Shown here piece after piece: positions 1-64,000 of a stretch of DNA of 64,000 bases (within the stretch, counting starts at the first letter, position 1; each line of letters opens with the position of its first letter). Source of the stretch: Candidatus Methanomethylicaceae archaeon GD_Cm_T35_P0_bin.15. Its GTDB lineage: Archaea > Thermoproteota > Methanomethylicia > Methanomethylicales > Methanomethylicaceae. Made by a program: the position numbers and the translations under genes. A model generated the notes under the pieces. That model was not told the DNA's origin. It did no database searches and saw only the letters and a list, made by a program, of their open reading frames with translations. The DNA is taken from assembly GCA_038801785.1 (NCBI GenBank), contig JAULTD010000003.1, positions 218,021 through 282,020 on the forward strand. The letters run 5' to 3'.

Positions 1-1
1 C

Positions 2-652
2 GAGGACGGCGCCAGCAGCATCCAGAATTATACGACGTGGAAGATCCCGGAGCTGAACCGACCGGTGAAAGAGCTGGGCTGGAAGAGCATCTGCGGTATG
101 TACAGGTCAATCTCGTCGAAGGAGCAGAACCACAAGTTCGATGCTGTCATGCGTCTCCTGGGATCGAGGGAGTTCGGAAAGGCGATCATATTCATCGAGT
201 CGGTTGAGGCAGCAGAGCAGTTAGGAGTCATGCTCCAAGGGCGGTACGGCATGGAGGAGGTGGCTGTGCTGGTGGGCAAGGGCGGCATGAGCATGGAGCA
301 GCAGGCATCGGCGCTCATCCAGTTCAAGGAGAGGGCCAGAATCTTGGTCTGCACGAGCATAGGCGAAGAGGGGTTGGACATCCCCGCCGCCGAGATCGAG
401 ATCTGGGTCGACCCGCCGAGCAACCCGAAGAAGTGGATCCAGAGGTTCGGCAGGATCCTCCGGCAGTCGGGGGGGAAGAAGACCGCCAAGACGTACGCGC
501 TGGTCAGCTACAGGACCCATGAGAGGAACAAGTTGCTCGGGACGAAGAGGAGGGTCGAGCGGGTATACGGGTTCACCCAGAGCCTGGTCGAGGAACCCCT
601 GCCGAAGGCGGCCTCCAAGAAGGGTCAGGAGAGGCTGACCAAGTACATCTAG
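2..652 (+). CDS. SF2 helicase, C-terminal domain (5' end cut by window edge)
   Basis: This frame has no stop from the window edge to the GTG at 65. Carries helicase C-terminal motifs TSIGEEGLDIP (V) and QRFGRILR (VI). Confidence 0.75.
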   Translation, partial: EDGASSIQNYTTWKIPELNRPVKELGWKSICGMYRSISSKEQNHKFDAVMRLLGSREFGKAIIFIESVEAAEQLGVMLQGRYGMEEVAVLVGKGGMSMEQQASALIQFKERARILVCTSIGEEGLDIPAAEIEIWVDPPSNPKKWIQRFGRILRQSGGKKTAKTYALVSYRTHERNKLLGTKRRVERVYGFTQSLVEEPLPKAASKKGQERLTKYI

Positions 653-1132
653 AGCGCCGTGAGTAAAGGTCCCAAAGGGACGGGGGAGGGGGCGGCATGC
701 CTCACTTCAGTGTCAAGTTCTAATGGCTTTAGCGCTGGGTGAAGGAGAGGAAGCTCCCGGCGGGTTTGGATACGCTGGAGCGTGGAAGGAGGTCAGGCAA
801 GGTCTGGCCTGATCGGGGTTGCCGTCAATAACCGAAGCGAGCCCCCCGATAACTTACGGCTGTCCATACGGGCTTTTTGGACCAGCAGAAGCACTCATTG
901 CGGGCGAGGACCGCCGCCTACTTTCGGAGAACAGCATGGGATGTCCGTATCGCAGCAGGTGAGATGACCATATGGATTTCAAAGATTATCTCCTCCGCCT
1001 CTTATGCTCCCCTAGATTCACAGGAAGGGGGACGGGCGCAAAGGTTGCTCGAGTTTCTTGATTATCTCGATTGCCGTGAGATGGCGAGAGTAAAAGCGGG
1101 GCAGTTCTGAACGCCCCTAGCCTTTGGAAGGT

Positions 1133-2536
1133 TCATGTGCAGGTAGCATAACTGATTGCATAATTGCCGGCGCCATCTACACTGGCGAACCACATCTTGA
1201 ACGTGCCGTCCACCTCGACGACCGCAGGGCAGTAGGTCCGACTTACCCTCCAGACTACGCCGTCGCTTTTGTGGAATATGGGGTTGTCTGCATCCTTGTT
1301 CCATGTCAGGCCGTCGCTCGACGTGGCGTAGCCGATCCCCTCGTTTGAGCTTCCGATTCCGCCACTGTACAGCATGTGGTATGTGGAGCCGATCTTGAGG
1401 ACCGTGCAGGCATAGACGTAGTTCGCGTCCCACGCGGATTCGCTGCCCGTGAGGACGGGATCGGCATTTCCGTCGCCATTCCTGTCGTATCCGGTCCAGG
1501 TCACGCCATCGCTAGAGAAGCCAGCGCCTATGCGCTCAACATTACCCGGCGTTCCATCGTAGTACATCATGAACGTCCAGTCCGTGCCGCTGTTTGAAGC
1601 CGATGGGTTGTAGAGGATACATGCTGGGCCATAGGAGCCCTTGTTCCAGTCCGACTCGATGCCAGTGATTATCGGTACAGCGCCGTTCTGAAGGGGTTGG
1701 TCATTGTACCAGTTCATACCGTCCGGAGATTCGGCATATCTGAGGGCCTCCACGGTGTATAATTTGTTCACATCCCAATACCATATCCTGTAGTGCATGG
1801 TTGCACCGCTGGGACCGCTCCCGCTGTTCTTGCCTGGGAAGCCATCCGGAAAGTACAGGACCCATGGGTGACCGGCATTTGACGGTAGCCCAGATATGGG
1901 GTTTGCGCCCTCATTCCAGACTATCCCGTCGTCTGAGTAGGCATATCCTATTGTGTATACGGAGCCAATAAGCGACCCAAACCACATCTTATACTTCGCC
2001 GAGTCCCCGTACCCGTTGAAGCTGTTCGCATCGTAGATCACACAAGGGTAGTAAGCCCTCAGCGCAGGATCAAAGACAGGGTTTTCCGCGTACTCGTTCC
2101 AGTTAACTAGGTAGAGTCTTTTGAGCGAGAACGTGCTGGATATCGCTGCACCCCCTTCGGTGGTCGTAACCTTCACATAATAGTTCCCGTTCTTGGGAGC
2201 CATGAGGGACCACGGCTCCACGGTAATCTCAACGAGTTGACCCGGGGGGACGCTTAGGGGGGATGGGATGGTGTATGCACCGGCGGCTCTCCCATCCGGC
2301 GATAGCAGATACACCCTGTCAACGACCAGGGTGTTTGTGCCAATGTTACGCATGTAAACGCTTGTCACGTCGTAATTTCTTGTCTTTACGGATTCTACCA
2401 TAGTTATCGGCGGGATTGAAGAGCCTGTCGTAGCCTCCCCGACGAAATCGTTGACGAAGGCGTAGGTGACAGTAGACCCTACAACAGACATAACAATGAG
2501 CATCAGGACAGAGATTAGGGGCGCTAACCCTTTCAT
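1133..2536 (-). CDS. Secreted beta-propeller protein (glycoside-hydrolase/BNR-like repeats) with archaeal pilin-like class III signal
   Basis: N-terminus MKGLAPLISVLMLIVMSVVGSTV resembles archaeal type IV pilin/DUF1628 signals. Repeated SDDG-x-W/T motifs (YSDDGIVWNEG, ESPDGMNWYND, FSSDGVTWTG, TSSDGLTWNKD) are typical of propeller blades. Confidence 0.6.
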   Translation of the reverse strand: MKGLAPLISVLMLIVMSVVGSTVTYAFVNDFVGEATTGSSIPPITMVESVKTRNYDVTSVYMRNIGTNTLVVDRVYLLSPDGRAAGAYTIPSPLSVPPGQLVEITVEPWSLMAPKNGNYYVKVTTTEGGAAISSTFSLKRLYLVNWNEYAENPVFDPALRAYYPCVIYDANSFNGYGDSAKYKMWFGSLIGSVYTIGYAYSDDGIVWNEGANPISGLPSNAGHPWVLYFPDGFPGKNSGSGPSGATMHYRIWYWDVNKLYTVEALRYAESPDGMNWYNDQPLQNGAVPIITGIESDWNKGSYGPACILYNPSASNSGTDWTFMMYYDGTPGNVERIGAGFSSDGVTWTGYDRNGDGNADPVLTGSESAWDANYVYACTVLKIGSTYHMLYSGGIGSSNEGIGYATSSDGLTWNKDADNPIFHKSDGVVWRVSRTYCPAVVEVDGTFKMWFASVDGAGNYAISYATCT

Positions 2537-2890
2537 AGTTCGAGGATGAAGAGTTCGAATATTTATTATTTACTATCTATTACCCATTAGTTGTTATTCG
2601 TTAGTTGTTATCAGCCGCGTTTTTGATCCTCACTCGGGACCTAATCAAAACGCAGAGTTTATCAAGGCTACACGGCCGGTCACTCCGGCCAACCTTCCCG
2701 AAGGGGCAGCTTTTAGACGCTGCCTCGAGCATCGCCCGCCCTTGTATGATAGAGGACGGCGGTGCGTCGATAAGCTGAGGCCCATGGCAAGCCGACGAAT
2801 TCGTCGAGGCGGCGTGCTGTGCAGCTGGCTGGTTCCGACTCCTTCGTATGGTAATTTTTTCATTGGCGCTGTGAGATTTCAGGTTTTTAA

Positions 2891-2995
2891 TGGTGGACCG
2901 GACGGGATTTGAACCCGTGGCCTCCCGCACCCTGGTGCGGAGGCGGCTCACCCGCATTGCCAAGCGGGCGCTCTGCCAGTCTGAGCTACCGGCCC
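2891..2995 (-). tRNA. tRNA-Ala(GGC) with ~28-nt intron, CCA encoded
   Basis: Reverse complement reads GGGCCGG-TA-GCTCAGACTGGCAGAGC ... ACGGGTTCAAATCCCGT-CCGGTCC-A-CCA. G3:U70 pair is the Ala identity element. Anticodon arm CCCGC-TTGGCA[insert]-GCGGG gives GGC, with the extra ~28 nt at or next to position 37/38. Confidence 0.8.
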
Positions 2996-3024
2996 CTCAG
3001 AGCATTAGATAAGGACGGGCACCC

Positions 3025-3036
3025 TTTTTTAAAGTT
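3025..3036 (-). promoter_or_regulatory. TATA-like box upstream of tRNA-Ala
   Basis: On the minus strand AACTTTAAAAAAGG lies about 30-40 nt upstream of tRNA position 1. Confidence 0.4.
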
Positions 3037-3388
3037 ATTCTTGTATTTCTGGCTGACCTGTCGGAGGAGGCGTAGCCGCGCCTCTTCCAGCGCCGGTTCC
3101 GGCCTCCATCCTCTGGAAGAACGAATCGACTGCCGCCTTTATCTTCTCCCATTCATTCTTTCTGTTGACCTCAAACTTGTGGACCCTCTTCCACGCCCCC
3201 TCTTGGTTCCGCCAGAGGTAGATGCTTATGTTCTTCCTCCCATAGTTCTCCACTAGCACGACCGCCGACCACCAGCCGGACGACTTTGAGATGGTTATAG
3301 AGTCAAGTACCTTCAGGGACTCGTGGACGGGCACCTTCTCCCCGGAAGCCGACAACTCATCACTCCCGCATCTTGGGAGTCTTTCCAT
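3035..3388 (-). CDS. Hypothetical small protein downstream of rpl37e (start uncertain)
   Basis: ORF in the LSm-L37e operon orientation. Possible starts are ATG 3388 (overlaps L37e), TTG 3355 or GTG 3334. Globular-looking sequence ([37 protein letters not shown]); no family recognised. Confidence 0.45.
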
Positions 3389-3503
3389 AGCCGCACGCGG
3401 AGCAGAACTTCTTGCGTATGTGATAGCTGCGGCTGCCGCACCTTCTGCACGAGATGTGGGTCAGTCCCCTGTTCCTGCGACCGAACGACGTAGTGCCCTT
3501 CAT
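3360..3503 (-). CDS. rpl37e: 50S ribosomal protein L37e
   Basis: 47-codon ORF below the track cutoff: [47 protein letters not shown]. It has the C4 zinc ribbon and GTxSFG N-terminus of eL37 and sits directly downstream of the Sm gene. Confidence 0.85.
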
Positions 3504-3510
3504 CTTGGGC

Positions 3511-3741
3511 TCACCTCGGCGACGGGGAGACTATGACCACGTTGTCCCCCCTCACGATTATGGTCCCCAGCTTCCTCGGCTCCTTCTCAGCGGCGAGCTC
3601 CTCGGCGTCGTCGAGCACCAGGTTGAGGTGCTGGTCGAAGCTCTTCAGGAGGCCGCGTACCTCCCTGCCCCCCTTCAGCTTGACGAGTACAGACGACCCG
3701 AGTGACTCGCTTAAAATTTCCGTTGCGCCAGTCTCGCTCAT
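3511..3741 (-). CDS. Sm-like (LSm) archaeal protein SmAP
   Basis: 76 aa with Sm1/Sm2 motifs ([31 protein letters not shown] ... [15 protein letters not shown]). Confidence 0.9.
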
Positions 3742-3821
3742 CGTATATTCCTGCCGTAAAGGTTATCTAGCATCCTTGGGTTTAGGGGAGTTGTTATTTA
3801 AGCCTATCGGAGAGCCTGAAC

Positions 3822-4319
3822 TTGCTCATAAAGAAGAGGCACAGACTGAGTTCCAAGGACCTGAAGGACCTGATCGAGGAGGTCAGGAAGATAGGCCCGG
3901 ACTTTTCCGGCCAGGTGGACGTGAAGAAAGGCGTCGAGCTTGTCGAGGACGAGGATGGTCTGAGGATCTACCTCCAGGACGGGAAGCCCATACTGATAGA
4001 CGCGGGGGGGAGGATACTCCCCTCGCTGGCTGCGCCTCAGGCGGCCGCGATCCTCCCGAGGGTCACGGTGGACATGGGAGCGGTCCCCTTCGTTGTCAAG
4101 GGGGCGGATGTGATGGCGCCGGGCATAAGGACCATCTCGGAGGGGACGAGGGTCGGGGATCTGGTCCTAGTGGTGGACGAGAAACATTCGAAGGGTCTAG
4201 CAATCGGCGTCCTGCTCATGGAGAGAGAGGAGGTCCTGAAGAGTAGGAAGGGAAAGGCCGTCAAGAACATGCACCACGTCGGTGACGACATCTGGGGCCT
4301 CACCCAGTCAGTAAGGTAG
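3822..4319 (+). CDS. PUA domain RNA-binding protein (MCT-1/Tma20-like)
   Basis: C-terminal PUA signature (VTVDMGAVPFVVKGADVMAPGI ... GDLVLVVDEKHSKGLAIGV). TTG start per track. Confidence 0.8.
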   Translation: MLIKKRHRLSSKDLKDLIEEVRKIGPDFSGQVDVKKGVELVEDEDGLRIYLQDGKPILIDAGGRILPSLAAPQAAAILPRVTVDMGAVPFVVKGADVMAPGIRTISEGTRVGDLVLVVDEKHSKGLAIGVLLMEREEVLKSRKGKAVKNMHHVGDDIWGLTQSVR

Positions 4320-4369
4320 AACCCGGCGCGGCGGGGGTTGAATTTAGGCTGAGCCGGCGCTGGCAGGGA

Positions 4370-6292
4370 TCACTTGACCCTCAGGCGGTCGCCAATGGTC
4401 GGCGCGGCGGCATCGACGTGGAAGAAGCGCCTCACCGCATCCGCCATGCCGGTGCACTTGCTCTCTTCGCCGTGCACTATCAGCACCTGCTTTGGGCGCG
4501 GCGCGAGGTTGTTGACGAAGCGCAGGAGCTGCTTCCTGTCGCTGTGGCCGGAGAAGCCGTCGACCGAGTGAACGTCCATGTGGACGGGTATGACGCTGAT
4601 CTTGCCGGATGAGTCGCTCAGCGGTATCTCGCGGAGTCCACGCAGGACCGACCTTCCCAGCGTCCCCTCGATCTGGTAGTTCACGAATATCATCGTGTTC
4701 TTCTGATCCGGGGCGAGCAGCCTGAAGTACTCAAGGGCAGGCCCGCCGATGAGCATGCCTGAGGTCGCCATTATTATGCACGGCCCGCCCTCGGCTATAT
4801 CGGGCCGGGCACTCTTGTCGTCGACGCTGACGAAGTGCTCCGAGAGGAACGGGTTCTCGCCCTTATGGAATATTCTGTTCTTCAGGTCCCTGGCCAGCTC
4901 CTCGGGGTAGGCGGTGTGGATCGCCGTGACCTCCTGGAGCATCCCCTCGATGTAGACCGGCACCTGCGGGATCGATCCGGACTTTATCGCCTCGTCGAGG
5001 ACGAGCATTATCTCCTGGGCCCTCCCCACGGCTAGGATGGGTATCAGGACCTTGCCGCCCCTCTCTATTGTCGCCCTGATATAGCTCAGGAACTGGCGTT
5101 CCGTCTCCTCCCTAGTCGGGACGACGTCCGTCGGGGCGCCGTATGTGCTCTCCATGATGAGGGTCTCCGCCCTCGGGAACGACGCGTTAGCGGGCTCGAG
5201 GAGGCGGCTCCGGGCATACTTGAAGTCGCCGGTGTAGACGATGTTGTACAGCCCTTCGCCTATGTGGAGGTGAACCATCGCGGAGCCCAGTATGTGCCCG
5301 GCGTTGTGGAGTGTGAGCCTGATGTCGGGGGAGATGTCGGTGACCTCGCCATAGTCGAGGGTGATCGTGTGCAGGAGCTCCTTCTTCACATCCTTCAGTC
5401 CGTAGGGGGTTGTCCGCCCCTCCTTCACGGCTACGTCCAGGTAGTCGAGCTGGAGGAGGGTCATCATGCTCTTCGTAGGCTTGGTGCAGTAGACCGGACC
5501 GCCGTAGCCGTACTTGAAGAGGAGGGGAACGAGGCCGCAGTGATCCAGGTGGGCGTGCGTCACGATGATGGCATCAAGCTCGTCTATCTGGAACTCTGAG
5601 ACGTCGAGGCGCGGGAACTCGTCGAGAGGGTTCTGAGCGCCGGGCCTGACGCCGCAGTCTATGAGGACCTTGCTGTCCAGCGTCTGGATGAAGATCGCCT
5701 GCCTGCCGACCTCCCTGAAGCCGCCGAGCGCGGAGATGGTTATCCAGTTGCTGTTGTAGACCCTGGGCCGGTGGATCCTCCTCCCGACGCTCCTGAGGAA
5801 ATCCAGTCGGTACTCGCTCTCCTTGCTCTGGTAGTAGAGGGTCTGCTCGATGATCCTGGACTTGAGCGGGGGCGACCTTATTATTGTGGGGCGCCAGCCG
5901 GTCGAGGAGGCGATGTCCCTCAGGGTCGATCCGCCCTTGCCGATGACGAGACCGGGCTTCTTGGCCAGGATGGTCACCTCGCCAGTCCCCTCGTCGAAGT
6001 TCATCTCGGTGATCTCGGCTTCCGCGGGGATCAGCTCCCCGATCACCTTGCGGGCGAGGTCCTCCTTCTTCCTTGCGCTGGGATCGGCCCTCACGACGAC
6101 GCGCTTCTTGATCTCGCGGACGATCCGCTTTATGGGCTCGCTGTTCTCAAAGAGGACGTTCGGGTTCTCGGCGTAGATGATTATGGAAGGGCCCTCAAAC
6201 TCGACGCGGGTCAGCCTGGCGTCCGCTGGGATCTCGCGCGAGATGACCTTACGTATCTCTCCGAAAGTGTCCATAGTACCCGCATTAGTCAT
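4370..6292 (-). CDS. fttA: aCPSF1 beta-CASP ribonuclease / transcription termination factor (KH-KH-MBL-beta-CASP)
   Basis: 640 aa. N-terminal KH region (GLVIGKGGSTLRDI), MBL motif THAHLDHCG, and a beta-CASP C-terminus ending in the HGE motif. Confidence 0.92.
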   Translation of the reverse strand: MTNAGTMDTFGEIRKVISREIPADARLTRVEFEGPSIIIYAENPNVLFENSEPIKRIVREIKKRVVVRADPSARKKEDLARKVIGELIPAEAEITEMNFDEGTGEVTILAKKPGLVIGKGGSTLRDIASSTGWRPTIIRSPPLKSRIIEQTLYYQSKESEYRLDFLRSVGRRIHRPRVYNSNWITISALGGFREVGRQAIFIQTLDSKVLIDCGVRPGAQNPLDEFPRLDVSEFQIDELDAIIVTHAHLDHCGLVPLLFKYGYGGPVYCTKPTKSMMTLLQLDYLDVAVKEGRTTPYGLKDVKKELLHTITLDYGEVTDISPDIRLTLHNAGHILGSAMVHLHIGEGLYNIVYTGDFKYARSRLLEPANASFPRAETLIMESTYGAPTDVVPTREETERQFLSYIRATIERGGKVLIPILAVGRAQEIMLVLDEAIKSGSIPQVPVYIEGMLQEVTAIHTAYPEELARDLKNRIFHKGENPFLSEHFVSVDDKSARPDIAEGGPCIIMATSGMLIGGPALEYFRLLAPDQKNTMIFVNYQIEGTLGRSVLRGLREIPLSDSSGKISVIPVHMDVHSVDGFSGHSDRKQLLRFVNNLAPRPKQVLIVHGEESKCTGMADAVRRFFHVDAAAPTIGDRLRVK

Positions 6293-6324
6293 CCGTTACA
6301 CCTTTTTGCAACCGCTACTGGGAG

Positions 6325-7047
6325 TCACATGGCAAGGAGCTGGGAGATTTCGTCGTCGCTCAACTCCCTGACGCCCTCCTTGCTGATCGTGAGGACGTCG
6401 ATCCCCTCCCCGCTCCCCGGATCCCGCTCGATGGCAGACTTGACTGCCTTGACTATGACAGGCAGGGCCTCCTCGGTCGTCGGCTCCTTCTTCAGGGCGG
6501 CTTCCATCACTCCGACCGCGTAGGGAGAGCCGGAACCCGTAGAGATGAACTTCTCCTCGGTCAGCGTCCCGAACCAGTCGAGGACATACAGCCTCGGGCC
6601 CGCCTCGTCGTACCCTGCGATGATAAGCTGGACTATGTACGGGAAAAACTTCGAGCTCAGGAGCACGTTGGAGGTGAGGGTGGCCACCAGCTTCGTCGAG
6701 ACCTGGCCCTTGAGGGCCAGCTTCTGGAGGTTGATCTGTGACCGGATGTACTCCATAATCATCTGTGCGTCTGCCACTAGGCCGGCTATGGTTGCAGCCT
6801 TGTTCTCATCCAGAACGAAGAGCTTCCTGCCCCTCTTGTGGGCGACATAGAGACCGGAGGTCACCCTCCTGTCGGTGGCAAGGATCACCCCGTCTCTGCA
6901 CACTACTCCGACCGTCGTCGTGCCCTTCTTGAGCTTCTCGTACAGTGCCAGTTTGTCATTGAAAGTTTGCGTCGACAATGTCAGGCCTCCACAGTCAGGT
7001 GGAGAATAAATAGCCCATTTATTCAAATAACAGCAATTGCTACTCAT
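6325..7047 (-). CDS. psmB: Proteasome beta subunit (paralog 1; start uncertain)
   Basis: Propeptide followed by the active-site Thr (KKG|TTTVGVVCRDGVILATDRRVT). The N-terminal extension in the track is probably too long. Confidence 0.9.
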   Translation of the reverse strand: MSSNCCYLNKWAIYSPPDCGGLTLSTQTFNDKLALYEKLKKGTTTVGVVCRDGVILATDRRVTSGLYVAHKRGRKLFVLDENKAATIAGLVADAQMIMEYIRSQINLQKLALKGQVSTKLVATLTSNVLLSSKFFPYIVQLIIAGYDEAGPRLYVLDWFGTLTEEKFISTGSGSPYAVGVMEAALKKEPTTEEALPVIVKAVKSAIERDPGSGEGIDVLTISKEGVRELSDDEISQLLAM

Positions 7048-7159
7048 ATTTAAGCATAACCTTTGACAGGCACTGCCGCCCTGCCAGGGCAGCTTCAGTC
7101 ACCATGCGCCGGCCGCAACCGCGGCTGGGCGGGGCGCGTGTTGATGTGTATCGATACCC

Positions 7160-7167
7160 TATTTATA
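7160..7167 (+). promoter_or_regulatory. TATA-like box upstream of egsA
   Basis: TATTTATA lies about 41-48 nt upstream of the ATG at 7208, in the divergent psmB/egsA intergenic region. Confidence 0.35.
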
Positions 7168-7207
7168 GTGGAACGCATAATGTATCACGGAAAGGCGATA
7201 GGCTCGG

Positions 7208-8260
7208 ATGCACATCCATGCGATCAACCTGCCCAGGTTCGTCATAGTCGGATCAGGCGTCATACCAAAGGTGAAGGAGGTTCTCCTCAGGCTGAATGTC
7301 GAGGATCAGGTGCTCCTGATCAGCGGGGAGAACTATACTAGAGAGCCCGCCTCCCTCGTCAAGGACAGCGTCGAGGAGCTCGGCCTGACAATCCATTCCA
7401 TCGGGGTGAGGGAGGCGTCGCCTGCTGGAGTCGAGACCGTCGAGGCGAGGATAAGGGAGACTGGCGCATCGATGGTGATCAGCGTCGGAGGGGGGAAGAC
7501 GATCGATGTCGCCAAGCTGGCGTCCAACAAACAGAACATACCGTTCATAAGCGTCCCCACATCGGCAGCGCACGACGGGATCTCGTCGCCGATCGCATCG
7601 ATAAAAGGCGCGAACGGATCGCTCTCAGTCATGGCACAGCCTCCGGTGGCGCTCCTGGCCGACACGGACATCATCGAGAAATCCCCCAGAAGGTTCACCA
7701 TCAGCGGCTGCGGCGATATCATTGCGAAGTACACTGCCGTGAGGGACTGGGGCCTGGCCCACAGGCTGAGGGGCGAATACTATGGAGATTATGCGGCATC
7801 GCTGGCGCTTATGTCCGCGGAGCTCGTCCATGAGAACATAGATCTGGTCGCCAAGGGGCTTGATGCCGGCATCAGGGTCGTCATAGAGGCGCTGATCAGC
7901 TGCGGCTACGCCATGTGCATAGCGGGGAGCAGCAGGCCCTGCAGCGGCTCCGAGCACCTCTTCAGCCACGCCCTGGACAGGATCTGCGCCGGAGGTGCGC
8001 TCCACGGGGAGAAGTGCGGGGTAGGCACGATACTGATGATGTACCTCCACGGCGGCGACTGGAGGAGCATCAGGGATGTACTCGAGAGGGTGGGTGCCCC
8101 GACCACCGCCAAACAGATCGGGGTTACTGACGAGCAGCTCGTCGAGGCCCTCACCATCTCGCACACGATGAGGCCCGACAGGTACACCATACTAGGGGAC
8201 AAGGGGATCACGCCGGAGGCTGCCAGGGACCTTGCCAGGCTTACTGGCGTTATTGAGTGA
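7208..8260 (+). CDS. egsA: Glycerol-1-phosphate dehydrogenase [NAD(P)+]
   Basis: 350 aa iron-type alcohol dehydrogenase fold. The G1PDH N-terminus (PRFVIVGSGVI) and GGGKTIDVAK motif mark the archaeal lipid-backbone enzyme. Confidence 0.9.
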   Translation: MHIHAINLPRFVIVGSGVIPKVKEVLLRLNVEDQVLLISGENYTREPASLVKDSVEELGLTIHSIGVREASPAGVETVEARIRETGASMVISVGGGKTIDVAKLASNKQNIPFISVPTSAAHDGISSPIASIKGANGSLSVMAQPPVALLADTDIIEKSPRRFTISGCGDIIAKYTAVRDWGLAHRLRGEYYGDYAASLALMSAELVHENIDLVAKGLDAGIRVVIEALISCGYAMCIAGSSRPCSGSEHLFSHALDRICAGGALHGEKCGVGTILMMYLHGGDWRSIRDVLERVGAPTTAKQIGVTDEQLVEALTISHTMRPDRYTILGDKGITPEAARDLARLTGVIE

Positions 8261-8281
8261 GCGAAAACTGAGGATAATAGG

Positions 8282-8773
8282 ATGAGAGCGAAGGAGGGGA
8301 CTGCCATCCCGGAACCCAAGCAGAAGGGAGTGGTGACGTTCGTCGGCGAGGGGCAGGCAGCCGTGGGGTTCAGGTTCGTGGCATCCGCTCCGCCCGAGGT
8401 CTGCAGGAAATGCAAGCTCTTCCTTGTCTGCATGGGCAGGCTCAAGCCCGGCAGGGCGTACATGGTCATCGAGCTGAAGGAGAAGGAGCATTACTGCCCC
8501 CTTTACGAGGGGAAGGTGCGGGTCGCGAAGGTGGTCCAGGCCCCGATCGAGGCGCTGGTCAAGCCCCAATTCGCCGTCGAGGGGGCGACCGTTACGATCT
8601 CCATCGAGGAGTGCGGCGAGAAGGCGTGCTCCCTGGCGATGGTCTGCAGGCCCGAGGGGGTCAGGAACGGTGATAAGATAAGGATAGAGAAGGTCGGGGA
8701 GGACGTCTCAAAGGTCGTCCCCTGCTCCAAAAGGCTGAAGAGGGTCACTGCTCTTGTTGTTGAGCCTTCCTAG
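8282..8773 (+). CDS. UPF0179 family protein
   Basis: Cys pattern and motifs CRKCKL..C..LKPGRAY.V...KEKEHYCPL, APIEA, AVEGA, CRPEG..GDKIRI match my recollection of the archaeal UPF0179 family. Confidence 0.75.
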   Translation: MRAKEGTAIPEPKQKGVVTFVGEGQAAVGFRFVASAPPEVCRKCKLFLVCMGRLKPGRAYMVIELKEKEHYCPLYEGKVRVAKVVQAPIEALVKPQFAVEGATVTISIEECGEKACSLAMVCRPEGVRNGDKIRIEKVGEDVSKVVPCSKRLKRVTALVVEPS

Positions 8774-9617
8774 GCCTTCCCCTCTTCTCTGTTCCCTTTA
8801 CTCCTTTCTCTGCCTCCTCCTTCGGGGCCGGAGCAGCTGCCCCCTCGGCCTTGGCCTCAGCTCCTTCAGACGCCTTCCCGCCTGCTGGTGCCTCTCCGGG
8901 CTTTGCTGCTGGCGGCGCCTTTGCAGCGGCAGGCTTGACGGCGTAGGTCTCTATAAACTGGACTGATGTGACGTCGGGGAAGTAGCGCGAGATCTCCTTG
9001 GAGAGACCCTTCTTGGCGAACTGTATATCCTCGGCGGTGAACGCCTCCTCGGGCATCTCGATCGTCACCATGCTGCCGAGGGTGGAGATGAGGAACCTGT
9101 CCTTCGGGACGTTCCTGACCCTCCTGTGTATAAGCTCGCGGATCTTATCGGGCATCTCCGAGAGGATCTTCCTCAGATAGATCTTCGCGAGGAGGGTCCT
9201 GCCTGCGAGCGGGTGGTTGTAGTCGATCGTGACCCTCCCGCTCCCGACGCTCCTTACGGTCGCCAGCGACCCGCCGATCTCCAGCCTGGCCCCAGGCCTG
9301 GGGGTCACGCCCTGGCGCGTCAGGTCGCGTGCCGGGACGATCCGCACCTTGGTGCTGTCCCTCTCGCCGAAAGCGTTCTGCGGAGGGATCTCGATATCCT
9401 TCTCATCCCCTTCGTTCATGCCCTGGAGGGCTTCATCGATCCCCTTCAGGACCCAGCCTTGGCCTACGACCACAAGCCTAGGCTCGTAGGTCTGGTCTGG
9501 GAGGTAAACGTTGGCAGCTTTGGCCTCATCTGCCATGGTCACATCGAAGACTTCCCCCGTGTCCTTCGATTTGATAATGTAATCCGCGAGGACGAAGTCA
9601 TCATTCTTAACAGGCAT
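8745..9617 (-). CDS. FKBP-type peptidyl-prolyl cis-trans isomerase (long archaeal type) with low-complexity A/P/K/E tail
   Basis: FKBP core (VVVGQGWVLKGIDEALQGMNEGDEKDIEIPPQNAFGERD) with an IF/flap region. The C-terminal ~70 aa are Ala/Pro/Lys/Glu-rich. Confidence 0.85.
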   Translation of the reverse strand: MPVKNDDFVLADYIIKSKDTGEVFDVTMADEAKAANVYLPDQTYEPRLVVVGQGWVLKGIDEALQGMNEGDEKDIEIPPQNAFGERDSTKVRIVPARDLTRQGVTPRPGARLEIGGSLATVRSVGSGRVTIDYNHPLAGRTLLAKIYLRKILSEMPDKIRELIHRRVRNVPKDRFLISTLGSMVTIEMPEEAFTAEDIQFAKKGLSKEISRYFPDVTSVQFIETYAVKPAAAKAPPAAKPGEAPAGGKASEGAEAKAEGAAAPAPKEEAEKGVKGTEKRGRPRKAQQQEQ

Positions 9618-9739
9618 TAATGGACACCACTATCGGCAGAATAAAAGCCCCTACTATTTAAAATCTTTTCCTGCATCGCTTTCTCGCACTCCCTTAAATA
9701 TCGCCGCCGGGAGTTAAGACATGTAGTCCGGTGGGACCA

Positions 9740-10363
9740 ATGATAGAGGTGGAGGTAAAGGCGAGGATCGAGCCGTCGGAAATTGCCGACATCGAGAGGG
9801 GGATCATGGAGATCGGCGGCGTGCCGGCCGGGGAGGGGTGGCAGGAGGACATCTACTTCAGGCACCCCTGCAGGGACTTTGCGGATAGCGACGAGGCGCT
9901 GAGGCTCAGGAGGGAGCGAAGGAGGGGCAGGGGGAGGGGCAGGGGCAGGGGCGGTGGAAACGCGATCCTCACGTACAAAGGGAGGCGCCTGAAGGCGGAG
10001 GTCAAGGCGAGGGAGGAGCGGGAGGTCATGGTCAGCGATTTTGACGGGGCTAGGGCGATCCTTGAGGGGGTAGGATTCACCGAGGGCGCGACAGTAAGAA
10101 AGAGGCGCAGGAAGTTCATCCTGGGGGAGGGGATGACCGTCTCGCTCGACTCGGTGGAGGGACTGGGGGAGTTTGTGGAGGTGGAGGTGGAGGTGGAGGC
10201 GAGGCCTGGGTCGGGGGCGGAGTCCCACGGAGCCATCAGGGAGGAGGTCAGCTCGAAGGTTCTGGCCATAGCAGAGAGGCTCGGACTCCCGAGAGAGAGG
10301 CTGACGACTGAGCCTTACCTGGTGCTGCTCTCGCGGATCTCCAGCTCGAGGGCCTCGAGGTAA
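9740..10363 (+). CDS. CYTH domain protein (class IV adenylyl cyclase / triphosphatase-like)
   Basis: MIEVEVKARI start and EALRLRRE ... ILTYKG ... GEFVEVEVE motifs. ATG 9740 is preferred over GTG 9731. Contains an RRRGRGRGRGRGGG insertion. Confidence 0.8.
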   Translation: MIEVEVKARIEPSEIADIERGIMEIGGVPAGEGWQEDIYFRHPCRDFADSDEALRLRRERRRGRGRGRGRGGGNAILTYKGRRLKAEVKAREEREVMVSDFDGARAILEGVGFTEGATVRKRRRKFILGEGMTVSLDSVEGLGEFVEVEVEVEARPGSGAESHGAIREEVSSKVLAIAERLGLPRERLTTEPYLVLLSRISSSRASR

Positions 10364-10920
10364 CGCCTCAGAACCTCTGTCCTCGGTCTAGCCATCTCCC
10401 TCGCGGTCTCTGTGTAGAGCAGATCCTCGAGCTTGAGCAGCTTCTCCCTTATGTGCTCGCCCACCTTCTCTGCCGAATAGCCGTGTTCGGTATTGTACTG
10501 CACAGTCCTGTATATACCGATCGCGCCCATCGCGTCGAGCCTGTCCGCATCGGAGAGGACCTTCGCCTCGATCGAGGTGGCGGCCCTGCCAGAGGAGAAG
10601 CTGTGCGCCATGACGGCTTCTGCCACCCGCTGGATGAAGGCGGGCTCCAGGCCCATGGGTGTCAGTACCTCCAAGGTGAACTCGGCGCTCTTACGGGCGT
10701 GATCGCGCTCATCCGATGCCCGGCCGGAGTCGTGGAGGAGGGCGGCGGCGTCGAGGATGCGTAGGTCGGCCCCTTCCCTCTCGCCTATCACCCTGCAGAG
10801 AGCCCTCACCCTCTCGACGTGCTCCCAGCCGTGGCAGCCGTTCTCGGTGAAGCGTCTCCGGCAGATCTTCTCAAGGGAGTTGTCCAAGCGTCCTGAGTTC
10901 GACATGCGGTTCCCTGCCAT
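10315..10920 (-). CDS. HD domain metal-dependent phosphohydrolase
   Basis: Contains WEHVERV ... LLHDSGR (HD motif). Confidence 0.8.
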   Translation of the reverse strand: MAGNRMSNSGRLDNSLEKICRRRFTENGCHGWEHVERVRALCRVIGEREGADLRILDAAALLHDSGRASDERDHARKSAEFTLEVLTPMGLEPAFIQRVAEAVMAHSFSSGRAATSIEAKVLSDADRLDAMGAIGIYRTVQYNTEHGYSAEKVGEHIREKLLKLEDLLYTETAREMARPRTEVLRRYLEALELEIRESSTR

Positions 10921-11566
10921 CGTCCAGATCGACTATCGCGTACTGATCCCTGAGGAGACTCCCGGGATTAAAGACTAGGCTCCTGCCCAGCCGCTCCACG
11001 CCCGCAGCCTCATGTATGTGCCCACACTGGACGAGGAGGGGGGATGCCTCCAGTATCAGGTCCCTCAGAAGCCGGCTGCCGACGTGCATCCCCGTGCGCG
11101 TGAGGTCGACGGTGGTCGCAAGCGGGGGGTTGTGGGTCAGTAACATCACCCTGCGGGGCTCTGCATCCGCCGCGCAGCCTGCGATCCCCTCCCTGATCCG
11201 TCTCACGAGCTCATCCTCGCTCGTCTCGAACGGGGTGTCGAAAGGCGTCGGCGTGGATCCCCCGGCACCGGTCACCGCCACCCCCTTCACGACCGTGCAG
11301 CGGGAGTCTACGTATGAGCCGCCCGCCCCCCTGCCGTCGAATTCCGGCGGGTCGCAGTTGCCGAGGACGTAGCAGAACGGGATGCCGTACATCCCGACAG
11401 ACTCGAGGACGTATTTGACGTCGGCGGGCCTGCCAAAGTGGGAGATGTCGCCGGAGATCGTGATCAGCTCCACGCCCCGGGTCGCCGACGCTTCAATGGC
11501 AGCCTTGAGCTTGGACACCTTGCCGTGCACGTCGGAGATCGCTAGTAGCCTAATAGGTCTCACCAT
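10871..11566 (-). CDS. Calcineurin-like metallophosphoesterase
   Basis: Motifs ISDVHG, SGDISHFG, GNCD and GHIH. Confidence 0.8.
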   Translation of the reverse strand: MVRPIRLLAISDVHGKVSKLKAAIEASATRGVELITISGDISHFGRPADVKYVLESVGMYGIPFCYVLGNCDPPEFDGRGAGGSYVDSRCTVVKGVAVTGAGGSTPTPFDTPFETSEDELVRRIREGIAGCAADAEPRRVMLLTHNPPLATTVDLTRTGMHVGSRLLRDLILEASPLLVQCGHIHEAAGVERLGRSLVFNPGSLLRDQYAIVDLDDGREPHVELRTLGQLP

Positions 11567-11615
11567 AAAGGTTTAAGGGGCGCCGAGCTTATCAATTTAC
11601 TCTCGGGTGTCTCTC

Positions 11616-11912
11616 TTGTGCTTGGCCATCCCGGCTAGGGTAGTCTCGATGGACGGGGATAAGGCAGAGGTGGATATCGGTGGGATAAGGAGGGGGGCGT
11701 CGCTCGCGCTCGTGAGCGGGATCAAGGTCGGCGACTATGTCCTGATACATACGGGGTATGCGATAGCCAAGATCGCCGAGGATGAAGCGGCATCTATCCT
11801 CGAGGCATTGAACGAGGTGGTGGCCGCGGGCAGGGGGGAGGAGGCCGGGGCTGGGGGCGCAGGGGCGGAAGAGGGCAGGTACATAAGCGGGGCGGAGGGG
11901 GGAGGGATCTGA
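11616..11912 (+). CDS. hypC: [NiFe]-hydrogenase maturation chaperone HypC
   Basis: The TTG at 11616 gives the canonical M-CLAIPARV N-terminus with the essential Cys2. The track start (GTG 11607) would bury that Cys. Stop overlaps the hypD start. Confidence 0.85.
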   Translation: MCLAIPARVVSMDGDKAEVDIGGIRRGASLALVSGIKVGDYVLIHTGYAIAKIAEDEAASILEALNEVVAAGRGEEAGAGGAGAEEGRYISGAEGGGI

Positions 11913-12994
11913 TGGAACTCGCCCCCCTCAGGGATAGGGGCGCCATACGCAGGATCGTGGAGGCCATAACCGCAGAGTCGAGGGGGTTGAGCCTCAGGAT
12001 AATGCATGTCTGCGGGACCCACGAGTGGGCGATCACCCACTACGGCATAAGGGATATGCTCCCGGGGAACATCAGGGTCATAGCCGGGCCCGGGTGCCCG
12101 GTCTGCGTCACCCCCGGTAATGAGATCGACGCCATCTGCGGCCTCGCGGCGGAGGGCGTGGCTGTCACGACCTTCGGCGATGTCTTGAGGGTGCCGGGGG
12201 TGAGCACATCCCTATCAGATGCGAAGGCGTCGGGCGGGGATGTGAGAACGGTTTACAGCATAGCGGATGCAATAAGGATGGCGGGCGAGGAAAGGGGGAG
12301 GGAGTTTGTCCACTTCTCAATCGGCTTCGAGACGACTGCTCCGATGCCGGCGATCGAGATCCGGCGGGGGCTGCCGGAGAACCTCACGATCTTCTCCGCA
12401 CATAAGCTGATCCCGCCGGCGATGGAGTTCCTCCTGGGAGGGGATGTTGGGGTGGACGGTTTCATCTGCCCGGGCCACGTCTCGACGATCATCGGGGTGA
12501 GACCCTTCGAGGACCTTGCCAGGAGGTTCGGGAGGCCGATGGTTGTAGTCGGGTTCGAGCCCCTAGACGTCCTCATCGGCATACTCTCGGTGGTGAGGCA
12601 GGCCCGGCGTGGGACCCACTTTGCGGAGAATGCCTACAAGAGGGCGGTCAGGTATGAGGGGAATGCTATCGCCCTGCGGGCCCTGGAGGAGGTATTCGAG
12701 GTGAGGGATTCCTACTGGAGGGGCATAGGCAGGATCGGGGCATCCGGCCTCGCCCTGCGCGAGGAGTATGGACGATACGACGCCGTCATGAGGTTCGGCA
12801 TGAGGATCCCTGAGGGCGACGAGATGCCCGCGGGCTGCCTCTGCGGGAGTGTCCTGAAGGGTGCGGTCTCCCCCGAGGAGTGCCCGCTCTTCGGAAAGAG
12901 CTGCACGCCGGCCCATCCCGTGGGGCCATGCATGGTCAGCACGGAGGGGACCTGTGCGATCGCCAACAAGTATGCGGCAAAGAGGGCGCTTTAG
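11912..12994 (+). CDS. hypD: [NiFe]-hydrogenase maturation factor HypD
   Basis: 360 aa with motifs HVCGTHE, GPGCPVCV, FETTAP and C-terminal Cys-rich GFICPGHV. Confidence 0.92.
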   Translation: MELAPLRDRGAIRRIVEAITAESRGLSLRIMHVCGTHEWAITHYGIRDMLPGNIRVIAGPGCPVCVTPGNEIDAICGLAAEGVAVTTFGDVLRVPGVSTSLSDAKASGGDVRTVYSIADAIRMAGEERGREFVHFSIGFETTAPMPAIEIRRGLPENLTIFSAHKLIPPAMEFLLGGDVGVDGFICPGHVSTIIGVRPFEDLARRFGRPMVVVGFEPLDVLIGILSVVRQARRGTHFAENAYKRAVRYEGNAIALRALEEVFEVRDSYWRGIGRIGASGLALREEYGRYDAVMRFGMRIPEGDEMPAGCLCGSVLKGAVSPEECPLFGKSCTPAHPVGPCMVSTEGTCAIANKYAAKRAL

Positions 12995-13069
12995 GGCAGG
13001 ACGGTAGGATAAAACAAGAGAGGAGCATAAGGGAGAGGCAAGGAAGGGGGAGGGGGAAGGGGGGACGGG

Positions 13070-14218
13070 TCAGAAGTCGAGGAGCGGGACTGCCGTCCTG
13101 ATTCCTTTACCGAGCTCTCCGGCGTATCCGAGTTCGTGGAGAGATGCCTCCACCGCCGAGACCGTGGTGAGCACTTCCCGCGGCGTGACTATGCCCATGT
13201 TGCCGATCCTGAAGATCGAGTCCTTGAGCTTGCCGAATCCGCCTGCGACGACGACGCCGTACTTCTTCCTCAGCCTGTCTTTCAAGTCCTTTGAGGAGAT
13301 CCCTCCGGGCATGCTGATGGCGACGACCACATTGGACCTTGCATCTGGGGAGGCGAAGAGCGGGAGCCCCATCGATCCGAAGGCTGCATAGTAGGCGGCT
13401 GCCGCCTTCCTGTGCCTGCCGATCCAGGTTTCCAGGCCGGCCTCGAGTATCATCTGGAGGGCCTCATCCAGCGCGAAGAAGAGGTTCACCGCGGGGGTGA
13501 AAGGCGTCTCCTTCTTCTCGTCCCGGAAGGTCCGGCACTTTATGAGGTCGAAGTAGACGTTGCGCGGCTTGCTCCTCTCGATCAGTTTCCAAGCGTCCCT
13601 GCTCACGGATATGGGCGCCAGGCCCGGCGGGGTGGCGAGGCACTTCTGCGACGCGGTGATGCAGACGTCCACGCCCCACTTGTCCACGGGCAGGTCGTCG
13701 CCGCCGAGAACCGAGATGGCATCGACTATGAAGAGGGCACCGGCCTCCTTCGCCGCGTTGCCTATCTCCCCGAGTTCCCTGACGGTCGTCCCCGTCGAGG
13801 TCTCGTTGTAGACGACCGCCACCGCTTTGACATCGCGCTCCCTCTTCAGCGCTTCGCGCACCTGCTCGGCGGTGGGCGCCCCGCCCATCTCCACCCTCAG
13901 CTCTGAAACCCGGGCGCCGTAGCATCTGAAGGCCTCGGCCAGGCGCTCTGCGAAGGTGCCGCAGACCGGGACCAGGATCTTCTCGCCCGGCAGGAGGATG
14001 TTGCTCGCGGCGCACTCGATGCCGCCTGTCCCGGACGAGGTCAGGACGAAGAGATCGTTCTCTGTCTGGAAGACTTTCTTGCAGTTGTCGAGGAGGCGGG
14101 GATACAGCTCGTGGAACTCGGCCCCCCTGTGGTTGATCATGGGCCGGCACATGGCTGCATATACCCTGGCCGGCACGTTGGTCGGCCCGGGGAGCATGAT
14201 AAGCTGCGGCAGACTCAT
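13070..14218 (-). CDS. Class V aminotransferase (serine-glyoxylate / phosphoserine aminotransferase-like)
   Basis: 382 aa. PGPTNVP start and SQKCL PLP-lysine region are typical of the AGXT family. Confidence 0.85.
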   Translation of the reverse strand: MSLPQLIMLPGPTNVPARVYAAMCRPMINHRGAEFHELYPRLLDNCKKVFQTENDLFVLTSSGTGGIECAASNILLPGEKILVPVCGTFAERLAEAFRCYGARVSELRVEMGGAPTAEQVREALKRERDVKAVAVVYNETSTGTTVRELGEIGNAAKEAGALFIVDAISVLGGDDLPVDKWGVDVCITASQKCLATPPGLAPISVSRDAWKLIERSKPRNVYFDLIKCRTFRDEKKETPFTPAVNLFFALDEALQMILEAGLETWIGRHRKAAAAYYAAFGSMGLPLFASPDARSNVVVAISMPGGISSKDLKDRLRKKYGVVVAGGFGKLKDSIFRIGNMGIVTPREVLTTVSAVEASLHELGYAGELGKGIRTAVPLLDF

Positions 14219-14295
14219 AACCGCTACACCACCTAATCAGAGACGGGGAGAGTTATTATATAGGTTTCGATGATCACGGGACGGGGGAAGGGCTC

Positions 14296-15054
14296 TTGGT
14301 CGTGGTGACGCTCACGGCGGACTTCAGGGGCCACTACATCGGGATCATGAAGGGTGTAATAAAGAGCCTGGCGCCCTCGGCCGAGGTGATCGAGCTCTCG
14401 ACAGAGGTCGCGCCTTTCATGGTGAAGGAGGGGGCGTTCGTGCTCTACTCGTCGTATAGGTACTTCCCGCGTGGGACGATCCATGTGGCGGTCGTGGACC
14501 CAGGCGTCGGATCGGGCAGGAGGGCACTGGCGGTCAGGACCAGGAACCATGCCTTCGTCGGACCGGACAACGGCGTCCTCTCGCTGGCGGCCCTTGATGA
14601 CGGGGTCCTGGAGGTCAGGGAGATCACGCGGTTCCCCAGCTCTCGCACCTTTGACGGCAGGGACGTCTTCGCGCCAGCCGCGGCCCACATCGCCGGTGGC
14701 GGCGGCCTCGACGGGCTGGGCAGGGAGATCGGCACAAACGACTTTGTAAGGCTGGAGCTCATCGCAGAGCGGGCTGGCCGATCCGTCTTCTGTGAGGTCA
14801 TCTCGGCAGACAGGTTCGGCAACCTCACCCTCAGCTTGAGGGGGGAGGAGGGCGGCCTCGGCGACTGCGAACTGGTCGCAGGGGGGAGGAGCTTCGGCCT
14901 CAGGCGGGCAGGCAGCTATTCGGAGGGAGGGGGAGGGCTAATGCTGATAGTCGGAAGCGCAGGGTTCTATGAGATCGCTGCCAGGGAGGGAAGCGCCGCG
15001 GCGATAACCGGGGCAACGGTAGGGAGCAGGGTGGAGCTGAGGCAGGGGCCGTGA
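14296..15054 (+). CDS. SAM hydroxide adenosyltransferase (DUF62 / SAM hydrolase family)
   Basis: Contains TLTADFRGHYIGIMKGVI ... HVAVVDPGVGS ... GPDNGVL ... F.GRDVFAP. Confidence 0.8.
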   Translation: MVVVTLTADFRGHYIGIMKGVIKSLAPSAEVIELSTEVAPFMVKEGAFVLYSSYRYFPRGTIHVAVVDPGVGSGRRALAVRTRNHAFVGPDNGVLSLAALDDGVLEVREITRFPSSRTFDGRDVFAPAAAHIAGGGGLDGLGREIGTNDFVRLELIAERAGRSVFCEVISADRFGNLTLSLRGEEGGLGDCELVAGGRSFGLRRAGSYSEGGGGLMLIVGSAGFYEIAAREGSAAAITGATVGSRVELRQGP

Positions 15055-15079
15055 GCCCAGTTAAGCTTTTTAGAGCTAG

Positions 15080-15661
<582 letters not shown>

Positions 15662-16231
15662 TCACGAATGCCGGGTCGCCAACGTTTTGCTTTTCGCATC
15701 TCTTTGCCCTGCCTTTACCTTGCCGTCCTCGATCTCGAACCCTTCATTCCGGAGGAGGTGGGCTTTTGTGCTTCCTAGACCAAAGCCTCCCAGGCTCCGG
15801 TCGGATCTTACCACCCTGTGGCACGGGATGATCAGTGGGTAGGGATTATTTGCCATAATATTGCCGACTGCCCTGTAGGCCCTCGGCCTCCCGGCCGACT
15901 CGGCAACCTCCCGGTATGAGCGGACGGTCCCCTTCGGGATTGCCTTCACGCAGGCCAGTACACGCCGGGCAAAGTCCGTCATGCCGTCGAAGCAGAGGGC
16001 GGGCTCTGTGCCCCTCCCCCCGACGAGGTACTCCGCGACCCTCCGGGCCCCCTCGCTCGTGTCGTCTATGACGAACTCGGTGATGCCCCGCTTCCTGAGG
16101 GCACAGAGAACGTACCGCCTCGAGTCCTCAACACCGCTCATCGAGAAGGCGTCCGCCAAGAGCACACCGTCCCTCATAGCGACGGTCACATGGAGGCCGC
16201 CGGACTTGAAGGTCGAGACTGTTACGGGCAT
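15662..16231 (-). CDS. ogt: Methylated-DNA-protein-cysteine methyltransferase
   Basis: Active site IIPCHRVV. ATG 16231 (MPVTVSTFKSGG) chosen as start. The 335-aa track ORF extends antisense into rtcA and is not credible. Confidence 0.85.
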   Translation of the reverse strand: MPVTVSTFKSGGLHVTVAMRDGVLLADAFSMSGVEDSRRYVLCALRKRGITEFVIDDTSEGARRVAEYLVGGRGTEPALCFDGMTDFARRVLACVKAIPKGTVRSYREVAESAGRPRAYRAVGNIMANNPYPLIIPCHRVVRSDRSLGGFGLGSTKAHLLRNEGFEIEDGKVKAGQRDAKSKTLATRHS

Positions 16232-16283
16232 GGCTGCCACCGAACGATATAGAGATATAGCGAGTAAAATAAAGTATCGATCC

Positions 16284-17336
16284 ATGATCGAGATCGACGG
16301 GTCGTTCGGCGAGGGCGGAGGGCAGCTCCTGAGGGGGGCGGTGGCACTCTCGTGCCTCACCGGGGAGGTGTTGAGGGTCCATAGCATAAGAGGCCGGAGG
16401 CCCAAACCCGGACTGCAGGCCCAGCACCTCGAGAGCATACGGGCAGCCGCGGCCGTCTCGGGCGCGGAAGCAGAGGGCCTCAAGATGGGCAGCACTGAAC
16501 TGACGTTCAGACCGTCATCGATCAGGGGAGGGGCATATAGCATAGATATAAAGACGGCAGGGAGCGTCACCCTCGTCATCCAGACCCTGCTCCCCATTCT
16601 CGCGTTCGCTGACTCGCCATCAGAGGTGCGGATTGCAGGAGGGACTGACGTCAACTGGAGCCCGCCCATCGACTATATGAGGTATGTGGCGCTCCCCAAC
16701 CTCCAGCTGATGGGGATCGAGTCGGCGATCGAGCTGCTGCGGCGGGGCCACTTCCCGAGGGGCGGCGGGGAGGCCATCCTCAGGGTAAAGCCTGTGAGGA
16801 TGCTCAAGCCGCTCAGAGCTGTCGAACGCGGCCGGGTGGAACGGATCAGGGGCATATCACACTGTACCAACCTCCCGCCACATGTCGCCTCGAGGCAGGC
16901 GGCGGCAGCGATGAAGATCCTGAAGGGATACAGCAACGTCAGGATAACGGACGAGGCGAACCGCGGGGCAGGGCCCGGAAGCGGGATAGTCCTCTGGGCC
17001 GAGACGGCAGGAGGGACCAAGATAGGCGGGGATGCTCTCGGAGCCAGGGAGAGGAGGGCCGAGGAGGTGGGGGCGGAGGCGGCCGAGAAGCTCCTCTCCG
17101 AGCTGCAGAAAGGGATGGCGGTGGACAGTCATATGGCGGACATGCTCATCCTCTACGCCTCGCTGGCGCCAGGAACTTCCGAGCTGGGGGCGAGCTCCCT
17201 AACCCTCCACTCGGAGACGATGATCTGGCTCTCAAGCCGCATAATAGGGGCGGAGTGGACTGTCAGGCGTGCGCCAAACGGGTCGGCCGTAATCCGGACA
17301 GAAGGGATAGGCCTGATCAATAGCAGGCTGCCATAG
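16284..17336 (+). CDS. rtcA: RNA 3'-terminal phosphate cyclase
   Basis: MIEIDGSFGEGGGQLLRGAVALS is the canonical RtcA N-terminus, followed by SHMADML. ATG 16284 is within the longer track ORF. Confidence 0.9.
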   Translation: MIEIDGSFGEGGGQLLRGAVALSCLTGEVLRVHSIRGRRPKPGLQAQHLESIRAAAAVSGAEAEGLKMGSTELTFRPSSIRGGAYSIDIKTAGSVTLVIQTLLPILAFADSPSEVRIAGGTDVNWSPPIDYMRYVALPNLQLMGIESAIELLRRGHFPRGGGEAILRVKPVRMLKPLRAVERGRVERIRGISHCTNLPPHVASRQAAAAMKILKGYSNVRITDEANRGAGPGSGIVLWAETAGGTKIGGDALGARERRAEEVGAEAAEKLLSELQKGMAVDSHMADMLILYASLAPGTSELGASSLTLHSETMIWLSSRIIGAEWTVRRAPNGSAVIRTEGIGLINSRLP

Positions 17337-17394
17337 CACGACCTGAGTAGAGCAGGGGAGGGGCGGGCCGGACAGGGGCCGGAGGAGGATCACC

Positions 17395-18474
17395 TCAGCC
17401 TTCATGCCTCCGGCCGGCGGAATCAGCGGCAGATTTGTCCGCCCCGCGCGGCGGGGCAGCCGCGGCCCTCGCGCTTATGTTTTCTGCGACCGCCTTCCCG
17501 ATCTTTGCGAGGAAACCGTCCAGCCCCTCCCGCCTCGCGGCCGATATGGCCTCGCCCGGCCCGAAGAGCCGCTCCGCCTCTTCCATCTGGGACCGGGATG
17601 CGGCATCAGTCTTGTTGAAGAAGGCAACAATCTCCTTGCCGAAGGCGCCTTTTATCTCCTCGTAGAGGTGCCTCTGGCTTGCCAGCGAGAATCCGTTCGC
17701 CTCAGAGGCATCCACTATGAAGGCGATCACATCGGCGAGTTCCCTCAGCGCCGTGATGGCCAGCAGCTCCACCTTGTTCCTGTCGGCCAAGGGCCTGTCT
17801 AGGAGACCGGGGGTATCGACCAGCTGAATATCGAGATACCCAGCCTTGGTATGACCGATTATCACCTCCTTTGTGGTGAAGGGATAAGGGCGGACCTCGG
17901 GCCTGGCCCTCGAGAGGGCGCCCACCAAGGTCGATTTGCCGACGCCGGGGTAGCCGGCCAGGACTACAGTGGGGATGGAGGGATCGGCGGTGGGCAGGTC
18001 CTTCATCTTCTCCCTCAGTGATGCAATAACCGAGAGGTCCTTGTCGGCCTTCCGGATGATCGATGATGCCCTTCCGAAGAATGCCCGCCTTGCACGCGCA
18101 GCATCGGCAGGCTTCTTGGCGTACCTGACGCTGGCCTGGCTCCTCTTTGCAATCTCATGTATCACCCTTGAGGCCCTGCTCAGCCGGCCGAGTGCGGACT
18201 TGGCGGCATCGGTCCCTACGAGGATCTCGAGCAGGTCCTTGTAGAAGGGGTGCATGTTCTCGATAGTCGGGACGGATTTGACAACCGATTCGAGGTAGGC
18301 GCAGGCGGTCTTCTCCGCGATCTTTATTCTCTTCTCCTCCCGTCTCCTTGCCTTGATTATAGGGGGGACCTTTGCGGGGAGCTCGATCTCCGCGCTGACC
18401 GCCTCCCTAAATGACTTGTTGATGAGTTCCTCTGCCGTCAGTACCGTAGGCATTGCTTCAAACGGCTGTCTCAA
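17395..18474 (-). CDS. Nog1-type GTP-binding protein
   Basis: NOG1 N-terminal domain plus G domain (GYPGVGKSTLV, DTPGLLDR, NKTD). Confidence 0.85.
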   Translation of the reverse strand: MRQPFEAMPTVLTAEELINKSFREAVSAEIELPAKVPPIIKARRREEKRIKIAEKTACAYLESVVKSVPTIENMHPFYKDLLEILVGTDAAKSALGRLSRASRVIHEIAKRSQASVRYAKKPADAARARRAFFGRASSIIRKADKDLSVIASLREKMKDLPTADPSIPTVVLAGYPGVGKSTLVGALSRARPEVRPYPFTTKEVIIGHTKAGYLDIQLVDTPGLLDRPLADRNKVELLAITALRELADVIAFIVDASEANGFSLASQRHLYEEIKGAFGKEIVAFFNKTDAASRSQMEEAERLFGPGEAISAARREGLDGFLAKIGKAVAENISARAAAAPPRGADKSAADSAGRRHEG

Positions 18475-18835
18475 CTGTACCAGTCCTCCTGCTCTTCCAT
18501 ATTGTCTGCGATCCCCTTCTTATCAAGAGGATACGGTGGAAGGGGATTACCACCACCTCGTCGCTGCCGCTGCCATCGCAGCTGCCACCGGTGCTGGCGC
18601 CGTCAACACATATGAGGGCCCTCGGGGCGATGTCTCTGATGTCGCGGCCGCGGATCACCCTCACATTGCGGGGGGCACCCCGGTGGACGATGACGACTTC
18701 TACATCGTCCAGCCCCCTCCCGCTGGCCCACTTTTCCCTATTCAGTATTGCCCGTATGGTCGACATCTCGGTCAGCCCGGGATGCATCCCGCGGATGCCT
18801 TTGCACTCTATTGCAGCAAGAACCCTCTTATTCAT
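18458..18835 (-). CDS. UPF0248 / MJ1316 (DUF504) domain protein (start uncertain)
   Basis: LNREKW ... VHRGAPRN..VIRGRDI ... IPFHRILLIRR motifs match the UPF0248 family. Alternative starts at internal Met17 and Met24. Confidence 0.7.
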   Translation of the reverse strand: MNKRVLAAIECKGIRGMHPGLTEMSTIRAILNREKWASGRGLDDVEVVIVHRGAPRNVRVIRGRDIRDIAPRALICVDGASTGGSCDGSGSDEVVVIPFHRILLIRRGSQTIWKSRRTGTVETAV

Positions 18836-18931
18836 TTATCGCAGTAGGAGCGCATCGCCGGGGATGAGGGGGCAAAGACTAAAAGCTTATTTAATGCGCA
18901 TAGCAACCTTTGAGTAACGAGGAGTATTTGT

Positions 18932-19546
18932 ATGCCTGAAGCCCAGTTCGGCAATATCGTTGTGGGCGCCACCACGTTGGGCATCGTCTGCAAGGACGGG
19001 GTCGTGCTCTCGAGTGAGAAGAGGGTCTCTTACGGTTACTCAATCATGAGCAAGTCGGGCAAGAAGGTCTTTGCTATCAACGAGAGGATCGGTGTGGGCT
19101 TTGCAGGCCTCATATCCGATGCGCAGGCGGTCCTGCGGAACATTGCGGCCCAGATAAGGCTCTACGAGCTGGAGAACCATGTCCCTATGAGCGTCAAATC
19201 AGCATCGAAGCTGCTGGCGAACATGCTCTACTCCCAGCGGCACTACCCGATGTTCACCGAGACGATAATCGCCGGGATAGATGAGGACGGGCCCAAGCTC
19301 TTCGTCCTAGACGCCCTGGGATCGCTCATAGGCGACAAGTATGCCACCTTGGGCACCGGAGGGTCCCTCGCGATGAGCGTCATCGAGCAGACCTACAAGC
19401 CGGAGATCACTACAGAGGAGGCGGAGGAGCTCGCCGTGAGGGCGGTCAGGCTCGCGATCGCCAGAGATATAGCCTCCGGGGATGGCATCGACGTCGTCAG
19501 GATCACCAAGGAAGGGGCCAAGGAAGAGTTCTTCCCGGTCAAGTGA
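18932..19546 (+). CDS. psmB: Proteasome beta subunit (paralog 2)
   Basis: Short propeptide then GA|TTLGIVCKDGVVLSSEKRVS. Confidence 0.9.
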   Translation: MPEAQFGNIVVGATTLGIVCKDGVVLSSEKRVSYGYSIMSKSGKKVFAINERIGVGFAGLISDAQAVLRNIAAQIRLYELENHVPMSVKSASKLLANMLYSQRHYPMFTETIIAGIDEDGPKLFVLDALGSLIGDKYATLGTGGSLAMSVIEQTYKPEITTEEAEELAVRAVRLAIARDIASGDGIDVVRITKEGAKEEFFPVK

Positions 19547-19715
19547 GGGGGGTCCGGACCGGTCGCTGGGCGACCTTTAGCCGGAGTACGCGCCGCGTCA
19601 TGGCAACTGCGGAGTGGCCGGCGGAGCCCCCCAAACCCGTCTGATCGAGCACCGCACTTGGGGGCGCAAGGTAAATCTTTGGGAGGCGTATAGTAGTCTA
19701 TGGCTGGTGTAGCGT

Positions 19716-20507
19716 TTGAAGCTCGATGGCATCCTGGCTGACATCGACGGCGTGCTGAAGATCAAGGACGAGAGGAGGGAGGAGGTGATCACCCTCTCGA
19801 GGGAGATCATCCGGAAGGCGGGGAGTGCGGTCTTCTCCACCCATAAGAAGGACGAGGGGGGGAGGGCTGCCAGCCTGGAGGCTGCCAGGCGGGCCCTTGA
19901 GAGGGCTCTCGAGATCTGCAGATCCCAGCCGGAGTTCCTCTTCGTCGGGCCGCTGCCCCAAGCGTTCCAGGAGTTTGCGGAGGCATCGATCCTGTCGGCG
20001 CTGGTAGAGGGTGGGGAGGTGCCCTCCCCGAAGGAGCTGAAGGTCCCGGTCGAGTCCTACGTGACCGGCCTGGCAGATGCGGTGAGCGAGATGAGGAGGT
20101 ACGCCCTGGACTCGCTGAGGAGAGACGATTTCGGCGAGGCGGAGAGGGCGCTCACGATCATGGACGACACCTACAGCGTCCTCAGAAAGTTGGACTACCC
20201 CCGAGCGGTCATACCCAACCTCAGGAGCAAGGTCGATGCCATCAGGAGGGTCCTCGAGGCGACGAGGGGGGACGTCACGCTCTCCCACCAGGGGCTCCTG
20301 ATCAGGGGCAGCATAGACCGGGCCCTGAGGACGGGCATGGCGGATAGCTGGGAGGGGAAGGGGAGGGGAAGGGGAGGGGAAGAAGGAGAGGGAGAGGGAA
20401 AGGGAAAGGGAGAGGGAAGGGGGGGAGGGGCTGCGGAGGGGGGAGTAGAAAAAGGGATAGGACGGGAAGGGGGAGAAAGGGGAGAAGAGACGGAGAAGCG
20501 GGAGTAG
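19716..20507 (+). CDS. Translin-family protein with G/E/K/R low-complexity tail
   Basis: QEFAEASIL ... YVTGLADAVSEMRRYALDSLRRDDF ... matches the translin helical signature. The last ~60 aa are GKGRGRGGEEGEGEGKGKGEGRGGG-like. Confidence 0.7.
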   Translation: MKLDGILADIDGVLKIKDERREEVITLSREIIRKAGSAVFSTHKKDEGGRAASLEAARRALERALEICRSQPEFLFVGPLPQAFQEFAEASILSALVEGGEVPSPKELKVPVESYVTGLADAVSEMRRYALDSLRRDDFGEAERALTIMDDTYSVLRKLDYPRAVIPNLRSKVDAIRRVLEATRGDVTLSHQGLLIRGSIDRALRTGMADSWEGKGRGRGGEEGEGEGKGKGEGRGGGAAEGGVEKGIGREGGERGEETEKRE

Positions 20508-20516
20508 GGACAGATC

Positions 20517-22187
20517 ATGCGTCTAAATACAAAGGAGATCCTCGAGAAGGCCGATGCTGACTTCGAGAAGGCATGGAGAGAGACGGGCAGCCTCCTCACG
20601 GGTAAGGGAATCACCGAGAGGGAGGGGAAGAAGGGGACGAGGCATGTCCTCGTCGAGACGATGAACCTGCTGAGAGAAATCTACCTGGACCTCGGCTTCG
20701 ATGAGGTGGTGAACCCCATGATAGTCGAGGAGGCAGACATCTACAAGCAGTACGGGCACGAGGCCCCAGCCATCTTGGACAGGTGCTACTACCTCGCAAC
20801 CATCCCGAGACCGGATATCGGGATCAGCGCGGAGAAGATCCAGAAGATAAAGGAGCTCGGGGGCCCCACGGACGAGGAGGCCCTCGGTAAGCTTATGGAG
20901 ATATTCCACGATTACAAGAAGGGGAGGGTTGAGGGCGACGATCTCGTCGAGAAGATCTCCGACTCTCTCGGTATCTCAGATTGTCTAGTCCTAAGGATAC
21001 TCGACACCGTCTTCCCGGAGTTCAGGAAGCTCGAGGCCTCGCCATCGAAACTGCTCCTGAGGTCGCACATGACTAGCGCCTGGTTCCTGACGCTGGAGGC
21101 GGTCCAGCACAAACTTGAGAAGCCGGTCAAGCTCTTCTCCGTCGGCCTCAGGGCGAGGAGGGAGCAGCAGGAGGATGCGACCCACCTGAGGTTCCACCAC
21201 GCTGCCTCATCGGTGATAATGGACGAGGATGTCTCGATCGAGGACGGCAAGAGGGTCGCGGGTGCGGTGGCCAAGAGGCTGGGGTTCGGGGAGGTCAGGT
21301 TCGAGAGGAAGAAGGTAACGGCGAAGTACTATGCGCCGGAGACTGAGTACGAGGTCTTCGCCAAGACGGCGAACGGCGGATGGGTGGAGATCATGGACTT
21401 TGGGATGTACAGCCCGATAGCACTGGCCAGGTACGGCATCGAATTCCCGGTGCTGAACATAGGGATGGGCGTCGAGAGGATAGCGGCGCTGCTGCACAAG
21501 TTCGCCGACATAAGGGAGCTCTCGTACCCCCAGTTCTACGGCGAGTGGCTCCTCTCCGATGCGGACCTGGCGAGGCAGGTGGGGTTCATCGAGGCGCCCC
21601 TCACAGCAGAGGGGAAGAGGGTCGAGGAGGCTATAGTGAGGGCGATCGAGGAGCACAGGGACGCTGAGAGCCCCTGCGAGTTCATCGCGTACGAGGGGAG
21701 CGTCTGCGGGAAGAAGGTTACTGTGAAGGTGTTTGAGCACGATCCAAAGGTCAGGCTCGTCGGCCCGGCGGCGTTCAACCAGATAGTCGTCTACGATGCC
21801 AATATCATAGGGATCCCGGAGAAGGCGGCGGGTATGGAGAAATCAGAGATCGTCAGGGAGGCGCGCGAGAAGGGCGTGAGGACAGGCATAAGGTACCTTG
21901 ATGCTGTAGCCAAGATGGCGGCCGCCAGGATAGAGCGAGGGGGGAGCGCCGAGCTGCGGGTGAGGATGGCAAAGCTACCCAGCGACATCAACCTGAGGGT
22001 CTCGGATGTCGGAATGGCCTTCGTGACCGGCAGGAACGGCAGGATAGACGTGAGGGGACCGGTCTTCATAGGGGTCTCGTCGGAAGCGGAGGCGGAGACT
22101 GCTGGAATTGCAATGGCAGAGCCAGCTGGAACGGCTGAGGCAGCGGCACACGGAGGGGCCCGGGATATTCGATCCGAGGAGGGCTAG
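20517..22187 (+). CDS. sepS: O-phosphoserine--tRNA(Cys) ligase (SepRS)
   Basis: Recognised against my memory of M. jannaschii SepRS: DFEKAWRET, LRSHMTSAWF, YYAPETEYEVFA, MYSPIALARYGIEFPVLNIGMGVERIA, IDVRGPVFIG. Confidence 0.9.
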   Translation: MRLNTKEILEKADADFEKAWRETGSLLTGKGITEREGKKGTRHVLVETMNLLREIYLDLGFDEVVNPMIVEEADIYKQYGHEAPAILDRCYYLATIPRPDIGISAEKIQKIKELGGPTDEEALGKLMEIFHDYKKGRVEGDDLVEKISDSLGISDCLVLRILDTVFPEFRKLEASPSKLLLRSHMTSAWFLTLEAVQHKLEKPVKLFSVGLRARREQQEDATHLRFHHAASSVIMDEDVSIEDGKRVAGAVAKRLGFGEVRFERKKVTAKYYAPETEYEVFAKTANGGWVEIMDFGMYSPIALARYGIEFPVLNIGMGVERIAALLHKFADIRELSYPQFYGEWLLSDADLARQVGFIEAPLTAEGKRVEEAIVRAIEEHRDAESPCEFIAYEGSVCGKKVTVKVFEHDPKVRLVGPAAFNQIVVYDANIIGIPEKAAGMEKSEIVREAREKGVRTGIRYLDAVAKMAAARIERGGSAELRVRMAKLPSDINLRVSDVGMAFVTGRNGRIDVRGPVFIGVSSEAEAETAGIAMAEPAGTAEAAAHGGARDIRSEEG

Positions 22188-22830
22188 GACGGCACAGGGA
22201 CTGCTCTCGAGGCGAGTCGTCGAGGAGTACCCCAGGAGCAAGGTCATATCTGTCTGTGGCATGGATGTCTCTTACCGGCCCGACGGGCGGAGGGGAGCGG
22301 GCACTGCCGTCGTCATGTCATACCCCGAAATGGAGGTGGTCGAGGTTCGGACGGTGCACGGGGAGGCGGCAGTCCCGTACATCCCCTCTTTTCTGGCATT
22401 CCGGGAGATGCCCTACTTCGCGAGGCTGATGTGGAGGGTGTCGTCGCGCCCATCGGTCTTCATGATCCACGGCCACGGCAGGTGCCATCCGATGCGCCTC
22501 GGATCCGCGTCGCACTTCGGCGTGGTCTTCGATGTGCCGACGATCGGAGTGGCAAGCAGGCCCCTCGGGAGGGGGGAGGCAGCTGGCAGCGGCATGTGCG
22601 GGGAGGGGTCGGGCAGGGAGGACGTCCTGTCAGGAGGAGAGCCGGTCGCCAGGGTACTGAGGGAGGGGGCGAAGGGCATCTATGTCAGCGTGGGGCACAG
22701 GATCAGCCTCGACCTGGCGGAGGAGGTGACGAGGAGATGCCTCCGCGACCACAGGATGCCAGAGCCTTTATTTCTAGCCGACAAGATCTCCAGAGATGCA
22801 GTAAGAGGCGTTGCGGATGAGCATAAGTAG
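22108..22830 (+). CDS. nfi: Endonuclease V
   Basis: GMDVSY ... VPYIPSFLAFRE ... HGHGRCHPMRLGSASHFGV ... PTIGVA. The only canonical start (ATG 22108) overlaps sepS by 80 nt. Confidence 0.8.
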   Translation: MQWQSQLERLRQRHTEGPGIFDPRRARTAQGLLSRRVVEEYPRSKVISVCGMDVSYRPDGRRGAGTAVVMSYPEMEVVEVRTVHGEAAVPYIPSFLAFREMPYFARLMWRVSSRPSVFMIHGHGRCHPMRLGSASHFGVVFDVPTIGVASRPLGRGEAAGSGMCGEGSGREDVLSGGEPVARVLREGAKGIYVSVGHRISLDLAEEVTRRCLRDHRMPEPLFLADKISRDAVRGVADEHK

Positions 22831-23491
22831 CGATCAATGGTTCTCACTATTCCAGATCTTCAGGATGGGCGGGCACAGGAGGCAGATCCTCCTAGGTACC
22901 AACGACTTTGGGAAGATGATGGGCGCATCACAGCAGACCGCGTCGAGGAGGCTCTTCGAGCTGGCGAGCGAGGGGTATATAAGCAGGGACCTGACCCCCA
23001 AGGGCCAGATCATCTCAATCACCCCAAAGGGGCTCGCGGCCCTGAGGGAGGTGCAGACCGCGCTCAACAGGGGGTTCGAGGAGGGGGAGAGGATCATCTT
23101 CGTCAACGGCACGGTCTTCTCCGGCTACGGGGAGGGGGCGTACTACGTCACGAAGGGCGGCTACCGCGATCAGTTTGTCGAGAAGCTCGGCTTTGAGCCC
23201 TTTCCGGGGACGCTCAACCTGAAGCTAAAGTCGGTGGCGGACATCAAGGCCAGGGACGACCTAGAGCACCTCTCGGGGATCGTGATAAAAGGCTTCGCCA
23301 ACGGTGAGAGGTCCTTCGGAGATGTCAAGTGCTTCAGGGCGTTGATAAATGAGGAGGTCGAGGGCGCTGTCCTGATGATACACAGGACGCACTACGGCCG
23401 GGACGTGCTCGAGGTAATCGCCAGAGAAAGCCTCCGCAGGAAGCTCGGCCTCAGGGACGGCGATCTCGTCCAGCTCAAGGTGCTCCTCTGA
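22811..23491 (+). CDS. ribK: wHTH-fused CTP-dependent riboflavin kinase (RbkR-like)
   Basis: N-terminal wHTH (GASQQTASRRLFELASEGYISR) plus archaeal riboflavin kinase core (G.VFSGYGEGAYYV ... GFEPFPGTLNLKL). Confidence 0.8.
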   Translation: MRMSISSDQWFSLFQIFRMGGHRRQILLGTNDFGKMMGASQQTASRRLFELASEGYISRDLTPKGQIISITPKGLAALREVQTALNRGFEEGERIIFVNGTVFSGYGEGAYYVTKGGYRDQFVEKLGFEPFPGTLNLKLKSVADIKARDDLEHLSGIVIKGFANGERSFGDVKCFRALINEEVEGAVLMIHRTHYGRDVLEVIARESLRRKLGLRDGDLVQLKVLL

Positions 23492-23499
23492 CCCGCACG

Positions 23500-23973
23500 C
23501 TAGCTGGGGCATCGGCCCGAATTTATGCGGGACTTTATCGTCGAGGAGCTGGTGTCGGCGTACTTCTCCAGGCGGACGATATTCTTGAAGCCTGCTTCCG
23601 TAACTGCCTCTTTGAGCCCGCCCTGGTCGTAGCCCAGAGCGATTATGTCTGGCTTCAGGGCATCTATGATCCGCCGTACGTCCATCCCCTCCATGCCGAG
23701 GATCGCCCTGTCGACGGGCTTGAGGGCCTCTACCAGCGCGCGGCGGTGCTCCTCAGGCATCAGGGGCGGCCTGCCCTTCTCCCTGAGGATCGTCGAGTCG
23801 CGGGCTACGACGACGATCAGCTCGGCGCCCGGGCCGCCCAGCTTCTTCGCCTCCTCCAGGTAGCGCAGGTGGCCGTAATGGAGCAGATCAAAGCATCCGG
23901 AGGCAAGGACCCTCACCGAGCGGCCCCCTCCCTCTCGACCGGGGCTATGGCTGAGCCTCGAATTCCCACTCAT
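23500..23973 (-). CDS. ribL: FAD synthase RibL-like cytidylyltransferase-family nucleotidyltransferase
   Basis: VLASGCFDLLHYGHLRYLEEAKKLG ... VVVARD. Convergent with ribK and followed by DUF357, as for archaeal ribL. Confidence 0.75.
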   Translation of the reverse strand: MSGNSRLSHSPGREGGGRSVRVLASGCFDLLHYGHLRYLEEAKKLGGPGAELIVVVARDSTILREKGRPPLMPEEHRRALVEALKPVDRAILGMEGMDVRRIIDALKPDIIALGYDQGGLKEAVTEAGFKNIVRLEKYADTSSSTIKSRINSGRCPS

Positions 23974-24235
23974 ATTTGAGCCACCCGAGGTTCCTGCAGG
24001 AATCGATCAGTCCCTCACAGTAGGCGATACAGACAAGTGCGGTAATAAAGTCTTTCTTTTCCAAGTAGTACTTGCCGTCTGCCAAGTACTGCTTCGAGAG
24101 CGAGACGTTCCTCAGCAGCCCTTCCTGCAGCCCCTTCTCGGCAGGGGGGACCATCTCCATCGTTCTGAAGATGTGGTCGGTGGCTCTGATGTACCGCTCC
24201 AGCTTCATCCTAGCCTCTTCCTCGAACCCTGCCAT
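23945..24235 (-). CDS. DUF357 family protein
   Basis: KQYLADGKYYLEKKDFITALVCIAYCEGLIDSCRNLGW matches the DUF357 pattern. Translationally coupled to neighbours. Confidence 0.65.
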   Translation of the reverse strand: MAGFEEEARMKLERYIRATDHIFRTMEMVPPAEKGLQEGLLRNVSLSKQYLADGKYYLEKKDFITALVCIAYCEGLIDSCRNLGWLKYEWEFEAQP

Positions 24236-25023
24236 TAGAGATACCTCCTGACCAGCGGCTCCGCCGCCCCCGCCAGGCGCATCAGAGCCTCTGCCTCCAT
24301 GAAGTGCAGCCTGCCGGGCACGATGAGCGCGTGTGGTGGCGGACCGAAGTCAGCGGAGGCGAGGTCGCCTGCCCTGCCGGCCCTCAGGAACTGCTCCGGG
24401 CCTCCCGCCCGCGCGATGCCGACAGTGAGGGTGGCAGGGGTGAAGACCCCCTCCCTGCGGCGGGACTCGGCCCCCAGCAGCAGCCTTACGCCCTCCGGCG
24501 CGGACATGAACCTCCCTTCGTCGGTGCGGATATCTAGGAATAGGAGGGTGTGGAGACCGGCGGCCCGGTTGAACTTCAGCGTATCGTAGGGGACGTCAGA
24601 CTCGGGCGGGGGGTAAGTCACCGTGGCGGACTTTCCGAACTTGTAGTTCTGGAGGCCGGCCGCGCCGGGGGCTACTGAGACAATGGAGGGGGCGTTGACC
24701 ACTTCGACGGGGATCCCCATCTTGGCGGCCCGGATTCGCAGGTCGATGTGGGTCGTGGCAATGAAGGGGTCGCCGGGGATGAGGAGGGCGACGCTCTTGG
24801 AGGAGGCGAGAGAGAGTATCTCGCGCCCGTCTTCGACCTCCTTCCTGCCCACGGCACGGGGCGCCCTCCCGAGGAGCTCCGCCAAGGACGCGGGGTTGAG
24901 GGCGGGCATAATATTCGTATACGTCTCGAGCAGGACCTCGTCGGCTCTGCGGGCCAGCTCGAGGCCGTAGAGGCTGATCCCCTTCTCATTGTAGAGTCCG
25001 AGGCCTATGAATATGAGCGCCAA
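24235..25023 (-). CDS. dphB: Diphthine synthase
   Basis: MALIFIGLGLYNEKGISL ... LLIPGDPFIATTH (tetrapyrrole methylase fold, Dph5 family). Confidence 0.9.
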   Translation of the reverse strand: MALIFIGLGLYNEKGISLYGLELARRADEVLLETYTNIMPALNPASLAELLGRAPRAVGRKEVEDGREILSLASSKSVALLIPGDPFIATTHIDLRIRAAKMGIPVEVVNAPSIVSVAPGAAGLQNYKFGKSATVTYPPPESDVPYDTLKFNRAAGLHTLLFLDIRTDEGRFMSAPEGVRLLLGAESRRREGVFTPATLTVGIARAGGPEQFLRAGRAGDLASADFGPPPHALIVPGRLHFMEAEALMRLAGAAEPLVRRYL

Positions 25024-25140
25024 GCAACATACCCAGAACTGATCTCAGGCAGCAGCCATAAAAGGATAGGCTTTGAAGGGCTTGACCGCCCTTGGGTCGA
25101 TCCCCTCCCAGAGGCACTCGGAGGGAAGCCCCCTGCCGAT

Positions 25141-25153
25141 AAAGTTAAATTAT
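25141..25153 (+). promoter_or_regulatory. TATA-like box upstream of tRNA-Lys
   Basis: AAAGTTAAATTAT is centred about 30 nt upstream of tRNA position 1. Confidence 0.45.
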
Positions 25154-25176
25154 GGTCTTTCGTTCCGTAAAGGGGA

Positions 25177-25294
25177 GGGCCTGTAGCTCAGTACGGTAGA
25201 GCGGCGGAGCTGGGCGATAACGATAGAATATAAAAAGCCCGCGCCGAGGCTCTTAACCCGTTGGCCAAGGGTTCAAATCCCTTCAGGCCCGCCA
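25177..25294 (+). tRNA. tRNA-Lys(CUU) with ~41-nt intron at a non-canonical position (about 30/31), CCA encoded
   Basis: Acceptor GGGCCTG/CAGGCCC, D arm GCTC-AGTACGGTA-GAGC, T arm AAGGG-TTCAAAT-CCCTT. Anticodon arm GCGG[41 nt]G-CTCTTAA-CCCGT forms only after removing AGCTGGGCG...GCCGAG. Confidence 0.7.
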
Positions 25295-25471
25295 CCAACT
25301 TTTTATGGTCTGGATGCAGGTTTTATTGCTTCAATTCCCATCGGTGCAGCGGCTGATCGGATTTACGGTGAAGGCCACGATGGCCCCCGGGTTCTGCCCC
25401 GACGATGTCAGGCCATACGTGGAAGCTTAGCCGCATACCAGAGGCATGGGTAACTCACCTGTCCAGGGGAG

Positions 25472-26044
25472 CTATGGGCTCGTTGGTTTGCCACGCCGAG
25501 CGTTGTTTTTTGTGAAGAGGCCCTCGAGGCAGTAGACGCTGAGCTTCGCCTTTATGGGGCATTTCGGCCCAAGGTCGCACCTGGGGCAGAGCTTGGAGAC
25601 GTCGCTCACGCCAAGCGTACCCATCTGTTCGTGGAGGGAGTAGAGCAGTTTCAGGTACTTGCCCTCGGCTATCCGGGGCAGGCCGTCCCTGCCGTCCAGT
25701 GTGTACCACTCATAGAGCCTCCTGTCGCCTTTTGACGAGTTGCAGTGCTTGCAGACCCATACTGCATTGTCGACTGATTCGGGGCCGTTCCTAGATCTGG
25801 GCAATATGTGGTCGAGCGTGAGGCTTTCCCTCGCGCCGCAGTAGATGCATTCGTTGGGCTTTTCGCGTTCCTTCATGTATTCCCTGATGGAAGTCGACCA
25901 ACTGATTTCGCCGGAGGAGAGCTTCTTGAACCGGTCCATAACAAAACCATAGTTGGTCTTCCCGGTGCCAGAAGACTCCGCTATGATCTTGGCATACTGC
26001 CAGAATATGAGGTCCCTTATGCTCTTTACAGCCGGTGGTGGCAA
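25472..26044 (-). CDS. HNH endonuclease
   Basis: CIYCG...LTLDHILPRSRNGPESVDNAVWVCKHCNSSKG (HNH/His-Me finger). Confidence 0.8.
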   Translation of the reverse strand: MPPPAVKSIRDLIFWQYAKIIAESSGTGKTNYGFVMDRFKKLSSGEISWSTSIREYMKEREKPNECIYCGARESLTLDHILPRSRNGPESVDNAVWVCKHCNSSKGDRRLYEWYTLDGRDGLPRIAEGKYLKLLYSLHEQMGTLGVSDVSKLCPRCDLGPKCPIKAKLSVYCLEGLFTKNNARRGKPTSP

Positions 26045-26418
26045 TAGCGCTCACCAGCCATACTATCAGCACCCGGTATACTAAAGCAGAGCGGAGGGGC
26101 GGGCGATTTCTATACCCTCGAAAAAGCTCTGGGCGCTCCGCAAGGACGTAAAATTGTTCCCTAGTGAGGCCCTTCAGTCGGAAATGGCTTTAAATCCATC
26201 CGGTCAACCATTGTTTTACTTTATATAGCATGCTGCTTGTGAAAACGGCGGCTGCAAAACAGAGCCGCGGTTTACCGAGAAGGTTCGTTTTATGTATATT
26301 TTTATTCAGTATAGATTTAAATAGCCCGGCGATCCCTAAGGATGAGCGTCGGAGGGCGTGTCAGTGAGGGATTCTGTTTGGACGGCCTTACAAGGGAGTT
26401 TCTCCGCGAAGTAAAATA

Positions 26419-27765
26419 TTGCACTATAAGAGGATAGAATATAGAAACCCCCTAGAAATATTCTCGAGGCTTTATCGCCAGCATAAATACGCGTTCCTTT
26501 TAGAGTCGATCGAAGGTTCCAAGAAACTAGCAGAGTTCTCATTCATAGGCTTCAACCCCAAGAGAGTGATTGTGGTTAGAAGCGAAAGGCAGGGGCTTTT
26601 AGAGGGTGGCAATGGATTTGCCGCAATAAACAGTGATCCCCTGTGGCAGGTAAGGGGGGAGGTAAAAACAACCCAAATTACAGACGGGCGATTCCGCCTC
26701 GCTGGAGGGGCGGTGGGGTACATCTCGTATGATACCGTCAGATATTGGGAGAGGCTCCCCGACGCAACCATAGACGATTTTCCCCTCCCCGACGTTGAGA
26801 TGGGGATATACGACGACGGCATAGTCTTCGATCATGCCGAGAGGGAGGCCTATTACTATTACTTGGATGAGGACAGGTCGGACTGCGTGAAAAGCCTCCA
26901 AGAGCCAACCGAGGAGGGGGGCTTCTGGTTCAGCGAGCCCGAATCCAATGTGTCCAAGGATGAATTCGAACGGGCAGTTGTGAAGGCAAAGAACTACATC
27001 TCTGATGGCGATATCTTTCAGGTAGTGCTCTCGAAGAGGTATGATTTCAATGTCCGCGGTAACCTAATAAAATTCTATGAGGCGTTGCGCGAGATCAATC
27101 CATCGCCGTATATGTACTTTTTAAAGCATGGAGAGCGGCAGATTGTAGGCGCTAGTCCTGAGATGCTGATGAGGGTTGAAAATGGAACGGTGGAAACATA
27201 CCCTATCGCCGGCACGCGCCCTGTACTCGGCGAATCCGCAAGGAATAAGGCTTTGTCGGAAGAGTTGCTGGCCGACCCAAAGGAGAGGGCAGAACATGTA
27301 ATGCTAGTCGATCTGGCTAGGAACGATATCGGTAAGATCTCCGAATATGGTACAGTCTCGGTTCCCGAATTCATGATGATCCATCGGTTCAGCCATGTGC
27401 AGCACATAGTTTCGAGGGTAGTTGGTCGCCTATCGCCGGATCGCGACGCTTTCGATACGATGAAGGCCATGTTGCCAGCCGGAACGCTCTCGGGCGCACC
27501 TAAGATCAGGGCGATGGAGATCATCAATGAGCTTGAGCGGACGAAGAGAGGCCCCTACGCCGGAGCGGTAGGATACTTCTCTTACAATGGCAACGCGGAC
27601 TTTGCAATAACCATCAGAACACTGGTCGCACAGGGCGAAAGGGCGTGCATCCAAGTGGGAGCAGGGATAGTTGCAGACTCCGTGCCTGAGCGCGAGTGGT
27701 TTGAGACCGAACATAAAGCAGGTGCATTGATGGAGGCACTAAAACAGGCGTGTGAAAAGTCATGA
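26419..27765 (+). CDS. trpE: Anthranilate synthase component I
   Basis: 448 aa chorismate-binding enzyme (GDIFQVVLS, LNPSPYMYF, GTLSGAPKIRAMEII, RGPYAGAVGY). TTG start. Confidence 0.92.
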   Translation: MHYKRIEYRNPLEIFSRLYRQHKYAFLLESIEGSKKLAEFSFIGFNPKRVIVVRSERQGLLEGGNGFAAINSDPLWQVRGEVKTTQITDGRFRLAGGAVGYISYDTVRYWERLPDATIDDFPLPDVEMGIYDDGIVFDHAEREAYYYYLDEDRSDCVKSLQEPTEEGGFWFSEPESNVSKDEFERAVVKAKNYISDGDIFQVVLSKRYDFNVRGNLIKFYEALREINPSPYMYFLKHGERQIVGASPEMLMRVENGTVETYPIAGTRPVLGESARNKALSEELLADPKERAEHVMLVDLARNDIGKISEYGTVSVPEFMMIHRFSHVQHIVSRVVGRLSPDRDAFDTMKAMLPAGTLSGAPKIRAMEIINELERTKRGPYAGAVGYFSYNGNADFAITIRTLVAQGERACIQVGAGIVADSVPEREWFETEHKAGALMEALKQACEKS

Positions 27766-28352
27766 GAGTATTGCTTATCGACAATTATGATTCGTTCGTA
27801 TACAATATAGCGCAATACCTCGGCGAGCTTGGTGCCTTGGTAATGGTAAAGAGGAACGACGAGGTCTCTGTAAAGAGGATCAGGGATCTGAGCCCCGACA
27901 GGCTCATCCTGTCGCCCGGACCCGGGACGCCGACTGACAAGAGGTATTTTGGTAACTGTATGACGATCATACGGAGCAGGAACGTCAACATACCCCTCTT
28001 GGGGATATGCCTCGGCCATCAGGGGATTGCGTATGCGTTTGGGGGGGAGGTCACCCATGCAAGCAGGCTCATGCATGGAAAGACGAGCATGGTAAAACAC
28101 GATGGCAAGGGAGTCTTTAAGGGCCTACCGAATCCCTTTGAGGCTGCACGTTATCACTCGCTCGTTGTAAACCCGTTCAGTATCCCGTCCTGTCTTAGAG
28201 TGTCGGCTTACTCCTTGGGCGACTGTGAGGTCATGGGCATACGCCATACCGAACGCAGGATTGAGGGCGTCCAGTTCCACCCAGAGTCCATTCTGACGAT
28301 CCACGGCATGCATATCCTGAAGAATTTTCTTGATGGGAGTCAGTTGCAATGA
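27762..28352 (+). CDS. trpG: Anthranilate synthase component II (glutamine amidotransferase)
   Basis: Contains LLIDNYDSFVYN, GICLGHQ and HPES. ATGA start/stop overlap with trpE. Confidence 0.92.
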   Translation: MRVLLIDNYDSFVYNIAQYLGELGALVMVKRNDEVSVKRIRDLSPDRLILSPGPGTPTDKRYFGNCMTIIRSRNVNIPLLGICLGHQGIAYAFGGEVTHASRLMHGKTSMVKHDGKGVFKGLPNPFEAARYHSLVVNPFSIPSCLRVSAYSLGDCEVMGIRHTERRIEGVQFHPESILTIHGMHILKNFLDGSQLQ

Positions 28353-29419
28353 AAGAGAGTATAACCAAGCTTCTCGCAAAGCAGGATCTCACCTCCGAAG
28401 AGGCGGAGGATGTCATGAACGAAATCCTCACGGGGAAGGCTTCTGAAGTCCAAACAGCAGCGTTTCTCACAGCTCTTGGAATGAAGGGCGAGACCGTAGA
28501 AGAACTCACCGCCTTTGCTTCTGCGATGCGGAAGTGCTCCATCCGGATCCACCCCAGAGTATCGGGTACACTCGTGGACACCTGTGGCACGGGGGGCGAC
28601 CGGCTCAAGGTGTTCAACGTCAGCACAATAGCTGCCTTCATTGCAGCGGGGGCGGGGATAGCAATCGCCAAGCACGGGAATCGCTCTGTTACAAGCAGGA
28701 GTGGTAGCGCTGATGTCCTAGAAGCGCTCGGGTTTAATTTGTCCATGCCTGCCACTCTCGTAGAGAGATCGATAGAGGCGGTGGGCATAGGCTTTATGTT
28801 TGCCCCGACGTTTCATCCAGCGATGAAGAATGTGGTCGGTGTAAGACGAGAGATGGGGGTCAGAACCACCTTCAACCTCCTGGGGCCTTTGACCAACCCT
28901 GCCGGCGCTGAGGCACAGCTTCTAGGGGTATACGACGGGCGGCTGACGGAGGGTTTGGCTAAGGTGCTGCATAACCTTGGTGTCAGAAGGGCCCTTGTGG
29001 TGCACGGATTAGACGGCCTAGACGAGATCTCCACCTTAGGGCAGACTAAAGCGACGTTTCTCGAGGACGGGGATGTTTCGACGTCGTACATACGGCCAGA
29101 AGATCTCGGGGTAAGAATGTCAAAGAGAGAAGAGCTCGAAGGGTGCACGCCTGAGGAGAGCGCATTAACGGTCTTCAGGATCCTCTATGAAGGAGTGTGC
29201 TCCGGGAGGCTCGGCCCAAAGTACGAACTAGCGCTGGTAAACGCAGCCGCAGCCATCCAGCTAGGGGGCGGAGCCGGGACGGTCGCCGAGGCGATGGAGG
29301 CTGCGAGAGAGTCGATCGAGAGCGGGTCTGCGTACAAAAAGCTAGTGTCCTTGATCTCTTTCAGTGGGGGGGATTTGTCAAAATTGGAGGTATTGGAAAA
29401 CTATGGCAGATTTTCTTGA
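28349..29419 (+). CDS. trpD: Anthranilate phosphoribosyltransferase
   Basis: Contains DTCGTGGD, KHGNRSVTS.SGSADVLEALG and NLLGPLTNP. Confidence 0.92.
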   Translation: MKESITKLLAKQDLTSEEAEDVMNEILTGKASEVQTAAFLTALGMKGETVEELTAFASAMRKCSIRIHPRVSGTLVDTCGTGGDRLKVFNVSTIAAFIAAGAGIAIAKHGNRSVTSRSGSADVLEALGFNLSMPATLVERSIEAVGIGFMFAPTFHPAMKNVVGVRREMGVRTTFNLLGPLTNPAGAEAQLLGVYDGRLTEGLAKVLHNLGVRRALVVHGLDGLDEISTLGQTKATFLEDGDVSTSYIRPEDLGVRMSKREELEGCTPEESALTVFRILYEGVCSGRLGPKYELALVNAAAAIQLGGGAGTVAEAMEAARESIESGSAYKKLVSLISFSGGDLSKLEVLENYGRFS

Positions 29420-30188
29420 TTTTTTGGCCAGAGACTCTAAAGCGACTTGCGAAAGCGGCTATTACCGAGCAGACTTGAGCGGACGAGGTAAGAGACATGA
29501 AAAACTCAGCTTGAAGGAGAGTGTCCTGAAGTGTACTAATGATGCCATCATCGCAGAGATCAAGAGGTCCTCTCCGTCCGTAGGCGTGATGATGAAAGTG
29601 GCGGATGCCAAGAGTTTTTCCTCTGCAGCAGAGAGGGGGGGCGCGGCGGGGATCTCGGTTTTAACTGAGCCGAGACATTTCGGGGGCTCCTTGTGCGATC
29701 TCATGCTTGTCAGGGAAAGTGCGTCTGTTCCACTTTTGATGAAAGACATCATCGTGGATCGAACCCAAGTGGATGCAGCATCACGCATTGGTGCTGACGC
29801 CGTGCTACTCATACAGACAGTCTTCGAGAGGCGCTATGCCGACTGCAGTCTAGAGGACATGATCGATTATGTACATTCCAAGCGAATGGAAGTGTTGCTA
29901 GAGGTTCACACGAAAGAGGAGTTCCGGACTGCGATCGGTCTCGATGTTGACCTGGTGGGGATAAACAACAGGGATCTCAGGACGCTTAAAGTTGACTTGC
30001 GCACGACCGAATGGATTCTCATGGAGCACGAAGGCCTGGAACGGGTGGTGGTGAGCGAGAGCGGGATCAGATCGCGAGCAGATGTGCTCTTTCTGAGGAG
30101 TGTTGGTGCCAAGGCATTCTTGGTCGGAACGGCAATCATGTTGGCCGGAAATGTGGAGATGAAGGTGAGGGAGCTGGCGGGGGCCTGA
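29403..30188 (+). CDS. trpC: Indole-3-glycerol phosphate synthase
   Basis: Contains IAEIKRSSPS, LTEPRHFGGS and GINNRDL. ATG 29403 (MADFLDF) is preferred over the track start. Confidence 0.9.
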   Translation: MADFLDFLARDSKATCESGYYRADLSGRGKRHEKLSLKESVLKCTNDAIIAEIKRSSPSVGVMMKVADAKSFSSAAERGGAAGISVLTEPRHFGGSLCDLMLVRESASVPLLMKDIIVDRTQVDAASRIGADAVLLIQTVFERRYADCSLEDMIDYVHSKRMEVLLEVHTKEEFRTAIGLDVDLVGINNRDLRTLKVDLRTTEWILMEHEGLERVVVSESGIRSRADVLFLRSVGAKAFLVGTAIMLAGNVEMKVRELAGA

Positions 30189-30192
30189 CGGT

Positions 30193-30825
30193 GTGAAGAT
30201 CAAGATCTGTGGTATAACAAGGGAGCGGGATCTCAAGGCGGCGGTTGAAGCAGGAGCAGACTCGCTTGGGTTCGTCGTAGGCGTGCCTTCTTCCGCAAGA
30301 AATTTGACTTTCCATGAGGCTAGAGAGCTCATTGCCAAGGCCCCAGCTGATGTGAGTTGCGTGGCCGTGACGGTTTTCAGCACGGTTTGGGAGCTGGACA
30401 GGATATATGAGGCGCTGAATCCAGACTACGTCCAGTTGCATGGTAGTTTACGAAGCTTCAAGTCAACCCTTGTGCCTTCCGACCGTATAATAAAGGCTGT
30501 TGATGGGGGATCGCCCGAGGCGCTCATGGCTTCTCTGGAAGCATCGAAAATTTTCCGGTACGTACTGTTGGACACTGTCGATAGCAACGGACTTGGAGGC
30601 ACGGGTATAACTCATGATTGGATCCAGAGCCGCAGGATTAGAGACGTGATTTACCCTTCGCGATTGATACTGGCTGGAGGACTGACCCCCGAGAACGTAT
30701 GCATGGCGGCAGAGGTGGTAAAGCCGTACGGAGTTGATGTCTCGAGTGGGGTGGAGAGGAAGCCGGGGATCAAGGATCATGATAAGGTCTTCGAATTTGT
30801 CAGGAGGGCAAAGAGGGTCAAATGA
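30193..30825 (+). CDS. trpF: Phosphoribosylanthranilate isomerase
   Basis: MKIKICGIT ... GADSLGFV ... QLHG ... LAGGL ... GVDVSSGVE. Confidence 0.9.
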
Positions 30826-32021
30826 GCTTTAGAGAAGGGTGCCGATCGAAGGGGAAGTTTGGGAAATTCGGCGGCAGATTTGTCCCAGAGACGTTGGTTC
30901 CAGCACTGGATGAACTTGAGGAAGCCTATGCGAAGTTTAGAACCGATGCAGGGTTCAGGGGGAAGCTTGAGTATTATTTGAAAGAGTTCGCAGGTCGGCC
31001 CACTCCTCTCTACTTCGCTTCTAACCTCACCAAAAAACTTGGCGGGCCCAGGATCTTTCTTAAGAGGGAGGACATGGGGCATGGCGGGGCCCACAAGATA
31101 AACAACACATTGGGCCAAGCGCTTCTTGCTAAGAGCATGGGCAAGAGAAGGGTTATCGCCGAGACCGGTGCGGGACAGCATGGTGTGGCCACCGCAATGG
31201 CTTGTGCTGCGCTGGGCTTGAAGGCGGAGATCTACATGGGCAGGGAGGATATGGAGAGACAGAGGCTGAACGTCTTCAGGATGAAGCTGCTTGGTGCAGA
31301 GGTCCATGCTGTAGACTCGGGCTCCCGCACGCTGAAAGATGCTATTAATGAGTCCTTGCGCGACTGGGTGACGAATGTGAAGACGACTCACTACCTGATA
31401 GGATCGGTTGTGGGGCCGCACCCTTACCCGACAATGGTGAGGGATTTCCAGAGCGTAATCGGGCATGAGGTCAAACGGCAGATCCTTGAGAAGGAGCGGA
31501 GACTCCCGGATGCGCTAGTCGCCTGCGTGGGAGGGGGGAGCAATGCGATTGGGCTCTTCTACCCGTTCATTGAAGAACGCGGCATTCGGATGTACGGCGT
31601 GGAGGCGGGAGGGGAGGGTCTTGAGACGGGAAGACATGCTGCACCGATCTGCGCTGGCTCCGAGGGAGTATTCCACGGTATGCTGACTTATCTGATGCAG
31701 GACGAGGACGGTCAGATACTTCGGACCCACAGTATCTCTGCGGGGCTTGACTATCCTGGCGTGGGGCCCGAACATAGTTTCCTGAAGAGCATAGGCCGGG
31801 TCGAATACGATGTGGTCACAGACAGAGAGGCTCTGGAAGCATTCAGTGATCTGTCCAAGGTTGAGGGGATCATCCCGGCACTGGAGTCGTCCCATGCAGT
31901 GGCATATGCTAAGAAACTGTCAGAGAGGATGGACAGGGACGAGATCATGGTGGTAAACCTGTCTGGAAGAGGTGACAAGGACGTAGAGACGGTTTCGACG
32001 GCTATGGGGGGAGAGACATGA
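30822..32021 (+). CDS. trpB: Tryptophan synthase beta chain
   Basis: Contains [33 protein letters not shown] and GGGSNAIG. Confidence 0.95.
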
Positions 32022-32827
32022 GTATCAAGGAGACTTTCAGTAGTCTGAAGAAGCGGGGTGAAGGAGCACTTGTTGCGTACATTACGGGCGGAGATCCTAC
32101 ACCGAAATACACGTTGAGGCTTGTGGAGGCCCTCCAAAGAGGCGGAGCGGACATAATAGAAATTGGTGTGCCGTTCTCCGATCCCATAGCAGACGGCCCG
32201 ATAATACAGGCGGCGTACTGTCGTGCACTGGATGCCAGTACGACCCCCCACACCATACTCGATATCGTTGAGGATGCAAAGAGGAAGAGTGACGTGCCCA
32301 TAGTGCTGATGACGTACTACAACATTGTATATAGGAGGGGTATCAAGGAGTTCCTGACTAAAGCAAACAGGCATAAGGTCGATGGGCTAATCATACCGGA
32401 CCTCCCTGTTGAGGAGGCGGCAGACTACCAAGCAGCCGCCAATAAGGAAGGACTAAGCACGATATTCCTTGCCACACCATTGACCTCAATAAGAAGACTC
32501 AAGGTCATTCTAGAGTCTACCTCAGGCTTCCTTTACCTAGTTTCAGTACTGGGCACCACAGGGGCTAGGGATCACATTGCCAACCTGACGACCCAGACAA
32601 TAATGCGGTTTCACAGTCACACTGTTAACACCATTCCGTTGGCAGTAGGTTTTGGGATCTCGCAGCCGGAGCATGTCAAGATAGTGATAGGTTACGGTGC
32701 GGAGGCAGCCATTGTAGGCAGTGCCTTTGTGAAGAAAATTCAGGATAATTTGGGCCGCCCGATCAAAATGGTTGATGAGGTATTGGCACTAGTTCAGAGT
32801 CTTAAGGCGGCAACGCGCCCATCGTGA
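32018..32827 (+). CDS. trpA: Tryptophan synthase alpha chain
   Basis: Contains [22 protein letters not shown] and GFGIS. Start overlaps the trpB stop. Confidence 0.92.
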
Positions 32828-32999
32828 CTAGGATTTAGAGTACGCATTTACTGCATCGAGGTGGCTTCTGTTATGAGTATATGGTAGGTCTGCCCACTTA
32901 TATTAGATGATAAGTTGAACGCCGATTCATAGGTGCACCCTTATCAGGATCGCTGCATACCGCAAAAGCCTAAATATTCGCCAACTTGAGTATAACCTA

Positions 33000-33566
33000 G
33001 TGCGGATTATGTCTCAAGAGAAATACTGCCGTTACTGCGGAGCCCCGCTTACAGAGGGCGCAAAGTTCTGCCCCAACTGCGGCAGGCCCGTGGGTCCGAC
33101 TACGTCCGCCTACGCCACGGCGCCGACCCTCCCGCCTCGCGAACGTAGGGAGAAGGAGGAGAAGGGCGAGAAGCAGGAGAAGGAGGAGAAGGGCGAGAAG
33201 CAGGAGAAGGGGAGGGAGGGGAGTGTAGTTGGCCCGGTCTTTGGGGGGCTGATACTGATCTGGCTTGGGCTGTCATTCTACCTAGGAACGTCCTACGGAA
33301 TACAGAACTGGTGGAGCGTATTCATGACAGGTCTAGGAACCATACTCATCCTCTGGGGGACGATACTCTCCGCCAGGAGGGGACACATCCCGCCGTATCT
33401 GGGCTTCCTCATCGGCGGCACGGTGGTATTCCTGATAGGGTTCTCGGGGGTCGCCGAAAGTTGGGGATGGTGGCGCGGAGGGTGGTGGTGGCTCTTCTTC
33501 ATAGCCCTCGGCATAATCATAATAATCCTGGCTGTAACGGCTAGGAGAAGGGTACCGCCCACCTGA
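33000..33566 (+). CDS. Zinc-ribbon membrane protein with tandem EKEEKGEKQ repeat
   Basis: N-terminal CRYCG..x..CPNCG zinc ribbon, an acidic/basic repeat linker, then 4-5 predicted TM helices rich in W/G. Confidence 0.6.
   Translation: MRIMSQEKYCRYCGAPLTEGAKFCPNCGRPVGPTTSAYATAPTLPPRERREKEEKGEKQEKEEKGEKQEKGREGSVVGPVFGGLILIWLGLSFYLGTSYGIQNWWSVFMTGLGTILILWGTILSARRGHIPPYLGFLIGGTVVFLIGFSGVAESWGWWRGGWWWLFFIALGIIIIILAVTARRRVPPT
33151..33204 (+). repeat. Perfect 27-bp x2 tandem duplication inside the CDS
   Basis: GAGAAGGAGGAGAAGGGCGAGAAGCAG occurs at 33151-33177 and again at 33178-33204. Confidence 0.9.
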
Positions 33567-34686
33567 TCCTGCCCGAGACGATATTGAAGAGGACATGCTC
33601 CAGGACGGTCCGCCTACTGGCCCTGCCGAAGATGCGGAAGTAGCCCTTGCCAGCCGACTCGATCAGGTCGCCTATGTCGTACCGGGGGAAGAGGCTTCCG
33701 GAGATGATGAGCCTCCCCCACTCGCCGGCCTCGAGCTCGTGGAGCTGCTTTATGCCCCTCCTGGTCAGGACCTCGAAGAAATAGGTGTCGTAGTTGGGGC
33801 AGACATAAGGGTGATCGTCCAGCTGCTGGGCGAAGACGCCCTCCGTGGCGGTGTACATCTCCACCAGGGGCGCGTTGCCGTAGAGTCTCCGCAGATATGG
33901 CGCATAGTTGGTCTGTATCTTTGCCACACTCGTGCAGAGGATCGCTTCGATCTGCCATAGGTCCTTCGGAAGAACCCTGTGCTTCTTCCTGACGTACTCG
34001 GCGAAGGCGGTGATGACGGGCACGACCCCCATTGTGCTCTTCACGTCCTGATCCTTGGCCCTCTGGTATACCAGCTCGAAGCGCCGTTCCCAGTCCTGTT
34101 TCTTGATGCCCCCGCCGAGCTCGTCGATCTCCTCCTGCCTCGGCACCAAGCCCACAGACCCCAGCTCGGGGTGGAACTTTGCATATGTGCCTGAACTGTA
34201 GCCGTAGGGCTCGTCTCCCTCGGGGGTTCTAAGGACGCCGACCTCCGAGGGGAAGTTGAGGTTGAGGACCCAGCCCTCCAGGATGCTGGTGCTGCCTCTC
34301 CTGAGGGCATGGTTGACGATGGCCCGGGCGCCGTTGGAGAGTATCTCGGCCAAGTGGGTCTCGGTAGCCGGTATGAGCTTCGACACGCCTGTCGTCCCCC
34401 GCGTCATCACCCACCTCACCACCGGCTCTGGCAGGAGCGCCGAGTAATTTCCGGCCTTGACCGCCTCGAGGTAGGGCGCAAGGTCCCGGTAACTCACTAT
34501 GGGGAACGATGCCTGGAAAGATCTGATGCATCGGATCTCCCCCGCTCCCCGGCTTCTCCCGTAATCGGTCGCAGCGTATCCGGAGAGGAGCCTCTGCAGG
34601 GTCTCCTCCTGGGCCCCCGCCGGATCAGCGAGGGATCTGTACCAGGGCTCGACGATCGGCTTCAGGAGATCTGCGGGATCGGCCAT
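33541..34686 (-). CDS. GH3-family (acyl-adenylate-forming) protein, short form
   Basis: N-terminal pattern (QEETLQRLL...ATDYG ... FQASFPIVSYRDL ... TRGTTGVSKLIP) resembles the bacterial/archaeal GH3 family. At 381 aa it lacks the usual C-terminal domain. Confidence 0.55.
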   Translation of the reverse strand: MADPADLLKPIVEPWYRSLADPAGAQEETLQRLLSGYAATDYGRSRGAGEIRCIRSFQASFPIVSYRDLAPYLEAVKAGNYSALLPEPVVRWVMTRGTTGVSKLIPATETHLAEILSNGARAIVNHALRRGSTSILEGWVLNLNFPSEVGVLRTPEGDEPYGYSSGTYAKFHPELGSVGLVPRQEEIDELGGGIKKQDWERRFELVYQRAKDQDVKSTMGVVPVITAFAEYVRKKHRVLPKDLWQIEAILCTSVAKIQTNYAPYLRRLYGNAPLVEMYTATEGVFAQQLDDHPYVCPNYDTYFFEVLTRRGIKQLHELEAGEWGRLIISGSLFPRYDIGDLIESAGKGYFRIFGRASRRTVLEHVLFNIVSGRIRWAVPFS

Positions 34687-34781
34687 CCTCTGCTCACAGA
34701 GAGATGATAGTGCGCGCTATTTAAAAATTAGGCGGGGCGGCAGTGCCCTAATTAGGGAGACGGAGGAGTAGATAGTGGTGG

Positions 34782-35156
34782 ATGCGTCTGATTCTGCGGG
34801 TAAAACGGGTCTACGAGGAAGCGAGGGACGAGGACGGCCTGAGGGTTCTTGTTGACCGGCTCTGGCCCCGCGGCCTGAGGAAGGACAGGGCGGACGTCGA
34901 TCTCTGGCTGAGGGAGGCCGCCCCCAGCGATGCACTCAGGAAGTGGTACGGCCACGACCCCTCCAGGTGGGAGGAGTTCAAGAGGAGGTACTTTGCTGAG
35001 CTGGAAGGGAAGGGAGATGTCGTGGACCAGATTGTGCGTAGACTCGATGAAGGGGCGGTGACCCTGCTCTTCTCGACGCGCGAGCTGGAGAAGAACAACG
35101 CTGTCGCCCTGAAGGAGTACCTAGAGAGGAGGGCCGGCGGACATCGCAAGGGTTGA
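34782..35156 (+). CDS. DUF488 (YeaO-like) family protein
   Basis: KRVYEEARDEDGLRVLVDRLWPRGLRK ... W.KE.APS..LRKWYGHDP..W..F. Confidence 0.75.
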   Translation: MRLILRVKRVYEEARDEDGLRVLVDRLWPRGLRKDRADVDLWLREAAPSDALRKWYGHDPSRWEEFKRRYFAELEGKGDVVDQIVRRLDEGAVTLLFSTRELEKNNAVALKEYLERRAGGHRKG

Positions 35157-35208
35157 TGCCGGCGTAGCGCCTAGATAAGGATTAATAGCGGTCTGAGAAG
35201 GATAAATC

Positions 35209-36012
35209 ATGGATGGCATCTTGGAGCAGCTCGTCATGGGGGCTGTCCAAGGGATCGCCGAGTGGCTGCCGATAAACATGGAGAAGCTCCTTGTCCTGTT
35301 GTCGGGATGCCTATTCGGCGGCAGCTGGGGGGAGGTAGAGGTATGTGCGGCCGGCGAGGCGGCAGCCCTCCGGACAGGCTCATCCCTAGCCATCATCGTC
35401 TACTTTCACAGGGAGATCATAGTCCTAGGCGGGTCGCTCATCAGGTATGATCGTGCGAAGAAGAGGAACCAGATCGCCCTGCGGTTCTTGGTCATATCAT
35501 CCATAATCAGCATACTACTGTGGCCCGCCGTCTGCAGATCGCTGGCAGGGACTGATCTGTGCCACTACCTCGGGAGGGGGATCACGATCGCCACCGTGGC
35601 CCTCCTCGGGCTTACTGCTCTGCTCCGGCTGAGGACGCGGGATAGGCCCATAAAGAAGTCGTGGGACCTGAAGACGTTCGACGGCGTCCTGCTAGGCCTC
35701 GTGCAGGGGATCTCGATGCTGCCGGGACTCTCGAGGACGGGCCTTACCGTATCGTCGCTCCTGATCAGGAAGTTCGACAACCCGTGCGCGCTGAAGCTCA
35801 GTTTTCTGATGGGGCTCCCGGTGCTGCTCTCGTACAGTATCTCGGAGATGTGGGGCGCCACCTTTGAGGCAGGGTCTATCATCGGCCTCCTCACATCGCT
35901 CGTGTTCGGCCTTGCGACCATCCACCTGCTCATGAAGTTCTCGCGCAGGGTGGATTACGGGCTCTTCGTAGTCACCTTTGCCGTATTCACCCTGCTCTCC
36001 CTTTTTGTATGA
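35209..36012 (+). CDS. uppP: Undecaprenyl-diphosphatase (BacA/UppP)
   Basis: Polytopic membrane protein with QGIAEWLPI and MLPGLSRTGLT motifs. Confidence 0.78.
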   Translation: MDGILEQLVMGAVQGIAEWLPINMEKLLVLLSGCLFGGSWGEVEVCAAGEAAALRTGSSLAIIVYFHREIIVLGGSLIRYDRAKKRNQIALRFLVISSIISILLWPAVCRSLAGTDLCHYLGRGITIATVALLGLTALLRLRTRDRPIKKSWDLKTFDGVLLGLVQGISMLPGLSRTGLTVSSLLIRKFDNPCALKLSFLMGLPVLLSYSISEMWGATFEAGSIIGLLTSLVFGLATIHLLMKFSRRVDYGLFVVTFAVFTLLSLFV

Positions 36013-36084
36013 CATGCGGGCTTGGCTGCCAGTTTTGTCCAGTCCGCAGGGGTAGGCTCTCGCCGGGGCGGCGCCCGTTCGCAG

Positions 36085-36531
36085 TCAGTCGCAGAAGTGG
36101 ACGACCATCACTAGACACCTTGCATTGTTGGCAACCGTATTGGCGACGCTCCCCATCAGGAACTCCCGGATGCGGCTCTTCCCCTTTGACCCTACCACAA
36201 TGAGGTCAAATCCCTCGGACTCTGCTATGCCCACAATCTTCATACCCGGGTTGCCGACCGAGAAGTCGGTCCTCGCCGTGGCGGTCACGCCACAGGCTTC
36301 AGCCATCCTCCTGGCGTCCTCAACAATCTTGTCGCCGGCCTCCTCGAGCTGCCGGGTGGCAGTCGGCATGGCACCTATATCGGAAGAGGGGGGAAGGGCC
36401 ACCACATGGAGTATGGTGAGCTCGGCGTTGAACTGTTTTGCAAAAGTGCATGACCATTCGACGGCGGTCTTCATGTACTCTGAACCGTCGACCGGGGCGA
36501 GTATCTTCCTTATCTCCCTTATGGTGCCCAT
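36085..36531 (-). CDS. Universal stress protein (UspA family)
   Basis: ILAPVDGSE ... LTILHV ... DLIVVGSKGKSRIREFLMGSVA. Confidence 0.85.
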   Translation of the reverse strand: MGTIREIRKILAPVDGSEYMKTAVEWSCTFAKQFNAELTILHVVALPPSSDIGAMPTATRQLEEAGDKIVEDARRMAEACGVTATARTDFSVGNPGMKIVGIAESEGFDLIVVGSKGKSRIREFLMGSVANTVANNARCLVMVVHFCD

Positions 36532-36744
36532 GACTAAAGTTGGCGGCTGAAGGGATTAAAGGTTTCCGTTCGTTTCGCGCCAAGACGGCCTGAGGGGAAA
36601 AGGGGGCGGGTTCGCTTCTCCGTCCCTTCGTTACTCCATTATTTCATTATTTCATTCTTTTGTTTGTTTGTTATTTGTTTGTTATTTTGTTCTTTCCCCT
36701 TCATCCCATCCCTCTCCGACCGCGCTCCCGCCCGCCGATCCGCT

Positions 36745-38460
36745 TCAGGGGGCGGGCGAGAAGTCGACCAGATGGATGAAGTGTTCGATGACCGATGGGT
36801 CATCCACCTCTGCCCTCAGGTCATCGGCGCTCCGGAAGGGCCTCCCCCTGAGGAGGCGGACGGCCCTCTTTGCGCCTATACCTGGTATAGATTCCAGCTC
36901 CTTCAGCCTGAGAGAGTTTATCTTTATCGGGCAGGGGAGGGCGCAGACTGAGCGGGGACCGTGGGAGAGGACGGCGACGTCTGTGAATATGCCTACGGGC
37001 ATGGCTCTCGGGAGGGCGACGAGGACGGGGTAGGAGCCGATCTGCCTGGCCCAGGTCATGTTACCCTCGACCAGCTCGGTCCGGATGTCCCGCAGGACCG
37101 TCCACTCAGGTACGACCCGTTGCAGCATCGGCTCGTCAACCTCGGAACGCATGCGCATCTTGTGGCGTATGAAGAGGTGCCTGTGGCTGGAGGTGGGGCG
37201 GGCGGCCGTGCTCTCCAGCGCGGTGCCGGGGAGGACCATCACCTGCCTCAGGTTTATCCGCCTGACCATGAGACCCGAGTCGAGGACCCTCTTCATAAAC
37301 TCGAGGTTCGAGTCGTAAGTGCGCTCCGTCTCTCCGGCGAGCCCGTATACAAAGTTGACCCCGGGGAGGAGGTGGGGCATACCGTTCTCCCCCCTCGCCC
37401 TGCCGACCTTGTTTATTATTGAGATGGCCTCGAATGCGCCCTCCGGGCCCACCTTGAGGTTGTTCCGGCGTATCACCTCCTCATCGGTTGACTCGATCCC
37501 GAGGGCGGCGACGTCCCCGGGGGTGTGGTTCGCGACGATCACCGAGAGGGCGGCCTCCGAGAGGGACGGGTGGTTGTAGATGGTCCCGGGGTTGATGTTG
37601 TCTATATGGAGGACCCTCAGCGAGGGGGCCGCGGACCTGACCGCTGAGAAGAGGCGCTTGAGGCATCCGGGGTCAGGCGGCGGGTACTCCGAGCCGGAGG
37701 AGGGATCGGAACCGTAGACGAGAAGGTCGGGCTGCCTGCCGATCCTAAAGTTGACTGCGCCTGCGGAGGAGAGGGCGGCAACCTCGTCGGCGATGTCCTC
37801 GACGGGCCGGTAGTCGGGGGGTCCGCGTGAGGGCTCGGTGCAGAAGGAGCAGCCGCCGCTCACAGCGCGCGGGCATCCCCGGTAAGTCTCGATCTCGCAG
37901 ATCAGGCCTGACGGGTAGAACGGATGCTGCTGGATGATCCTGGCGCCCCGGACCGCAAAGTCGCAGATATCCTTCCCGCTCTCCCTCAGGGCGCCAGTAT
38001 TGCCGTCGAACCTGTCCTCCAAGAGACGATAGACGACAATCTCGGGATCCCCCGTTATGACGTAGTCATAGAGGTCGGGAAGCTCCCTCGGGATCGAGGC
38101 GGTACTTCCTCCCCCGCTGCCGAAGCCGAAGCGCGCTGCCGGACCGCAGATCGCCTTGTATTTGGAGCCGAGCCTTGAGGGGAGGGAGAGAGCGTCCTTG
38201 ATGGTGGCGGGTGCGCCCGAGAGGTACTTACCCGGAACCGTGACGCCCGCTATGAGAACCGAGAGGTCGGCGGAGGAGGAGACGCTCAGGACGGCCTGGG
38301 GGCTCCGCCGCACCTCGTCGATTGTCATGTAAAAGACCTCGGCGTAGGGGTCGTGGCACCAGACCGCCCCTGCGATGTAGCGCGGGTAGACATCGATGAA
38401 GGGGGGGACGCCCAACCCGGCAGGCTCGTCGGTGTAGCCGTCCACTATCAGGACGCGCAC
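36745..38460 (-). CDS. Radical SAM domain protein with C-terminal helix-hairpin-helix
   Basis: Cys cluster region ETYRGCPRAVSGGCSFC, a TIM-barrel-like core, and a C-terminal HhH (LESIPGIGAKRAVRLL). Confidence 0.7.
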   Translation of the reverse strand: MRVLIVDGYTDEPAGLGVPPFIDVYPRYIAGAVWCHDPYAEVFYMTIDEVRRSPQAVLSVSSSADLSVLIAGVTVPGKYLSGAPATIKDALSLPSRLGSKYKAICGPAARFGFGSGGGSTASIPRELPDLYDYVITGDPEIVVYRLLEDRFDGNTGALRESGKDICDFAVRGARIIQQHPFYPSGLICEIETYRGCPRAVSGGCSFCTEPSRGPPDYRPVEDIADEVAALSSAGAVNFRIGRQPDLLVYGSDPSSGSEYPPPDPGCLKRLFSAVRSAAPSLRVLHIDNINPGTIYNHPSLSEAALSVIVANHTPGDVAALGIESTDEEVIRRNNLKVGPEGAFEAISIINKVGRARGENGMPHLLPGVNFVYGLAGETERTYDSNLEFMKRVLDSGLMVRRINLRQVMVLPGTALESTAARPTSSHRHLFIRHKMRMRSEVDEPMLQRVVPEWTVLRDIRTELVEGNMTWARQIGSYPVLVALPRAMPVGIFTDVAVLSHGPRSVCALPCPIKINSLRLKELESIPGIGAKRAVRLLRGRPFRSADDLRAEVDDPSVIEHFIHLVDFSPAP

Positions 38461-38464
38461 CCGT

Positions 38465-46991: not shown

Positions 46992-48161
46992 TCACGCCGT
47001 TGCCAGAATCGACGGGCCCTTCTTTATTGCCACGAGGGAGTCCTCTTCCCATATGAATTCGAGCCGCTGACGGTCTTCGTGCAGGCCTTTCTGGATCACT
47101 GCTCCGAATATGATGGGCAGGATTATCGTCGCTTCACCGTATACAGTCGACCTGACCGCAACTGAAGAGACCTTGCCCCACGACTTTGCCTCGTCCAAGG
47201 TGCTCCCGGACAGGCCACCCCAGTGCGGCGAGTCGGCAGTTATCTGGAAGATGTACGAATGGCCTTTGGTATAGTCGAACATCACCGCCGCGTCGTTGAT
47301 GTAATTCTTCGGCACGCCGCCACCGACATATATGGCACCGGTCTTACTTGACTTCAGCACGATCTGCCCGATCTCGAAGTTATCCTTTATCGTATCGATC
47401 ATGATCGGCGTGGCGTCTCCTGACCGCGCGTTTCGATAATGTTGGGCTATGCCTATCCCTATCGAGCTGTCGGCTATCGCGGGGCAGAAGACGGGCACAT
47501 CGTGGCAGAATGCCGAGCGGAGTATGGAATCATTGTCACTCAAGGTTCCCCCGAGCAGGTGCAAGAACTCCCGCGTAGAGTACCGCTTAGCCTCTAGCGA
47601 ATCGCAGAAGGCGGCTATGGAATCGTCGCACTTGACGAAGCCGACCTCGTCTACGTATGTGTTGTATATCCTGTTGATGTAGATGTCGTGCAGCTTTGCG
47701 TCATCTGAGGTGGGATCCCCCTGATAGTGGTCGTATCCCATCGCAGCATAGTAGTCTTGGTAAAGGATAGCGCCTGTAGAGACGACCACATCCACTATCC
47801 CGGTGGTGATCATATCACGGATAACCTTTCGTAGCCCGCCTGCGATGAGGGCGCCGGATAGACCCAGCATTATGGTGGGTCTGCTCTTGTCGGTGAGCAT
47901 ATTCTCGTAAACTTTGAAGCATTCCGCCAAGCTCCGCGACTGGATCCCGCAGTGGCTCCAAGCATCTACGAGGTCGCCGATTGTGTGTACCTGTGCAAAA
48001 TCTACCGGGCGTATCTTATCGTGCAGGAGGCTAGACCGCCTTTTTTCATCCAAGCCATGCTTGACCTTGAATTTGTGTATACATTTTTTCTTGTTACCGA
48101 TCTTGTTACCGATTTCCACATCTTCCCACCTCTTGCAAAGCATCAGGGAGTATGAACGCAC
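46992..48161 (-). CDS. dys: Deoxyhypusine synthase homolog carried inside the element (start uncertain)
   Basis: DHS motifs: TIMLGLSGALIAGGLRKVIRDMI, VDVVVSTGA, INRIYNTYV, and GGGVPKN (catalytic Lys region). Confidence 0.8.
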   Translation of the reverse strand: MRSYSLMLCKRWEDVEIGNKIGNKKKCIHKFKVKHGLDEKRRSSLLHDKIRPVDFAQVHTIGDLVDAWSHCGIQSRSLAECFKVYENMLTDKSRPTIMLGLSGALIAGGLRKVIRDMITTGIVDVVVSTGAILYQDYYAAMGYDHYQGDPTSDDAKLHDIYINRIYNTYVDEVGFVKCDDSIAAFCDSLEAKRYSTREFLHLLGGTLSDNDSILRSAFCHDVPVFCPAIADSSIGIGIAQHYRNARSGDATPIMIDTIKDNFEIGQIVLKSSKTGAIYVGGGVPKNYINDAAVMFDYTKGHSYIFQITADSPHWGGLSGSTLDEAKSWGKVSSVAVRSTVYGEATIILPIIFGAVIQKGLHEDRQRLEFIWEEDSLVAIKKGPSILATA

Positions 48162-48392
48162 GGGGCCGTCAGGTCGGATTGTTGTAGATAAAAGTGGTGA
48201 CCGCGGGCGATATCAGGCGATTTGGTGCCTGGGAAGCACAGTAACGCGCGTTAAAGTGAGGCGAATGCAGTGCGTTCTTTCCTAACGCTGTATTTTTGGT
48301 ATTTTGAACCTGCATATATAAGTTGCCTTCGACGATTGACGCAGCCTCCTCTTTGCGAGCGATGCGCCAAGGATCCCTAAACATGATGACGA

Positions 48393-49013
48393 TCAGTTCT
48401 TGTCTTTAACTACACAGAACTGATCTGATGATACGCAGAGAGGAGCTTTCCGGTATGTATTGACCATCTTGGAGCGGTCGCTCCCAGCGAGTTCGAACTT
48501 ATCGCTCATTGTAATCGCCTTCTTTGGGCAGATGTCCGCGCACTCCCTCTTGAGGACGAGGGAGCCAAGGACTTTGGCCGCCGCCTCCTGGTGCTCCTTG
48601 CCGGTGAGGACTATCCCATCGAACACTGTGACGGGGAGGGGCCTCTCGAACTTGAGCTTGTCCCTCAGGAGGGCGGGTATGTCGGAAAGCCACTGGACGT
48701 ACCGGTTGACTATGAAGATGTTGTAGCTCTTCGTGGAGCGGTCCAGCCACCCGACAGAGAAGTTGAGCCACTTCGGGGCTATCACGTACCACTCGTCAGC
48801 GCGGCGGGGGATTATGACGTAGGGCTCTTTGAGAAAGTCCTCCAGGAGGGCCGGGTCGACGTCCGATATCTTCAGGGCATCGAGCCTGGCGTCCATCTCG
48901 CTGCGGACATGCGACTGGAGCTCTTCTATGCGCTGCTTGGCCTCCTCGAGCTCGGCGAAGGTCTTAGAGACCGACTCCCTTAGGGAGGACAGGTCTAGGT
49001 TGGCGCTGGTCAT
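48393..49013 (-). CDS. Chimeric ORF: unknown coiled-coil N-terminal part fused to the 3' fragment of a NuoI/MbhN-like ferredoxin gene
   Basis: The last ~50 aa (ECADICPKKAITMSDKFELAGSDRSKMV...) parallel the C-terminus of the 63135-63536 protein (ECADICPKKVITMSDRFELAGDDRSKMV...). Similarity stops abruptly at nt 48545/48546. Confidence 0.6.
   Translation of the reverse strand: MTSANLDLSSLRESVSKTFAELEEAKQRIEELQSHVRSEMDARLDALKISDVDPALLEDFLKEPYVIIPRRADEWYVIAPKWLNFSVGWLDRSTKSYNIFIVNRYVQWLSDIPALLRDKLKFERPLPVTVFDGIVLTGKEHQEAAAKVLGSLVLKRECADICPKKAITMSDKFELAGSDRSKMVNTYRKAPLCVSSDQFCVVKDKN
48462..48545 (-). repeat. 84-nt segment homologous to 63195-63278
   Basis: Hand alignment gives 73 of 84 positions identical with no gaps. 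Weaker protein-level similarity continues to both stop codons. Confidence 0.85.
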
Positions 49014-49141
49014 CCGTGGACCTCCCTGCGGACCTTCCTCACTACGCCGGGGTACTCCTGGTCGATGGCGCGCCGCAGCTCTGAGGCCGCCTCCCTCGTG
49101 GCGGGCTGGAGCGGGTCTTTCAGGGTCGGATGTGAAGGCAT
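49010..49141 (-). CDS. Small hypothetical ORF (43 aa), translationally coupled to 48393-49013
   Basis: MPSHPTLKDPLQPATREAASELRRAIDQEYPGVVRKVRREVHG. Its TGA overlaps the downstream ATG (ATGA). Below the track cutoff. Confidence 0.3.
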   Translation of the reverse strand: MPSHPTLKDPLQPATREAASELRRAIDQEYPGVVRKVRREVHG

Positions 49142-49222
49142 AGCGCTTCCCGTTCCTGTCTGTAAGCGGGAGGGTAAAAGGACTCGGGGATGGTCGTTAC
49201 TGCGGGAGGGCAGGGCGAAAAT

Positions 49223-49236
49223 ATGAGTGCACTCAT
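49223..49236. promoter_or_regulatory. Perfect 14-bp palindrome ATGAGTGCACTCAT (candidate operator of the int(N)/divergent promoter region)
   Basis: Lies in the 163-bp divergent intergenic region, about 70 nt upstream of ATG 49305. Confidence 0.4.
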
Positions 49237-49304
49237 CAATATTTACCCCAGTAAACCACCGATAACCTCTTCCGTCTCTTCTGACATACGGTAGCCGAGC
49301 ACTT

Positions 49305-49535
49305 ATGCCCAGGAAAGGCTACACCACGATTACTGTACCATCAGACCTCTACGAGCGCATCAGGGCGATGGCAGAGGATGAAAGTAGTTCAATAGCCGAC
49401 TGCCTGAGGATGGTTTTTGATGAACCTTTTTCCAAAAAGGTTCGTTTCGTAAACCGTTGGTCAGGGGTTCAAACCCCCTCTGGGGCTCCACCAACCTCAG
49501 CTATTTTCCGAGCCCGCACAGCTCCTCCCGCATAG
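49305..49535 (+). CDS. Integrase N-terminal fragment int(N) with ribbon-helix-helix-like fold; reads through attR
   Basis: MPRKGYTTITVPSDLYERIRAMAEDESSSIADCLRMVF shows an RHH-like strand-helix-helix pattern. From codon 47 the ORF is encoded by the att core and then host flank. Confidence 0.65.
   Translation: MPRKGYTTITVPSDLYERIRAMAEDESSSIADCLRMVFDEPFSKKVRFVNRWSGVQTPSGAPPTSAIFRARTAPPA
49444..49490 (+). repeat. attR (47-bp direct repeat)
   Basis: Identical to 39607-39653. The flanks diverge immediately upstream, and downstream after CCA. Confidence 0.9.
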
Positions 49536-49564
49536 GCGGTTAGTCCGGGTAACGGGGATCGCAG

Positions 49565-52468
49565 TCATAGGGGGCGGTTCGAGAGGATCCCGCCCACGAC
49601 CTTCAGGAGCTTATCGGCGGTGAACGGCTTGGTTATGAAGGCGTTGGCTTGGTTCATCATGGGCTTGTATTTGCCGTTGTCCGCCAGCCCGCTCATGACT
49701 ATAATCCGGATCCCGGGATCGATTTTCTTGAGTGCTCTGATGGTCGCTTCGCCGCCCATTATGGGCATCGCGACGTCCAAGAGGACCGCCGCAATTTTGT
49801 TTCTGTTCGAGGTGTATACGGCGACGGCTTCGGCACCGTCGTTTGCGCTGAGCGTCCTGTAGCCGTTGTTCTCAAGAGCCATTGTGGCAGTAATCCTGAT
49901 GAGCTCCTCGTCGTCCACGACGAGTATGGTCTGGCCGCTGCCCTTGGGGAAGTCCGGGCTCCGATCCTCGGACTCTTTTCTTTGGGAGTCTGCTGGAGGC
50001 AGGTAAATCTTGAAGGTGGCGCCCTTCCCAGGCTCGCTGTATACGTTTATGAAGCCGCCGTGGCTCTTGACTATCGATCTAGACGTCGAGAGGCCCAGGC
50101 CTGTCCCTTCGCCGAGCTTCTTGGTTGTGAAGAACGGCTCGAAGAGCCTCTCCTTCACCTCGGGGGGGATGCCGAAGCCAGTGTCCGTTACAGCAATGGA
50201 CACATAGGGCCCTGCCTTGGCCTCGATATGCGTCCTCGCATAGCATTCGTCTATGAAGACGTTCTCTGCCGTGATCGTGAGGCTCCCCCCGCTGGGCATG
50301 GCGTCCCGCGCGTTCAGGCACATGTTAATCAGCACCTGGTGGAGCTGGGTGCTGTCCCCCAGAACCGCCCGGGTGTCGGGGTCTATCTCGGTGTGTATCA
50401 TGATGGACCTTGGGAAGGTCTCCTCGATGGTCTTCACCACCTCGTTTACAAGGGTGGGAACCTGTATCGGCAGCCTCACCCCCTCCACGCCCCGCGCGAA
50501 GGTCAGCATCTGTTTTGTCAGGTCTGCCCCCCGTTTGGCCTCCTTTAGGAGCATAGAGATCATCTTGTGGTCCTCCTCCTTGGTGAGGTTCTGATCCAGG
50601 AGGCTCAGGGTAAGCATTATCGGGGTCAGTATGTTGTTTATGTCGTGGGCGATCCCTCCCGCGAGCGTACCGAGGCTCTCAAGCCGCTGCGCCCTGAGGA
50701 ATTGCGCCTGGAGGTTCTTCTTCTCAGTTATGTCCGTGTTTATGTCCATTATCAGCTTTGGTTTTTTGTTTGCGTCGGAGACCAGCGTCCAGTGGCTGTC
50801 CACGATGACCTCCCGGCCGTCTTTGGTCTTATGCTTCAGCTCGCCTGACCACTCTCCCTTTTCCATGAGGATGGCCAAGGCTTCAGAGAACTGTGGCGAG
50901 TCGTTGTACAGGAGCTCCCGCATGTTCTTGTTCATGACCTCCTCGGCTTTCCACCCGTAGAGCCTCTCTGCCCCGCTGTTCCAGTAGGTTATGTTGTTGT
51001 TGAGGTCGCGGACAGTGATCGCGTCGTGTGCCTGGTTCAGCAGCTCGGCCTGTTCCCTGATCCTCTCCTCGGCGAGCTTCCGCTCCGTGACGTCCCTGGC
51101 GGCGGCGAATACCCCCTGGATCTCGTCCTTCTCGTTCCGGTATACCGTGGCGTTGTAGAGCACGTCTGTGATCCGCCCGCCCTTATGCCGGATGGCGAGC
51201 GGATAGTCCCGGACGAGGCCCTTGGTGAAGACCTGCTTGTAGCCTTCCCTCGCCTTCTCTGGCTCCGTGAAGTAGTCGCAAAAGTCGCTGCCTATCAATT
51301 TCTCACGGGGCAGCCCTGTCACAAGCTCTGTCGCTTTGTTGACGTCGGTGATCTTCCCCTCAGAGTTGATTGTGACCAATGGATCGAGGCTCGCCTCGAT
51401 GAGGTTCCTTGCGTAGAGAGAGGCGCTCCTAAGGGTCTCGCTCTTGAGCAGCGCCCGCTCCGCCTTCTTGCGCGCGGTTATGTCGCGGAAGACGACCACC
51501 ACGCCGGTGATCTCGCCGTTCTCGTCCTTTATAGGCGCCCCGCTGTCGTCTATAATTATCTGCCTCCCATCCCTCCGCACTAGGACGGTATGGTTTGCCA
51601 AGCCAACAATGGACCCTTTTTTAAGGACCTTGGCCACCGGGTCCTCGACTTTCCGACGGGTTTTCTCATCGACGATCTCAAATACTTCCGCCACCGGTCT
51701 CTGGAGGGACTCTTGCAGGCTCCATCCTGTCAGCTCCTCTGCCACGGCATTCATGAACGTTATCCTGCCTTCAAGATCAGTGGCAATAACGGCGTCGCCG
51801 ATGCTTGAGAGCGTTGTGGCCCAGCGCCGTTCGCTCTCGGCTAGCTTCCGTTCCTCCCGCTTCCGCTGGCTGGCGTCCTCGACCATGACCCACTTCTCGC
51901 CCTGCTTGATCAGGGTTCCAACGTGATTACGGACGACGTCCATAACGTCGGTGCCGCTGCATTTTGGCAGGCAGTAGGTGCATAGCGCGATTATGCGGTG
52001 TTTGCCGATGACCGCGTTTATCATTGCCTCATAGTCCACAAAGCTGTTCCATAATTTCCGCTCGACCCAGAAGGTGTTCCCTGTCAGCCGCAGCCCCTCG
52101 AAGCCGTTCTCCAGAGCTGAAGCCTCCCCTTCCTCCCAGCCCCGCAGGACGCGGTCGCAGTCGAACCTGCCTTCCTTCAGGTACCAGTCATTGAAGGAGA
52201 CTACCTCGATCTGCCCTTTCTGAAGGCACCTGTCCAGGTCGGGCACCGCTCTTCTCAGCGCTTCTTTCGCCTCCGCGACGTCCAGGGGCGGGGACGTGAC
52301 CCACATGCAGAACTCGTTGCTGCGCAGCCCCTCCGCAAAGTACGGGACGAGGATGTCGATCAGGTCCTGCTTTGTGTCGTAGAACTGGCAGAGGTGTGTT
52401 CCCCAAGGGATGGCCCCGACTAATTCTATTCCGAACTTCCGGGGAGCGCTTTGTGACGGTTGTAACAT
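49565..52468 (-). CDS. Hybrid sensor histidine kinase (MEDS - multiple PAS - HisKA - HATPase - REC)
   Basis: N-terminal MEDS pattern (HLCQFYDTKQDLIDILVPYFAEGL), at least three PAS repeats, H-box GIAHDINN, ATPase G-boxes, and a C-terminal receiver (ILVVDDEE...LLDVAMP). Confidence 0.88.
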   Translation of the reverse strand: MLQPSQSAPRKFGIELVGAIPWGTHLCQFYDTKQDLIDILVPYFAEGLRSNEFCMWVTSPPLDVAEAKEALRRAVPDLDRCLQKGQIEVVSFNDWYLKEGRFDCDRVLRGWEEGEASALENGFEGLRLTGNTFWVERKLWNSFVDYEAMINAVIGKHRIIALCTYCLPKCSGTDVMDVVRNHVGTLIKQGEKWVMVEDASQRKREERKLAESERRWATTLSSIGDAVIATDLEGRITFMNAVAEELTGWSLQESLQRPVAEVFEIVDEKTRRKVEDPVAKVLKKGSIVGLANHTVLVRRDGRQIIIDDSGAPIKDENGEITGVVVVFRDITARKKAERALLKSETLRSASLYARNLIEASLDPLVTINSEGKITDVNKATELVTGLPREKLIGSDFCDYFTEPEKAREGYKQVFTKGLVRDYPLAIRHKGGRITDVLYNATVYRNEKDEIQGVFAAARDVTERKLAEERIREQAELLNQAHDAITVRDLNNNITYWNSGAERLYGWKAEEVMNKNMRELLYNDSPQFSEALAILMEKGEWSGELKHKTKDGREVIVDSHWTLVSDANKKPKLIMDINTDITEKKNLQAQFLRAQRLESLGTLAGGIAHDINNILTPIMLTLSLLDQNLTKEEDHKMISMLLKEAKRGADLTKQMLTFARGVEGVRLPIQVPTLVNEVVKTIEETFPRSIMIHTEIDPDTRAVLGDSTQLHQVLINMCLNARDAMPSGGSLTITAENVFIDECYARTHIEAKAGPYVSIAVTDTGFGIPPEVKERLFEPFFTTKKLGEGTGLGLSTSRSIVKSHGGFINVYSEPGKGATFKIYLPPADSQRKESEDRSPDFPKGSGQTILVVDDEELIRITATMALENNGYRTLSANDGAEAVAVYTSNRNKIAAVLLDVAMPIMGGEATIRALKKIDPGIRIIVMSGLADNGKYKPMMNQANAFITKPFTADKLLKVVGGILSNRPL

Positions 52469-52728
52469 CGTTGCGCCTTCTTAATTGTCCTTGAAGGATT
52501 GGTCTATCATTACTCATGTTCTTCCATAAAAACCTTTACAGATTCTAAACTAAAAGATGGGGGAGGGATTGAGACCCGGCCAGGGCGGGGAGGCGGCAGA
52601 ATAATTCCTGCGCAGACGCAGCTGAGCGTTTGTCTGTGACTTGGCTCTTGTAGTCCAGCAGGCTTTGGACGAGGACGCCCTTGGGAGGTTTTTAAAGGGC
52701 TTTAGCCAATAGTAGGGTTAGGGTAACG

Positions 52729-53237
52729 GTGATGGAGTTGGTAGAGCGCAGACTCGTCGCGCAGGAGAGAGGACTGGCGGGGTTGAACAGATCCTTCAAG
52801 AAGATACTGGCCGAGGCATCGCTGGGAGGATCGCGGTTGGCCTATGTCGGAACCCCCTCGGTCTGCCTCCCCGTAGCTGAACTGCTGGCCTATGCCGTGA
52901 GGGAGCTCAATCTCCGTCAGTGCTTCATCCCCAACGCCAGAAGCGAGATGGCAAGGGAGCTGGTGTTCTCTGAGAACTACGGCTTCCAGCTCGGGGAGAG
53001 GAGCCCGCAGGAAAAATCCAAGGCGGTGGTTGTGCTCGGCGGCTTGGCAATGCCCAGCTACGCCGTGAAGCCGGAGGAGGTGGCTGAGCTTATCACCGGG
53101 ATACTTGGGGAGGGGGGCTCGTAATCGGCATCGCGTTCATGAGCATGTTCGACAAGGCGGGCTGGACGGAGAAGCTGAGGTTCGACTTCCTTATCGATGC
53201 CACTATCGACCCGGTAAAGGTCGAGGCGTTCTCTTGA
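52729..53237 (+). pseudogene. Small conserved-looking hypothetical gene interrupted by a frameshift at a G6 run
   Basis: The frame-1 ORF ends at TAA 53122-53124, just after GGGGGG (53112-53117). The -1 frame continues with plausible sequence LVIGIAFMSMFDKAGWTEKLRFDFLIDATIDPVKVEAFS to TGA 53235-53237. Confidence 0.5.
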
Positions 53238-53657
53238 GCGGATGCATTCGGCGGCATGGAGTGCGGACTGGGCGAACCGTCAGCATCGTGCCATGACGGG
53301 CAGATCCGTGCACTGACGGTCAGGTCCGGCGCTTGCATCCGAAGGCCCTTGACCATTCCTTTAGGGCATGTTCATCATTAGCTGAGAAGCCCAGCATTTG
53401 CCGCAGCTCATGCGAGACGCCATTTTTATTCATAGATGCTCTCCTTTTTTAGGACGTGTCGATACCATTTCGTATTTGCAGGGAAGCGGTTGCATAACAC
53501 GCTTGATTCGTATACAGATATAACATTTTTGCATTGCCCACCGCTGGAGTGGGTTGTTGCCGGAGGGGACTGGCAGCATCTGCGCACCGTGGAAGGGGGT
53601 CCTGGGAGATCGACAGGTTATTCTTCTATCTAAGCAAGATAATATCAGGTAACCGGG

Positions 53658-55109
53658 ATGGGGATACTCTTCAGGCGCATAAAGTCTGAGGGGCTCGCAC
53701 ACAACTCTTACTTTGTGGCATCCGGCGAGGAGGCGATCCTCATAGATCCCCGCAGAGATTGCGACGTCTACATGGATCTGGCACAGCAGGAGGGGGTAAG
53801 GATCGCGCGCATACTGGAGACCCACAGGAATGAGGATTATGTCGCAGGGTCGCGGGAGGTAGCCGATCGGACGGGCGCGGAGATCCTCCACGGCCGGGGG
53901 GAGGGCTTCGAGTTCGGCTATGGCAGGACGGTGGAGGACGGGGAGGAGTTCGAGTTCGGGAGCGCCAGGGTCCGGGCGATCCACACCCCGGGCCACACGG
54001 GGGAGAGCATGTCGTATGCGCTGTACGATCTCGACCGCGGGGGCGGGGAGGGAGGGGGAGGAGGTGGCGGAGGGGCGGACCAGCCCGTTATGGTCTTCAC
54101 CGGCGACGCTCTGTTCATCGGTGATGTCGGGCGCACGGATCTCTACGGAAAGGAGCTGGCGCAGAGGATGGCGGCAGACCTCTACAGGAGCATCTTCGAG
54201 AGGATACTGCCGCTCGGCGATGGCGTCATCCTGTGCCCGGCACATGGTGCGGGTTCTGTCTGCGGCGGCGATATAAGCGAGAGGGATGAGAGCACTCTCG
54301 GGCTAGAACGAGTCCGTAACCCGGCCCTCCGGATGGGCAGGGAAGAGTTCATCAGGTTCAAGTCGGAGGAGGGGCTCGAGGGGCAGCCCTACTTCAGGCG
54401 TATGGCGGATCTCAACCTGAAGCCTCCAGTGCTGGGCTCCCTGCCGATCCCAAAGCCGCTCTCGCCGGGCGAGTTCAGGAGGTCGGCTGAGGCGGGGGCG
54501 GTCATCCTGGATACTAGGCAGCCAGCAGCGTTTGGCGCCCATATACCCAAGAGCTACAGTGTCCGGCTGGATCGGATCCCCGTCTTCGCCGGGTGGGTGC
54601 TGCCTTACGACCGGCTGATCCTATTAGTGTTGGAGAGGGAGGGCGACGCGGTCGCGGCGGCGAGGTGCCTCATCAGGCAGGGGTATGACAACGTTGGGGG
54701 CTACCTGAGGGGCGGGATCGAGGAGTGGTACAACGAAGGCCTGCCACTGGCGCACCTCGGACTGCTCTCGGCGCAGGAGCTGAAGGATGGACTTGATGAG
54801 GGGAGGGACCTGCTCGTGCTCGATGTGAGGGAGAAGAGGGAGTGGGACGAGGGGCACATCGCCGGGGCCAGGAGGATCTATGTCGGCCACCTGAAAGAGC
54901 GCCTGGGCGAGGTCCCCAGGGGAAGGGAGATCGTGGTGATCTGCAGCTCCGGCAATAGGTCGACCGTGGCAGCGAGCCTCCTCCTCCGGGAAGGCTTCAG
55001 GGCATCAAGCGTCCTAGGCGGCATGAACTCGTGGAGGGCGGCGGGTTTCCAGGTTGGCGGGGGAAAGGTGAAGGCGGAGGGGGGAAGGTATGCTTTTAAC
55101 CCGCTCTGA
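53658..55109 (+). CDS. MBL-fold hydrolase fused to two rhodanese domains (persulfide dioxygenase-like)
   Basis: ETHRNEDY/HTPGHT metal motifs, then two rhodanese-like modules (last with ICSSGNRS). Contains a GGGEGGGGGGGGADQ insertion. Confidence 0.8.
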   Translation: MGILFRRIKSEGLAHNSYFVASGEEAILIDPRRDCDVYMDLAQQEGVRIARILETHRNEDYVAGSREVADRTGAEILHGRGEGFEFGYGRTVEDGEEFEFGSARVRAIHTPGHTGESMSYALYDLDRGGGEGGGGGGGGADQPVMVFTGDALFIGDVGRTDLYGKELAQRMAADLYRSIFERILPLGDGVILCPAHGAGSVCGGDISERDESTLGLERVRNPALRMGREEFIRFKSEEGLEGQPYFRRMADLNLKPPVLGSLPIPKPLSPGEFRRSAEAGAVILDTRQPAAFGAHIPKSYSVRLDRIPVFAGWVLPYDRLILLVLEREGDAVAAARCLIRQGYDNVGGYLRGGIEEWYNEGLPLAHLGLLSAQELKDGLDEGRDLLVLDVREKREWDEGHIAGARRIYVGHLKERLGEVPRGREIVVICSSGNRSTVAASLLLREGFRASSVLGGMNSWRAAGFQVGGGKVKAEGGRYAFNPL

Positions 55110-55350
55110 TGATCGTATAATGCCGGACAGTTGAGTTTTTTGGTCGGGGGCACCACACCTGGCTAACCCAGTCCTGAAACAGTCCATCCGGATCGAAGGG
55201 ATCGGCATTGAGATCTGGCTCGCCCCTCAGCCCGGCAGGATCCCGGCAGTCCCCCTAATAATCAAGTTCCTGCCTGCAGGCGAGACCCCCTACGCCCTGA
55301 TCCTCCCCCTCGAGTACGTCCTCACAATAAAGGACCGCAGCGGCCTGGAC

Positions 55351-64000: not shown

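What the first reader, a model, noticed from the sequence alone, without database searches (positions are those of the whole stretch)
46992..48161. Deoxyhypusine synthase homolog encoded inside a mobile element
The ORF has clear DHS motifs, including the GGGVPKN lysine region. It lies within the att-bounded element and shares the cargo's lower G+C. DHS normally modifies aIF5A and is a core single-copy gene. An element-borne copy could be a second, xenologous DHS that manipulates host translation, as some viral hypusination genes do. It could be a homospermidine-synthase-like enzyme. If it is the only copy, it is an essential gene trapped on an excisable element.
Basis: partly seen in the sequence, partly recalled or inferred. 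Interest (0 to 1): 0.6.

Follow-up and report, generated by a model that had tools for sequence, protein, structure and literature searches.

The report
Spare deoxyhypusine synthase inside integrated element
A methanogen-related archaeon keeps the second, dispensable copy of its deoxyhypusine synthase gene inside a small integrated mobile element, while the ordinary copy sits elsewhere in the genome, so this is host-gene capture and not a trapped essential gene or a viral trick.

Summary
ORF 46992-48161(-) is a full-length deoxyhypusine synthase (DHS) family gene (Pfam DS, E=8e-91). It lies between a 47-nt exact direct repeat: the 3' part of tRNA-Thr(CGT) at 39607-39653 and its copy at 49444-49490. 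An intact tyrosine integrase sits beside the tRNA.

Methanomethylicales genomes carry two DHS paralogs.
- Clade B is slower-evolving and sits at a conserved housekeeping locus.
- Clade A is faster-evolving and accessory. It normally sits between RpiA and tRNA-Thr(TGT), next to the tRNA-Thr(CGT) integration hotspot.

The window's gene is a clade A member (100% bootstrap) that has kept its own 5' region. Its ancestral slot in the window (59.8-62.1 kb) is empty. A fragment of a nuoI gene fused to an element ORF marks one junction. This points to capture of the DHS-A cassette by illegitimate recombination.

The same organism very probably keeps DHS-B (P0037). It comes from the same metagenome, tracks the organism's depth in three runs, and has host-like G+C.

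The catalytic lysine is in SWGK, not in GGGVPKN. Whether the enzyme modifies aIF5A or makes a polyamine is unresolved. No excision was seen.

The parts
39577..39653 (+). tRNA-Thr(CGT). Its last 47 nt (39607-39653) form the left att repeat (attL core).
   Evidence: ARAGORN; Rfam tRNA 67 bits; exact 47-nt repeat
39726..40538 (+). Intact tyrosine integrase (270 aa) of the element.
   Evidence: Pfam PF00589 and PF16795. PHROG integrase E=1e-19. Full-length homologs at 62-66% sit beside tRNA-Thr genes in Methanosuratincola. Population variants keep the ORF open, 6 synonymous to 9 conservative changes.
40587..46731 (.). Low-G+C cargo. Three predicted secreted or membrane proteins of unknown function (40587-41168, 41225-42457, 42417-43709, all -). 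Two HTH(DUF7347)-transmembrane paralogs (43960-44943 -, 45901-46731 +). One 238-aa ORF (45015-45731 +).
   Evidence: ORFs; Pfam DUF7347/HTH_20 hits only; no PHROG function; GC3 0.48-0.75; an HTH-DUF7347 homolog sits next to an integrase remnant at tRNA-Thr(CGT) in L020
46992..48161 (-). DHS-family gene, clade A paralog. Likely start 48143. Catalytic Lys in SWGK at 47172-47183. GGGVPKN at 47304-47324 (aligns with human K287-H288, with H replaced by N).
   Evidence: Pfam DS E=8e-91; homologs; active-site alignment; trees; N-termini
48162..48342 (-). Native 5' flank of DHS-A that moved with the gene. It is conserved with the region upstream of DHS-A in relatives.
   Evidence: blastn: homology to L002/L003 runs 47026-48342, and 48267/48280-48342 matches L006, L004 and L005
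48393..49013 (-). Fusion ORF (206 aa). The N-terminal ~150 aa belong to an element-type protein family. The C-terminal ~50 aa are a copy of the 3' end of a nuoI gene (48462-48545, 87% identical to 63195-63278). This is the junction scar.
   Evidence: Repeat D2; blastn. Homolog search: P0122-P0128 match only the N-terminal part, and P0129 (Fer4/NuoI-like) matches only the C-terminal part.
49305..49535 (+). Small ribbon-helix-helix-like ORF reading across attR. It is the conserved right end of this element family.
   Evidence: Weak RHH_1/RHH_5 hits below Pfam cut-offs. Homologs lie beside att remnants in L002/L003, L021 and L027.
49444..49490 (+). Right att repeat (attR core), of the CGT type.
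59072..62152 (.). Ancestral DHS-A slot, now empty: RpiA (59072-59764 +), an MFS transporter of low G+C (60048-61232 -), an intron-containing tRNA (61574-61684 -), and tRNA-Thr(TGT) (62076-62152 +).
   Evidence: Relatives have RpiA-DHS-tRNA-Thr(TGT) here. No DHS remnant is present. Pfam MFS_1. Rfam tRNA.
63135..63536 (-). Chromosomal nuoI-like gene. Its 3' end is the source type of the fragment fused in the element.
   Evidence: Repeat D2; blastn 87% over 84 nt; ORF translation with two 4Fe-4S motifs

Best explanation
**What the gene is.** It encodes a complete DHS-family enzyme: NAD-dependent, acting through a lysine-imine intermediate, and transferring an aminobutyl-type group. It belongs to clade A, the faster-evolving and dispensable one of two DHS paralogs in Methanomethylicales.

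**Where it normally sits, and where it sits here.** Clade A normally lies on the chromosome between RpiA and tRNA-Thr(TGT). That slot borders a hotspot where one family of integrase elements inserts into either tRNA-Thr gene. In this genome the DHS-A cassette (the gene plus about 200 nt of its own 5' flank) was joined into such an element by illegitimate recombination. A nuoI fragment was left as a scar, and the chromosomal slot no longer holds the gene. The donor was either this chromosome or, somewhat more likely, a related Methanomethylicaceae genome.

**Consequences.** The element (about 9.9 kb) sits in tRNA-Thr(CGT) as a single-copy insertion, and the sampled populations all share it. The conserved clade B paralog remains at its housekeeping locus and presumably modifies aIF5A. 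The element-borne copy is therefore an accessory gene that would leave with the element if the integrase ever excised it.

**Shown and inferred.**
- Shown: family membership, clade, location, empty slot, junction scar, and single-copy state.
- Strongly inferred: that B is in the same genome.
- Inferred: the capture route, the donor, and the substrate.
For: **Family and active site.**
- Pfam DS at E=8e-91.
- K329, W327, E323, K287 and D238 equivalents are kept.
- The K-N state at 287-288 is the majority state among prokaryotic DHS-family representatives.

**Two paralogs.**
- A and B occur in the same assemblies: GCA_038801705, GCA_014361455 and GCA_016882195. Methanomethylicus also has both.
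- Each clade has 100% bootstrap support.
- B is closer to the Nitrososphaerales outgroup (64-66% vs 56-62%). It is more conserved between the same genome pairs (77-78% vs 67-71%).
- There are 5 A-specific fixed changes and 0 B-specific ones.

**A is dispensable.** Methanosuratincola L027 and L028 lack it at the slot (no DHS hit in either locus), while the closely related L002 has it (host proteins 75-92% identical).

**Own B copy.**
- P0037 is on a contig of the same JGI metagenome as the window-identical contig, with B-locus synteny and GC3 0.78.
- Contigs matching it exactly track the window organism's depth in three runs: 24.6 vs 27.3, 14.2 vs 16.2, and 2.8 vs about 4-6.

**Element.** The same family occurs at tRNA-Thr(CGT) in L002, L008, L020, L021 and L027, and at tRNA-Thr(TGT) in L028. 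L028 also shows an empty CGT site.

**Capture.**
- The native 5' flank is kept.
- The nuoI'-e206 fusion marks a junction.
- The ancestral slot is empty.

**Hint of a related donor.**
- GC3 is 0.69 against a host value of about 0.80.
- WIN-A groups with L002-A at 95-98%, while B and the host genes weakly group WIN with L009.
- The A-minus-B identity is +3.4 for WIN-L002, against -6 to -11 for pairs without WIN.

**Population.** The element interior forms one contig at the same depth as its flanks, in independent metagenomes.
Against: - The capture route cannot be reconstructed step by step. No sampled relative has DHS-A adjacent to nuoI.
- The host-gene and clade B trees are weakly resolved (39-77% bootstrap). 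The evidence for a foreign donor is therefore only suggestive.
- Low GC3 also occurs in a trp operon of the window, so it is not a safe marker of foreign origin.
- Placing B in the same genome rests on co-occurrence, depth and composition, not on a closed genome.
- No expression data were obtained for either paralog in this organism.
- No excision products or empty sites were seen. The data are assembler contigs, which drop rare forms.
- The substrate is untested. All NCBIfam equivalog scores are below cut-off.
Confidence: 0.65

Rival explanations
1. The att-bounded stretch is a dead, fixed genomic island and not a unit that still carries cargo. Repeated integrations and rearrangements at the two tRNA-Thr genes shuffled chromosomal DNA, DHS-A included, between att remnants. 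The integrase no longer moves anything.
For: - The region is highly plastic in every relative: integrase pseudogenes and att remnants occur in L002, L003, L008, L009 and L020.
- The element has no replication or structural genes.
- Depth equals that of the flanks, and no empty-site or circle joints appear in four metagenomes.
- Integrase variants between populations show many amino-acid changes, 9 of 15.
Against: - The integrase ORF is intact in all variants, whereas relatives show frameshifted remnants.
- The att repeats are 47/47 identical, with no internal att remnant.
- Both conserved ends of the family (Int and RHH-attR) are present, as in the intact L027 element.
Confidence: 0.2
2. The element-borne enzyme is not an aIF5A-modifying DHS. 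It is a polyamine synthase of the SpeY/CdmS or DHS-like homospermidine synthase kind. It would couple agmatine or putrescine units, and clade B alone would hypusinate aIF5A.
For: - The second-best NCBIfam model is the agmatine-homocoupling enzyme NF002699, at 296 bits.
- Residues at human D243 and D316 are hydrophobic (I, L), as in Thermus CdmS (F204, L286; PMC10981699; alignment).
- A pyruvoyl arginine decarboxylase gene lies near the A slot in L002, and ORFs reading as the same enzyme lie there in L009 and L027.
- A is accessory and faster-evolving.
- PMC13625781 raises the open question of whether archaea have both agmatine- and spermidine-dependent DHS forms.
Against: - The same I/L residues and all other active-site positions examined (human-numbered) are identical in clade B and in the Nitrososphaerales homologs. 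Nothing at the active site separates A from B.
- L at D316 is also found in the Sulfolobus-type DHS 8put.
- The NF002699 score is far below its cut-off of 500, and the best model is a DHS model, NF002006.
- The arginine decarboxylase gene stays in place in L027, which lacks A.
Confidence: 0.25
3. It is a xenologous DHS brought in by a virus-like element to manipulate host translation, or it is the only DHS of the cell, trapped on an excisable element.
For: - The gene is inside an integrase element with lower G+C than the host.
- No other DHS is present in the 64-kb window.
Against: - The gene is in the lineage's own clade A and keeps its native flank.
- A B paralog is traced to the same organism.
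- A is absent from healthy relatives.
- The element has no viral hallmark genes, and its proteins find no relatives in viral contigs.
- No DHS was found in viruses (PMC9992855).
Confidence: 0.05

Closest known systems
Archaeal deoxyhypusine synthase (solved structures 8put and 7cmc; NCBIfam NF002006 type)
   Same: Same Pfam DS fold family. The catalytic Lys (human K329), W327, E323, K287 and D238 equivalents are conserved. Length is similar.
   Different: Only about 30% identical to solved archaeal DHS. H288 is N, D313 is W and E137 is Q. These states are shared with most prokaryotic relatives but not with the characterised enzymes. The score is below every NCBIfam equivalog cut-off. It is a second, accessory copy.
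Haloferax volcanii pair HVO_2297 (chromosomal DHS) and HVO_B0182 (second DHS-family gene on replicon pHV3)
   Same: An archaeon with two DHS-family genes, the second on a non-core replicon and of unknown role (PMC5178350). Haloarchaeal megaplasmid hits were found.
   Different: There the carrier is a 438-kb megaplasmid, not a 10-kb integrase element. Those genes are only about 30% identical to this one. Here the two paralogs are sister clades from a duplication within the order.
Bacterial SpeY/CdmS (DHS homolog that couples two agmatines; NF002699)
   Same: DHS fold, conserved catalytic Lys, and hydrophobic residues at human D243 and D316 (PMC10981699).
   Different: The score of 296 is below the cut-off of 500. 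No agmatinase or iminohydrolase partner is seen next to it. The same residues occur in the presumed housekeeping clade B.
Trypanosomatid DHS heterotetramer of two paralogs (PMC3663545; PDB 6dft)
   Same: Two DHS paralogs in one cell.
   Different: There one paralog is catalytically dead. Here both keep all the catalytic residues compared, and A is absent in some relatives.
Archaeal tRNA-integrating elements with an intact (non-split) tyrosine integrase, and host-gene pick-up as in specialised transduction
   Same: Integrase next to a complete tRNA gene, a direct repeat of the tRNA 3' part at the far end, deviating composition, and empty and occupied sites among relatives.
   Different: No replication, conjugation or virion genes were recognised. 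The picked-up gene is a translation-factor-modifying or polyamine enzyme, which I found in no phage record and otherwise only on megaplasmids.

Membership tests
Deoxyhypusine synthase family (Pfam PF01916) | Full-length DS domain above the curated cut-off | tested here: met
   304.7 bits against a cut-off of 27; profile positions 1-286 of 288
Deoxyhypusine synthase family (Pfam PF01916) | Catalytic lysine that forms the enzyme-imine intermediate (human K329) | tested here: met
   K in SWGK, window 47172-47183. The role of K329 is as cited in PMC10981699.
Deoxyhypusine synthase family (Pfam PF01916) | Substrate and NAD residues of the characterised enzymes (human E137, D243, H288, D313, D316, E323, W327, D342; roles from my own knowledge of the mutagenesis literature) | tested here: inconclusive
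   E323, W327, D238 and K287 are kept. E137Q, D243I, H288N, D313W, D316L and D342E are changed. The same states occur in clade B, in Nitrososphaerales, and in most of the 150 representatives. They therefore mark a subfamily and are not evidence of decay.
Functional DHS (aIF5A deoxyhypusination, NCBIfam equivalogs) | Score above an equivalog cut-off | tested here: not met
   Best is NF002006 at 345.6 against 434; TIGR00321 at 268.5 against 304
Functional DHS (aIF5A deoxyhypusination, NCBIfam equivalogs) | Transfers an aminobutyl group to the conserved lysine of aIF5A | not testable with these tools
   Needs an enzyme assay. There is no aIF5A gene in the window (motif scan).
SpeY/CdmS agmatine-homocoupling enzymes (NF002699) | Equivalog score; gene cluster with arginine decarboxylase and an agmatinase or iminohydrolase | tested here: not met
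   296 against 500. No such partner lies in the element. An arginine decarboxylase gene is near the slot in relatives, but it also stays there in a genome without A.
tRNA-integrating tyrosine-integrase element | Integrase gene beside an intact tRNA, with a direct repeat of the tRNA 3' part bounding the insert | tested here: met
tRNA-integrating tyrosine-integrase element | Occupied and empty sites among related genomes | tested here: met
   L028 has an empty tRNA-Thr(CGT) site and an integrase at tRNA-Thr(TGT). L027 has an intact 6.3-kb element at CGT.
tRNA-integrating tyrosine-integrase element | Excision or circular form | tested here: inconclusive
   No empty-site or circle joints appear in the contigs of four runs. 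The raw-read run had no coverage. Contigs drop rare forms.
Trypanosomatid-type DHS with a dead regulatory paralog | One paralog lacks the catalytic residues | tested here: not met
   Both clades keep every catalytic residue compared

The most novel reading that the evidence does not exclude
Clade A is a mobile, accessory DHS lineage. It shuttles among Methanomethylicales on the integrase elements that target the two tRNA-Thr genes. This would explain three things: why it always lies beside those tRNAs, why it is present or absent within a genus, and why it is compositionally odd in two lineages and mildly so in a third. On this reading it gives its host a second donor specificity (for example agmatine versus spermidine), or a polyamine product. 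It would be the first DHS carried by a small mobile element, and a natural test case for the question of whether archaea have both agmatine- and spermidine-dependent DHS forms.
Probability: 0.2. Interest if true: 0.65.

Novelty: new variant of a known kind. Interest (0 to 1): 0.45.

Why it matters
- **Gene content.** A gene usually treated as a single-copy core marker of archaeal translation is duplicated in a whole order of methanogen-related archaea. One copy behaves as an accessory gene that can be lost, moved, or picked up by an integrative element. This matters for genome annotation and for the use of marker genes.
- **Element biology.** It is relevant to how tRNA-targeting elements reshape neighbouring chromosomal DNA.
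- **Biochemistry.** A recent paper asked whether archaea hold both agmatine- and spermidine-dependent DHS enzymes (PMC13625781). The A/B pair gives two closely related proteins to compare directly.

Tried and rejected
- **Viral-contig scans.** I scanned with the integrase, the 430-aa cargo protein and the fusion ORF. No relatives were found.
- **Genome and metagenome scans with the DHS.** These gave only 5 and 4 loci. None was closer than 77%, and the window's own genome was not retrievable.
- **Laying a relative's B locus on the runs.** I traced B instead through partial matches to the window's own gene.
- **RNA runs.** One is effectively DNA-like with flat low coverage. The oil-field metatranscriptomes hold only a B-type transcript of another organism. 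There is therefore no expression evidence.
- **Raw-read run X22.** There was no coverage, so there is no read-level test of excision.
- **H288N as a sign of inactivity.** Rejected, because N is the majority state among prokaryotic representatives.
- **Assembly artefact.** Rejected. The same order is assembled independently in a JGI contig spanning both junctions and in contigs from several runs.
- **The apparent 8.8-kb 'joint' 39663>48462.** This comes from the tRNA-Thr(TGT)-nuoI contig matching two short similar stretches. It is not an excision.
- **A purely att-by-att recombination route from the ancestral order.** I tried to derive one. None fits, because both DHS junctions lie away from the att sites.
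Full report
**1. The observation.**
- ORF 46992-48161 on the minus strand is real: 389 aa from the first GTG.
- It matches Pfam DS (PF01916) over almost the whole profile, E=8.2e-91.
- Its best solved relatives are archaeal and eukaryotic deoxyhypusine synthases (8put E=7e-33, 7cmc, human 1rlz).
- Comparison of N-termini shows that KRWEDVEIGNK is conserved with Methanomethylicus orthologs. The likeliest start is therefore ATG 48143; the public call uses GTG 48119.

**2. The element.**
- tRNA-Thr(CGT) lies at 39577-39653 (Rfam). It is followed at 39726-40538 by an intact 270-aa tyrosine integrase (Pfam PF00589/PF16795; PHROG integrase E=1e-19).
- The last 47 nt of the tRNA (39607-39653) recur exactly at 49444-49490. 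That copy carries the two bases that distinguish the CGT tRNA from the TGT tRNA at 62076-62152.
- Between the repeats lie, in order:
  - three predicted secreted or membrane ORFs;
  - two HTH(DUF7347)-membrane paralogs;
  - a 238-aa ORF;
  - the DHS gene;
  - a 206-aa ORF;
  - a small RHH-like ORF that reads across attR.
- No replication, conjugation or virion genes were recognised.
- Most cargo genes have GC3 of 0.48-0.63, against about 0.80 for host genes. DHS is intermediate at 0.686.

**3. What kind of DHS it is.**
- The nearest proteins come from Methanomethylicia ('Verstraetearchaeota'). One is 79% identical, a few are 70-77%, and many are 63-70%. Nitrososphaerales follow at about 60%.
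- I aligned against the human enzyme. The sequence was recalled from memory, but its numbering reproduces all published residue numbers.
  - The catalytic lysine K329 lies in SWGK (47172-47183).
  - W327, E323, K287 and D238 are also kept.
  - H288 is N, D313 is W, D316 is L, D243 is I, E137 is Q and D342 is E.
- These changes are not peculiar to the element copy. They are identical in both Methanomethylicia clades, in Nitrososphaerales and in a Nitrospinales bacterium.
- K-N at 287-288 is the majority state among the top 150 representatives of the family. These include Bathyarchaeia and Hydrothermarchaeaceae proteins.
- No NCBIfam equivalog cut-off is reached. The best is the DHS model NF002006, at 346 against 434. 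Second is the agmatine-homocoupling enzyme NF002699, at 296 against 500.

**4. Two paralogs, and which one this is.**
- The homologs split into two clades, each with 100% bootstrap support. Together they are sister to the Nitrososphaerales.
- Clade B (360-373 aa in the sampled set) sits at a conserved locus between GHMP kinase/PALP genes and an NAD-synthase-like gene, TYW2 and a T2SSE ATPase.
- Clade A (375-416 aa as called; 375-391 for the members traced here) includes the window's gene.
- Three assemblies hold one of each:
  - GCA_038801705 (P0002 and P0027);
  - GCA_014361455;
  - GCA_016882195 (L009 and P0015).
  - Methanomethylicus also has both.
- B is the conservative copy.
  - Between the same genome pairs, B is 77-78% identical and A is 67-71%.
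  - Against the outgroup, B is 64-66% and A is 56-62%.
  - There are 5 fixed A-specific changes and no B-specific ones. None is at a catalytic position.
- A is dispensable. Methanosuratincola petrocarbonis (L027) and a second Methanosuratincola MAG (L028) have no DHS between RpiA and tRNA-Thr(TGT), and no DHS hit anywhere in either locus. The closely related L002 (host proteins 75-92% identical) has a 1.57-kb DHS-A cassette there.

**5. The window organism has its own B copy.**
- When the window's DHS was laid on metagenome contigs at 80% likeness, a second DHS gene appeared.
- Its depth follows that of the window organism:
  - 24.6 against 27.3 in X1, where it is on a 61-kb contig;
  - 14.2 against 16.2 in X2;
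  - 2.8 against about 4-6 in X3.
- The unmatched ends of those contigs are identical to the DHS-B gene P0037. This gene is on contig JGI12104J13512_1004007, from the same JGI metagenome (3300001095) as the contig that is identical to the window.
- That contig has the B-locus gene order, G+C of 0.61, and a DHS-B GC3 of 0.78. All of this is host-like.
- The window itself holds no second DHS and no aIF5A motif.

**6. Where the gene belongs, and how it got here.**
- In seven distinct relatives (nine loci fetched) the order is tRNA-Thr(TGT), DHS-A, RpiA, MscL..., tRNA-Thr(CGT), ThiL, radical-SAM.
- The window keeps radical-SAM, ThiL, tRNA-Thr(CGT), RpiA (59072-59764) and tRNA-Thr(TGT) (62076-62152). 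The slot between RpiA and tRNA-Thr(TGT) now holds a low-G+C MFS transporter and an intron-containing tRNA, with no DHS remnant.
- The same element family occupies tRNA-Thr(CGT) in several relatives. It has an integrase at one end and RHH-attR at the other.
  - It is intact in L027.
  - It is decayed in L002/L003, L008, L020 and L021.
  - In every case where the locus includes a DHS-A, that gene lies outside the element.
- In L028 the integrase sits at tRNA-Thr(TGT) instead, and the CGT site is empty.
- In L009, DHS-A lies on the 3' side of tRNA-Thr(TGT), next to an att remnant. Its GC3 is 0.51, against 0.79-0.83 for the host.
- In the window, homology to the relatives' DHS-A locus runs from just inside the stop codon up to 48342. 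It therefore includes about 200 nt of native 5' flank.
- About 120 nt further on, 48462-48545 is an 87% copy of the 3' end of the chromosomal nuoI gene (63195-63278). It is fused in frame to the first ~150 codons of an element-type ORF. The free-standing homologs of that ORF lack this tail.
- Both junctions lie away from the att sites. The cassette was therefore joined in by illegitimate recombination, not by the integrase.
- I could not derive a stepwise path. No sampled genome has DHS-A next to nuoI.

**7. Own copy or a relative's copy?**
- The window's gene is sister to L002's at 95-98% bootstrap. Clade B and two host proteins group the window weakly with L009 instead (39-54%, with Mmeth+Msur at 77%).
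- A-minus-B identity is:
  - +3.4 for window-L002 and +0.1 for window-Methanomethylicus;
  - -8.9 for window-L009;
  - -6 to -11 for the three pairs without the window.
- Together with the lower GC3 and the 13% divergence of the nuoI fragment, this favours import from a related Methanomethylicaceae genome, followed by loss of the native copy. The support is modest, however.
- A trp operon in the window is equally low in GC3.

**8. Population state.**
- The 45-50 kb stretch is held almost word for word in oil-field, sediment, soil and sludge metagenomes.
- In X1 the element interior is one contig (39626-49287) at depth 27.3, against 29.7 and 27.5 for the flanks.
- The DHS part is identical in X2 and X4. 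The integrase part differs by about 2-3%, with the ORF kept open.
- No empty-site or circle joint was seen. These are assembler contigs, though, and the one raw-read run had no coverage.

**9. How it most likely works.**
- The protein has everything a DHS-family enzyme needs for the lysine-imine mechanism.
- Nothing at the active site separates it from clade B. My best reading is therefore a working enzyme with the same chemistry as B, kept as an accessory copy.
- Its physiological acceptor (aIF5A or a free amine) and its donor (spermidine or agmatine) remain open.
- Physically it would leave with the element if the integrase recombined attL and attR. The cell would still have B.

**10. Comparison with known cases.**
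- Two DHS-family genes in one archaeon, the second on a secondary replicon, are known from Haloferax volcanii (PMC5178350).
- DHS homologs occur on 24 megaplasmid records. They occur in none of 50,697 phage records.
- A virus-wide screen found no DHS (PMC9992855).
- Bacterial SpeY/CdmS shows that DHS homologs can be agmatine-coupling polyamine synthases (PMC10981699 and PMC13625781).
- The trypanosomatid dead-paralog model does not fit, because both copies keep the catalytic residues.

**11. Verdict.**
- This is a real and correctly located observation.
- The 'xenologous manipulator' and 'trapped essential gene' readings are not supported.
- What is there is an accessory DHS paralog of the lineage, captured by one of the integrase elements that crowd its native neighbourhood.
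- Interest is moderate. Two things appear to be undescribed: the paralog pair, and the carriage of one copy on a small mobile element.

Noticed in passing
window 26368-32827 (with 25177-25291 and 25472-26050): A complete trp operon (trpE, G, D, C, F, B, A by Pfam) has GC3 of 0.55-0.65, against about 0.80 for its neighbours. It lies just after an intron-containing tRNA and an HNH endonuclease gene. It may be a second acquired block.
   Followed up: partly
window 2894-2995(-), 25177-25291(+), 61574-61684(-): Rfam finds three intron-containing tRNA genes that ARAGORN, run in its default mode, missed.
   Followed up: partly
window 61946-62015: Four to five tandem copies of a 14-nt unit (AACCGCAGGGATAG) lie just upstream of tRNA-Thr(TGT).
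   Followed up: no
window 44650-44812 vs 45921-46083: The two HTH(DUF7347)-membrane genes of the element are diverged paralogs in opposite orientation. They share an inverted repeat of 74% over 163 nt.
   Followed up: no
window 41214-42410: A minority variant lacking 1195 nt inside the 410-aa cargo gene is present in two unrelated metagenomes (X2 and X4).
   Followed up: no
window 39694-40405: The integrase end of the element differs by about 2-3% between populations. The JGI contig's integrase is 97% identical. The DHS end is identical between the same populations, which suggests a mosaic history within the element.
   Followed up: partly
L009 9239-12701: In the M_DeepCast MAG, DHS-A sits on the 3' side of tRNA-Thr(TGT), right after an att remnant (10599-10654) and a very low-G+C 586-aa membrane-protein gene. 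Its own GC3 is 0.51, in a host at 0.79-0.83. This may be a second element-associated DHS-A.
   Followed up: partly
L027 9864-16209; L028 9813-10768: Methanosuratincola petrocarbonis carries an intact 6.3-kb element of the same family at tRNA-Thr(CGT). A sister MAG has the same type of integrase at tRNA-Thr(TGT) and an empty CGT site. Both loci lack DHS-A.
   Followed up: yes
window 47451-47492 (runs X26-X28): The oil-field metatranscriptomes contain a clade-B-type DHS transcript from another organism. It is on contigs of very high depth (1400-6300), which hints that B is well expressed in a related methanogen.
   Followed up: no
window 49565-52468: A 967-aa MEDS-PAS histidine kinase/response-regulator hybrid gene ends 75 nt from attR. 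The block from here to 59 kb is absent from the corresponding region of all relatives examined.
   Followed up: no

Follow-up and report, generated by a model that had tools for sequence, protein, structure and literature searches.

The window analysed here is a 64,000-nt stretch of contig JAULTD010000003.1, from the genome of Candidatus Methanomethylicaceae archaeon GD_Cm_T35_P0_bin.15. Within the window, a tRNA-Thr(CGU) gene (39577-39653, plus strand) ends with a 47-nt sequence (39607-39653) that is repeated perfectly, as a direct repeat, at 49444-49490. These are the attL and attR cores respectively. Immediately after the tRNA gene lies int(C) (39654-40538, plus strand), which encodes a catalytic integrase fragment with Phage_integrase and Phage_integr_3 matches (PF16795, E 3.5e-7; PF00589, E 2.7e-10). 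Note that PF16795 is a domain of suicidal integrases (PMC8371274). The N-terminal integrase fragment, int(N) (49305-49490, plus strand), is a small 'RHH-like' ORF and ends where the attR core ends. Joining int(N) to int(C) produces an uninterrupted ORF of 357 amino acids. The interval is thus a 9.8-kb integrative element, inserted in tRNA-Thr(CGU), whose integrase is of the SSV type ('suicidal'), the kind that integration cuts in two. Besides the integrase, the element contains three unknown genes, two DUF7347 wHTH genes, a second deoxyhypusine synthase gene (DHS'), a chimeric ORF described below, and a 43-codon ORF (49010-49141, minus strand) that is translationally coupled to the chimera. 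The DHS' gene occupies 46992-48161 of the minus strand and, with its upstream region, extends from 46992 to 48342.

Known SSV-type elements (SSV1, pTN3, and pT26-2; PMC8371274, PMC7253208) likewise have int(N) and int(C) divided in the 3' half of a tRNA gene, and carry PF16795. Decay, and recombination between related elements, are common to those elements and this one; the att core is 47 nt here. The likeness to SSV-type families rests on domain content. The settings differ: the present host occurs in sludge, digesters, soil, sediment, and an oil field, whereas the described integrases are from hyperthermophile settings. The host genome contains mcrA, and the closest named protein homologs are from Bathyarchaeia and Methanomethylicaceae MAGs. 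There are two McrA-like genes, at G000:C2:151620-151994 (L090) and G000:C6:37441-37821 (L089). One of the pair is canonical (223 bits against PF02249) and the other divergent (70 bits); the latter may be of the alkyl-coenzyme M reductase type.

Related elements were also seen. The host genome has a second element, or remnant of one, at G000:C7:319545-328929 (L080). Its integrase is 43% identical, and it includes a 66-nt stretch identical to window positions 49258-49323 together with a copy of the control region at 49115-49223. In a related genome, locus L078 (G001:C14:15000-29000) includes three att sequences of the tRNA-Thr type, separated by about 3.4 and 7.5 kb. Two are tRNA-length matches and the third comes with int(N). 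The locus looks like a tandem array of related elements. The element ending in int(N) has a DUF7347 wHTH gene, and neither the helicase discussed below nor DHS'.

The chimeric ORF (48393-49013, minus strand) encodes 206 amino acids, and its ATG overlaps the TGA of the upstream 43-codon ORF. A preliminary description, made from the window alone, noted a resemblance to a gene 14 kb away. The match is real: positions 48462-48545 align without gaps to 63195-63278, with 73 of 84 nucleotides identical (87%, 11 mismatches; E 9.1e-23 against the whole 1.49-Mb genome). The latter is the only second match of the 84-nt stretch in that genome. It falls in the resident mbhN/nuoI-like gene for a 2x[4Fe-4S] ferredoxin (63135-63536, minus strand; Fer4_7, E 8.5e-14), which closes a group-4 [NiFe]-hydrogenase operon. 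The weaker protein similarity, said to continue as far as both stop codons, was also recovered (32 of 56 residues identical, BLASTP E 2e-18).

Despite this resemblance, a Pfam search with the 206-aa ORF matched no family. Ferredoxins of this kind have two CxxCxxCxxxCP motifs, with eight cysteines, and match a Fer4-family profile. The resident gene has these features and so does P0009, a complete 129-aa 2x[4Fe-4S] ferredoxin that ends with the same 51 residues as the chimera. The chimera itself retains just C-x3-C-P of the second motif (...ECADICP...), and so two of the eight cluster cysteines. Hence, as first proposed, the tail is predicted to be unable to bind a cluster. Compared to NuoI/MbhN-type subunits of complex I and group-4 hydrogenases, the tail is a genuine C-terminus, in the native frame and with the native stop, although of the eight cysteines only the last two (C-x3-C-P) are present. 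The marks of a helicase, namely Walker A (GSGKS), DExH, and two RecA-like domains, are similarly lacking. The chimera does have the conserved N-terminal block (PKWLNF.IGWLERSTKSYNIF.VNRYV) of a mobile-element helicase family. Since the defining features of both groups were tested and are missing, the predicted protein belongs to neither the ferredoxin nor the helicase family.

The upstream part of the ORF had been taken for an unrelated coiled-coil protein. Instead, it is the N-terminal portion, 157 codons long, of an XPB-like SF2 helicase gene that belongs to the element itself. Residues 1-160 have homologs in Bathyarchaeia, Methanomethyliaceae, and Nitrososphaerota MAGs, and these run on through ...REGEDRLRIKKGYEFKL... 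into helicases of approximately 498-500 amino acids, with ResIII and ERCC3_RAD25_C or Helicase_C domains. By tblastn, residues 4-160 were matched in 14 genomic loci, and the chimera and eight homologs have invariant N-terminal columns in common. Our set for this mobile-element helicase family comprised P0011, P0012, and L031-L042. Some helicase homologs (P0019, P0039, and P0053) are 800-850 amino acids long, with intein or LAGLIDADG domains (PF14890, PF14528). No homolog has the 206-aa layout, and relatives of the N-terminal part all continue into a helicase. For this reason, the proposal that the ORF might be refuted as a chimera, by a conserved family of the same architecture, fails.

The closest intact protein, P0011, was retrieved after lengthening the query so that full-length proteins passed the length filter. 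It is 507 amino acids long, is encoded by contig L081 of soil run X6, and is 98% identical to the chimera over the common part. ResIII is at residues 230-331 and ERCC3_RAD25_C at residues 387-476. The chimera departs from the helicase sequence at residue ~157, ahead of both domains. At the DNA level, L081 is 97% identical to window positions 48548-49037, and the 24 nucleotides before the helicase start are the same in both. The helicase-derived part of the ORF, about codons 1-155 (to ~157), therefore maps to 48548-49013 of the minus strand. Chimera and L081 differ at 13 codons, 11 of them synonymously. At both amino-acid differences from P0011, it is the chimera that has the family-consensus residue. 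At 97% DNA identity, L081 is closely related to the true helicase parent but is not that parent. An intact helicase copy is absent from the host genome, which is a 75%-complete MAG.

After P0011, the nearest homolog is P0012, which is also the closest one with informative genomic surroundings. It occurs on contigs with Prim-Pol or D5-type primases, integrases, and MazE. These neighbours are mobile-element replication modules. The intact parent P0011 has two RecA-like domains in common with archaeal XPB/Rad25 helicases (6p4f, 5tnu, and 2fwr), and its match to these structures begins only at residue 186 (E 1e-27). Unlike them, the mobile-element family has its own N-terminal region of ~185 residues, with no Pfam family. 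The window's ORF is that region only, cut at residue ~157. Thus, all that the chimera keeps of a mobile-element helicase is the N-terminal region specific to the family. Other MAGs contain truncated or split versions of the helicase (P0005 and P0008), so decay of the helicase gene is common.

The second parent was found in the same soil run. Contig L003 (1806 nt) contains, in order, the end of an nuoH/mbhM-like gene, a ferredoxin gene (mbhN'), a 273-nt spacer, and a deoxyhypusine synthase gene. Positions 426-1806 of L003 are 100% identical to 48547-47167 of the window (1381 nt). Conversely, L003 positions 1-511 are only 84.6% identical to the resident region 63705-63195 (511 nt). The part of L003 missing from the window was sought elsewhere in the host genome and is absent. 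The identical section includes the ferredoxin-derived tail of the chimera, with the last mbhN' codons and the stop (48393-48542, minus strand), and the 50 nucleotides 3' of that stop (48343-48392, minus strand). These 50 nucleotides have no homology to the DHS' upstream region of relatives. Compared to the 3' flank of the resident gene, they score 29, which is not significant (shuffled sequences give 20.7 ± 3.8, with a maximum of 36). The tail is thus an exact copy of another allele, mbhN', along with its downstream DNA, and not the product of decay in a copy of the resident gene: L003 is 100% identical to it, and mbhN' and the resident allele are 85% identical to each other. Hence, the idea that the tail is a diverged copy of the gene 14 kb away does not hold: that gene reaches only 87% where the exact source allele is 100% identical over 1381 nt. 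The 84-nt peak of similarity is the conserved region of the second Fe-S motif.

A longer context for this allele was sought in further searches. No close relative was found when JGI metagenome contigs were scanned with P0009 (best identity 52%). With the resident NuoH/MbhM protein as query, there was no hit between 76% and 100% identity, and no longer contig of the L003 type was obtained. Two other routes were considered and rejected. The 5' part of L003 is not of the resident type, which rules out formation of the L003-type allele by deletion between the 84-nt repeats. Intragenomic duplication, as a source of the tail, is ruled out by L003 and P0009.

With both parents in hand, the junction can be read from a three-way DNA comparison. 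Across it, the helicase (L081) reads ...CTCAAGAGGGAGgGCGCGGA/TCGGCTC, the chimera ...CTCAAGAGGGAGTGCGCGGACATCTGC, and the ferredoxin gene (L003) ...TTCTGCGGGGAGTGCGCGGACATCTGC. The sequence GGGAG (48547-48543) is perfectly common to both parents. Over the wider crossover zone (48535-48547, minus strand), 12 of 13 nucleotides are common (GGGAG[T/G]GCGCGGA), and the chimera has the ferredoxin-type T at position 48542. In both genes, this 12/13-nt match encodes (G/R)E(C/G)AD. The crossover would lie within GGGAG, provided that the true helicase parent was similar to L081. The abrupt internal junction, originally placed at 48545/48546 from the window alone, was thus right to within 2 nt, and the reading of the ORF as a chimera is borne out by both intact parents. 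The fusion is in frame and its stop codon is the ferredoxin gene's own. The helicase and mbhN' genes are co-oriented.

The fusion is widespread. Contigs with no differences cross the junction in at least seven sequencing runs (X1, X2, X3, X4, X8, X9, and X10), as does an NCBI contig from a separate assembly (L028). The runs come from five studies and from oil field (X1), sediment (X2 and X3), biogas fermenter (X4, labelled RNA-Seq), sludge, and anaerobic digester samples, plus one of unrecorded origin; the contigs from all seven are Logan assemblies. In X1, one contig of 9662 nt covers the element from the attL core to 49287. Depth of the element matches that of the chromosome flanks (27.3 compared to 27.5 in X1, and 16.2 compared to 15.5 in X2), which is what one integrated copy should give. 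In digester run X7, the assembly branches at 48547: the fusion (2.6x) and the intact sequence (2.4x) share a common stem of 4.9x. Contigs of X4, a run with a metagenomic RNA-Seq label, cover 48215-48998, taking in the chimeric ORF as well as the spacer and a portion of DHS'. Either transcription or DNA carry-over could account for this coverage.

The soil run X6 (logan:SRR29307520), source of L003 and L081, has the intact arrangement. Three of its contigs, at 10.1-10.7x, are 100% identical to 43363-45735, 45777-47196, and 47167-48547, and the last extends into intact mbhN'. No X6 contig has the fusion. Together, L003 and these contigs give an intact mbhN', then the same 50 nucleotides, the spacer, DHS', and element genes, all at 100% identity. 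Note that this context was assembled from Logan contigs of 1.4-2.4 kb, joined by equal depth and end overlaps, and is not one contig. To the left of 43363, the sole X6 contig is 2% divergent, at 15x. The preliminary description suggested that the junction may record a former neighbourhood beside the 3' end of a nuoI/mbhN-type gene. The metagenomic strain agrees, since its intact gene is followed by the same element DNA. Furthermore, as aberrant excision predicts, the host DNA in the element is identical to DNA that flanks the element elsewhere. There was no sign of the nested second element that had also been suggested, and no att remnant at any junction either.

Contigs of X6 that are at least 99% identical to the host genome, at 8-15x, cover the left flank and 12 kb from the element to tRNA-Thr(UGU). 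Coverage also includes the 195-codon ORF, as far as 63020, and resumes in the hydrogenase operon at 63997, continuing rightwards. None at this identity lies over 63021-63996. In that interval, the only contig at ~10x is L003, aligned to 63195-63705. The summed depth over 63318-63533 is 44.7, made up of a 93%-identical sister species at 34.6x and L003 at 10.1x. The simplest reading is that X6 has a strain of the same species whose operon ends with mbhN', followed directly by DHS' and element genes. In the same reading, a tract of ~1 kb in this strain, covering the mbhM 3' end and mbhN (equivalent to 63021-63996), differs by 15% from the resident allele. Between the resident allele and the sister species, the difference is 6-10%, the same as in the rest of the region. 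Hence, the resident allele looks native. The mbhN' tract has the look of a recombination tract imported along with the element DNA beside it.

Gene order in relatives bears on where that DNA came from. DHS' is 74-78% identical, in nucleotides, to its orthologs in four related genomes, with homology ending at 48342 and ~47015. In all four, DHS' sits between rpiA and tRNA-Thr(UGU). In the host genome, rpiA is at 59072-59764 and the slot between it and tRNA-Thr(UGU) is occupied by an MFS transporter gene (60048-61232). Outside the element, the genome has no close copy of DHS'. A 14-nt tandem repeat is also present in the slot, at 61946-62015. The tRNA-Thr(UGU) gene (62076-62152, plus strand) is ~1 kb downstream of the resident ferredoxin gene and has a near-identical att core. 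It is likely an alternative attachment site. One X6 contig, matching 62076-62162, joins tRNA-Thr(UGU) directly to int(C)-like sequence (TCGGTGAAAAAGCTTCACC...), which suggests that the element family may use this tRNA gene as a second attachment site. We conclude that DHS', tRNA-Thr(UGU), and the ferredoxin gene are natural near-neighbours in the lineage. Given these neighbouring genes, the near-identical att core, and the tRNA-int(C) contig of X6, element DNA could land beside mbhN'. The border of the element DNA, which lies 50 nt beyond the mbhN' stop, is free of att remnants. Remnants of the att core were sought at 46732-46995, 48162-48400, 61233-62075, and 62153-63140, and none was found.

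Taken together, the 206-aa ORF very probably results from one illegitimate recombination, guided by microhomology, between the element's helicase gene and mbhN', most likely in an excision resembling that of lambda gal. Both intact parents, the exact junction, the split integrase with its att repeats, and the fusion in many samples are observed. The element, or a very recent ancestor, would previously have been located directly downstream of mbhN'. The starting order would have been operon, mbhN', DHS', element genes, integrase, the 43-codon ORF, and helicase. Recombination between mbhN' and the helicase gene would then release a circle by aberrant excision. This circle would be the present element, with its integrase gene intact and the helicase ATPase core, two thirds of the helicase, lost. 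It would also take along 203 nt of host DNA, consisting of 153 nt of mbhN' coding sequence and 50 nt of 3' flank. Normal integration into tRNA-Thr(CGU), 14 kb from the end of the operon, would complete the process. The reciprocal junction that this route predicts, between the 5' part of mbhN' and the 3' part of the helicase gene, did not appear in the contigs. With its helicase lost and its integrase split, the element is likely trapped at the present site.

Events of this kind, in which illegitimate recombination at an element border captures a fragment of a host gene, are well known. Lambda gal and bio excision likewise involves a single illegitimate crossover, between a site in the integrated element and flanking host DNA. 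Element genes are lost at one end and host DNA is carried, while attachment site and integrase are kept, so that re-integration is possible. In contrast to lambda, the host here is an archaeon, and attP lies within the gene of the SSV-type integrase. Just 203 nt of host DNA is carried, and it makes a fused ORF rather than transducing a gene. The border of departure has no att site, and the circular intermediate is putative.

The same parents and junction could be connected by a different topology. This would involve either deletion in situ, or a single crossover between a superinfecting circular copy of the element and chromosomal mbhN', with subsequent release by integrase-mediated att x att recombination. 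For the deletion variant, the helicase must be upstream of mbhN' on one molecule, such as a larger island with hydrogenase genes as cargo, or with element halves on both flanks. Deletion would yield the same junction, because the genes are co-oriented. Moreover, it is documented that an incoming relative can excise elements with a suicidal integrase (PMC8371274), and a related element exists in the run that has intact mbhN'. There, helicase contig L081 is at 287x and the host-like strain at ~10x. Hence, a relative with an intact helicase is very abundant in X6; it may be a free, high-copy replicon or a virus. Against this, the intact mbhN' of X6 seems to be the terminal gene of the native operon, flanked by operon DNA at least 99% identical to that of the host. 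With mbhN' upstream of the element genes, the order yields a circle and not a fusion in situ. There was also no contig with hydrogenase genes in an att-bounded island. Consequently, we consider another topology possible but rather unlikely, and prefer excision of a circle from beside mbhN'.

Whatever the topology, the protein is probably an inert remnant, since no helicase motif is left and six of the eight cluster cysteines are gone. The chimera is still placed behind the promoter of the helicase operon and its coupled micro-ORF, and a maintained, functional protein can be imagined. For instance, the helicase N-terminal domain might interfere with the helicase of related elements, or titrate its partners. 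The ORF is intact, in frame, coupled to the micro-ORF and control region, and invariant across samples. As described above, it has the family-consensus residue at both differences from P0011, contigs of the run labelled RNA-Seq cover it, and a related high-copy element co-occurs with the host lineage. Against this, there has been no time for decay, and selection cannot be read from identity that is 100% throughout. A random fusion will be in frame one time in three, and broken copies of the helicase are common in other MAGs. The RNA-Seq-labelled contigs also span intergenic DNA, so they may be DNA carry-over. A functional fusion is therefore improbable. The more specific idea, that the protein is expressed and has been kept because it interferes with the helicase of related high-copy elements, is highly improbable. 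If true, it would make the fusion a superinfection-exclusion or copy-control factor born of an excision accident.

Two explanations fare worse. An old duplicate of the resident gene (63135-63536), diverged inside the element, would account for the 87% identity over 84 nt and the weaker similarity up to both stops. Such an origin is scarcely credible, given that another ferredoxin gene, itself intact, matches the tail and the 1.2 kb downstream at 100%, and that the resident gene is only 84.6% identical to this source over 511 nt. The chance that the junction is an artefact of assembling the MAG is negligible: the genome is only 75% complete and some samples contain a near-identical alternative path, but seven further runs from five studies and a separate NCBI assembly cross the junction without differences, and a single X1 contig of 9662 nt runs from the attL core to 49287.

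For annotation, we advise that the ORF be labelled a fusion remnant, and neither a ferredoxin nor a new protein family. The mechanism itself is not new; what is new is an unusually well-documented case in an under-studied archaeal lineage. The locus offers a clean case, from nature, of the remodelling of archaeal integrative elements, for which the parents, the crossover nucleotides, and the product are all in public metagenomes. In the pathway that we propose, an element with a suicidal integrase, in an Mcr-bearing archaeon, would have moved between sites just 14 kb apart. These are the end of a hydrogenase operon, ~1 kb from tRNA-Thr(UGU), and tRNA-Thr(CGU). Such a move would have taken host DNA along and cost the element its replication helicase.
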